Of a stretch of 64,000 nucleotides of DNA, positions 1-64,000 are shown in pieces. A model generated the notes under the pieces. It saw only the letters and a list, made by a program, of their open reading frames with translations. It was not told the DNA's origin and did no database searches. How positions within the stretch are numbered: position 1 is the first letter of the stretch; each line of letters opens with the position of its first letter. The position numbers were made by a program, and so were the translations under genes. Source of the DNA: Adineta vaga (taxonomy: Eukaryota; Animalia; Rotifera); contig CP075494.1 of NCBI GenBank assembly GCA_021613535.1, forward strand, positions 11,904,001 to 11,968,000, given 5' to 3'.

Positions 1-567
1 TAGCAATACAGAAACAAGAAAGTATCCTTTTTGTTGCACATATTAATCGTAAAAAAATTATAAGAAATATTAGAGTCACTCCATGGTTGATTGCTTCACA
101 CCACAATATCTATGCATGTACATATCACTTAACCACACCTCATCAACGTCATTTTTTTCTTATTAATTGAAATCATTTTTTTCAAAAGACTAGTTTTCGT
201 CTTCTTCCTCTTCTCTCCTCCTCTCTTACTTTTTTTTCTCTGCTTTTACTCATCTACATTTTTATTTCATAGTCAGCAACATATTCACTCATTCGATGAT
301 CAATTTCATTACATGTACTCTGATCTATATCTAATTCATATATCTTCCCTCTTTTCTTTTGCTGTTCTTCTTATACATATAAATCTGTGCATATCAATTC
401 TAATGACTATTTTCTTTTTCTCACTTCGTTTTAACGTAGTTATTATAATCACCTCCTCAATAGATCAACGATCATCATTAACGCAATAAAAAATATACAA
501 ACATGTGCTTTTTTTGCAGTTAAAAGATAGTTTGCTTCGTATATGTTTTGTATTTTTTTTAGATAGA

Positions 568-1010
568 ATGAACCGAGGACCCGCTCAAAGACAATTACAA
601 GGTGCTCCAGCAATGAATCCGTAATTTTATGTCTTTTTTTTTTAAAGTTTATCCCTGGTTTTTTTTTTCATAGTCATGCACCAAGAAAACTTCCTGATCG
701 CCGAGTGGGAGCTGGATTTCCTGGCGGTAACGGTGCCGGATACAATACAACTGCAAATGTTGAACCATGGGCAGTAACAGAATGGACTGAATATTACATT
801 CCAACTGTTGCTGGTAATAAACGTCCCGTTATTTATGTTGCCGCTCCATTAAATCAATGTGCTATGGGTGGCATGGGTGGCATGGGTGGCATGGGTGGTA
901 TGGGTGGTATGGGTGGTTTAGGAGGTATGGGTGGCATGGGAAGTTTAGGAGGTATGGGTGGTATGCGAAGTTTAGGAGGTATGGGCGGTGGATTTCCAAT
1001 GCGTCGCTAA
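568..1010 (+). CDS. Small Gly/Met-rich low-complexity protein (~129 aa), function unknown
   Basis: ATG at 568; GT-AG intron 621-673 joins in frame to ORF 705-1010. The C-terminal third is (GGM)n. Confidence 0.7.
864..990 (+). repeat. Coding 9-bp tandem repeat (ATGGGTGGY and variants) encoding MGG
   Basis: Read directly: atgggtggc/atgggtggt units, then ttaggaggt-atgggtggy variants. Confidence 0.9.
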
Positions 1011-1323
1011 AAAAAGAGAAGATCTTTTTTCGACCTTCTCGTTTACCAAAACACAAGTTTTCTCTCTTTTAAGGAACGTTTAACACAAATATGATTTCGA
1101 AATTCTTTTAAATTGTTCGTACATATATGTGTCAATACGTGTGTTACATTTCTTTTTCTTTTCTCTTCATTTGAGGTTTCTATTTATTATTTTTCTCTAT
1201 CTTAGTTAACATTATTTTAACACATTACTTTTTTTTCTTTCTTTTCCAATATTTTTTTCCTTACTCTTGTCATTTATTTTAACAAAACAACAACAAACAA
1301 ACAATAATAATATGCTGACATAA

Positions 1324-2497
1324 TCAACGTTTTTTATGTAAACATGGTGCAAGTGTCAGAATAGCTTTAGATTTGACTTCTTCGGAAATCTTCACAAAAT
1401 CAAATGTATAGAAATATTTTGATGGTGTATTATTGCTTTTTTCTTCCATTGAATTCGTTTTCGAACATTGAAAACCCAAAGCTTCGATTTTTCGTATAAA
1501 TTTTTGTGGCTGATTTTCAAATCGTGATGCAATTTCAACGATTTTCATTGTTCCACGTAAACGAAGAATACGATGCGCTTCATGAATAAAATCAGTTAAA
1601 TTTGTTCCCATTAATGATAAACAAAAAATAACAATATCAACTGAATTTGTTTTCATTGGTGTATGTGCAATATCACATACCTGAACATGTTCATTCATTG
1701 CAACAAAATCAAAACTTGAGATATTTGGATGTGTTGATTTTAATGTTTGAGCAAGAAGAGCATCGCCACAGCCCATATCAACAATAGTATGATTTCCCGA
1801 ACGTTTACGAATATATGCAATAATTTCATCTAATGGTTGATCTGGCCAACGAGACATGCTTGTCTATGATAGAAAAATTTTAAAAAAACAATTTGTTGAA
1901 AAAATCTTCAAGAAAACTTACAGCATAACCTTGATGATAGGCATGAAATGATTGAGGATCTTTTTCAAACATTTTCTGAGCTTCTTTACTTGATGATGTA
2001 TATAATTTTTCATTAAGATAACGAAAACGAGATGTTATCATATTGGAAACAAGTTTATCACAAATTGATGGTTTTGATTCTTGTGAAGGTTTTTTCTTAA
2101 CTGGTTCATCTTGTTCGTCATCTGATTGATGTTGACGTTTTTTTGTTTTCGTTTTTGGTTGAATAATAACATCCTTCAATTCTGGATGATTTAATAAATG
2201 ATATTTATTCTTTCGACTTTTTTTCGGTACGAGAGATTTTTGTTGCTGTTGATTTTCAAGTTCTTTATTGATATGTTTTTTTAATTGCGATCGTTTGATT
2301 TTCATATTTCTCTCATCATCGGATTCATCATTTAATATTTGTTCTTCCCTTTTTCGATCAGCTGCATTCGTATCATGACGTGGTACACGTTCAAAACTTT
2401 TCTTTCCTTTCTTTCTATCAAGTAATGATAATTCACTTTTAGCAAGGATTTTTTTCACTTGAATATGATTTTTATTTGCACGTTTCTTATGTGGCAT
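1324..2497 (-). CDS. RRP8: Ribosomal RNA-processing protein 8 (nucleomethylin), rRNA adenine N1-methyltransferase
   Basis: SRFRYLNEKLYT, FHAYHQGY, WP-QPLD, VDMGCGDA (SAM motif I), DIVIFCLSLMGTN and EIASRF; Lys-rich N-terminus; one short intron near 1866-1921. Confidence 0.93.
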
Positions 2498-2847
2498 CTG
2501 AAAGAAAAATATAGATTTCACATTTTGACAATTAATCACTCAAAATTTCTTCTAAAACAATCCTTGGTTGTGTAATAATTAATTTGCATGTTTTGTCAAA
2601 TCATATCGAATAGAAGGTTATTGGAAATAGATTGAAAGACGATGCGTAGAAAATCAATGATGTATGACGGGACGTCATTTTGATGATATTTTTCTTCAGT
2701 TCTTTATCTAAATCAATGAAGAAGCATATCGTAATAGAAAGAAGTTTAAAATCATAAATTTCTTCTTTCAAATGATCTATTAATTAAAAAAATGAATAAA
2801 TATAATGAGAAAAAAATAAGTATACAGTATGACAAAATGTAAAGTTT

Positions 2848-5800
2848 TCAAGAATTATCTGATGTTGATCGACGTTCAGATATTAATGGTTGACGATCGT
2901 CATCAAATCGTTGAGAACTATTCCAGTAACCATAAAAAGCGTAAATAACAAAACCTTAATTGAAAAATAAAATCATTTCTAATCGAATAAAAACAAGAGA
3001 AATTTTTACCAGTAAACATCCATATACCAAATCGTATCCATGTTGCTGGAGATAACTTAAGAATAAGATATGTATTTATTAATATACTTAATATAGGCAC
3101 ATAAGGAATCCATGGAGCCTAGTGAAAATATAGATAAATAATTTGCTAAGAGAGACAATGATCTTACTTGAAAGTAAAGTAAATTTATATTTTTTGGCTG
3201 TTTAGCAATAATAATAGTGAAAAATATTTCCAAAAGAATAAATATTATTAACAATGATATGATTATGGGATTTTTATTCATAATATAATCACTAGCAAAG
3301 ATTTGTATTGCACAAAGAAGAAACCCATTGATTACTAAAATCATTCGTGAGATATGATTGAAAAGAAATTTTCAAAGAAATTTACTTAAACAAGTAATAG
3401 CATATCTTGTAATTGCTGCTGATTTATATGTGGGACGTGAACCTAATGGTTTGAATAATCTCACATATAATGATTGTACGAGTTGTTCATCCAATTGTAT
3501 TTCAGATTCTTCTGCTGGTAGATAACTAAAACATTTGAAGATTTATTTTCAAGTTTTCTTTTTTGTACAAAATTTTACCGAAGATAAAGTACTGATATTG
3601 ATACAAGTGAATAAGCAAGTAATGTTCCAATTGACATCATTTCAACTAACTTTTTCAAATCAAATATTAATGCCATTATTGCTAAAATATTAAAGATATA
3701 CTTTAGAAGGAAAATATTAGTTTTTGTTTTCGTTTACCAGATGCAACACCACCGAAAATTGTCGCTATCATCGGTGTTTGTAAACGTGGATGTACCCAAG
3801 CTATAAAGCGAAAGATTAATCCATCACTAGCAATGGCATACAGTACACGTGGAAGTGGTAAAAGAGAGCCAAGTAAGGAACAGAAAATGCCTATCGACAA
3901 AGGAAAAATTATGGTTTTAAGATATTCATAAGTATCAATTGCTAACCGCTCAATGCACCAACACCAACGACATATTTAAAAGCAGGTAATTGTACATAAT
4001 GAAATGCTTCGGGTAAAACTGCATCAGGATTGATAAGATAATATGGAACCTGAATAAATTTGATATAGAAATTCTGATAGATAACTATAATAAAAATAGT
4101 TAATATCATGCAATCTATACTACTATCACACTTTTAAAACCAAGGAAAGAAATCTAGTTAATGATATGTACTACTCTTATGATTACTTCTTTAAACTTTG
4201 TCATAAATCATGTACGATAAGAAATTTAATTGTATTATTTGTATCTCTCAGTATATTTTACCATTAATGTTACGATTACTGAAACTGCACAATAAAGTAT
4301 TGTACAAACAAGAAGAGTTAAACAAATTGATATTGGAATGGCTCGTTGTGGATTTTTTGTTTCTTCGCCTAATAAAAAATATCATTTCATTTGTTGAATA
4401 ATTTAAGAAGAAAACCAACTATTATCTACCTGTTGTTGCAACAAGATCAAAACCAACGAAAGCATAGAAACATGTAGCTGCACCGGCCAATGTTCCTTCA
4501 ATTCCAAATGGAAAAAAGCCACCTTTACCAACAATCACAGTACTATTTGTTATATTATGTGCCTAAATTTAATTAAATTACAAGGATAAAAATTTCCTTT
4601 TTTTATATCAATAAACATACTTCATCAGGAGAAATATTCCAATTATGTCCATTGATTTTCGTTAAACCCGCAATAATAACAATAACAATAACCGTTAAAT
4701 TAACAGCTGTAAGAAGATTATTCAATATAGCTGATTCTTTAACTCCAATCACCAGAAGAACTATAGAAAAGTTTTCGATTCTTTATAAAAACAAAAATTC
4801 GTTTTTTTTTCATATTCATTACCCGTTATGAAAAGACATAAACTCATTGCAAGTAAATCTGCATATGCTGAAAATGTTCCAGGATGTAACGGAAAATGTC
4901 GAGTAAAATAATCTTTTAGAGCAAAATTGATTAAAGAATCAAAATATGAACTTAATGCACGAGCTGTACTAGCAGCACCTAAATAAAGAATATTTGTATA
5001 GGAAAACTTTCTTGAAATAATCCAACGAATTAGCACGAGCTCAAACAAGCGAACAGCGAGAACAAACTTATTTAAATTGCTCAACATTCATCAGATCTGT
5101 AGAATTATACAAAACTTCAACTTTATTTCTTTATCTTTTTTTTTACAATATAGAACAAATTGAAAAGACATTGAACAATAGTTTTGATTCTATTATTCAA
5201 AATAAGTTATCTAGTTTATATCCATGAAAATGAAACTATTTTGTCATGCTTCATTGAAAATGTAATTAGTCGTTTATTGACATAATAGCGATGACCTTTA
5301 ATGCTCTATTATTGTTTTGCAATAACCATTTCAAAGAAATTAACCTGTATACATCTGTCAAACATAATGATTGCAATCAATTCAAATATTACTAACGAAT
5401 GAATATATATCTTTTAAATTATTTGAACTTTGTCTTTTTATTAACGACAAGTAACACGACAAGAGGTTTTTATTGATTAGATTGTAGGAAGAAAAGTATA
5501 GATAATGAAATCTTATTTGTACTTATATACTGAACCATGCTATTAGATGCTACAGAGATAGATAAAGTCATATAGTTCTATACTTTGAGTCTATGTCGAA
5601 ACGAGAGATAGCACATCATTTAGAATATTAGATCTGACATATTCATTACGATGACAGAAATGGATGTAAAAAAAGAACTTGTGTTAAGTTGATGACAAAT
5701 GATATGTAATGTATAAAAAGAGGTTAGTTTTAAAAAGAAGTTATTACTATGCTCGAGAAGTCTTATCTTATTTGTCATAACAGTTGTGTACCATTTCATT

Positions 5801-6414
5801 TAACCTGTATAATAGATTCTAGTATTGCAAACTATATATCTCTCTCTCTACTCACATATTGCAAAGATCGTGTTATCAAAATTTAGGTAATCGTATAGTA
5901 AATACTACAGCAGAGTCTACATTCAATCAACATACCTATCACATATTCTAAAATCATATTCCAACCTAAAGATAAAAAAAATCATTTGATTAGAATTGAA
6001 ATATAGTAAAGTAAACTTTACCAATGATAAAAGCCATAATTTCTCCCACACTAACATATGTATATGTATAAGCACTTCCAGCACGTGGTGCACGAGCACC
6101 AAATTCTGCATAACAAAGTCCAGCAAGAACGGATGCAACTGCTGCAATAAGAAAACTAAGAATCACAGATGGTCCTGCTGTATCATGAGCAACTTGTCCA
6201 GTAAGAATGTAAGTGCCCGTTCCTAATGTCGATCCAATACCTACAAGAAAAAAAAACAATGAAGATTAACAAATAAGTAAATCGTTTCCATACCTAATAT
6301 GGTTAAATCGAATACGGTCAAGCATCGTTTTAATTGAGATGTATGCAATGTTTCTGTATCATACACTTTTCGTCGTGTAAGATTATTATATAGTGCGTAT
6401 ACGGCACTTGTCAT
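2848..6414 (-). CDS. Cationic amino acid transporter (SLC7A1-4/slimfast family), multi-exon
   Basis: [56 protein letters not shown] and TWIRFGIWM. One ~950-bp intron near 4980-5930. Confidence 0.93.
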
Positions 6415-7395
6415 TTTTTTTTCTTCGATTAATTTTAATTATATTGAAAGACTAATCATTAAATTAGACAACCTTAATTTTATCTATATCGTATCAAAAA
6501 TACAGTATTTCAAACAATCATATTTACACATTTAATATCGATTCACGAATGGGAAGTTTCTTTTTTTCGAACTGATTAACCAAATGAAAAAAAATGCCAA
6601 AAGATGTCGTACTAGATTTATAACCATCGATTTTTCTTCTTTATCTTCGAATTTCAGTCAAAATAATATTCTTAGAGAATAGAATTAAAGTTATAAAGCA
6701 AAAAAAATTCAAAATGCAGTTGTATAGCTAATTCGAATAATCCTTGTACGTTACTATCTGATGATTGCTGTATGTTGAATATGAGATTTCTCCATCCTAA
6801 TAAGTCTATATATATATATACGAAAACGATACGATCTTTACTCAATTAAGTCAAATTTACGACATATGCTCAAACAAATGCAATATAAATTCTATCATAA
6901 AAATCACACAATCGAATAAAGTATATTTGTACTACGAATAAAAAATCTATTTAAAATATTCTATCTGAAAAGCAAATACTAAATCTACTTCGACATTATA
7001 ATCGATAATTGATTAATATTCATCTTTTCATTTTTCTTTTTCATCTTTATCATCGTATTGATTGTTAAATATCATCATACATGTCGCTCTATAATGTTGA
7101 ACTATATTCACATAAGGACACTAGCGACAAATTTCATACCCAATTTTATTGTACAATTTTCGAAATCTAATTTAGAATATAAAACATATTTGTTAAATTT
7201 TCCTTCTGATTCTTTTTCTATTATTTTCTATTTAATAATCTCATAGATATTGATCATTACTTACTATTGGTTAGTTTTTGAAAGAAGAAGAAGAAACTAC
7301 TACTCAATTCATGTCATTTATGCATGAATAGGGAAAAAAGGCAACAAAATGTTTCATTTTCTATCTAAAACTTTGAATTTTCATTTAATTTCCAA

Positions 7396-9749
7396 ATGGC
7401 ACCTGTAAGAAGTCGTCATTTTTCTCAATCAACTAGTCGCTATTATCGATCGAACAATCGTTTTGATGAACGATCTCGACGTGACAATCGTTACGATGTA
7501 AGAATAATAAAATTATCATTGACAAATTGAACGTTTTATTTACATATCTTTATAGAATAGACGAAATCGACGTAGTCGATCTCGATCGAGTTCACGTCGA
7601 CGAAATGATATTCGTCCATCGTCAACTAAATCATCAGTAAAGTCAAAACAACGAAAACCTGAAAGCGATAATGAATATGATGATTTATTAAAACAAGAAA
7701 ATGATCCTGAGAAAAAATTTCGTTTAACTTTGAAAAAACGCAATGCAATAATCAAAAGAACATTATCAAAATCTGTGAGTAATACTTTTCTCTTGAAATA
7801 TGAAAGCGAAAGAACAGTATTTGATTTAGTTTGGTTTGAGTACGAATGCTTTTTCAAAATTATTAGTAGATAAATGTGATGAAACAATTAAAGATTCGAT
7901 TCTATCAAAATTTAAGTAAGATAAAAAGTATTATTCTCAGTTTGAAATTAATGTAGATTTTAATATAATATTATAGAACACAAGTTGAACGAAAACAAGC
8001 AAATGATGCAGAACCAATTCAAACATCTCGTGTTATGACTGATGAAGTATTTTCTATATTTTTTTTATATTCACAAAAAGTATACTAATACGTTTGATAT
8101 AGGTTCATCTATATGATCAATTATCTCGATTAGATGATGATAATTTCGATGGAGTAAATATAAAATGAATGATTTTAATGAAAAGAATATGAAATATATC
8201 TTATTTTTATTCAAGGCACCAAATAATGATTATAGTCAACAATTTGTAAATATTGGTCAAAGACCACAAAATTATATTCGTGATGCCGGTTTGTATAGCA
8301 TGTTTGTTTTCTTTTTATGTGAATTTCTATTTTCTAATCTCAAACACAGGTTTACGAGGTCGATTCGAAGAATATCCTAAATTACGTGAATTAATTCGTC
8401 TTAAAGATGATTATATTGATAAAACGAATCCACCACCAATGTATCTACGTTGTGATTTACCAGCAAATAATTTCATGCTCGCATCACTTGAATGTGAATT
8501 TGATGTTATTCTTATTGAACCACCATTAGAAGAATATAAACGAACAAATGGAATTCATTTTGATCGTTATGTTACATGGGAAGAGGTAAATGAAGAGTGT
8601 ATTATAAAGATATTCGTATATTTATGGCATGAAATAGGTAATGAAACTTGATGTAGAAGCAATTGCAGCACAACGATCATTTGTTTTTCTATGGTGTGGA
8701 TCATCAGATGGTTTAGATCAGGGAAGAGCAGTATGTAGCGAGAAATCGGTAGAAAACGATGAACTTATTTTATATTTTAGTGTTTGAAAAAATGGGGTTT
8801 TCGCCGATGTGAAGATATTTGTTGGGTGAAAACGAATCGAACAAATCCAAGACCAACTTTAACATTGGAATCTTCCTCTATTTTTCAAAGAACAAAAGTA
8901 AGTTTTTCAGAGATAGAACTACATTCGAGTTTAGTTAACATTCAAATTTCTTTCAATTCAAAGGAACATTGTTTAATGGGTATTCGTGGTACAGTTCGTC
9001 GATCAGTTGATTCGGATTTCATTCATGCAAATGTCGATATTGATTTAATCATAACTGAAGAACCTGCTTGGGGTGATCCTAATAAACCAGTCGAGTTATA
9101 TCATATTATTGAACATTTTTGTTTGGGTCGTCGTCGTCTTCATCTATTTGCTCGAGAATCAACTATTCGACGTGGTTGGTTATCACTTGGTTCAGATATT
9201 TGTGCATCAAATTTTGATAAACGTATTTATAAATCATATTTCGAAACTCAATTACAAGCATATGAAAATATTACTGAACGTATTGAACAACTTCGACCAA
9301 AATCGCCACCACCCAAAGGTATGAAAGCTCCACCTGGAACAGCTGCTGGTGCTTCTGGCGCTAATTCAAATCCAAATGCTCAATCTACTCAACAAAGTGT
9401 TCCATCGACTGTATCTTCATCATCAACAAAAGAAATGTCGTCGTCTATTGCTTTACAAGACGGTCAACAAGCAATACGTTCTACAATAACAAATAATCGT
9501 CAATCATCATCACGTGCAGTTCGTCCACATTGGAGTTTATATCCTGATGATATAGCTTCTAATGTTTATCCTCCAATGATGCATTCACCAACACGGCATG
9601 GTTATCCAGCACCCTATTCAGATTTGCATCTATTATCTGAATATGATTTTGCCATAGCTGCTGGTAATAGTAGTCAAAATGATTATGATAATTATTATGG
9701 TCATGCTAATGTTGAACAGCAAGATGAGAGAGGCAATTTTCGGAATTAA
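7396..9749 (+). CDS. METTL14: m6A methyltransferase non-catalytic subunit METTL14, multi-exon
   Basis: [44 protein letters not shown] (EPPL pseudo-catalytic motif), [26 protein letters not shown] and LRPKSPPPK. Confidence 0.96.
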
Positions 9750-9902
9750 ATATTGTTTGTTTGTTTGTTTATTTATAAATAAAATATCTACGAAAAATAG
9801 AGAACAAAATGAAAAAGAAACTAATCATAAATCACCAATGTTCTTTCGTCAAAACTAGATTAAAATAAGTTCACTAGATAGATATTCTTAGATTTTCTTT
9901 AA

Positions 9903-11782
9903 TCAAACAATCTTATGTTGTCGTCGATTAATAGGAAGAACTATTGATTGTTCTAGTTCAACTGGAATATTATTTGTATTCGTTATTGATTCACAATTTA
10001 AATGAACGAAAGCCCGTTCAACTTCCGGCAATGCTTCGATTTTTCGTTCAAGATCAATACCAACATGAACTGCATCATTTAAATGTAAATCATGCGGAAG
10101 AAGAACATCGACTTCAACCAGAAAATGTGTTCCAAAATGATAAGCTCGAACAGCATCGATCTTACGTACTAAAGGTGAATGATGAAATGCTAGCCAAGTT
10201 AATTGTTGAAGAAATTGAGTTGGTGCTGTATAACCAGTTAAATTACGAATATGAACTGAACAAAAATAAGCCTATATGAATGTATACAAGTTGAAATTGA
10301 AACAACTTACGACGAACTTGGGGAATCCAACAAATGATGATGTATAAACTGATGACTATTGCACCTGAAAGATGATATTAAGTTAAAATTAAAATTAAAT
10401 CTCTAAAAGATTTACATACCAACAGGATCAATAATTGATAATTCTCTTGGTTTTATTTCACCATCAATAGCTTTTGAACCTAAGAAAGATTTTCTTTTTT
10501 GTCAGTACAAGATCAATAATCTAATTTATACTTTACCAATAATACCAAAAACTAATGCCACAATTGTTGCAACAACATCATTCCGATGATCAGCAGCAAG
10601 TGCTGACATTGTTGGTGTTGAAATTTGATAACATAAGATTGATAAAACAATTTTAATGACTAAATAAAAGAAATATGAATGAAAATAATCAATTTTAATA
10701 TTTACCAACTGTTATACACATGATTGAAATTGCAGCAGGATTAATATCAACTGGTGGCTTTTCATAAGCATAGCCACTAACATTACGAAAGTAATTAATA
10801 TCTTCAATAACAGAACGAACTCCTTCCATAATGACTTGAAAACTAGCTGCACACATCACTACACTAAGAATTATTATAATAATTGGCTCAAGTCGTGTTC
10901 GTCCTATACAAATGCAAACTATTAAAGAAACAAGTCATTAAAAACTAAACCTTGTGGATAAAGATATGGATTTCGTTTCCGTATGGCTCTATTTGCCCAC
11001 CAAATAGCAAAATTTAACATTAAATCAATCGTACTATCAATAGCAGATGAAGCAATCGAAAGAGATTTCGAAATAATAGCAGAGAAGATTTTTCCTATAA
11101 CCAGAATCTATATTAAAAAAGTAGAAAGAAATAAGATACATCGGCATGTTTCTTTTTTCAAAGAACTAATTTATCTTACAATATTTGAAATCAATGTAGT
11201 TTTTATTAATATCAATGTCCATCGTTTATGTCGTTCAGCACGTTCATCATGCGATAGACCAGCTGCATTTCGTTCATCAATAGATGATAATTGATCAATC
11301 ATTCGATCTTGTTTTGCATAAAATCGTCTAGATAATGATAGAATTCATCAATAAATCTCTATTGAATTTTTTACCGAACACTACGTGATAATGCTTTATC
11401 ATCTACATGTTGTCCACGACGATAGGAAACCATTTGTTCCAATGAATATAGATTTCCATCTTCTAATCAATAGATGAAAAGGATAGTAGTTTTTTTAAAA
11501 GAAAAAAAATCATTTCTAACCTTTATTATTATTATTATTATTATTTTCCGTTTCTGTTGATGGTGAATTTTGTTCTACACTTGAAAAACTTACATTTGCT
11601 GAGATAGTATTTAAGAGCGTCTCGGGCAATACAGTTGATGTTATTGATGATAAACGTCGATCTCTACCATAGGATGGTACAACAAAATCAAAATGAGGTA
11701 AGTTATTTGTCGATATTTCAACTTCATTCGTTTGTTGTTGTGTTGATTTCGAAAGAGAATTCGATCGTGTTTGTTTGCTCAT
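9903..11782 (-). CDS. Cation diffusion facilitator, Mn-CDF/MTP8-11-like metal transporter, multi-exon
   Basis: Spliced translation gives SSAIDSTIDL, YPQGRTRLEP, ALAADHRNDV and C-terminal dimerisation domain LPEVERAFVHL. Confidence 0.88.
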
Positions 11783-12096
11783 GATAAAAAAACGTATTTA
11801 AGTTAGCTTTTTCTCTATTCACACATTGATCAATAATGAAAACAATATCAGTGTCCGATTCTTGATTTATCAAATTTAATTTATAAGATAGTATGAATAG
11901 AATAACCTTTTTGAAGAGAACTTTCTTTGAATATATGTAAATGATAAGAGTCAGATAGATTTTCATTTCTGAATCTTAAGATCGTCTTGGTAATTAATAT
12001 GATCAGACATTTGATAAGAGAATATCTTTGTAATCAAATTGAAGACATATATAAAAGGTCAATTGTTATTTTTCAGTTCGTTTTTATCGAAGACAA

Positions 12097-13341
12097 ATGC
12101 AGAACGAATCTGAAATTTTCTTACCATCAACAAAGAATCATCAAAAAAACCGTCGACGTCATGAGAATGTATCAAAATTAGCATCGTTTTTATTTAGATT
12201 ATTTGAAGAATTACCATTCTATCCGTTTATTCTGTTTTTTATCTTTACATTTGCTCTATATGTCGGTTTACTGACAACGTATGAAGAACATTATGAAGCA
12301 AGTGTACCAATATTATTTTACATCGAATTAAGTATCTTTATCTATTGTTTAATTGAATTCATTCTTCGAATTTATGCATCCAATGCTAGAGAACGTTATC
12401 GTGGTGTGCAAGGCAAATGTCGATTTTTCTATGAGCATTACTTGATCATTGATTGCTTTCTATTATTTTCATATGGAATTCTTTTTCTATGGAATTGGAT
12501 GAAATTCTATCACTCACATGCATTGTTTATACATGGACTACGTTTTCTTCAATTATTACGTTTTATTCCACTGGATCGGCATCTTAAATCGATTCCCTTG
12601 ATATGTAAGATCATTGGTCAATACCGACGAGTTCTATTAGCAACTGTTTACTTATGTTTCTTACTCATGTTACCAACTGCTTATCTTCTATGGATAGTCG
12701 AACGATTTGTTAAATCAGATGATCAGTATTTTTTTAGAACATATACGGATTCATTATGGTTTACTGTCAATTCAATGGCTACGGTAGATATAAGTTTCAA
12801 GGCAATCCTCATTTGTTTCTTTTCTTCTTCTTCTTCTTTGTTTTTTCTATAGATTGGTTATGGTGATACTTGGCCTAAAACTTTGATTGGTAATTCCGAA
12901 TTTGATTTATTCGTTTAGCTTTAGTTGTGTTATCTAGGTCGAATATTGACTGCAAGCTTATGTTGCATTGGAGTTGTTCTTTGGACACTTCCAGCTGGAA
13001 TAATATCTGCAGGTTTAACATCCATTGATGAAAATCGTCGTGAACGTGAACGTCTTCGTCTACCAGCTGCAAGATTTATACTGGCTTGGTGGCGTTTACA
13101 ACATTTCAATAAATTTCGATCAATACGTAACAAAGATAATCAAAAAGAAAGATGTAAACAAGTTATTGCGTCTCTTCTTTGTGCTCGATTTTATCGAGAA
13201 TTTCGGCAATGTCGATATGGTATTAATAACGAATGTGATATTCAAATTAGAAGAGAAATTAAAAAAATACTTCATCATCTGGAATTAATTGAAAACAAAT
13301 TAAATGATGCCAATCAAAATCATCTTCCTGTCGAATTATAA
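12097..13341 (+). CDS. KCNQ: Compact, divergent KCNQ-like (Kv7) 6-TM potassium channel
   Basis: S4-like GLRFLQLLRFIPLDR; pore TIGYGD across an intron starting at 12784; S6 LPAGIISAG; helix-A-like PAARFILAWWR; C-terminal coiled coil. Confidence 0.82.
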
Positions 13342-13713
13342 ATAAAAACCACAATATAAATCATTGAATCTTTGAATTGTTCTTTCCTATCCATTTTAGT
13401 TCTTTGAATATCTAGTATAACCATTAGACTAGATCAAATTTACTAATAAAGATATAGTGTTTTATCTTGGATAATCATTCTGATAAAAATATCCTATTAT
13501 AGTTATATTGATTTAGATCACACACGTTGAAATCGTTTAGTGATGATTTTGTGCGACATCTATTTAGATAAATATTTATTATTATTCTGTTTTCTTATTC
13601 AAAAATACAATTTATTTTCGATATAATTATATGAGATTAACTTGTAGAAAAATAAATGTTCAATTTCTTGAATCAAAGTCTAGATCTGAGAAGTCTTAAT
13701 GGCTTTTATACCG

Positions 13714-13725
13714 CAAGATGGCTGC
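13714..13725 (+). promoter_or_regulatory. YY1-like promoter motif upstream of the Mic60-like gene
   Basis: CAAGATGGCTGC, 11/12 match to the YY1 consensus CAAGATGGCGGC, ~130 bp before the ATG. Confidence 0.45.
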
Positions 13726-13856
13726 TATGCTAAAAACTCAGCACAGCAGTACAATTAATCCTTGTTTTCTTCTTTCTATTCTATAAATTGTTCTGATTTA
13801 TCTCTAGATCCTTTTGTTTGTTTATTTTTTGAAAAAACAGACGAGATTTTACTCAA

Positions 13857-14971
13857 ATGTTACGCGCCATTAATTTATCGCGTGCTCAGCCAGCAGCACG
13901 AAATTTAATCCATGTTACTAAGCGATTTCAACAAAATTCTAGCTCATCAGGTTCAGCTACAACAGCTTCAACTAAATCAACACCTGGTTCAACTTCAACT
14001 CAAGCTAAAACCAACGATCCACCATCAGCTAGTAAAACACAAACAGCATCCACAAATCCATCGTCAAATGCACCCATTGATCGAACCAATAATCCTCAAA
14101 AAACAACAACTTCACCTCCACCAACATCACGACCGGTAACATCATCCTCATCCTCATCGTCATCATCCTCATATTCAGCCGGGGCTAGCACTGGTGGCAG
14201 CGGTGGAACAGTTAAGGCTGTTGCTTATGGTCTTGCACTCGGTCTCGGTGTAACACTCTTATATGCTGAATACGATAATGGATCATTTCGTCGTAAAGTC
14301 GAATCAACAATTCCATTGAGTCCAACAATTTTAGGTGGTCTTGATAAAATCATCGATCCTGTTTTTGGTCGTCATAAGAAATTAACAACTATTATATCAG
14401 AAAAAATGCCTGATGTATCAGGTGTAACAAGTCGTTTACCTGATAAAGAACAACTTCGCAAGGCAGGTGAACAAGTTAAGGATGCTGCCAATACTGTCTA
14501 CAGTAAATTACCAGATCAAAAACAAATTCAAAAAGCTGGTGAACAAGCTAAAGATGCTATAAATGATGCTTATGATAAATTACCTGAATACAAAAAAGTC
14601 AAAGGTGCGGTTACTCATGCTGCTGATCAGGTAATTTTTACATTTGATTTTCTATGGAAAATATTAAATTTTGTTTGATAGGTCAAAGATGCTGTTCATA
14701 CCGTTCGAGATGCTTTACCTGATCCAAAACAAGTGAAAAAAACATTCACACATGCTAAAGAACAAGTTGAAGATGCTGCTAAATCTGTTCGAGATACAGT
14801 TAAAGATGCTTTACCAGCAACCAAAGGTGTATCTGGTGAACAATCACGACGAGGTAATGATCCAGTCTTTTTGGAAGAACCTGGTGAAGTTGCTACTCCA
14901 CCACCACGTAAATGGTAAGCAATTAATCACTATTAATATCAATTTTTCTAACTATTTATTTCAGGAAATAA
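13857..14971 (+). CDS. Mitochondrial inner-membrane protein: Mic60/mitofilin-like N-terminus followed by LEA-like amphipathic repeats (~337 aa)
   Basis: Presequence MLRAINLSRAQPAA; TM plus GVTLLYAEYDNGSFRRKVESTIP; intron 14631-14681; four LP(D/E)-initiated K/E/D/A/Q-rich repeats. Stop at 14916-14918, or at 14969-14971 if intron 14915-14964 is spliced. Confidence 0.75.
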
Positions 14972-15415
14972 TATATAAATATATATGAATAATCAATCGT
15001 GCTATTTAATTATTATTCTATCAAAACGACAAGGATTATACTAGAATTTCATCATCTATTAGAAACTAAAATCAAGTGTGAATTCTGTTCAAAGTAAAAT
15101 TAAAGTTTAAAAATGAATTGAACTATTCATGATTTTGTTTTTTTGGTAGAATTCAATCTCTTTTCAAGACATTTGATGTTTTCGTGAAAAGATTCCTTTG
15201 GTTTGGAATAAATGATTACATTCTGTATAATCATCATCGTTTCTAAAAGACAATTAGCACGATTTGATTCTTTTTTTTTCTTTAATCAAGCACTTTTAGT
15301 ATTATTATTGTTCTTTTTACAAAAAACAAATATAGATTCAAAACATGTAGTCCTGATCTATGTATTCAATAACTCTATGTTGTGTGATATTATTTTCAGA
15401 TAGTTAAAAATTCTT

Positions 15416-16339
15416 ATGGCACAACAAGTAGGTCGATCAGCAGTCGCTGCATCTCGTTTTACATCGAGTAAAGTTGATTGGAATCGTCTATTAAAATTGA
15501 GTGGTTCTAATACAACAACAGTTTCCAATCTTCAAGGTAAATGGAGTCAATCAGCAGCGAAGTAAGTCAAGAAGTTAAGAATCCTATTTTAATTGTATTT
15601 GTTATTATTAGAATGAACGCTTTATCAGATTCCTTACCGAAAATTGATTTTTCTTATTATCGAAAAATGGTTGCAGATCCAACATTAGTTGATAAACTTC
15701 AAAAAGAAGTAAGATAAATATTTTGTTCTTTCATTTTGTAACACTATATTTTGAAGTATGAAAATGCCCAAATTGCGTATCCAAAAGATAGCGCTAATCG
15801 TGTTCAAGAACTTGAAGAATATGCTAAGACAGAGGTAATAAAGAATTCAAATCGATGATTGATTTAAATTAATGATTTTGTGCATAGGAAAAACGTGCAC
15901 AAGAGTTTATTAAAGTTGCCGAAAGTGAAGTAGAAAAATTACGAACAGAATTTGATCGATGGGATAATGTACCTCCAGCTGATGAAGTTACATATGAATT
16001 AGGTATGTTAAAATTTAATGATCTAATTTCGAAATCAAACATCTTATCTTCACTTTAGCTTCTTTCTACATGCCAGAAGCTGTCTATCCACGTGTATGGG
16101 ATAAAGATGAACATGATAAATTGAAAGATGTTCAATTTTTACCATATGAAAAACGAGATTCATTACGTTGGTGGGTAGAACAAGGCGGAGAATTACTTCC
16201 ACATAAACATGAATGGGTTATGCCAGATGAAGCACTCGATCCAATTGGTGCTCCACCTCGACCACAAAAAGCACTTTCGGATACTCACGGACATGGTCAT
16301 GGTGATACAAAGAAGATCAGTGCTGGAAGCAAACATTAA
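15416..16339 (+). CDS. ATP5PD: Mitochondrial ATP synthase subunit d (5 exons, ~238 aa)
   Basis: SKVDWNRL, LPKIDFSYYRKMV, LVDKLQKEY, IAYPKD and VPPADEVT. Exons 15416-15561, 15612-15708, 15757-15834, 15888-16002 and 16059-16339 stay in frame. Confidence 0.88.
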
Positions 16340-16451
16340 TGTCTGCCTATTGATTGATCTTATTTAAATTTTTTTCTCTCTTCATTTTGCTCTTATAGTT
16401 TTTTCAGCCTAAATAAAAAATGTCTATATGAAAGCCAAAATTTATTTCTAT

Positions 16452-17606
16452 TCAATGTACAGTTTTTCTAATCCATTGATGAAGAATTTTAGCAATTTCT
16501 AAATTGTTATTCTCCATCATTTGCATATGACCATTTCCATAGATTTCTAAATCTTCCAGACGAATAAAATCGACTTTTACACCAGCTTGTCTTAAGAATT
16601 CTACAGTGCAATGATCATAAGTAGCATGATAAGATGCTTGAGAAGTTTCAATTAGAACTGGAATATTTACCAAATTTACGAGAGTATGAATAGGTTTAGT
16701 TTGAAGAATGCAAGATGTAAGATTTTCATGTGCTGATGGAACTTCCTTTGTAGATAAATCAGACGATGAATTAATAGTAGGATCAAACGTTAATGGAATA
16801 TCTGTTATTCCCCAAGGACGAACAGATTTAGTTGAAAAAATAGCTTCCTGAAATGGTGGACCTTTTGGTTCAATAGCAATGATAGCTTTGACAAGATTCG
16901 GTCGTCTATCAGCAATTAACCATCCAAAACTTCCACTTTGTGAATGAGTTAATAATATGGCAGGACCAATTTTATCTAACAGAGCTGCACCAGCTTTTTG
17001 CATCATTGTTTGAACAATAGTTTCATTAGCAATAAATTGAACAGTCGATGCATAGAAAGCATCAAATATTGTATCACCCATACGGCCTTTCGTAAGATTA
17101 TTATCACCGGGCCATTGTGTATGTAAGATTGCTTGTGGCCATTTTTTATAAAAACTACTAGCTGTAAAACGTTCTTCCATCATTTCAGCAGAATAGACTC
17201 GAAGTTTAATACTATCATTTGGTAACCAGGCAGATCGTCCACGTGCTGGTTGATCAACAATATAAACTTCGTAGCCTTGCTGTAAAAAATATGATGCCCA
17301 ACCTGATCGATCATCAGGAGTATTCAACCAATTGGTTCCAGTCATAGCATTTCCATGAATGAGAACTAATGGATATGGTTGTTGAATTCCATAAGGAGGA
17401 GTTAGATGTTCAATGTACATCTGTCCAGTAATGACAGATCCATTGGCCAGCATATCAAATACATATTCACCTCCAACATAAAAATATCTTCGATTAACAG
17501 GACGTATGTCTTGCTTGCATGTATCATCATCAATTGTTAAACTATTCGAAATATTTGATAAAATATGTAATAAAGCAGTTATTAAGAGAATACTACGTCG
17601 AAGCAT
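16452..17606 (-). CDS. Secreted alpha/beta hydrolase, esterase-713-like; intronless; horizontal transfer candidate
   Basis: Signal peptide MLRRSILLITALL; GQMYIE, LIHGNAMTGTNWLNTPD, VDQPARGRS, nucleophile THSQSG, AIEP and GNGH. Confidence 0.85.
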   Translation of the reverse strand: MLRRSILLITALLHILSNISNSLTIDDDTCKQDIRPVNRRYFYVGGEYVFDMLANGSVITGQMYIEHLTPPYGIQQPYPLVLIHGNAMTGTNWLNTPDDRSGWASYFLQQGYEVYIVDQPARGRSAWLPNDSIKLRVYSAEMMEERFTASSFYKKWPQAILHTQWPGDNNLTKGRMGDTIFDAFYASTVQFIANETIVQTMMQKAGAALLDKIGPAILLTHSQSGSFGWLIADRRPNLVKAIIAIEPKGPPFQEAIFSTKSVRPWGITDIPLTFDPTINSSSDLSTKEVPSAHENLTSCILQTKPIHTLVNLVNIPVLIETSQASYHATYDHCTVEFLRQAGVKVDFIRLEDLEIYGNGHMQMMENNNLEIAKILHQWIRKTVH

Positions 17607-18014
17607 TGTATCTAATTCTTTTGAAAAGAACACATGGGAAGCAGAACACAATAGTATTCTTTCTGTCTCTCGATGACAAAAGTTATATCTAAAAGCATTC
17701 AACACAATACAATATGTCAATCTATCGTGTCGAATACTGCACTATACATTTGTCATAACATATCAAACAATGCACAAGTATTGAAAAGAGAAGATGATAA
17801 TTGTATCGCGATCGTCTTGTATCTGATTCATTTCATATACAATGTAAACAATGATTTTATCTATAGAGATTCATATCATATTTTCTTTGAATATTCCTAC
17901 TTCAATCTACAATCATCTTCTTAACTCCTTTGATATAATTATAATAGTAATTTTTATTGTCAAAATCACGAGAATATTCAACGATATAAATAAAAGATAA
18001 AAATGAAATCTTTA

Positions 18015-21000
18015 TTACATTTTCTGTCTATTGTCACGTCCCATATGTTTATCGTCAACTAATATTTGCAATTGTGTATTCATCGATTCTAATCTTGTAC
18101 TCATCGTTGCTAAATAATCTTGTAATTGACGAATACTATTAGGTGCAATAGTTATATCTGTAGTTGTATTCGTATTCTCATTTGATTCACTTTTCTTTTC
18201 AGTCTTAGTAGAATCTGATCCACTAGTTGATCTAAAAATGAAATTGAATAGTAAATCAAGTATTACTACGTTTATCTACTTACATGAGTGCTGTCGTTTT
18301 TAGTGCTTTAACTTCTGCATGAGCGTATTCGTATGTTGATGCACCTTCAAATTCATACCATCGTTTTTCTACATCTTCATTGACTGGTATCATTTCTTAA
18401 ATAACGATTCAATCAAGTTTAGTATGTGTGTTTTTCCAGATTAATATAAACTTACTAAATACTTTTCCACGACGATCTCCTATTTTATTTTTAAAACAAG
18501 TTCGTCGTATAGCATAATATGCTATTCGTGCTAAATAATAAATATCGTAGAAAAAACTGATCGGAGGATAGAATGGTGAACGTGTATAATATTCTCTAGT
18601 GAATATATATTGTTGTGAGTGCCAAATATTTTTTGTATCTTCATAAACTTGATCGAATCGTTTACTAAAACATATGAAATGATTATTGACGACGTGATTT
18701 CTTATTGATAATAAATACCTGAACATAGCAATTAATAAATTCGTGAGAAGAATATTTACGAAAAGCATATGAATAGCAAGTAAGACATGTGTTGAGATTG
18801 ACCATCCAGCATCAGGATTAGCTATATAACATACAGAAATTATAAGAATTGAGGTTGAATAATTTAGAATTAGTACTATGAAGTAAGAGAAAATTTCACT
18901 TCAGTCTATCGTACGACGAGGACAGAAACTGTATTTCATCATGCACCTATCTTCTCTTATTTTTCCTAGGTAGACATTGATTTTGTATTGTTTACTTACC
19001 ATCGAGATTGGATAATTCATTACCAAATTCTCCATACATTAGATAATATACTGGATAAGCAATTTGACGAAAAATACTTCGTCCATTGAACGATGTATCT
19101 ATCTCAGTTCCTGGAAAACTATCAGGATTTGGATAATAGGCCATCGAACGAGATGCAACTCCATATCCAGTCATAACAATCGCAATAATACACATAAAAA
19201 ATAAGAGATCTTTAAGCTAACAGAAGAGAAAAGTTTAGACCTATTTCAACTAGTACGAAATCAATTTACCATTTTTCCGATAGCCACAAGATGTGGTCCG
19301 AGAAAGGGTACAACAATGATAAATGATAATGAACGAAGCCACCAAATTTCAAGATCAATTGCCATTACCACCCTAAAGAAATACAGAAATGAAAAAAAAC
19401 TCTTCTTTTGACAAATTTTAACTTTTGTATATAAAATATTCAACACGAACAAGATTTAGATCGCTAATCTTAAATGAAATGTCAATTTCCAGACTAATGA
19501 CAGATAAAAGTTTTTGTATGTAATATTTAACTTAATAAATTGAAAATTATATCAAAATATGAATCTACTTCATGTATACTATTTGTCCAATCCTTTCATT
19601 TATCCAATAAAAACATACCTAGCTGCAACAAATTTTACTTGATCATCTGCATACGCAAATCGTAGAATTAATCCAATATAAAAAAGTGTAAATCCGAGCA
19701 ATGTCATAATTTTGAATACATTTGAAACATAAGTCTTAAATTTGCCCGATATCGACAAACTGTCTTGCCTGACAAACTACAACACAGACATTATGTGTTT
19801 TTTTTTCTTCTTAAATTGTATATGCATATTTACATAGTGAATTTCTTCAATTAACATAATCGAAACGAAGATTATCGTTAAAATTTCAGTCCAATGAATC
19901 GATGGTCGGCTGTTCGTTGGTGGTTGAAAATCAAAGAGAAGTACATACGAGAAAAGTAGAAGGAATAAACAATAAACAACCTAAAATAAATTCAATAGAT
20001 TCTGTTCGATTATCTTTATCTATAAACATACACAATGACAACAAAATTTGATGCGTAGAGATTGATAAAAATTCTTCACATTATGCAAATAAATATTAAC
20101 TCCAGGTATTTTACAATAACGAGGATGTTCAAGTGGATATGGATCCGAATAATTTAAACCATATGGTTGTAAACTAAATAAATCACAATATCTCTATATA
20201 TGTATGAATAATTTCGTAAAGGGAGAATTACATACGTTCGAATAGTATGTTCATCGTTCTTTATCTAAACAAAAGAAAAGATAGTTTCTTCCATACGCAA
20301 TCTATCTTAACGATTTTTTTTCTCATGATTGTAGAAAGAACTTTGAATTATGAAAACAAAACACACGCGAGATACTAACCTTTGGTGTTTTACGAAAATT
20401 AACTAAAGGTGGTGCTAATAATCCGAATGAAACAAAGCCAATGGCCAGACCCAATTCATCTCGTTTTCTTGATTGATCAGGATGAATTTTATTGAACCAA
20501 ATATTATTCATTGCTTGTACGCAACATGATGTTGCAATAAATAACTTATCTTCCGCATGTGCAGCAACCTTTGATATAGAACATCGTTTTCTCGGGGAAA
20601 AAAAAGATTTTCCAACATACTTGTAAGCAAGATACATATCCATATAATTCAATTCGTTGTAAAACAATTTGGCATGCTTCATCTGCATCATTTTTTTCAC
20701 ACTGATTTATGCAATTAATTGCATACGTTTGAAAGTAATCAATACTTGCTTTATATCCTTCTTTCAATTCACCATGTGCAGCTTTTGAATGATATTGTTT
20801 CAAAATTTTCGTTGCTATTAAAGCAGCACATATGCGGTATTTCATATGACTTAGAAATACTTTTGCCATATCCGTACGATTCATCAATATAGCCCAAATA
20901 AATAAATCTCGCATGATATAATCATGAATTTTTGATTTATCTATCTTCTCTGATTCATTTGGTTCATTTGTTGAATTTGAATGATTATTTCCATTTGATG

Positions 21001-23817
21001 CAACATGAACCGAAAATTTATTTGGTTCAATACTATCTTCGATTAAACCCCAAGATTTTCGATATTTTTCTTCGTCGGCATGAGTTTCGAAATAGAGTTT
21101 ATGCATATAATCACCAATAAGTTCAGTAAGAAGTTCATTGAGATGATCGACTGTACGAAGATGTTTTTCTCCTTCATGAGACGATTCAATAAATGAACCT
21201 AAATGAGTATCATTACTTGCCTAAAATGAAATATTATATTTTAATTACTGAATTGAAATCAATGTCATACCACTTGGTGATTGTCATATAAACAATTCAG
21301 AAGTTTTCTGTATCGATTGCTATTACCAGAGAATTTATTTTTAGAAAAGAAGATTTCAGTTGGATCAACGCCTAATTTAAGAAATTCATAAATAAATGCT
21401 GGTAAATCATGTAATAATGCATATAAGAACGCTTCTTCTTTATTCTGGAAAGAAACATAATCAGCGATTTAGATGTCAAATTAATCATTTATCATTTTTA
21501 TCTTACTAAAATTTTATCGAGTGAATTTTGTAAAATTAATTCTTTAGCTACTTCAATACAATTCCAATCCATTGCTAACAATAACAAATCAGATCGTTGT
21601 GCAGTTTGATCTCTTTGATGAACATTACGATTTGTTGTTGTGTGACGTTGAACGGTTTCTAATGTAAGCGGTGGTTTTGATCTTCGATGGCGTTTTTCCA
21701 TTGCATCAACTTGATCCGATTCTTTCCGTTCAAAATAATTCTGTTGTGCTAAAATACAAAGCAAAAGATGCATAGAAGTTGTTTTTTTCTTCTTCAAATG
21801 ATACGACTTACATTTACAAATACTTCGAAAAATAGTTTCAGATAAATTATTATCAGAACTTAAATTAAATATGGATATACCAGATCGAACAGCAGGTTGA
21901 AGACAATACATAACTTGATGAAGTACTTTCTTGAAATCGTTACCAAAGAGATTACCATTTGTATGATTTGAATTTGTTGTTTGATCTCGTTTACGAGAAT
22001 CATCTTCATGTGACAAAAGAGTGTGTAAATCTTTTTGTAGTCGCTCTTCATAACGAGAGAAACGTCCTTCAAGTCTATGAATATCAAAGAATTAGAAAGT
22101 AAAGAAAACCGAATGATTCATTTACGTATTCTTAGATATTTTTAATTTAATATGTGTAGGCTTAACTTGACTAAAACAAAACAAAACAAAAGAATGTATA
22201 CTTAAAACGATTCAACTAAATGTATTTGTCAATCTTACTTCGTATCCTGATGATATTTTTCATTTGGATCCTCGATAGGTAATGTTACAACAGGAGAAAC
22301 AAGACTAACTTCTTCGATTTCAAATATAGCTTCAGGATATTTATCTGTTTCATCAATATCTTTAGTATATAATAAACATCGTTTGAAAAAATCCGCAACT
22401 CGTCCACTGCCCTATTGATCAATTTTCACCATTCAGCATTCGTATCATTTCAATCTACTTACATCAATTATAACAACAGGAATATTTTCACGTAGATCAT
22501 AATAAATATTCGCTATCGTATCTTTACCACCTTCGACAACGATTGTTACAACGGGAACTATTATAAATAATATCGACAAGAAAAAAGTAAGAACAGAACA
22601 AATATATTAAGTCAAACTTGGAAGTGCATTTTCATCTTGTAATTTTGCTAGATGTGCACATAGTAGTGTTCGATAATCTTTTATATCATAATGTCGATAT
22701 CTTCCATCGTCTAACATAAGATAATGGCTATGATTTGTTTCTAAATCTCGTTGACCTTTTTCACGTTTTTTTTCACCATCTCCTCTACGTTCATCATCAT
22801 TATTTGCATTTTTGCTCTCAAAAAAAAAAAAAAAAAGAAAATATATTTCCTATTTCAAGTAATTTCTTTCACATACCTTTTTTCCGGGATGTTCAGGTTC
22901 GACTAAACGTTCAACATCTTTTACACTTCCCCACTTACAAACTCCAATGGCTGTTATATGTTCATTTAGCCTTGTTAGTTTCACTTTATTAATTGCTTGT
23001 CCAACCAGTTGAACAATACCAACATTATATCCATTTGTTATCAACCACGAATCTATTTTGTAAAACAAAGAATTGTCTACTATAATAATTAATTTTTTTC
23101 TACCTGCTTTTAATGCAACATCAATGATTCCATTGATAAAATTGGATTCTAATCGTTCACTCAAAGTAAAATATTTTGCACCACCAATAATTGAAATAAT
23201 TAAACGAGGTTCAGACATTTTCCAATAGTCATAAAAAAGTCGCTCGACCTTAACATTTGGCGTATCCAAAGCAAGTCGAGTAAACTTATAAAAAGAAATT
23301 ATTCTAAAAGAAATTATATAATTTTTTCTTTTTTACATACCAATGCACCATTGGGAAGTTTGTCATGTTGAGGATCAAGTTGTTCATCTGTATTTTCAAA
23401 CATATTCCATTTAGCTCCTTCATTTCTTGGATCTCTTTCATGATGAACATTTTCTAGTCGTTTACACACACAAATACCTCGCTCTTCACTTCTAATTAAT
23501 TAAAAAGAAAAACAAAACTATACAGATCTTCATTTAATCGATTTCCTTACTTGTCTTGAACAAATTTAGTACAAATACGATAGCGAATATTTAATTTCTT
23601 AAAAACATCTTCCGATAATGCATCACGATCGATCTACAACAATCCTAATTCATTATTTTTTTCTCATTAAAATTCTTTGTTATACCGAATGAAGTTTCGT
23701 TGTTGTTTGGCTTTTGTTCATCTCTCCTTTTAACTTTGTTTATACTCTGTTAAAAGAAACAATTACTTACAACAATTGGAATAGAATTCGATATTTTTCT
23801 TTGTCATTTTGATTCAT
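18015..23817 (-). CDS. TRPM: TRPM-family cation channel, many exons, no C-terminal enzyme domain (5' end approximate)
   Basis: SLOG/MHR motifs PRLIISIIGGAK, WLITNG, NHSHYLMLDDG, VTIVVEGG and DLFIWAIL; S4-S5 LGPHLVAIGKM; pore YLMYGE; S6 NILLTNLLIAMF; TRP-box-like IWHSQQY. Confidence 0.92.
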
Positions 23818-24060
23818 TTAAAAGCCTCACTATATATACTTTGCTGCTTGTATAGTAACCTACTCCTATAAATCAGCGTTACCGTGTAAACGAACAGAAA
23901 GAAAAGAAAAAAAACACAGACAACAACAAAAAAAAAGGCTTGGTGACAGTGGAAATAAAAGTCTCTTTTTGAAATTTTCTGTCAACGCAATTTTTGTCCT
24001 TCTGAAAAGAACTAAAAGAACAAAAAATAGAAATAGTGACTGTAAATCTTCTGAATAATC

Positions 24061-25486
24061 ATGTCTGATACTGAACAATTGCCGTAAGATAAAATATGAT
24101 TTTGTACATGAAAAAAAACCATTCTTCTCTCTCTTTTTTTTTTCTTAAATAGTTCAGACAACAGAACAAAACATAATCATGTAAGTCGATAAGCAAAAAA
24201 AATTTGATATTGATAAGTAAAACGATTGTAGGAACAAGAGAAATTGTGGAAGGAACTTCGTATCGATTTTCGACTGGAATCATTTGGATTTCCAGATAAT
24301 AAAATATATGGCATAGTGAAAGTAATTCCTGAATCATCTCGTAAATTGATTGAAACGTTTGTTGTGAGTTAGTCTTGAGAAATTTACGAATTATTCAATG
24401 ATTTGTTTTTTTAATTGTAGTTAGTTGTTAACAAAACAAATCGAATAGAATTTGATTGTCGATATAAAACAATCGCAGCATCAGGTTTAAATACCAAAAG
24501 AAAAAACCCACAAGCTTATATTGAAGCAATACCAAAAAATAAAAATTGGACAGAAAAAATGAAAAAATCAGACACTTGTGTATGTTCGAACAAATTAAAG
24601 AAAATCAATTTAATTGTTTCATTTCTTTCTTTTAGAATTTTTATTTTAGTGATGTAGCATTTTCATTAAATCCAACAATTAGTTTTGAATGGTTGGATGA
24701 TGAAGAGGATCCTCGAACTTATTTGATTATTCAATGGTCTCATATTGGTGATAGTCGTGCTCAGAAATATATTTTATGTTTAGATGGTGCTGAAATTCAA
24801 TATGTAAATTAAATTTCTTTTTTTTTTATTTCGAACAAAAAAAAGATAAAGATTTCTTTAGATACGACAAAAACAAATAAATGATGCGTTTGAAGTAAAA
24901 ATTGATGGATTTAAACCAGGCGAAACGCATACCTTTGAATTGATAGCAAAAACGAATAGTAAATTATTGATTCTTGTTAAAAGACTTCATTCGTCTCGAT
25001 TTTTATCTCAGATGGAAAAGAAACATGCCGATCGGACCTGATGCATTTTACGGTACCCGATAAAGGTTCCATTGAGGAAGGTAGCGTAGAATTCATTAAC
25101 ATCACTGATGAACCTATGCCACCAAACTTGCCAAGTATATTTTCTTTGTTTCTCTTTTATTTCATTATAGAACTCTATTGATTCTTCTAGTTATCCCTTT
25201 TCGTGATGAGGAAAACGAAAAAGAATTCAAACCGATTCCTAATACTAAATACGTAGATCCACCTCCATCTCCGCCTCCACCAATAAAACCACTACTGCGA
25301 AAGCTGAAACCATGTACTTGCTGCAAACATCTTCCACATAACAAGTTTCCTGGTATACAACACTATTTCAACGATACAACATTAGTTTCACCAAGACCAA
25401 CATCACCATTGAGACGAGGAAAAAAACCGGAAATTGATGACCATGATGATGATAATGATGTCATCATTACGATTAATTTCAAATAG
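24061..25486 (+). CDS. Uncharacterised multi-exon protein with a fibronectin type III-like domain and Pro-rich tail
   Basis: Exons join in frame from ATG 24061 (MSDTEQLPSDNRTKHNHEQEKLW). FN3-like IIQWS...KYIL...IDGFKPGETHTFELIA; PPPSPPPP near the C-terminus. Confidence 0.6.
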
Positions 25487-25702
25487 ATTCTATTTGTACT
25501 CTTTGGTTTCTTTTTTTGTTTTCAAAATACATGAAATAAAACGAAAACATCTATAATGTAAAGATCATTTCGAAAGAAAAGAGAAAAAAACCCAAGACTT
25601 TCATATCGATTCTTAATCTTATATAAGGGCGAGATTAGTGTGAATGATAAATTGATATTTACAATCACATTCCATTGTAACGATAACACAAAAACAGTTA
25701 CT

Positions 25703-26671
25703 ATGCAACATCTACAAACATCACAAAGACTTCGTGATCGTTCTGTACGACGATGTATGATTATCACTTTAAGTATACTGTTAGCTTTTCTAATTCTTGG
25801 TACATTTGTTACATTATTTGTTATCTATTTTATTCGATATCGAACGGCAATTTCATCACCTTTAGCTTATCCAAATTTTGTTTGTAATCAACGTCCATGT
25901 GGTTGTCCAAATATAAATCAGATGAAACTTTCCATACCAAAAATAGTCGGTGGACATGACGCATCACCTTATATCTATCCATGGCTTGTGAGTTTAACTA
26001 ATCGCCATCGAACAGAACCATTCTGTGCTGGATTTATCATATCTTCAAATGTAATTCTAACTGCTGCTCATTGTTTAAATGATCGTTTACCTGATCAAGT
26101 AGAAATATTAGCAAAACTACATGATATTCGAGATTTTCAAGGTGATCGACATGCTATTGATCGATGGATTATTCATCCTGATTATCGTCTGAATGATACT
26201 ATGCATTTAAATGATATTGCTTTAATAAAAACAAAGAAATCATTCTCGAAAGATCTACAACCCTGTTGTTTACCACAACGACAATCGAATATATATCCTC
26301 AAGCGAAAACACAAGCCGTTATTAGCGGTTGGGGTAAAATTTTAACAAAGCCAATAAGTCGAAATTCTCCTATTCTTCAACACGTAGTTCTACCGATAGT
26401 TGACCGAAAGAATATGAAATGTCGTCAATCAATTGCTGATACACATCGACAAGTATGTGCTGGTTATGATGCCCTTTCAATTGATGCATGTGCCGGTGAT
26501 AGTGGTGCACCATTATTAGTTGTTGAACATGATGGAAATGAAGGATATTTTGTTGCTGGAGGTATTGTTAGTTATGGAAATCGACAATGTGATGCATCGA
26601 TTTCATCTGGTGTTTATACACGTGTTAGTTTTTATCTCGATTGGATTAATACAACAATTATGTCTTTTTAA
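25703..26671 (+). CDS. Type II transmembrane trypsin-like serine protease (S1A), intronless
   Basis: N-terminal TM; activation site K-IVGG; triad motifs TAAHC, NDIAL and GDSGAP; Asp at the S1 pocket (DAC); GVYTRV. Confidence 0.93.
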   Translation: MQHLQTSQRLRDRSVRRCMIITLSILLAFLILGTFVTLFVIYFIRYRTAISSPLAYPNFVCNQRPCGCPNINQMKLSIPKIVGGHDASPYIYPWLVSLTNRHRTEPFCAGFIISSNVILTAAHCLNDRLPDQVEILAKLHDIRDFQGDRHAIDRWIIHPDYRLNDTMHLNDIALIKTKKSFSKDLQPCCLPQRQSNIYPQAKTQAVISGWGKILTKPISRNSPILQHVVLPIVDRKNMKCRQSIADTHRQVCAGYDALSIDACAGDSGAPLLVVEHDGNEGYFVAGGIVSYGNRQCDASISSGVYTRVSFYLDWINTTIMSF

Positions 26672-26962
26672 ATAAATAAATTTAATAGAAATAGTTTTGT
26701 CCAGTTCATAATCCGAAGAAAATAAATTTATTTTTATTCTTATTCTTATTCATAAAAAGTTCACTATGTTTTCGAAAACAAAAAAAATAAATCATTCTCT
26801 TTTTGTTTTGCTGTTCTAGAAAAATAAATATGTCGATTATCTATCAAATAGAATGAATTAATCAAGGATGGATGAATAATGCACATGGAAAAATATAAAC
26901 AAACCAACGAATGAGAAAAGAATAAAGAAGAAAATCTGACATGAAATTGTCATTCAATCTCA

Positions 26963-29900
26963 TTAAGATGCTGCAGTACTTTCCATGGCATATTCGGCCA
27001 TTTTCATATCATATTCTAAACGAAGTGTACTTTTTAATTCATCAAGATTACGAATAGATTTCGATTGACCGATAGTTATAATCCATGGATGAAGAAGAAT
27101 TTGATCAGCACGCATCCGTTTTTGATGATCAACAACTAACAAATGATCGATTAAATTCTTCGCAGCTAGACAAAGAAAAAAAATGAAATCAAATTGAAAT
27201 TTCAATCGAACATTTCCTACCTGGTGAGATTGTATTCCAATATTCAGTATCATACGAATATTTACCACGTTGAATCATTTGAAACAATTCATCTTGATTA
27301 CGTTCAACGGTTTTAAACGGTGGATAACCACAAAGAAGAATATATAGAATAACACCTGTTGCCCAACAATCAACTTCAATACCATAACCTATTTGAATTC
27401 GAAAATCAAACATTTTCCCATAGTTATCAGTCTCGAGTAAGTTATCTTACCTGTTTCAGAAAGAATTTCCGGTGCAACATAACTAGACGAAAAAAGAAAT
27501 ATTTTATGTAAAAATGAAAATGTAAATCTTACGTCGGTGTTCCACATACAGTTTTAATTTGTCCAGTAATTTGTAATGCTAGACCAAAATCTGTTAATTT
27601 AATTGTAATTCTTCCCTCCTTTCTATGCATTACTAATAAATTTTCAGGTTTCACATCTCTATGAACAATTTTTTTTGCATGTAAATAAACTAATGCTTCT
27701 GCAACATCTCGAATCATTAAAGCTGATGTGGCTTCATCAAAACAACGATGTCGAGTAATATATTCAAATAAATCTCCACCTTTAATCAATTCCATAACAA
27801 GATAAATTTCTTCCGCAGTTTCATAATCTTCATATAAACGAATGATATTTGAATGATTACACATATACATAATATTAATTTCATGTTCAAGCATATATTG
27901 TTTTCCCTAATAGAAGAAAATGAATGAATAGTCAAAATTGGATGAATTCTTACTTTCATTTTTGATTTATCAATTATTTTAATTGCAAATTCTCGTTGAT
28001 TATCATATGCTTTTGAACGACGAACAATTGCAAAATTACCATCACCCATTTTCTTTCCGAGTTCATATCTATCGGTGACAATCGATGGGGATGGATGCTG
28101 AAAAAGTTGTCATTTTCATAACAAACACATCGGATGGATCAATTTAAAACTTACAATAGTTGATGAACGTTTTTTAATAACAAAATTTTTTGTTACAGGT
28201 GAAAGTTCATTTTCATTCGAATGATTTGTTGGTAATGAAGTAATTGATGAAAGTTTTGTTCTTACTATTTAAAGAATATAGTTCTATTATTGAAAAGAAT
28301 GATGTGACATACGTGATGTTGGACTTTTGATTTTATTTGAATGATATGCATCATTATTATTCATATCGATAGTTAATTGTTCAAATTTTGGAACGGAAAA
28401 TACTTGAATACTTTGTTGTGGTTCTTTTTTTGATAAAATTCGTTTTCGACGATGTTCTTCTTCTTCACGTAGACGTTGTCGTTCGCGTTCACGTTGTTGT
28501 TCAATAATATTGATCGTAGGTAATTTATTTGTTTCTTTAAAGAAATAGAAACATATATTTTCTGAGAAAAGGGGGGAAATGAAAGTAAATCTTACTCTTA
28601 AATTTTTGATGAGTTGAATTATTTGGTGTTGATATACATTCCGAGATTGGTTCATTTTGTTTAGTATTTGCTACACGCGTTGATAGCACTACACTATTTT
28701 TTCGTGAAAGACTTTCTTCATCTTCTAGAATAGAAATATTTCACATTGATTTACTAGTCGATTTTCATACTTTGTTCTACTATTGATGCATCAGCATCAA
28801 TTGATGTGTGAACAGGTTTTTTGACATGAGTTCGACGAGAAGGAGAATGTTGAGTATCGTTAAACAATTTAAGACTTATTTCATGTAACTCTACTGAAGA
28901 TATATCATTATTGTGTGTGAGAGCAATGAATACATCATCTAAATGAGAATGTTTAATGTGAATATGAAGAGAAAAAGAATGATCGAAAATTTTACCATCA
29001 CGAAAGAAATCATTGATACCATTGACTTGTCTTCCTCGTAAATTAAAGATTCGTTTGATCTAATCAATAGAAAGAAGGATACTTTTTTTTCTAATAGAAA
29101 TTGAATTCTTTTACTTTATCAGTTCGATTCTTTTGATATCCAAATGCTTCGGAAATATCGGATAATAATTGTTCAAATGTCTGTACAGTTCTTCGATTCA
29201 ATAAGATCGTAATTGTTTTATATGGTTTTTCATTTCCTTGTTTGATGATCGTAATCGAACGTGGTTTATTATAGAAAGATTCAGGAGCATATTTATTCTG
29301 TTTGAAATGAAATTTTCTCTGTTGTTGAACAGAACTTGCTGCAGTAGAAGTAAATGATTGTAAAAAAAGATTATTTGAAAGAAAACGATTGTTTGTATTG
29401 TTTGTCGATATCGAACCGTTGATAGCACCTACTTTTGCAAATTGACTCGTCGGTAAAGGACGTACATGAACACGATTGGATGAATGAATATCATTGAATG
29501 GTTGACGAACTAGAAGAAAAAATAATTTCGTTTTATTTTTACTTTTCTACGAAAAAATTTTCTTGAAAATTAGAAAGAATTTTTTGCATTACTTAATCGA
29601 TTTTTTGCCATTGAATCTAACTGTAAACGTAAAATTTGTTTTTAACTGTTCGAAATTTGTCAATTAAATAGTTGAAATAGTTTTCTTTTTCTAGTTTTTC
29701 ATCACTTCACTTACCAGGCCATCCGAGTGATTGATAAACATTAAAATTGAATACTTTAGGAGTTAAGAACATAGTGTTCGGGATACGAAAGAAAAATACT
29801 AATAAAAACTCAAGAGATTGTTCTTCATTTGTTTTCTTTTTTTATTTCATCGAACAACGACGACTGTTCTCTTCGTTTTTTTTTTATTTCAAATCATATT

Positions 29901-30831
29901 ATTCTCTCGTTTTATTTTTATTTTTTTCTTCTTTCGTCATCGGTTCTTCTCTTGTTATTATAATCTCGTTCGTTGTACGCAGAAAAAATTAAGTTTTGAG
30001 CAAGTTCTCCGTCGTTCTGTTCTTGATCAGTTAACAATAATCATTCATTACATTCGAATTCTTTCTCGTTTGAAGAAAAAGAGAAAGAAAGAAAGAAATC
30101 AAAGCCAGTGAGTTTTGAAAACACAATGAAATTCTTTTCTTTCTTAGATGTTGATTTTGTAATACTTAACTATAATAGTAATTAAAAAGATGTAAGCAAA
30201 CGAATGTAGACATGCATCGGGAAAAGAAAGGAAATCCTTCTTATATATATATATATATATATTCAAAGAATATTATAATTAGAATAAGCAATCATTATGT
30301 TGAAAAAGAAATAGTAGAAGAAGAAAAATATTTGTTTTAATATAAACAGATGAATAAAGAAAAAAATGGGAGGAATATCTACGAAACTATGGGTTACTTA
30401 CAACGGTCGCTTTTTGTAGGTAATCGTGGCGTTGTAATGGCAGAATATTCTAGTTTTTGAAATGGTTCAAATGAAGCACAAACATACGATGCACCATCTT
30501 TCAAATAATTTACATTAGTAATTTCAGAACCATTTTGTATTGTAAACAAATGTCGAACACCGTAAGGTAGATTGATAATAGTCGATAATTGTTGAAATAA
30601 AAATTGTAAATTAGTATAATTTTGTGGATTGATTGTGATTTGTTTACCGGGAAAATAAGGATCACCATTACGATATAAAGTGATTCGTCGTGATGTCGAA
30701 CGAGATGATCTCTCTTTCGAAAATTGTGGAACAATACGACGAGTTGATTTTGATAAACGATTGGGTTGTCGTGAGTTTTTTGTCATAGAATTTTGTGACC
30801 ATTGATATGGCGAAGAAAGTACATCCGACAT
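26963..30831 (-). CDS. DCLK: Doublecortin-like Ser/Thr kinase (two DCX domains plus CaMK-like kinase)
   Basis: DCX1 LYRNGDPYFPG...LPYGVRHLFT; DCX2 near 28930-29280; kinase GDGNFAIV, AIKIIDK, HRDVKPEN, DFG, VCGTPT and DCWATGVI. Confidence 0.93.
30242..30261. repeat. (TA)n microsatellite in a DCLK intron
   Basis: Read directly. Similar short TA runs occur near 6807, 39320, 43527, 44200 and 47207. Confidence 0.85.
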
Positions 30832-31895
30832 TGGTGAAAAACTGATTAAAAATATTCCAGAACGGACGTTAGACGAAGTATAGCACCAGAATTATTGATC
30901 GGTTAACAAAATTAATATTTTAATATGCAAACATCTCAGAAGATCTTTGTAAATAAAAGGTAAAATATCGACGTTAGCTAAAAACATGTCGTCGATCTTT
31001 TCTTTTGTTGTCATAGTAATGACGTCAATTTATAGTCGGAAACAAAAAGAATGAAGAACTAAGGTGGAGTAAAGAATAAAAGAAGAAATGTAAGGATTTT
31101 GACGATATCTAGTGCCATCTTTTTCTCATTTTCATACGTTTTTTAAATAATCAAATTTTCAAAAAAAAAGAGTTTTCTTGACAATGAGATCGATCGAGAC
31201 GAATATACAGTTCTGGTTTTTGCTTTCTATAACAATACATCATCACTAAAAATACTTTATACTGAATCGGTGAGTAGAAAAAAAAACAGAACAAGTATCA
31301 AAGTAAACGGCACAACATGACATTTTCAAGCTTATAAATATCTCTATAAACAATATATGTTATTCTTCAAAATAAAGAAAATATCTTTTTTGTATCAAAG
31401 TTATAATATATGAAAGACATTGCGTTTGTTGATCTTAATGAAAATTGAAAATACTATAATAAAAGTTTCGACGAAAAAAATTTCACATCACAACTTCATG
31501 CGTAAATATAAAAACTCAAATGAGATAATTACAAGAATAAACTATACTAACGAAATCATCGATTGATTTTTCATCTAACATTATATATCTATTTACAAGA
31601 TAACACATCATTGCTACCAATTAGACTAATGATTTTCATGCGAAATTCTATTGAAAGAAATCATTTCATAAGATCTCAAATTTACTGAAAAAGAAAATTT
31701 ATTCTAATGAACTCATAAGCGATGGTACTCAGCTCATTTTTCTCTAGAAAAAAAGGAATTCTGTTATTCTTATTACATAGATATATAATATCTTCATGAA
31801 ATAAATCAGCAGTTAACAATTAACTATTCAGAGATAGAGTTAAATCTTGATATTTTCTAACAAACATAGTTGACATCAACCACATTTTTTCTACA

Positions 31896-32961
31896 ATGCC
31901 AGCTTCAGAAGACACAATCAATACTATTAATTTTGCTATGACAGTCTATACTGGATACTTCGGTATATTTACCGGTTTAATTGGACATATCATCAATATT
32001 CTTGTATTTACTCAATTAAAACTATTTCGTGGAAATCAATCTGCATTTTATCTTACAGTTGGATCGTTTTTTGATTGTTGGCAATTGATTTTTTTAACCA
32101 TGCCTCGTGTTACTTCTATTGCATCTGGTTATGATCTTACACGAGTATCTCTATTTTGGTGTAAACTTCGTTCCTATCTGACAAACACTGGTATGGTCAT
32201 TTTGACAATTAATATTTGTTTTTCCGCTATCGATCAATATTTATCTACAAGTTATTATCTTCGCGTACGACAATTGAGTACCTATAAACTAGCACAACAT
32301 GCTGTTACTCTTCTTATTGTTTTTGCTCTTCTGTACGATATTATGTTTTTATATTATTTTGAAATTAATTCATTTTGTGGAACATATAATTCTACATTTA
32401 ATTATTTCTATTCATTCGTACATTTCTGTTTAATTACTGGCATTTTTCCTATAGTTATATCAACCTTATTTAGTTTTCTTGCTTATCAAAATGTTCGTCG
32501 TATTGTACGTCGACAAATGCCTGTCGTTCGACGTCGTCTTGATCATCAGTTAACAGCAATGATTCTTGTTCGTGTTGCTTTATTTGTTTGTACAACTGTA
32601 CCATATATTTCTTTACGAATCTATCAACTTAATCATTCAGTGGATGTAAATGATTCGTATGCTGTAGCTTTCGATCAATTAGTTCGAACATGTTTCAATA
32701 TAATCTATACAATCAATACTTCGGTAGAGAAATTTTTCGTTTTAGTATTTCATAAGATTAAGATTTTTTTGTTTTGTATAGGTTGCGTTTTATATTTTTT
32801 GGATATCTTCAAGTCGATTTCGTCGACAAGTTAAATTTATACTTTTCAAGAAAAATTGGCGTAAACCTTGGGCAATGAAAGTAAGAAGAAATCAAGTTAT
32901 ACCAGGTGTCAATCAAGCACAACCTATTGAATCACCAAAACCAAGTGTAGAAATTGACTAA
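31896..32961 (+). CDS. Orphan rhodopsin-like (class A) GPCR, copy 1 of a tandem pair
   Basis: Seven hydrophobic segments; FWCKLR, AIDQY (DRY position) and RRRLDHQLTAMIL; single intron 32724-32781 in TM7. Confidence 0.88.
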
Positions 32962-33475
32962 TCATATTTTAAATATTGCTGATTGTTTTCTTCTTCAAAA
33001 ATAAATAAAAATTGTACGATCTCAGTTTTTATAGACTTCCTCGTTGGTGATATACGATACATAATTTAGAAATCGAGATAGTGACTTTGTATTAACGTTA
33101 TACAGGAAGTAGAATATCTAGGCCAACTAAATGACGACAATAATAATAATGAGAAAGCAATTTGAGTTTCTCTTATGACATCATTTTTTTATCTGATGCT
33201 TTTGAAATCTCTGATTGAACTATTTTAATGAGTAAACATCATATGTAAAGGTTGTGATGTAAACTTGTTTTTCAGTTGCTTTCGTGACGATCCTAATGAG
33301 ATAATAGGAAGTTCTTCTTCTATAAAATGAACAATTTCGAAACTATCCAACCGTTCTCTTTCTATCTAACATGTTTCTCAAAGAAAATCCGGTTTTAATT
33401 AAAAGATAGATTGTAAAAGTAGAATTTCTTTCGTAAAGATAGTAGTAAAACGAGTAATTGCATATTCATTACATA

Positions 33476-34509
33476 ATGGATTATACAGTACAAATGATTG
33501 ATTCTATTACTTACGGTATATCTTTTTATGGTGGTTATTTCAATTTAATTCTTGGTATGATTGGAAATATTCTGAATATTCTTCTTTTTACTCGATTGAA
33601 AGTCTTTCGAAAAAATCAATCGATATTTTATCTAACAGTTGCTTCATTTGTTCATATAAATCAATTGTTTTTTTCTACTGCACTTCGTTTAATAACATAT
33701 ACATTTGGTGTTGATCTAACTCAAACATCTCTGTTTTGGTGTAAGTTTCGTATTTATATTGTTCAATTTACAACAGTTACTTCAACACTTATTATTTGTT
33801 TTACTGTTATTAATCAATATATATCTACAAATTATGATGCACGTATCCGACAATTGAGTACATTTAAATTTACACAACGAACTATAGTTTTTCTCCTTAT
33901 TTTCGCCGGCTTGTACGATATTCCTTTCTTAATCTTCTTTCAAATTCGTGTCATTTGTGCATCATTTGATACAACATTCAATTATTTCTATTCATTTTTA
34001 CATTATTGTATACTTATCGGCATCATACCACTTCTTATCTCATTATTCTTTAGTTTTCTTGCTTATCAAAATGTTCGTCGAATAGTACGTCGTCAAATAG
34101 CCATCGTCCGACGACGTCTTGAGCATCAATTAACTGCTATGATTCTTATTCGAGTTGCTTTGTATGCTATTACAACTGCACCATTTATTACTTTTCGAAT
34201 ATATCAAATTAATCATCCAAGTGAAGGAGATGATGTGATGGAACTGGCAATTGATCGATTATTGAATGCGCTATTTACGGCAATTTATGCAATAAATTAT
34301 TCGGTAGTGAATATTTCGTATTATGAAGATTATTTGTAATTTCTTTTCTTTCCTAGGGTGTATTCTATATTTTTTGGATTTCATCATCACGATTTCGTCG
34401 ACAAATGAAATGTTTATTATTTAAAAAACTCTGTCGTACACGGAATCGAATTCAAAATATATCGCTGAGTCGTAGTAGATCGAATTCATCAAATATAGAA
34501 CAAAATTAA
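33476..34509 (+). CDS. Orphan rhodopsin-like GPCR, copy 2 of a tandem pair
   Basis: Collinear paralogue of 31896-32961 (GN in TM1, FWCKFR, INQY, RRRLEHQLTAMIL) with the intron at the same position. Confidence 0.88.
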
Positions 34510-34626
34510 CTGTTCTGATTATAGAATTTCTTATATTGTTTAGTTTAATTAATCAATCAAAAGAAAAAGAAACTTTTTGGCAATGTTCGAATATGATTAA
34601 GAAAATCAATTAAAAGTTAATTCCAT

Positions 34627-35243
34627 TTAATTTTTCTTTTTTTTACCCAAAACAGAAGCAACTAAAGAGATCAAAACCCATTAATATACGTTTTCCAAAC
34701 AAAAAATCTTACGAATGATAATAATGACGATTACCGCAATGACAACACACACAAGAATCCACATCTGTGAAGAAAAAGAAGCTTGTCGGAAGAGAAAAGA
34801 GTTGTTGCTTAGATATTTACTTTGACATTTTTCCACCAAAATTTCTTTTTTAATTTTTGTGAACGAATGGCAAATTGTCGAGATCCTTCGTTCAAAATAT
34901 CTAAAATCAATTCAAATGAGACGTAATCTTTTTCCAATTTATAATGTTCTCTACCAGATTTGGCTTCTAAATCATCAAGTTTGCCGCCACGTTCTAATTC
35001 TAATCGAAGATTATTTTTCATTACATCTGTAACCTAAAACATTCCGACTTATAACATACAACTAGACCAAACAGTTTCATACATACCTCATCGACTTGTC
35101 CTTGCAATTGTTGAATCCGTGATGGCGGTGTATAGCGAACACTATTCGTATTTGATTGATAACCTGGATTGGTTGTCCTATTGATATAATAAAATAGTTG
35201 ATTGGCTTGAATGAATAAAACTAAATTAAATATATACATACAT
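34627..35243 (-). CDS. VAMP: Synaptobrevin/VAMP R-SNARE
   Basis: IQQLQGQVDEVTDVMKNN, LERGGKLDDLEAKS, KKFWWKNVK and a C-terminal TM; several short introns. Confidence 0.92.
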
Positions 35244-35404
35244 GATGGTCTGCTAGATGATATCAAAATTTCTAAATAAGACACAAGAAGAAAAAAGAAT
35301 GAGATGATATTTGTTTGCTGATTACTCATAGAAATTTTATCAGTATGTAAATGTTTTGTTTTTATCTTTAGTGACCGTACAGCAAACAAGAAAAAAAAGA
35401 GAGT

Positions 35405-36418
35405 ATGAAGCCGTTGATTGTTGTTATTGGTGCAACAGGTAAACAAGGCGGAAGTGTAATCAATGCTTTGATTGAATCAAATCAATGGACAGTACGAGGA
35501 CTTTCACGAAATCTTACATCGAAAGAAAGTCAAGTAATCCTTATTATTGAAAGACAAAAATTTGATGTTTTTAATTGAATTTTACTTTAGGAATTGATTA
35601 GTAAAGGTGTGGATATGGTATCATGTAATATTGATTCTTTAGATGAATGTTCGCAAGCATTTAAAGGAGCATATGGTGTTTTTGCTATGACTAATTTTTG
35701 GGAATGTGGTTCAAGTAAAGAATATGAACAAGGTATGAATATGGTCAATGCAGCACGACAACAAAATATACAACATTTTATTTGGAGTAGTTTACCGGAT
35801 ACAGTTGCGATTTCAAACGGAAAATTAGATTTACCACATTATATGTAAATGAAATAATTATGATTTAAATTTAGGTATATACATTTTTTCTACATCTAGG
35901 ATGAAAGCTCGTATTGAATCTTATATTCGTTCTCAACAAAATCCGCCCTTATTTCGTTATACAACATTTATTCATGTTGGTTTTTATTATCAAAATTTCC
36001 AAACATTCTTTCAACCAACAGCGGACTTTGAATTTCGTGTTTTACTTCAACCAGATGCTCGTCTTCCTCTCTATGATGTTCGCGACACTGGCGCTGTAGT
36101 TGCTCAATGTTTTAAACATCCGGATCAATGGGGACAAGAAAATGTTATTCCAATCGTTGCTCAAAGATTGACTATGGATGAAATTTGTGAAATTATTCGA
36201 CGTGTAACAGGAAATGATAAAGTTCGTTACACACCATTAACATATGATCAATGTGCTGGACAAGCAAAAGAAACACTTGATAATATGAGATGGTATAATG
36301 AATATGGAAATGTCGAAGAACGACATCCGGAAAAAACGAAAGAAGTTTATGATAAAATGAAAACATTAGAAGAATGGATACAGGAAACAAAATGGTTAAT
36401 GAATGAAAACAAATCTGT

Positions 36419-36425
<7 letters not shown>
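35405..36425 (+). CDS. NmrA-like (HSCARG-type) atypical SDR NAD(P)-binding protein, 3 exons
   Basis: VVIGATGKQGGSV Rossmann motif, VRGLSRN, AFKGAYGVFAMTNFW, HFIWSSL and GFYYQNF. Confidence 0.9.
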
Positions 36426-37843
<1,418 letters not shown>

Positions 37844-38894
37844 TATATTAGAATTTGAACTTTATCAAAATACTAGACTGGACTAGACTAGACAAAATTT
37901 TTAAAGTACATCACAACATGAAATCTAGACCTAAACTATTGGATAAATAGCTGAATCAATGATGTTACACTTCTTTTCGTGCGTGTCGACACCAAGCGTT
38001 TATTCAGATGACGCTACCAGTCGTAAATTTTCACCAAAAGATTCTAGTGAATATTTAACTTGGAGATTTTCAGTAGTGATTACCTATGTGCTAGAATCTG
38101 GTACGAAAACATTCGGTTCCATGGTATCTTTGTCATGTACAACGCATTTCTGTCAGAAAGAATGGTTTCTCAGAGATTGAGTTATTAGTTCGATAGTCAT
38201 GCATTAAATATATGGAATTTAGGAATAACATGGTGCATTCAAAAGGAAAATTTCATTCTCAATCAAGAAAGTTTTCATAAAAGAAATATATCTTCAAACC
38301 AATGATTTTCAATTTCGACTGGAACAATGATAAGTATGATTTAACTTCAATTATTTTTGAATGCTAAGTAGATCTATATTTCTTTTCTGTATTGTACATT
38401 TTCTTGATCTCCGATGTTTATCGAAAAAAGCTTTTCCGACCTTTTCGTTTGATTATTACCAAAGAAATCTGATCATTTTCAACAGAAATAAAAGTCATCA
38501 TCCATTATTATCATTTGTCATTCTTCGTATTTCTTCTCAATGCAGTCTTCCTATACTTAAAAGTTGTATCTATCACTTGTATGTAACCGAAGAGATCGAT
38601 TCCACATTAAACTGTCGTCAAAGAAATTCACACCTATATTGTTTTGTATTATCCTTAGTAGACCAACTAGCTGTTAATAATTCCTAAGAAAAGATCATTG
38701 GCGTTCCATACCATTCTTTTCATTTCTTTTAAAAATCAAAATGAGAATAATGGTAAACTGATTTGATACTTTTTGCTTAAGTTTTAATTCAAAAAGAACA
38801 CAACGGTACAAGGAACGAATGCAACAATGAACGTAGTTAATCACAGTTTATCAAATCATTCTTGGTTTCTAGGATAAAATCAGATGGAGATTGA

Positions 38895-40505
38895 TCAATT
38901 GAATCTAATTAGAAAATAAACCAACAAATTAAATTCCATCAAATACATAAATAGACAAATAAACTTACTTGCATTTACTAAAATCCATTTCTGGATGAGC
39001 GCCCATAAATCTAATTCAATTATAATAGTAATAGTGTTATGTATGAAATTAAAACAATTAGTTACTTTTGAAGCATATCTTGTTTCTTTTGTTCATCAGA
39101 AGTAGGTAAGCCAGCTTCACGTCGATGTTGATCATACATCATTTTTTCTACCATACCTCGTGTTTCACCATCCAAATCAGATAACTAAATTAGATGATTA
39201 CTAATGAAGAAATATATGTTTTTGAAAGATTTACTTTTGAATTTTCTGGTTGAACTTTGCGTGTATTGATTTCCGGATCGGATTTAACAATGCGACTCCA
39301 CCATTCCATTTTATTAACCTATATATATATATATATATATATTCATGAAAGCACAACTAAATCATTATGTCAAAGGACAATACTTTTTCGATGACAATAT
39401 GAAGAAGTTTTCCATCATCTAATGTCCAAACAGAGTCTTCTTTTTTTAATTCTCCAAATGTTTCACCATCAATAATTGGTGGATGACCGCGAAGACCAAC
39501 ACATAAATGCTGTATAGACGAAAGATTTTTATTTTATTTACTACTAACAAAAAAGACTCAGTTACTTTGCGATCAAATTTGACAATAACATCTTTAGATT
39601 TTATACGAACATTAAGATTGATTGGAACACGTAACTAATTTGAAGAGAGTCATATATATATAACAATAATAATAGAAGAAACAAAAATGACTTACATCAA
39701 TTTCTTCGAGTGTTTGTGTCCAAGAATAGTTTGGTCCTGTCCAGCCATTACCTGCATTTGGTTTTTCTTTACCTTTATCATCTTCATTTTCATCCTCATC
39801 TTCTTTCTAATTGTTAAAATTTTATCGGATAAAATTTCACAACAATAAATAAATCTAATCATTTCTACCTTTTCTTCTTTATTTTCTTCATTATTATTTG
39901 AAGATTTTGTCTCAGCAACTGTATGTTTCTTTTCAACTACAGCTGGTTCATTTGAACTCATTTTTTGTGCCTACAGTACACAAGATTATTTCGTCCACTT
40001 TAACTGTTTAAAATTTACCTTTGCTTGAGCATTTTCTTGGGTAATTTTCTCTGCTTCTTCATCAGTAACTTCTACAATTCGTGATGATGGATCATTCTTT
40101 ACATTTTCTTCTTCTTCACGCTTACGACGTAATTTTTCACGTCGAATACGATCAGCCTATTGAAAAACAAACAACAGATGAATAATATCGTACAGTTGAA
40201 ACTACAAAGACTGCTCTACTTACTTCCTCTCGTTCGGCTTTATCTTTTTTATGTTTGTCTAAAGCAACTTTTTCCCATTTATGAAACGATTGTAAAATTA
40301 ATGCTTCTGGCTTTTGATCAACATTTGGACTTGTGTATAAATCAGTTTTACGTGCAAAAAATCCAAATAATGTATCGAGTAACTACAAACAAGATAAATA
40401 AACAATTATATTCTCTTTAATTCAATAAAATACTTCATGAATGCCGCCTGTATGTTGGGAAGCAATGTTCATTAAAAGTGCATCATATTTTTCTTCGTCG
40501 GACAT
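38895..40505 (-). CDS. NUDC: Nuclear migration protein NudC
   Basis: [55 protein letters not shown] and [12 protein letters not shown]. Confidence 0.96.
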
Positions 40506-40909
40506 GATTGAAACAGAATCTAAAATAGAAATGGTTCGACAACTATAGTGATGTTCTGTTGCTAAGAGCTTTCATGAACGAAACGAAGGAGAAGACATAA
40601 TTGATGTGAAAAGAATGCAAAAATGAATAATCTAACGGTTTATTGTTAAGAAGTATGAGAACTCGAAGAACTCAATGCTGATAATGAGAATGAGAAATAA
40701 TCAGTCAGATAAATCTTTAATGATTTTCGTGTCAAATAAAATCCATAGAATACAATACAGAATTGAGAATCAATTGGATTGGTCCGATGAATTTTTACTT
40801 AATTAGGAATCTTTTTAAGAAAAAAAAAGTTTCGAATATTGTGAAAAGTGATTTCAGAAGTCTTTCTTGACTTTTAAAAAAAACACTGGAGGCCAAAATA
40901 CAATTTGTT

Positions 40910-40920
40910 CAAGATGGCGA
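40910..40920 (+). promoter_or_regulatory. YY1-like motif upstream of RPS28
   Basis: CAAGATGGCGA ~120 bp upstream of the ATG, followed by a pyrimidine tract (ttgttcttttttc). Confidence 0.45.
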
Positions 40921-41041
40921 TACTTAGAATCAGTTTTTGCTTGTTCTTTTTTCGATACCATACCATTCTCTTTTTATGTTTTTAAATGATAATTCATTTG
41001 ATAGATTGATTATCTTTTAGATTACATTCAATCTTACCATC

Positions 41042-41310
41042 ATGGAAAAAAATACAACTGGAGGTGTTATGGCACGTGTTGTTAAGATTCTTGGTCGTAC
41101 TGGCAGTCAGGGCCAATGTACACAAGTACGTGTTGAAATTATCGATACATCATCATCCAAACGATCGATTATTCGAAACGTCAAGGGTCCAGTGTATGTG
41201 TTATCTTTATATAGTGATGATTTCATTTCTATTTCTATTTTCGTTTTAGACGTGTTGACGATGTTCTAGTTCTTCTTGAATCTGAACGTGAAGCACGTCG
41301 TCTCCGATAA
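41042..41310 (+). CDS. RPS28: 40S ribosomal protein S28 (eS28), 2 coding exons
   Basis: [33 protein letters not shown], intron, then [12 protein letters not shown]. Confidence 0.97.
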
Positions 41311-41591
41311 TCGTCGATTATTGTTCATGTTAACATCCATTGAACAACAATTACGACGATTTTGTTTTTGTTTTCTATGTGATACTCTTTTTAAAACGAG
41401 GAGTTGTTAGAAAATCAATAAACAAAAATGATAAAATAAGATTTAAACAAAAATAAAATGAAATATTTTATAGACTTTCATTATAATTTTATTTAAAATC
41501 ACATCTATAAAAATCTGATTTTCTTTCGAAGATACTTCGCAAAAGAAAACTATTCGATGTTTATTTCGATTCTAAAAGATTTACAATTAGT

Positions 41592-43371
41592 TTAAAAACG
41601 ATATTGATGAGTGTGTCCATTCGGTGGCATTAGTGGTTTTATTTTTCTTGGTATAGCAGCTGGTGTAATTCGTCTTCTTTGTTTCGGTAATTGTTGTCGT
41701 GTTTGTAAATGTGAATTGAAATTAGCAAATGTTTCGACAATAATTGGCATTGGTAAATCAATAATCAATACACCAACTACAGTAGTAATTGCACCGAAAA
41801 TCATGCCAATAAATGATTTTGGTACGATATCACCTGCGCCAAGTGTACTGATGGTACTTATTGCTAATGATATACCTTCAACGATAGATATTAATTGATT
41901 ATCAGTTGTATTACTTAAACGTTCGATGTAATATAATGATACACCAGCAATCATAACGGCAAGAAAGAAGAAAAAGATCAGTAAACTTAGGACACTGGAT
42001 GAGTATGACATCGATGTTATAATCACTTTTAAACGTGGATGAAGATTACATAATTTGAACATACGTGCAACACGAATCGTTGAGACAAGATCTAAGGCTG
42101 CGTTATAGCCATTAAATTGAAATGCTTCATAAAGAATATAAGTAAAACAAAACCAAAATGTACCAAGAAAATCTAAATTATAGAGTATAATCTTTTAGTT
42201 CTTTTTCTTCGCAATCTCTTATCTTACCGATCCAATTCAAGATCGACGAACAAAAACTTCTTTTCGATGGTGTTACTAAAAATCTTAGTATAATTTCAAA
42301 TATAAACCAAGAATTACCTAATCAAAGTAAAAGAAAGAACAATCATGATACCAAAGCTTACAATATTAATAATTTTTTTCTTACAAATCCATTCGATAGT
42401 ATCAAAAGCACTAATAATATCACGTTGTTGTGTATTACGTATAATTGTTTGTTCAGTTCTATTCTGTTCAGTCGAAACATTCATTAATGTAAAAGTAGCA
42501 ATTTCGAACATAGGTAATGTTCGAAGAACGAATGAAGTAATGGAGAGTAGAATAAAAAACATTGATGTAACAGCAATGATCTACGAATTATAAAAGAAAT
42601 CTGAAGAGAATATTTTTGCACTCTTGGAACAGAAATATTTCTTTCACTTTTAATATTCTATATTTTTATTCATTAAGTTTTTAAGTGACAGTTATTTCCT
42701 TTTATTACTGAATGTAATGTATGTTTCAATTGAAGAGTTTTATTTACTTTAGATATCAATGATGATCTTGGTTCTTCAAATAATTGCCAGATAATACTTT
42801 TGAGACGTTTTCGTCTGGATAAATGACCACTAGTAATCAAATCAAAATCATCTTCCCATCCAAATTTTTTCACTATATCATCGGTAGTTGATCGAACTGT
42901 ATCTAATTCTAATGAATCTAAAACTTGTAATGTTTCTTGTGTTGATCGATATTTCGTATAAGTCATCCTAACAAAATCACACAGTTTAAACATTTTTCTA
43001 ATTGTTTTCTTTTTAATGAATCATATTTACCAACAGCATGGTTCAACTTCTTCTCTTTGAATTCCCCAATAAGAAAGTTCATCTTCGAACAAAGGTCCAC
43101 AAACATTCGTTGGATAGTGTAATCGTCCTGTTCGATAATAATTTAGTATTTGAGAGAATACTCCTGGATGGCGATCAAAAAAATATTCATTTAAAACTGG
43201 ATCATAATATGATAATTGTGGTGTTAATTTAGATAATCGTGTGGCTGGTAATTTTTTTAATGTTGCACGTTGAGTTTCAAATCGTGTTCCACCAACATTG
43301 AGAATAATACGTGAATCATTCATATTACTTGGTAATGATTCCGTAAATTTAACAACTTTTGTTGTCGACAT
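41592..43371 (-). CDS. KCNC: Shaw/Kv3-family potassium channel subunit with a degenerate pore
   Basis: T1 domain [40 protein letters not shown] and EPCCW; [10 protein letters not shown]; pore STLGAGD; S6 LPMPIIV. Confidence 0.88.
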
Positions 43372-44971
43372 TTTTTCTTTGTCAGAAATAATATATTACG
43401 GAAAGAGAGAAAGAAAGCTACTTTTCTTCGTCTTTTTTCTCGCTACGATACTATTTATCGTGATATTTCACGTTGTTATCGTCAACATATAAACATTAAC
43501 TACTTACCTACTAATATTTTCTTCCTATATATATATATATATATATGATCATTAAATATCCGCGCCTCTCCTGCTCGTCATTCTCAATGGCATATCAATA
43601 TTTTACAGTTTAACAATACAGAAAATCACAACTGCTTCTTTTTTTCCCTTAATACATCTCGCTAACTAATAGCAAAGTTAAATGAACGTCATTCTTGGGA
43701 AAAAAAACACGATAGTACTGAAGTATTCTGTTGTATTAACACATACTCTTATTTCAAATTATCTATTTAGAAATACATACACGCATGTATTATGAGTAAT
43801 ACTAATCTCAACGAACAAACAAAATTGCAAAATGAGACACATAAGATTCCTATTACTGAAAGTATACTTAATACTCTTAAGAAACAATTCAACTATTTAA
43901 TTACGGATGAAAGAGGAAATATTTGTAATGAATATTCGAAAAATTCTTATCTACGATATATCTTTTCACTTGAATCGTTATTTTAGTAGTGATGTAAAGA
44001 TTTTCTTGAAGAATTATTTTCATGTTCTGTTTGAATATTTGATTTTGAGCATAAATCAAGTTTATCTTCTCAAAGTTTTATTAAATTACTGCCTACATAT
44101 CATTGAATCTATTTGCTTTGTTTAGTCGATACTTATTACAATCAGTTTATCTAAACGAATGATGCCCGAAAATGTCAAGAGGTAATTTGATCTTTTCGCA
44201 TATATATATATACACAGAATATCTTCACTTCTATTCTATAAACACTTAGTTTTGTTCAATAATAAGTCTTCAACTTGTCTTGATCATTTTCAAAACGAAA
44301 AGCTGTTAGTCTTCTTTTACATCAAATAATGTCTACCGACTATTGAATAGAACAGCAATATAGCTATATACCATTAACGAGTGATGACACATGACATATT
44401 CATACATATTGTTTTTAAATAAAGAAAGACAAAGAAGTACGTTTTAATGCTTTAAATGCATTAGCATTCGCTCCATTGATTCGAGATTATAAACAATGAC
44501 CATTCCATTTCATTTGTCTTCTATCAATGAGAATGTTCTTATTTGTGATCATTATATTCTACTAGTTGAACATCAGACATATGTCGTATATTAAATTAAT
44601 GTACAATATTCTATTTGATGAATAGTCAATCAGATATGAACATTGGAAACAGATGGTTCGATAAATATCAGGTGTCGAGCCGTGACATGTCTCCAAACAG
44701 GTCAAAATGTTTAATGAACAATGATGTAACCATAAAAAAAGAAAGAGACAACTCACATCCTACTGCGATTGTCAAGGCTATCTTTTCTTTTCTTTTTTTC
44801 CCTTCTACTACATCTTTTAGAATTCAAGGTATACATATGACTGAGTTGTTCTTTATTCTTCTCTTCTCTTCTCATTCTCTTTCTCTTCAGTCGTTCATCA
44901 CCACTTTTTTTCTCATTATATTCTAACATTGACCAACGTTGAACATACATATACAAAAAGAAAAGTCTAGG

Positions 44972-45860
44972 ATGCAACAACATCCGCCATATATGGATAA
45001 ACGACGAGCACGACTTATCAATATTACGAATAAAAACAAATGTAATGATTTCTATATAAAATTAGAACGTATTCGTTTATCAGCAGCCGCTTCTTCAAGT
45101 AAGTCTTGAATGAAAATTTATGATTAGATCGTTTGTATTTACATGATGAAAAATGTTAATGCCTTACATATCTTTATCCACTGTACAAACGGTCTTACTT
45201 AAAGTTATCATCCCTTATTCGATCGATTGTTACTAAAGACATATATGCAAAAGAAATCGGATTAGTCGATTTGACACTTAAAGATGATGTAATAGAATAC
45301 CTGTGAATTGTCAGTTTTTCTAATTGATTTTGTCATTGAAAAAAGTTCAAACTGGGAACAAATTCATGATAATTTTTCTTTCAATTTTAGAACAGTATCC
45401 ACGACGAACAGCCAGAGAATTATTAGATGAATCAAAACAATTTTTTGTCAAAAGTCAACAGGTTTTACATGGTCGACAAACTTTATCAAATAGTCAACGA
45501 ATAACATCAACATGTCGAATATTGTAAGTTTTATTTTCTTAAACAGAGGTGATTTCTTTTTTTCTTAGACAACCACGTCGATCTCCCTATCAACAATATG
45601 CATACGATCAAGATAAATTTCGATTAGAATATCAAATCGAATCAATTTCGAAACCCAATGTAGATCATGTATTCGACAGCGTTAGTATTCTATCTCTATC
45701 GGATCAAACAACATCAGATAGTACGAACTGTCCAACACAATTCATCAAAGCATCGATTCCAGCAACAGTCACTGTCATTGAACGAAATGCTAGAATAATA
45801 AAATGGCTTTTTCAATTACAAAAAACTAATGATTTATCGTCTTTTCAGCGTAATTTGTAA
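44972..45860 (+). CDS. FAM110: FAM110-like protein (3 exons)
   Basis: N-terminal motif RRTARELLDESKQFFVKSQQVL and C-terminal family signature VIERNARIIKWL. Confidence 0.8.
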
Positions 45861-46377
45861 ATCTTTCCCATCAAATAAAAAGAACACATTATCCGTTCAT
45901 CTGTTCTTATACATACTACTAATGAATGATCTTTACAGAAACAGTAGGATCAATACGAACTGTTGGTGATGAGCACGTATAATGTTCTAAGACGTAAATT
46001 TTTTTCCATCAGACGAATTATAGAAAACTTTCCATTGCGTAGGATACCAAATATGGCATAGACGCAATGTTTCGCCATCAATTTATCGGTTCTGTAGAAC
46101 GAAAATTATTGGAAATAGATGATAAAGAAAAATTCTTTTTTAAGTTTAATAAAATAACCTAATTTATTTGTTTTGTATACTATAGACATTCATCATACCT
46201 ATAAGCCTTACAGTTATTCTTAGGTTAAGAACTACCGACATCTGTCCGATTTATCTGAGCTATTGGTTGTTCATTAACAAATTTTCCATAATGGCACATA
46301 CATATATATATGAATGACGATACAAAAATAACAACCTTCGAACTATCTAGAAAAACATTCGAGAGCGAGTAATCAAT

Positions 46378-47641
46378 ATGATTATACGTTTTTCAATTGT
46401 ATTTTATACTCTTCTACTTATTCTTATTAATAATGATTTTAACAATGCCAAAAGTAAGATTTTGAAGAATTTCATTTTTTAATGCTATTCATTTTTTTAT
46501 TGTATTAGCCATTAATATTGTTGAACATAAGTCAAATGATATTGTTACAAATCAATCTTGGCAAACAACAACAGAGCAAACATTAATTCGGTATGAAGAA
46601 AATATTCTAGAGAAAATAGAATTTATCTTAGGAATTTCGTATAGAATTACTCGGCTGAATCCTTCCTTCGAAGAAACAGAACAGAAAATTCGTGTTCGTC
46701 GTGGGAATTATGAGTAAATTAAATGATCTGTTTCTTTTTATCGTTTATTTGATTATATTTTGTTTGATTTATTTTAGTTCCGATGATATTTTGGGAATGG
46801 CTAAAACGGTAAATGATTTTTATTAACTGTTCTAATATCATAGATTAGTGATCGAATTCTAAATAGATTTCTGTCCAAGATTAAATTCAACAGAAAGTTA
46901 TCTTCTAAAGCATTATATTTATTCATAGATGAATTTTCGATCGAGTTATTAGCATTTATTCGTAAATGTCATTTTACCAATTATTCGCATGAAATAACTC
47001 CTATCTTCCAATTCTTTATAAACTCTTTTGAATCCTCTAGAATCAATACTAAAACGTACGAGCTTCGTGAGATTATTCCTTTACATAAAACATTCAATGT
47101 TATGGTAATATCTCGGGAAATCATCACTAAAAAATGATTGATTTTTTGTTACGTTGTTCTTATCATTCCTCGATATGAAAGATCATCTTGAATAATCTTC
47201 ACTTCTTATATATATATATATATATACATGTATTTTAGGTTGCTATATCTGTATTTGTTCTTATCTCACTATGTATTGTCTGCTGTATTGTTACAACTAT
47301 TTATATATGTTTTAAATGTTGTTGTGGCGGTGATAATGGTCGAAAGAGAAATCAAGGTAAATCTCTATGGAAAACACTTGCATTCGAATCTTTTTTCATA
47401 TCTATTTTTAGGTTTTCAAACTGTAGCTCAACCCATAATTATTCAAACAAGTCCTGGACATTATCAGCCACAAGTCTATCAACATCAAGCTCCATCTCCT
47501 CAACCGCCATTTCCTGCTCAACAAACATGGGCTTTAGAAAATCATCCTATGTTACCTCAACCAAGTGCTCCACCACAACCAATAGATGATTTTCATATGG
47601 AACGTCCACCACCCTATGAGAAGATATGTGGAAATACTTAA
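46378..47641 (+). CDS. Small single-pass membrane protein (Shisa/WBP1-like architecture) with a PPxY motif
   Basis: Signal peptide MIIRFSIVFYTLLLILI; RVRR; 31-nt exon 46778-46808; TM VAISVFVLISLCIVCCIVTTIYICF followed by KCCC; Pro/Gln-rich tail ending PPPYE. Confidence 0.7.
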
Positions 47642-48875
47642 GACAACTATCTTTCGATTAAAAAAAATGTTTTTGTCAGATTGTATCTTGAGTCATAATC
47701 TTCTTTTGTCTATTATTGTAATTATCATCTCAACAAAAATTCAATCATATTCATTCAAAAATAGCAGATGTTTGTCTGTGAAAACAAAGATCATTTAATA
47801 TATGCTTTTTATCTTGAAAAGAATAATAAATTTGTGTAACAGATGATTTATTCTTATGATTTAATTACGAAAGAAGAGGAAGTTGAAAGCAAGTCTATCT
47901 TTGATACAAAAATAGGATCAGTTTTCTGTAAATGAAAAGAAGAAAAACTAAGATAAGAGGGTGATAAATAATTCAATTTTTGTTTGCCTTTTTACACATG
48001 ATATTTTGTTCAAAATAACTGTCAATGTTATTAATCTTTCTGCTTGCATAGGAAATATCTAATTTGATATCTCAAAAATCCATCATTGTCGATAAGAATT
48101 TCCTATTTTCTCTCTCTCTCTCTTTCTCTTCCATTCATTCCGTTGCTGTCTTATTTTTCTTACTAGTATGATGTCTCTCTCTTCTTTTCCACTCTTGCCA
48201 ATCAGTAATATTATTATTACTTTTTTTGCTTTGATAGACAGGTCAAAAGTACATACACGACCATCGTTCTAATAGCATTCCAAATATCTTGCTTAGCAAT
48301 CCAATCAGATTGAAGAGAATATATTAATCATGGCTTCTCTTTTACTTCTCGAGACAAAGTTATAAATTATCAATAGAAAAGTAACGATATAATAAACATG
48401 TCAACAATAATCGTTAATACAAGCGAACAATAGAATGTAAGTTTAATCAAAACATTATGATCAAACAAGAAGAAGAAGAAGAAGTTCTATTAAATTAATG
48501 GAGAGATGGAACTTTATTTGAAGTATGTTTATATTAAGATGTAAACATGCATATTTAGATGGGAGATTACAAGAGAAAGAAGAATCAAGTAGATTTGTCG
48601 ATTTTTTTCTTCGAACGTGAGGTTGATCGAGCATTGTTTTTCATTTGAGACGGATTTGAGGGGAGGACAATCTTTCCGTCTTATTTCTATTTTTAATCAT
48701 GATACATTAATCTTTTTTTCTCGAATCTATTTCAAAAGATAAATTTCTTCCCTAGTTGCTCATTTCGATGAATTAAAAACAATATTTTATGACTATCATT
48801 ACGATTCTTTGTTCATCTCGATTGTAGATTATTTGTTTTCTGTTTGCTATAAGATAAAACTTGATCCTATTTCAG

Positions 48876-50544
48876 ATGGGTAACGTACCAATTTTTTGTC
48901 AAAATAAGACTTTCATTGAAAATGAAACATCCTATGAATTGTTATCGCAATGTTGGACTGAAAAACGAATTGCTGATCTCTTACGTTTATGTTTACCATT
49001 AATTATTCTTCCAGTATCACTTTTAAATAATTCTCTATCCTATTTTGCTTTACGAAGTCGACAAATGTATGGAACATCAACTGCATTTTTCATGTTAATA
49101 CTTAGTGTTCTTGATCCACTTGTATTAGTAACAAAAAATTTCGTCTATTTTCCAATATTTATTCCAGTCAATTCAATTTCATGTAAAATACTTTATTTTC
49201 TTATTTATGTTCTTGGTTATACCAATGTTTGGCTACTAGTCATCATGACTGTGGATAAATTCTTTGCTGTATGGTTTCCACTTAGAGCATCATATTTCTG
49301 TACAATAACACGAGCAAAATATACATGTATATTTCTTTTTTTTCTTACAAGTATTATTTCCTTTCATCATTTTTGGACAATCGATAGTTTAACACATCCA
49401 CACAATACTAAAAAGTATTTTTGTTATTATAATATGATTCATTATGGATCTATTCATCGTCTATGGCGTTATATAGATTTTATTATCTGGTGTTTTTTAC
49501 CATTTATTCTTCTCTTATTATTTAGTATATTAATTATTTATAAACTAAAGAAAAATCGAACGAATTCACATGAACATATTCGACATATTATCAGTTCAAA
49601 TCTTCGACTGCGAGAAGGTAAAATGATGAAGTAACATAACAAAGATTTTAGTGCATTGTCAAGGTTGTCATATCTTTGATTAAGTATCTGTCTGAAAGAA
49701 GAAATGTTTGAGAGAAAGAGAAACTATTATTATACCAATGATGAGATTTTCTCTCTTTGGAAATAATACTTTTCATACATATGTCATTATGACATGATCA
49801 ATTAATTTCTGTTCTAAATTAGATATGCATTGCTTTTATCTAAATGAATAGAGAAGGAATAATTTATTGAATTAATCATAGGTTAAACTATCGAATATAG
49901 AGAAGTGTCATTTTACATCATAATATTTCGTTTTAGTTGATTCACCGAAACATTCAAGTGTCTCAATACTCGCCGGTCAAGAAATTGAAATGCGTAGTAA
50001 TCAAAAACATGATGTCATCCGTTCTCGACATCGTCATATCACATTAATGTTACTTTCAGTTGCAACTGTTTTTCTTCTTCTGACCTTACCCAATAGTATT
50101 TATTTTGTTCTCGATATTACTTATAGTTTTAATAAAACACCGATTGTAAATGATTATTATCAATGGTTACGTTATCGTCGTCTAACCATTTTAACTATCA
50201 TTATGTTTCAATTAAGTGATTTACAACATGCTGTGAATTTCTATTTATATCTATTGACTAGTCATAAATTTCGTCGATCTGTCATTGGAATTTGTTTAAA
50301 AATTGTTGACTTTCTACCAACTATACTGACATGTCCATGCCAAAGGAAAATCGAAGAAATGCGCTATGCCAATCAAAAATTTGACAAAAGTCAATATAAT
50401 ATGTCATGTCGTTCAAGTATCTATGGACCATCAAATTCTACACAAAGTTCACGCCATCTGCTACAACAAACTAGACCATTATATGTCTGTAATGGAAATG
50501 TACTCAAATCAACAACAATAACAACAACAAATGATCTGATTTGA
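48876..50544 (+). CDS. Class A peptide-receptor-like GPCR (FMRFamide-receptor-like), 2 exons
   Basis: TM1-5 in exon 1 (LSVLD, CK, MTVDKFFAVWFP, WCFLPF); TM6-7 in exon 2 (FLLLTLP, HAVNFYLY, KFRR). Confidence 0.88.
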
Positions 50545-50606
50545 AATAATTCTATTTGTTATAAAAGAAAATAAAATTTTCAGAGAAAAGAAAGAATATA
50601 TACGGT

Positions 50607-52013
50607 TTACATTTGTACATGATTCCATGCTGTAGTTCGTAGAACATCTTTCAATAGATGAGAATTTTCATGTTCAAAAGCAGTCATTTTCGCGGAAAAA
50701 CGTTTATTATTATAATATGGTGCTATATTGAGTACATCATCATCATCTTCATCAATCGTTGAACGACTTAATATGCTTAATGGACTAGCAGCTTGTCTTC
50801 GAGTTGATGTATGACGCGATTGAGATGTACCAATTCGAGTAGCTGCTGTTCCTTTACGTGGTGTAGTATTTGTTGATGTTATTGATGACGATATTTTCTC
50901 GTTTTCATTTTGATTGACATTTTGTTGCATGGTTAAATTTGTTAAATACATAACATAGAATGGACACGAAACGGCTTTTTCTCCATTCATATTTCGTGTA
51001 GGAAGTTTTGTTGCACGTTTTTGAATCATTGTTGCTAATGATGTCGATGGAAAAGCACTATCACTTCCAATATTTGATTGTTGAGGAATTTGATATGCAT
51101 GCGCTACGTGATAATTTAGATACTGCCGATTGTGATCTTCGTTAGTTATTTGTGAGGATCCCGATACAGTTGATGATGTTTGTTGTGATTTATTCATGCT
51201 ATTACCAACCATTGGAATTGATATCATTGTATTTGTTGGTCCAGTTCTTGTTGTAGATGAAAAACGTTGATGAGGACGAGCTGAATGTGTCGAGGCAGAT
51301 GACGGTCGTTGAGAAATGAAACTAGATAAAACACTATATGGAGTAGCAGTGGCATCCTAAAAGACAATATAGTTGATGATTTTGTCAAAATGGAAATTAA
51401 AATAATCTGTTTCAATTGATTCAAATCTAATCTAAATTACATTTGAATAATTTTTAAGGTTTCTTTATCGAACTTGTCAATATTTCTTTTTTTGAAAAGT
51501 TAAATAACATCTTTATACCCGATTCTGTTGTAAACGTGATGTTCGAGTTGAATCTTCGTGTAATTTGATTTTACTAGTAATCTGATCGATTTCTGATTTT
51601 AATCTAGCTGAACCAGGTAATGGAACAGATAATTGTTTTGATGAAAGATCTTGAGAAAGATCATGATCATTATCTCGATGTTGTACTAATGTGATTAAAC
51701 GTTGTTTTTGACGACGTATAGTCGATGGTCGAAAACCGTTTCTTAAAACACTTCTCGCTGAATGCGAACTTATTGTTGCATCCTCAGTGTGATCAGTTGC
51801 ATGATGATGAATAAATTCTTGTTTAGATAATCGTGATTGTTCTGTTCGATGATGTTTTTGTTCTGATAATGCTAATAATAATTTCGCTGATCGAGTAGGA
51901 CGATTCTGCGTGGACAATGTTGGTGCGACTGCTGATTGATTTTCTATTAGTGCAGGACCGGCATAGAGTCCCGTTTTATTTTTTGCTGAGCCAGGTTTTG
52001 TCATAGATGTCAT
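50607..52013 (-). CDS. Uncharacterised Ser/Thr/Arg-rich, probably disordered protein (2 exons)
   Basis: Two long ORFs joined in frame across an intron near 51357-51518; no recognisable domain. Confidence 0.65.
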
Positions 52014-52820
52014 ATTAGACGAGATGAAAGTAAGAGTTGTCGTAGAATACACACAAAGGCGTGGCAACTATGTTTGAAAAAATTACAAACCAAAAGAATC
52101 GAACATACCGTTGAGAAGAAGAAGAAGAAAAAGAAAAAGAAGAGTTTTTTCTTTATTGTTAGACATCATAGAAAGTATAGTTACTCAAACATACAGTTTT
52201 TCATCTAGAAGTAAAGGAAAAAAGTGTCGTCGTCATCTGAAGCCGATTAAGTGATTGATTGATTGGATTGAATGTATGAGAGAATGTCCAATAGACACTA
52301 ACAGTAATTATTCTTACTTATTTAACTGTTTTTCTTTCACATTTTTCTTCATTAAATGAATAAACAACAAAAATATTCTTGAATCTTGCGTTTTTCATTT
52401 CTTTATAATAACAAAAATATTTTCATTGATGAAAGGAATGTAGAAAAGAAAGAAAGAAAGAAAGAATGAATGGATGAGTGAATGACTAAATGACACGTCA
52501 AAATTCGAAACATTCAAATCTTTAGTTCATAACTTGATTTCTTTACCATATGAATAATCAATTTTTCAAACAAAAGTCATGTTGCTATGAGTGATAATCT
52601 GAATGGAATCTTTTCTTTTTACAAACGAGATCATCATTTTCGTAGACAAAATAGTTAATCTCGAAAGCATGCTTTGTTTTGGTGAAAGAAAAAGTTATGA
52701 TAAACAATCAAAGTAAATAACTAAAAGCACGACATGATGTGTTTTTTTTCGGTGATTGCTTCTACTCGACAATATACACAAACACAAAGCTTTATTGAGA
52801 TTGTATTTTGATCACAATAA

Positions 52821-54123
52821 TCATGTTTCTAAACGACGTTGTCGAACCATTTGCTCTTTTTCATCATCATCAATGGCTTCTTTAATATCATTTAGACCAT
52901 TGTCCTCTGATGAGGGTGTACTTTTTTTTGTAGCGGATTTTTTGAAAAGTTTCGATACTCCATCTGAAAGTGTGTTCAGAAACGATACAATACCCTATAA
53001 ACAAAAGAATCGAATAGATGAAAGATCAAATCAAATAATCATACAATGCCAAATCCACCTCCAATTAAAATCACTGTCAAACACGTAATAGGATAAACAA
53101 GCCATGTTGGTAAACCATATTCATCTTGTAAGGTGGCAAACGTTTCCTAAAAATGTTGTTAACTCTATCAATTTGTCTTTCGAGTTAAGATTAACTATAC
53201 TAACCTTTACAAGTTCAGGTACATTTGCTGATGACGCAGTAAATGACATCCTATAAAATAAATAAAAAACAATGTTGAGGCAATGGAGAGGAATCGGTAT
53301 CCTTACCAAAGACTATTCGGAGCGAGATAAGAAGGAATTGGGTCTGTGTTTTGCCATTCTTCATTTTCAATATAAGTTTGAAGAGATTTCAATGAACGTT
53401 CACCTTCATATTGACGAAAAACGCCATCTCGTACACTAGAATTATTTCAAGGTTCATTTTTAATTCAAACTTCAAAAGAGTAGTTCAATTTGGCTTATTA
53501 GGATCAACAGGACGTGTTTATCAATCCCAGTTCTCTATTATTTTCATGACAATTATTATCAATACATCAAAAGGTAGTCTTATTGCACATGTTAAAGAAG
53601 AATTTATACTCTGTTTCTCAAATATTTGCATATCTACAGTGCTTATAGCCAAAGATTATGATCTGATTACTAACACATAGGGTGGTGCGTTTCACTGAAA
53701 AGTAAATTCTAAATACAGCTGGAAGTTTGTTTACAATCTGTGTGTTTTTTAAGTATGGTGTAATTCAACAAGTATCCTTACTAGAAAACGGTAGGTAAAG
53801 CTGTAATACGAAAACGACTCGAAAGTAAAGAATATTGTTCGATATTAATCGAAGCAACTTTAAGATTTTTCGATGAGATCACTGTTGAAAAATCATTCCA
53901 TATGGGTTGAAATTTTTGACAGGCGGAACACCATGGTGCATAACTAAAACAGAACATAAATGATGATAATGTAAGTTGATGATAGAGAATGAATTGAAGA
54001 TTACAATTCAACCATCCAATGACCATTTAACATTTTTTTCCATGTTCTGTCCGTTAATTCAGTCGGTTCTGGCGAAATTAGACAAGGAAAAAGTAAGAAA
54101 ACGACAAGAGTTGTAATAAACAT
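52821..54123 (-). CDS. TMX1: Thioredoxin-related transmembrane protein 1-like
   Basis: Signal peptide; GHWMVEFYAPWCSACQ; SRFRITALPT; FRQYEGERS; TM segment; C-terminal RQRR ER-retention-type motif. Confidence 0.88.
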
Positions 54124-54581
54124 GTTGAGAAATTGAAAGAGAAATGAACAGATGGTTAATGATGCATGCTCTCAAAATTAAATGGAAGTAACTTGAAGTA
54201 AAAAACTCACAGGTGTGTTTCTCATATATTGGCATACCGCAATGTTCTAGTTATATTCCAGTGCGATAGATGTCATAGAATGATATTATATTTGTTGAAA
54301 AAGCGGAACATTTCAAAGACGTTTTTAACAATTAAAGTTTCACACTGTTATTTGAGCATTTTGAGCAATATGTATTCAGACAAATGTCTATTATTCACAA
54401 GAGAATCGACAACAAACTGATTGTGGATATCATGAAATAGGAGTAGAACGTGATCTTGCTTCAATGACAATTTCTATAACTGTAGAAAAATTTGATTTTA
54501 CTCAAGTTTATTGTACAATCAATAAATAAACTGAACCAATTCGAAAATATATCTTCTGTTCCATGTATTTCAAAATAAACG

Positions 54582-55466
54582 CTAAGACCATTTAACAATA
54601 TTCTTTCCACTAAAATCTTGTACAGCATTTGAAACATATGGACCTGCACCAATTTCATAGATGCACATAACTGGACAATGATCTGATACAGAATATCCAC
54701 CAGTACAGAAGACATTTTGTAAGGCATTAGCTAAGATCGGACGTGCATATTTATTTTGCATTATCCAATCTAATGTCGTACCAACTTGTATATCTTCTTT
54801 CGGTTCAGCTGGCCGTTGAGGATGAGTAATTGGAGTTGGTAATCGTAATTCTGCAAAGCAATCGACATAACCAGCTTCACGTAAAATTCGTCTTGGATGA
54901 TAATTTTCATTTAAATCACCCATAAACAAAACAGCTAAATGAGGATTATTAAATCTTACAATCAGTTCTTCTAAAGCACTAACAGTACGACGTGTTTGTT
55001 GTTTACGTAAATTGATATCTGTTTTACGTTCTTCTTCATGACCTTCCCAAGTATAATGTGCTGTAGTCACAAGTAAATCTTTTCTATTCAATTGATTTTG
55101 TTCATTATTTCCATTAGATGATGTTTTTATTGTTAATCGTACCCAAAATAATCGTCTCAATGGTTCCATTATACCAATATCAACCATTCCATACTCTAAC
55201 ATATTGAACATATTTGCATTCCAATATATATTACCTTCATTTTGCCAACCAGCAAATTCATCTTGTACAAAAACATGTGTTGGTAAAGCTTCAACGATAG
55301 TATCATGTAATAACGGATGTAATTCTTGTATACAAAGAATATCAGGTGTAAATGCTGTTAAACATTCAATGATAGGTAAACGACGTTGTGGCCAATTAAT
55401 TGGATAACCTTCTGTTTTACACATATTAAAAGTCATCACCGATATTCGTGATACATTCATGATCAT
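54582..55466 (-). CDS. Endonuclease/exonuclease/phosphatase (EEP) family enzyme, intronless; horizontal transfer candidate
   Basis: VMTFN, PDILCIQE, TAH, FMGDLN, LDWI and SDHCPV catalytic motifs in a single 294-aa ORF. Confidence 0.88.
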   Translation of the reverse strand: MIMNVSRISVMTFNMCKTEGYPINWPQRRLPIIECLTAFTPDILCIQELHPLLHDTIVEALPTHVFVQDEFAGWQNEGNIYWNANMFNMLEYGMVDIGIMEPLRRLFWVRLTIKTSSNGNNEQNQLNRKDLLVTTAHYTWEGHEEERKTDINLRKQQTRRTVSALEELIVRFNNPHLAVLFMGDLNENYHPRRILREAGYVDCFAELRLPTPITHPQRPAEPKEDIQVGTTLDWIMQNKYARPILANALQNVFCTGGYSVSDHCPVMCIYEIGAGPYVSNAVQDFSGKNIVKWS

Positions 55467-55703
55467 ACAATTAAAAGAAAGTATAACTTTTCGTGCAGCT
55501 AGATGATATGTAGTGTAAATATAGATTTTGTGCGTTATATTACACGAAAAAGTAATAAGAATATAACCGAGATAAGAAATAAAAGAAAAAAGAAATGTTA
55601 GTTGGTGTCAACCATTGAAAAAACGTTGGACTATCAAAAAGTAATAATGATTAACGCACACATTCGTATTGTTGTTATGGCTCATTACAAAATTGTTTTG
55701 TAA

Positions 55704-56714
55704 CTATGTCGCACGCCATCTCCCATCTAATGAGATGACTGTTGATGGATGTTGATATCGTAATGTTTGTATTAATCGACAGACGTTTGATGACATTCCA
55801 CAAATGACATATTTCGAATCAATTAACATCTGTAATTCACACATTAGTAAACGTGTTTCAAATAATTTCTCTTTTTTAGATAAAAGATTAAAATCGAATT
55901 GAGAATGACCCGTTTGTTTTCTTGTTCGATTAAAATTTTGATGTATATTTAAAAAATGCCACTTAGAATTTAATTGACGCAGTTGATTGACAATCGTATG
56001 ATCATCGGATGCGACGAAGATTGATCGAAGTTTTTGATCTTTTTGAAATAATCGATGAATTGATTCAATATATTTTTCTAATGGTATTGCACGAGCTTCT
56101 ATACCTACTTTATCGCCCCGTCGAATATGAATTCCGATATAATTTGAAAGCTTTTTTATTTGACATGTCTGAAAAAATTTCTTAGTTTCATTTGAAATGG
56201 ACCTCCATAAATAGTGACCAACTTTACGTTTGAGTCGTAAAGATTGAACTGGTCGGGCAGCGATCCAAAGTTTATGTAATTGTGTACCAATTCGAGTAGT
56301 TTTCAAATGAGATATACGATTATTTATATGATTATCGTCAGTAAGAAGTGTATGATTAGAAAAATGATGATAATTCATTGATGATAAATTAAAATAATCC
56401 GTTAGATTTCCATAATTCCATAGGTGACTATCAATAAGAAAATATCGTTTTGTGAAAATACTATACGCAAATGCTAATAATATTTGATTTAATTCACTAC
56501 AAAATCCTGCTCTATTCCAACTAATATATAAAAATGTACGCATTCGATTATCAATCATTTGACAAGCAGAAATATTATCGAATGAACAAGAAGATATCGA
56601 GGGTGGTGGTATGAATGAATAGGTCCTATATCGATCATAGATGATCTGTATAAGAATAATTATCAATAATAATAGAAACGTTTTGACTAGTTTAATCAGT
56701 TTTGAGGATAACAT
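55704..56714 (-). CDS. Alpha-1,6/O-fucosyltransferase-superfamily glycosyltransferase (GT23/NodZ-like), type II membrane, intronless
   Basis: AGFCSE; motif I GIHIRRGDK; motif II IFVASDD; motif III ELQML...SSNVCRL; N-terminal TM. Confidence 0.85.
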   Translation of the reverse strand: MLSSKLIKLVKTFLLLLIIILIQIIYDRYRTYSFIPPPSISSCSFDNISACQMIDNRMRTFLYISWNRAGFCSELNQILLAFAYSIFTKRYFLIDSHLWNYGNLTDYFNLSSMNYHHFSNHTLLTDDNHINNRISHLKTTRIGTQLHKLWIAARPVQSLRLKRKVGHYLWRSISNETKKFFQTCQIKKLSNYIGIHIRRGDKVGIEARAIPLEKYIESIHRLFQKDQKLRSIFVASDDHTIVNQLRQLNSKWHFLNIHQNFNRTRKQTGHSQFDFNLLSKKEKLFETRLLMCELQMLIDSKYVICGMSSNVCRLIQTLRYQHPSTVISLDGRWRAT

Positions 56715-57695
56715 GAAATCAATATTGAGTATGAATAGAGGATAAGATCAAGCTAGAATGATCAAAGATATTATGATTTTGTCAATATTAATTTCAATCA
56801 ATTCTTACCTGTGATATTCAATTATAAACATTTTTTTGCTTTCTATGTCTCTGCGATTTTTATATTGACATACAGAAAATTTATATATTCATGAGTAAGT
56901 ACTCAAGTCAACATATTTATAACAATTTATTTATTCGATGAAGTCAGTTGTAAATAAAACGTCTGGATTTACATTCTGATTGATAATTTTTGAAGCTACA
57001 TAAATGGCATCATTACAGATACCTTGGAATAACAATTAAATAAGCTTCTCAAAGACAATTATCATTGATATTCTTCCAATGATATTTATAATAGATAATC
57101 TCATTTCTTTCGAAATACCAAAAGAAATCGTCTAATAAGAAGCGTGACCTATCGTTGCTTATGATCTATTTCTACTGTAACAATTCTTTTTCATATAATA
57201 CATTTGTTATTATTATATTCCTATTCAGAATTAATATATGTTTTACAATCATATTTCGATCCAAAAACGTTCATTAAAGGAAAATATCAATGAAAAAAGT
57301 TCTATTTCATCATGTAAATTTGTTTCTCTATATGTCTATAAAACGAAGTCTACATCCAACTAAAGAACGAAATTATCAAAAAAGATATATGAAATACTCG
57401 AAAAGAATCATATAAGTTTTATTTAATCTAGAAAAAAACGGACACTAAAATAATAACAAGTTTAATTTTATCCATATATACCTTTTTAAAGGATAAATTG
57501 TCACAACTTTTTGAAGTTTTTTTTTTCTTGTAGAAAAGAAAGTTATCACATCACCAAAAAAAAACAAAAACAAACCGATCCAATGTTTCACAAATTAGAA
57601 AGTTGAAAGAATACAGGAATAAAGAACGAAGCAAATAAATGATAGAAATAGGTACTAATCTAATTTAATAATGAAGAATTTTTTCGAATTAGTTC

Positions 57696-58837
<1,142 letters not shown>

Positions 58838-59292
58838 AATGCAATCTACAAGAAAAGGTAATTTTCATCTATCGAACAATTAAAGATTCTCTGATAAGTA
58901 CAGAAAAACCTCGGTATAATACACTATTCTTATTATTATTAGCAATAAATCATTCATATTCATACGATATTCATATTCCGTCTGCACTGTATTTATGTAA
59001 AGAACATGATTAGCTACTTCTGTTAGCTATATCTTGGGCCTTCAGATTTCATAGATGGCGTGACTTTACAGAAGAAATCATTTGTGGTTATTTTTTGTAG
59101 TTTATATGTATTGTAAATAACAGAAGCTTTTTTTACACTTGATAATTGCTTTTATAAAAAGATGAAATTAACGACTATTTTCAGGACTTTGATTGCCCAT
59201 TTATGTGCCCTGAAGCTATTTGATCGAACGTGTTTATTTCAATATTAGTAAAACAATTAGATAGAAAATGTATGATGAAACAATATCCATTT

Positions 59293-60660
59293 TTATAGAC
59301 AATTTCGACCCCATTGTTCCCAATGTTTTCGTTCTCTGTCTGTTGATGAAACTGCTATTAATACTTGTGCTAATAAACGAACGTATAGCAATTGAGCTCG
59401 ATGTTCTGTCATATGTCTCTCATACACAACGTCTTGACTTTGTTTTCTAATCTTATTAACATTAACTTTTGATAAGTTTTGTAAACGTCCTATTTCATCT
59501 TTGAATTCATGTTTTTGCACACAATTAACTGTTAAGAAATGTTCATTTTGATAAAGATGAAGTCGTTCAAGTATTGGTACTAAATCATCTGTTGTTACAA
59601 GTACTAAACCATTTGCTGGTATTTCAAATAATTTCGCAATTGCATAATGAACCGATTGACATGTACCCAATCCAAAGATATATTGTTGCATGTAGGAAAA
59701 ATATCGTCGTCCTCCATAGTGGTATCTACTAGAATTTTGCATGGTAATACCATAACCGGGATGTCTTAAACATGCTACCAGATTTTTATTAAAACGACAA
59801 AGTCCAAAAGCAAGTGCTCGACATGGATACCATTCCATTAGATTTGCTCCTGATACGAATAGAAGATTTTCTGCTGTTTGATTAATAGAATGAAAGGATA
59901 ATTGAGATGCAGCATGTGGTAACCAAGTGATTTGTTTAGCTGATATATTTGGATAATAATTATGAAAAAGATAAGCATAAGTAGAAAAGATTTCCGATGC
60001 AAATGATTCAAATAGATACTGTCGACTGCGATAATAATCTTTTTCTGTATAATGTAAATCATCAATAAAAACTACTAAACGAATTTTTAATGTTTCAAAA
60101 ACATTTTGCCAATATACGGATATTTTATGCCATAAAACAACATTAATATCCCAGATAAGTATGACAATTGGTGTAGGATTCTGTTTATACGATTGTTCGT
60201 CGAATTGACATGAATTAAGAATATGTTTACTAAGATTTATTTCATTGTCATCATCGAAATTCGTTGGATTTACAAATGATCGATAGTTTATATTTGATTT
60301 AATTGCAATTTGTTTTAAAGATGTTAAAATCTCGGCAAATTCCTGAGTAACATATGACCACCATGGTCCACCATCGAGATGTTCAATTAAAAAACATGTT
60401 TGCTGTTTGAAAGATTGTCGATAATATGACGTTATATTATTTAAATAGAATTCATTTGGATGACACACTGAATACGAATGAAGATCAAATGTTAATGGTA
60501 AATCTGGGTGTAATCGACTTGTTATTGGCGATGGAATTGTTTCCCAAAAGAATAAAATTGAACTTAGATAATTAACAAAAATGAAGAAACAAAATGCAAG
60601 ACAATAGAGAAATCGTTTATTACGAAACGGAACTAAACGATAACGAATACGTCGACGCAT
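59293..60660 (-). CDS. CgeB/Glyco_trans_1_2-like GT-B glycosyltransferase with an N-terminal TM, intronless; horizontal transfer candidate
   Basis: FIDDLH, WLPHAA, YPCR, HPGY, AKLFEIPANG and VYERHMTEHRA resemble the bacterial CgeB-type C-terminal domain; single 455-aa ORF. Confidence 0.7.
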   Translation of the reverse strand: MRRRIRYRLVPFRNKRFLYCLAFCFFIFVNYLSSILFFWETIPSPITSRLHPDLPLTFDLHSYSVCHPNEFYLNNITSYYRQSFKQQTCFLIEHLDGGPWWSYVTQEFAEILTSLKQIAIKSNINYRSFVNPTNFDDDNEINLSKHILNSCQFDEQSYKQNPTPIVILIWDINVVLWHKISVYWQNVFETLKIRLVVFIDDLHYTEKDYYRSRQYLFESFASEIFSTYAYLFHNYYPNISAKQITWLPHAASQLSFHSINQTAENLLFVSGANLMEWYPCRALAFGLCRFNKNLVACLRHPGYGITMQNSSRYHYGGRRYFSYMQQYIFGLGTCQSVHYAIAKLFEIPANGLVLVTTDDLVPILERLHLYQNEHFLTVNCVQKHEFKDEIGRLQNLSKVNVNKIRKQSQDVVYERHMTEHRAQLLYVRLLAQVLIAVSSTDRERKHWEQWGRNCL

Positions 60661-61386
60661 CAACAGCCATTAAATCATATATTGAAAAGTTAAGAATTTC
60701 ATTTTTTGTCGCTTTTTACTATCGATACATATCGAATGAGTGAAAAGTGTAAAACAAAATATACATCGGATGTAATGCATGACTTATCACATAATTTTTT
60801 TTCTCGCGTTACATATCGACATTCGAAATAGTGACTCATCGGTTTCATTTGAGTAAAGAAAATGTTCCTTTTTTCTTTTTATTCATTCATTCATACTTTA
60901 TTATTTGATTGAATATACAGATGTATATATGTTTATACAAAAACAAAAAAAAAGGAATAAACCACATCTACTAAAACGACAAGAACAAAATAACAACAAC
61001 AACAACAACAACAAAAAGATCGTTCTCTTGGTTATTCGATGACTGATAACTACTGACTTTTTTTTTGGTTGTGTAGACGAAATAGAAAATAGAGAAGAAA
61101 GAAAAAAGATGTAAAGCATGTAAAACAAATGATTATTGCAATGTATACGAAGAATTATGTGTAAATATAGAATGATTTTGTCGCAATGCGGCAAGTAAAA
61201 TGCACAAGAAAAACAGTAAAGGAAATATTAATGATAAAGAGATTCGAATCTAAGCGAGACAAAGAAAAATAAAGAACAAAGAGAAAAGAGAAGAAGAAAT
61301 GAACACTATCTGAATAGAAATGTACAATAGAAACAAAGAAAAAAACAAAAGATTTTTTCGTTGTGAGAACATGAATTACACAGATT

Positions 61387-63786
61387 TTATTGATGATATT
61401 GATGATAGAGCGCTAATGTTGCTACTGTATCACCATAATCAGTATTTGTAGTTGCGGCTGGTGGTGGTGCTTGATTACCAGCTGTCCAATTATCATTGGC
61501 GGCAGCCCATGTTGAACCACCATTATTACTTGCATATGTTCTTCCATCATTATTTGCGTTACCTGCTGAATAATCCTGTCCTTCTTGATTAGTATAAGTC
61601 GATGGTGATTGTGTTGGATAATGTGCAATTGGATTTGAAACAATTGCACCTGAATTTCTTGCATATGTTTCATATGCTTGTCGATTATAATCATTAGCAT
61701 TGGCAATAACTGATGTTTTATTTGTTGGTTGATTGGATAAAAATGTAACAATAATAAATTCAATTTCATCTGTACATGGATTACAAAATGCGTATGTTGA
61801 TGTTTTTAATGAAACATATTCTGTGTCAATATTTGAACGAAAACGTATGATAATATTCGTTAAATTCGATGATGTATTTGACATATTCTTTTGTGTCACT
61901 GTTCGTTTATAAAGCTCTTGAAATTTGATTTGATCATCCGGATGTATTTGTTCATAGATGATTTTATGCAATAATTCATGTGTTTTATAGCCAATAATTG
62001 GTGTACAACGTTGATCAATAAATAAAATTTCACCTGTATCACTATGACAACGGCATGTAAATTCAGTTGTAATCGAATTTAATGAAGATATTGAACTATT
62101 CGTTAGATCATTGACATTTGGTGCACAAGAATTTTGTATACGTGCAATAGCAATAAAAGCCATTTGACCATTGGAATTTGATGATGATGATGGATTATCG
62201 TGATGTGATGATGGATGATGATGAATATTTAAATTACGAATATAACCACTTATGTGTACAACTTCATAGAGATTACCATCAATGGATGGACCTAGAGAAG
62301 TCCGATGGCGGCGACGTAAAATACATGGATTGATAAATGGATTTTGATGTGTAGGATCGAGTGGATTTGTTGATCCAACTCGTAAACGACAGATAAATGA
62401 GCGTTTTGAACTAACTAAAATGAAAAGAAAAGTTATATTGTATGTACAACAAAGGCAATTGAATTTTTTGAATGATAAGTCTTCGTAGATTTTTGTCCAT
62501 ATCTATCTCTCTACTAAGAAAAATAACTTACCTAATCGAGCACCTGTAGAATGTCCATCCTTTTTGACTGTGCCAGTTTTCAAATCTAAGACTCTTCCAC
62601 TATTATTGCCATTTGGACTTCCATCTTGTGGTTGTAAATTTAATTGCTCACGAACTTTTTCAACATCATCAGGATGTACAAAATCTAGAAAGATAAAACA
62701 AGAATTCGTATTGAAAAGATGAAATTTAAGAAATTTTTATTCATCTTTTACCATAAAAATATCGTGAATACCAATCTTGACATGTATATGAAAGTATATG
62801 TTGAATTGCGTCACTTATATAGATAATTCGTAGATTGTCACAATTTAATGCAAAGAGAAATGCATCACATGATTCAACCATAAGATATTTCAATTCTTGA
62901 TCATTTAAAAATGATGGTTTATGCAAATCAAGTTGTTGTTGTTGCGGCATTTGTGATGGATTTAATGATAATGAATTGTTATTTGTACGTAATGTTTTCA
63001 TAAATTGTGCGGCCATACGTAAAATTGTTAATTTATCTGGTTTACGTGCTAAATTTGAACATGCAGGAACCATGTCACATAATTCAGCAAAATATGTAGC
63101 CATTTTTATACGACGACGACGTTCAATTTCACAATGATTTTCACGTGCTTGTTTTTCTTTATCTTCATCTCCGCCTGTACCTCCACTATGTGAATGATTA
63201 TTTGACATCATAACATTTGGCATAGGAGCACCGCGTAAATAGCATTTATTTTCTTCATCGTCATCATCATCATCATCATCAAGATCATCATCGTTTGCCT
63301 GAAATAAATCAAATAGAAGAAGACAATTTTAAATTTAAAATGACTTACCATTTTACGTTTTCCGCCAGCTTTATTTGCTACAGTATTGCCAGGTAATTTT
63401 TCTGAACCAGTAGCATTTCGTTTTCGTTGACCTGCTTTACGTGATGATTCAATTGAACTCGATGATGATGCTACAGAGGGTGATGATGTATTAAAATCTG
63501 CATGATGTGGATGATGATTTAATCCTGTTGTTGTGGGATAGAATCCTGTCGTTTGTTGAACATGAAGAAGTTGTTGCGATGGCAAGGGATGACCATAATA
63601 ATGTTGATATTGACCTACGGCTGGTACTGATGGCGCAGATGAAGCAGCAGCAGCCACAACAGCAACGGCTGCATATGCAGCATTTGTATTTTGATTCAGG
63701 TATGGATGTTGAATAATTGATCCGGATGAATTGGCCATATCATCATTGGAAGGTACACCCTCATTTCCATAATTAATAGAAGACAT
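61387..63786 (-). CDS. ARNT: Aryl hydrocarbon receptor nuclear translocator (bHLH-PAS; tango/HIF-1beta)
   Basis: ARENHCEIERRRR, LARKPDKLTILRMA, KPSFLNDQELK; PAS-A (VHPDDVEKVREQL, LDLKTGTVKK); PAS-B (EFTCRC...FIDQRC, NPCTDEIEFI). Confidence 0.95.
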
Positions 63787-64000
63787 AATGAAAGAAAAAA
63801 AGAATTAAGGTCGATAAGCGATATAATAACGGCTAATATCAACTTTATCTGAAAATAAAACAGATGAAAATTTATGAAATGAAAGATAAAATAAATGTTG
63901 TTGCTGATTTAGTTTTATTTCTTTTTTTTTACTATCATACTTTTTTTTTCTTCTTTGGCATTATTTTTTTTTGTGTATCTATCACGGTTCTTGGAAAAAA

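Follow-up and report, generated by a model that had tools for sequence, protein, structure and literature searches.

Bdelloid rotifers carry, beside an intact Mic60, a conserved Mic60 without a mitofilin domain, and this short form, described here mainly from Adineta vaga, appears to be new; a literature search found no publication on bdelloid mitofilin or on a short Mic60. The gene was found in a 64,000 nt stretch of A. vaga DNA (referred to as the window), which is located on contig C5 of a genome searched as 100.8 Mb in six contigs. It encodes a protein of 337 aa in three coding exons (13857–14630, 14682–14914, and 14965–14971). For the database searches, the gene was entered exon by exon; the exons were joined for the determination of length, alignment, and dN/dS. 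The following features, numbered by window position, were distinguished:

13857–14630, + strand: coding exon 1 (aa 1–258), comprising presequence, Ser/Thr/Pro spacer, transmembrane (TM) helix, post-TM block, repeats 1 and 2, and most of repeat 3 (55% identity to exon 1 of the Mic60 gene on homoeologous chromosome 2, C2; RNA contigs)
13857–13934, + strand: likely mitochondrial presequence, aa 1–26, net charge +5, first acidic residue at 54 (deduced from the sequence; kept across short forms, dN 0.17, dS 0.54)
13935–14207, + strand: low-complexity Ser/Thr/Pro spacer, aa 27–117, of species-dependent length and presumably on the matrix side (coil in the model)
14211–14267, + strand: single TM helix, aa 119–137 (Kyte–Doolittle 19-residue maximum 1.6)
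14268–14405, + strand: Mic60 post-TM block, aa 138–183 (Pfam, alignment)
14436–14810, + strand: four proline-punctuated amphipathic helical units, aa 194–301 (24, 24, 28, and 32 aa), split by intron 1 (common to full-length bdelloid Mic60)
14631–14681, + strand: intron 1, 51 nt, phase 0 (RNA contigs; same position in the C2 copy)
14682–14914, + strand: coding exon 2, aa 259–336, repeat 4 and tail (alignment)
14853–14906, + strand: conserved acidic, proline-rich tail motif, aa 316–333 (alignment)
14915–14964, + strand: intron 2, 50 nt, phase 2; its donor is that of Mic60, with a counterpart in the C2 copy, and is joined to the former upstream acceptor of NDUFB2 (RNA contigs, alignment)
14965–15093, + strand: exon 3, with the last codons, the stop codon (14969–14971), and 3′ UTR from the NDUFB2 5′ leader and first codons (z 3.5–4.4 against NDUFB2 exon 1)
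15094–15149, + strand: intron within the 3′ UTR, 56 nt, 122 nt past the stop, likely a relic of the NDUFB2 coding intron (RNA contigs; donor context like that of the NDUFB2 coding intron)
15150–15369, + strand: final exon of the 3′ UTR, resembling exon 2 and 3′ UTR of NDUFB2 (z 3.1–4.0; up to z 12 in relatives)
15416–16339, + strand: ATP synthase subunit d-like gene, collinear with the C2 copy (alignment, RNA contigs)

The gene is authentic and transcribed. Both coding introns and the 3′ UTR intron are skipped in RNA-like contigs from three runs of three studies, and these contigs end at 15278–15369, 5′ of the ATP synthase d-like gene. The DNA run revealed no splice joints, and one of its contigs is unbroken across 14423–16132. 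The spliced RNA contigs and the unbroken DNA contig together indicate that the gene is real, transcribed, and genuinely short. All three coding differences in an RNA contig from another isolate are synonymous. The first-pass annotation, made from the window alone, had let the gene stop at about 337 aa without coiled coil or mitofilin domain and the next one begin some 450 bp later; this agrees with RNA contigs stopping in the 3′ UTR and with the ATG of the ATP synthase d-like gene at 15416, 445 nt past the stop. In public gene models (L018 6001–9680 and P0114), the short gene is fused to ATP synthase d or to an ion channel, and due to these mergers it is hidden in annotations.

Several observations concern the flanks and untranslated parts of the gene. 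Directly upstream lies a KCNQ-like ion channel gene (12097–13341; Ion_trans, E 6.6e-10), which has no counterpart within 30 kb around the C2 copy and is found beside the long Mic60 in locus L021. A 9-nt motif about 140 nt 5′ of the start codon (13714–13722), which we take to resemble a YY1-type initiator element, also occurs upstream of the C2 copy and of the short gene of Rotaria sordida. According to the exon-junction rule of mammals, an intron 122 nt past the stop would trigger nonsense-mediated decay; the mRNA of the short gene is apparently stable despite its spliced 3′ UTR intron. Blocks of the 3′ UTR that represent NDUFB2 relics are well conserved across species (window 14990–15010 and 15245–15325; loci L010, L017, L019, L020, and L030–L034). 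Their folding is no better than that of shuffled sequences, and they may represent protein-binding or processing elements. A 63-codon frame at 15212–15403 was rejected as a gene, having no Pfam match and being broken between species, and was read as UTR.

By descent the short form is a Mic60, as indicated by its homologous presequence, TM helix, and post-TM block, by common introns, and by synteny. The Pfam Mitofilin profile (PF09731) matched the window exons over profile positions 14–135 with E 3.8e-4 and 20 bits, below the cut-off of 27.4, and in the whole genome it matched two places only, namely C2 (profile 152–612, E 4e-59) and the window (N-terminal part, E 6.5e-4). Exon 1 shares 55% identity over 258 aa with exon 1 of the C2 gene, and exon 2 shares 66%. 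The earlier assignment of the N-terminal half to Mic60 is supported by these values, and the close resemblance to human Mic60 that it invoked holds only loosely: within the post-TM block, 9 of 21 residues are identical to those of an amphibian Mic60. A separate full-length Mic60, which had been suggested as a check, was found on homoeologous chromosome 2 (P0049, 825 aa). It has presequence, membrane anchor, repeats, acidic-proline tail motif, and the positions and phases of both introns in common with the short form, and its third exon adds 487 aa comprising helical bundle, coiled coil, and mitofilin domain. No exon for any of these three parts is present in the 64-kb window, and the genome contains one copy each of the third Mic60 exon and of NDUFB2. 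Since C2 and C5 have their flanking genes in collinear order and the short gene is under purifying selection (see below), it is to be regarded as a retained ohnologue.

Structure prediction for the long protein was unconfident through exon 2 and became confident from the start of exon 3; this border corresponds to the place where, in human Mic60, the disordered linker gives way to the helical bundle (PMC13615979). The short form consists of presequence, spacer, TM helix, and linker; the cut lies exactly where the linker ends and the first folded domain begins, and leaves the protein without the animal helical bundle, the coiled coil, and the mitofilin domain with its lipid-binding sites. The first-pass annotation had placed the repeats where the coiled coil should be; they are instead found at the same place in full-length Mic60, before bundle and coiled coil. 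Its view of a neofunctionalised Mic60 paralogue with a LEA-like domain thus stands as far as a paralogue without the C-terminal half is concerned and fails with respect to an origin by swapping in repeats: the short form arose by truncation from a bdelloid Mic60 in which the repeats were already present, and it is no new fusion. A fusion of Mic60 with a LEA gene was also considered and rejected, no donor having been found and the repeat profile matching only the two Mic60 loci of the genome. The other option raised earlier was one half of a split Mic60 whose mitofilin half lies elsewhere, an arrangement that has been proposed for euglenozoans (bioRxiv 10.1101/2025.01.31.635831). Together with an assembly or annotation artefact, it is refuted and retains practically no probability: the genome has a single mitofilin exon, which is part of the full-length gene, DNA and RNA contigs behave as described above, and the same structure recurs in many species.

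An origin by loss of exon 3 and capture of an NDUFB2 acceptor after genome doubling is well supported, and we hold it with high confidence. The gene order Mic60–NDUFB2–ATP synthase d was found in Didymodactylos carnosus, R. sordida, A. steineri, on A. vaga C2, and in one further bdelloid, and NDUFB2 is missing as a gene at the short loci. Past the last acceptor, the R. sordida short locus resembles the start of NDUFB2 (74% over 98 nt, E 1e-9; E 1e-8 in another species), and a later block at short loci matches NDUFB2 exon 2 and 3′ UTR. Scored on exonic sequence only against 300 dinucleotide shuffles, the relics of A. vaga reached z 3.5–4.4 for exon 1 and z 3.1–4.0 for exon 2 and UTR, and those of relatives up to z 8 and z 12, respectively. 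Locus L030 still contains the old NDUFB2 start codon and five NDUFB2-like codons followed by a stop, and in A. vaga the 3′ UTR intron and the NDUFB2 coding intron can be aligned at their donors. Among 25 metagenome loci examined, all ten short-type loci reaching the next gene are without exon 3 and without an intact NDUFB2; exon 3 is present at nine long-type loci. These results suggest that the ancient bdelloid genome doubling would have produced two copies of the Mic60–NDUFB2–ATP synthase d cluster, one of which presumably lost the large third Mic60 exon while its NDUFB2 decayed. The donor of Mic60 intron 2 would then have been joined to the old NDUFB2 acceptor, with a stop reached within two codons in the former NDUFB2 leader; the remains of NDUFB2 would serve as the 3′ UTR of the resulting mini-Mic60, which selection would subsequently have retained.

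The three genes form a tight, same-strand cluster of inner-membrane genes across bdelloids (L001, i.e., C2, as well as L014, L016, L021, and L022; window 13857–16339). On A. vaga C2, NDUFB2 starts only about 200 nt past the Mic60 stop, and a splice acceptor lies just 5′ of the start codon of NDUFB2 as well as of that of ATP synthase d. The cluster is possibly an operon resolved by spliced-leader trans-splicing.

Short forms were detected in R. sordida (286 aa, same neighbours), in the Rotaria isolates Silwood-1 and Silwood-2, in D. carnosus (347 aa), and at no fewer than ten metagenome loci. In the phylogenetic tree, the sequences from Adineta and Rotaria are divided into a short-form clade and a long-form clade, reciprocal to each other (support 99/97 and 97/92), so the truncation is older than the split between these genera. 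The D. carnosus copies are long branches, which grouped together for the full region, with a single short clade unrejected (p-AU 0.08), and stood apart with poor support (43/91) on non-repeat columns. Since the D. carnosus short gene is a prediction, the shared neighbours are absent on its contig, the resemblance of its last exon to NDUFB2 is not significant (z 1.7), and the tree gives it no stable position, it may represent an independent truncation.

The short form is under purifying selection, with dN/dS about 0.2–0.3. The mean for the short clade was 0.17 (ratio of means) and unsaturated pairs gave 0.2–0.45, these being values from a simple counting method applied to AT-rich, partly saturated sequences. 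Between the short forms of A. vaga and R. sordida, pN was 0.116 and pS 0.399 from the TM helix to the end (P 1e-12), and the repeats alone were also found to be under purifying selection (P 1e-5). Similarity within the short pair exceeds that within the long pair (80% vs. 73%). The TM helix and post-TM block represent the best-conserved part of the short form, with 84–88% amino acid identity between species; dN for this part was 0.07 in the short clade compared to 0.19 in the long one, and identity in the matched pair was 84% compared to 72%. Purifying selection and the intact reading frame rule out a pseudogene, and the short gene very probably encodes a functional protein. The possibility that it is an expressed vestige, i.e., a decaying duplicate whose sole remaining use is a transcription unit that serves the ATP synthase d gene downstream, would be in line with RNA contigs reaching close to the next gene and with a 3′ UTR intron that could trigger decay of the mRNA. 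It is largely refuted by the dN/dS values and is considered very improbable, as the reading frame has also stayed intact in R. sordida, where codon 20 of the adjoining ATP synthase d duplicate is an in-frame stop (L010 9626–9685), and at loci where this duplicate is gone (L017 and L040–L043).

The repeats that the short form inherited are a feature of bdelloid Mic60. The units of 24, 24, 28, and 32 aa each open with a Leu-Pro pair, and their hydrophobic moments of 0.34–0.43 at about 100 degrees exceed those of shuffled sequences (P 0.014 to 0.0005). The mean moment is 0.31 in the short form and 0.28–0.34 in bdelloid linkers, as compared to 0.20 (maximum 0.32) in 74 non-bdelloid Mic60 linkers. 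A profile built from the long-form repeats gave strong scores for all bdelloid forms, whereas no retrieved non-bdelloid animal Mic60 matched it (best E 0.009), in a sample that held no named monogonont sequence; the non-bdelloid protein of highest identity over the C-terminal half (P0127) is also without repeats. The number of units varies between species from three to five and can fall to almost none. In a short-type homologue of 177 aa from a JGI contig (P0047), nearly all repeats are gone while TM helix, post-TM block, and tail motif are intact, which may be a real variant or a misassembly. The long-type first exon of P0121 (245 aa) has repeats broken by many prolines. AlphaFold predicted a separate helix for each unit, and the fold becomes confident only with the beginning of exon 3; pLDDT over the repeats was 25–60 in both models, and owing to this low confidence the predicted helicity rests on the sequence pattern.

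The earlier view of the units as resembling LEA or apolipoprotein class A helices proved real at the level of pattern: besides being amphipathic beyond shuffles, each unit contains one match of 7–8 out of 9 positions to the group 3 LEA 11-mer consensus (four windows, shuffle P 0.0005; consensus from PMC4326354), and the GRAVY value is −0.96. Self-similarity peaked at 24 and 28 and not at 11 or 22, and three adjacent motifs, as expected for contiguous tandem 11-mers, were not above shuffles (P 0.07). The Pfam comparison of LEA_4 with Mitofilin that had been proposed returned the weak Mitofilin match for the N-terminal half and no LEA family for the window exons up to E 1; no LEA family was among the 25 commonest Pfam families of 17 homologues either. 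The LEA_4 profile (PF02987) itself matched nowhere in the A. vaga genome, hence no weight is put on this genome search. Only helical families appeared below threshold, namely YtxH, ApoLp-III, apolipoprotein, and Hsp12. ApoLp-III matched weakly in 12 out of the 17 homologues (best E 1.4e-4), and no apolipoprotein or apolipophorin profile exceeded its cut-off (best 18.6 bits vs. 36.3). The sub-threshold matches to ApoLp-III, apolipoprotein, and Hsp12 are best read as reflecting composition and not ancestry. When the short-form model was compared with folds in the PDB, no match was obtained, the model being too poor, and the PDB sequence search returned generic helical proteins only. In the ESM Atlas, there was no match at 0.9 or above, and clusters of the Hsp12, Grg1, and KIN2-like types at 0.80 are leads only. 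On paper, the repeats behave like class A amphipathic helices; they do not belong to a LEA family.

Mic60 has one N-terminal TM anchor and exposes its remainder to the intermembrane space (PMC13615979), and in human Mic60 the TM segment, the coiled coil, and the mitofilin domain are each required for MICOS assembly (bioRxiv 10.64898/2026.03.19.713006). By analogy, mini-Mic60 would be imported by means of its presequence and arrested in the inner membrane by its single TM helix, a location that is suggested by these two elements. It would then present three to four class A amphipathic helices in the intermembrane space, where they could lie on the lipid surface. It would presumably be unable to tetramerise, to bind Mic19 or SAM, or to bend the membrane via the lipid-binding sites of the mitofilin domain. 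We consider it moderately probable that the protein is a lipid-coating accessory of the inner membrane, which would act in or beside MICOS through the conserved TM helix and post-TM block and add membrane-coating helices without junction-forming activity; it would thereby partition a function that full-length Mic60 already has. The tethering of a protective domain at crista junctions, as proposed in the first-pass annotation, is doubtful, given that the short form has lost the parts that MICOS assembly is known to require.

Alternatively, the short form could modulate MICOS as a natural dominant negative whose TM helix and post-TM block occupy Mic60 sites and which dampens crista junctions or spaces them, with the repeats as mere passengers. 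The stronger conservation of exactly this region in the short clade and a repeat number that can drop to almost none would fit such a role. We regard it as improbable, since the repeats are also under purifying selection in the short clade and the known oligomerisation surfaces (bundle, coiled coil, and mitofilin domain; PMC13615979) are all missing, which leaves mini-Mic60 without a known route into the Mic60 tetramer.

The accessory role also has to be weighed against that of a dedicated desiccation protectant, i.e., an LEA-like shield anchored in the inner membrane, which would fold on drying and stop membrane leakage or fusion. The LEA-type motif in each unit, the hydrophilic composition, and the restriction of the repeats to bdelloids among the Mic60s retrieved are compatible with this function. 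Moreover, all named carriers of the short form are desiccating species (tolerance according to PMC7943196). Desiccation tolerance is ancestral in bdelloids and was lost in some Rotaria (PMC10080820), and in the non-desiccating lineage of R. magnacalcarata and R. socialis the N-terminal half of the long Mic60 has accumulated 42 private changes compared to 14 in R. sordida (P 2e-4). The excess is concentrated in the acidic-proline tail motif (13 vs. 0), whereas coiled coil and mitofilin domain evolved at an even rate (17 vs. 13). The proline run of this motif, before the helical bundle, is lost only in the proteins of these two species (P0060 and P0293).

The rate contrast, however, represents a single lineage, and the long Mic60 of both non-desiccating species (P0060, P0293) keeps the amphipathic repeats. 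The first-pass annotation had itself named the presence of these repeats in ordinary Mic60 of non-anhydrobiotic relatives as an observation that would count against its proposal, and they are present in the full-length Mic60 of R. magnacalcarata and R. socialis, although tolerance was lost secondarily in these species (PMC10080820). The short form was not retrieved for either of them, but the same retrieval also missed it in the desiccating A. ricciae and A. steineri, and even A. vaga's own. Further points against a protectant are the missing LEA family match, the period of 24–32 without contiguous 11-mers, and the homologue P0047 without nearly all repeats. In the accessible parts of the supplements of two A. 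vaga expression studies, including the desiccation study, no Mic60 term occurs. A dedicated protectant is regarded as rather unlikely. A broader scenario is equally tentative: the bdelloid Mic60 linker could have become a set of LEA-like helices and could then have been freed, by exon loss and acceptor capture, as an anchored protein that protects or remodels cristae in drying and that was lost or relaxed in non-desiccating Rotaria. As judged from sequence data, a role of the short form in drying survival is plausible.

Apart from the anchor, all domains needed for Mic60 function are missing, yet different bdelloid genera have retained the gene. It thereby offers a natural test of the Mic60 anchor and linker alone, a region usually seen as a passive disordered spacer. 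It also provides a concrete candidate for mitochondrial survival of drying, with a built-in contrast between desiccating and secondarily non-desiccating Rotaria, and a traceable case of a new gene end built from a dying neighbour after whole-genome doubling. With the evidence at hand, it would count as a well-documented curiosity and not as a new system.

Compared to the full-length Mic60 of A. vaga (P0049), the short form shows the same N-terminal architecture up to the tail motif but is without the whole 487-aa exon, including the lipid-binding sites, and ends on a captured NDUFB2 exon. The bdelloid repeats occupy the same place as the linker of other animal Mic60s, between TM helix and helical bundle, which in human Mic60 (aa 62–197) is intrinsically disordered (PMC13615979). 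In the other animals retrieved, this linker is Pro/Lys/Glu-rich and of low helical moment, whereas in bdelloids it is composed of three to five proline-punctuated amphipathic units. Similarity to group 3 LEA proteins (bdelloid ArLEA1A/B, tardigrade RvLEAM together with MAHS, and pea LEAM) exists in the hydrophilic, A/K/D/E/Q-rich amphipathic helices, the 11-mer geometry, and mitochondrial targeting. Mitochondrial LEA proteins, however, are soluble and feature contiguous 11-mers, RvLEAM being predicted to reside in the matrix (PMC4326354), while the short form is membrane-anchored, has one motif per 24–32 aa, and matches no LEA family in Pfam. Exchangeable apolipoproteins, apolipophorin III, and Hsp12 likewise possess proline-punctuated class A amphipathic helices, but all scores were far under the family cut-offs and mixed with those of unrelated helical families. 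The trypanosome protein Mic24 (formerly ‘Mic60’, associated with the soluble Mic34 and Mic40) is similarly membrane-anchored, with a Mic60-like outline and no mitofilin domain. In contrast to Mic24, which has no homology to Mic60 and occurs in organisms without a canonical Mic60 (bioRxiv 10.1101/2025.01.31.635831), the rotifer protein is a Mic60 descendant residing beside an intact Mic60.
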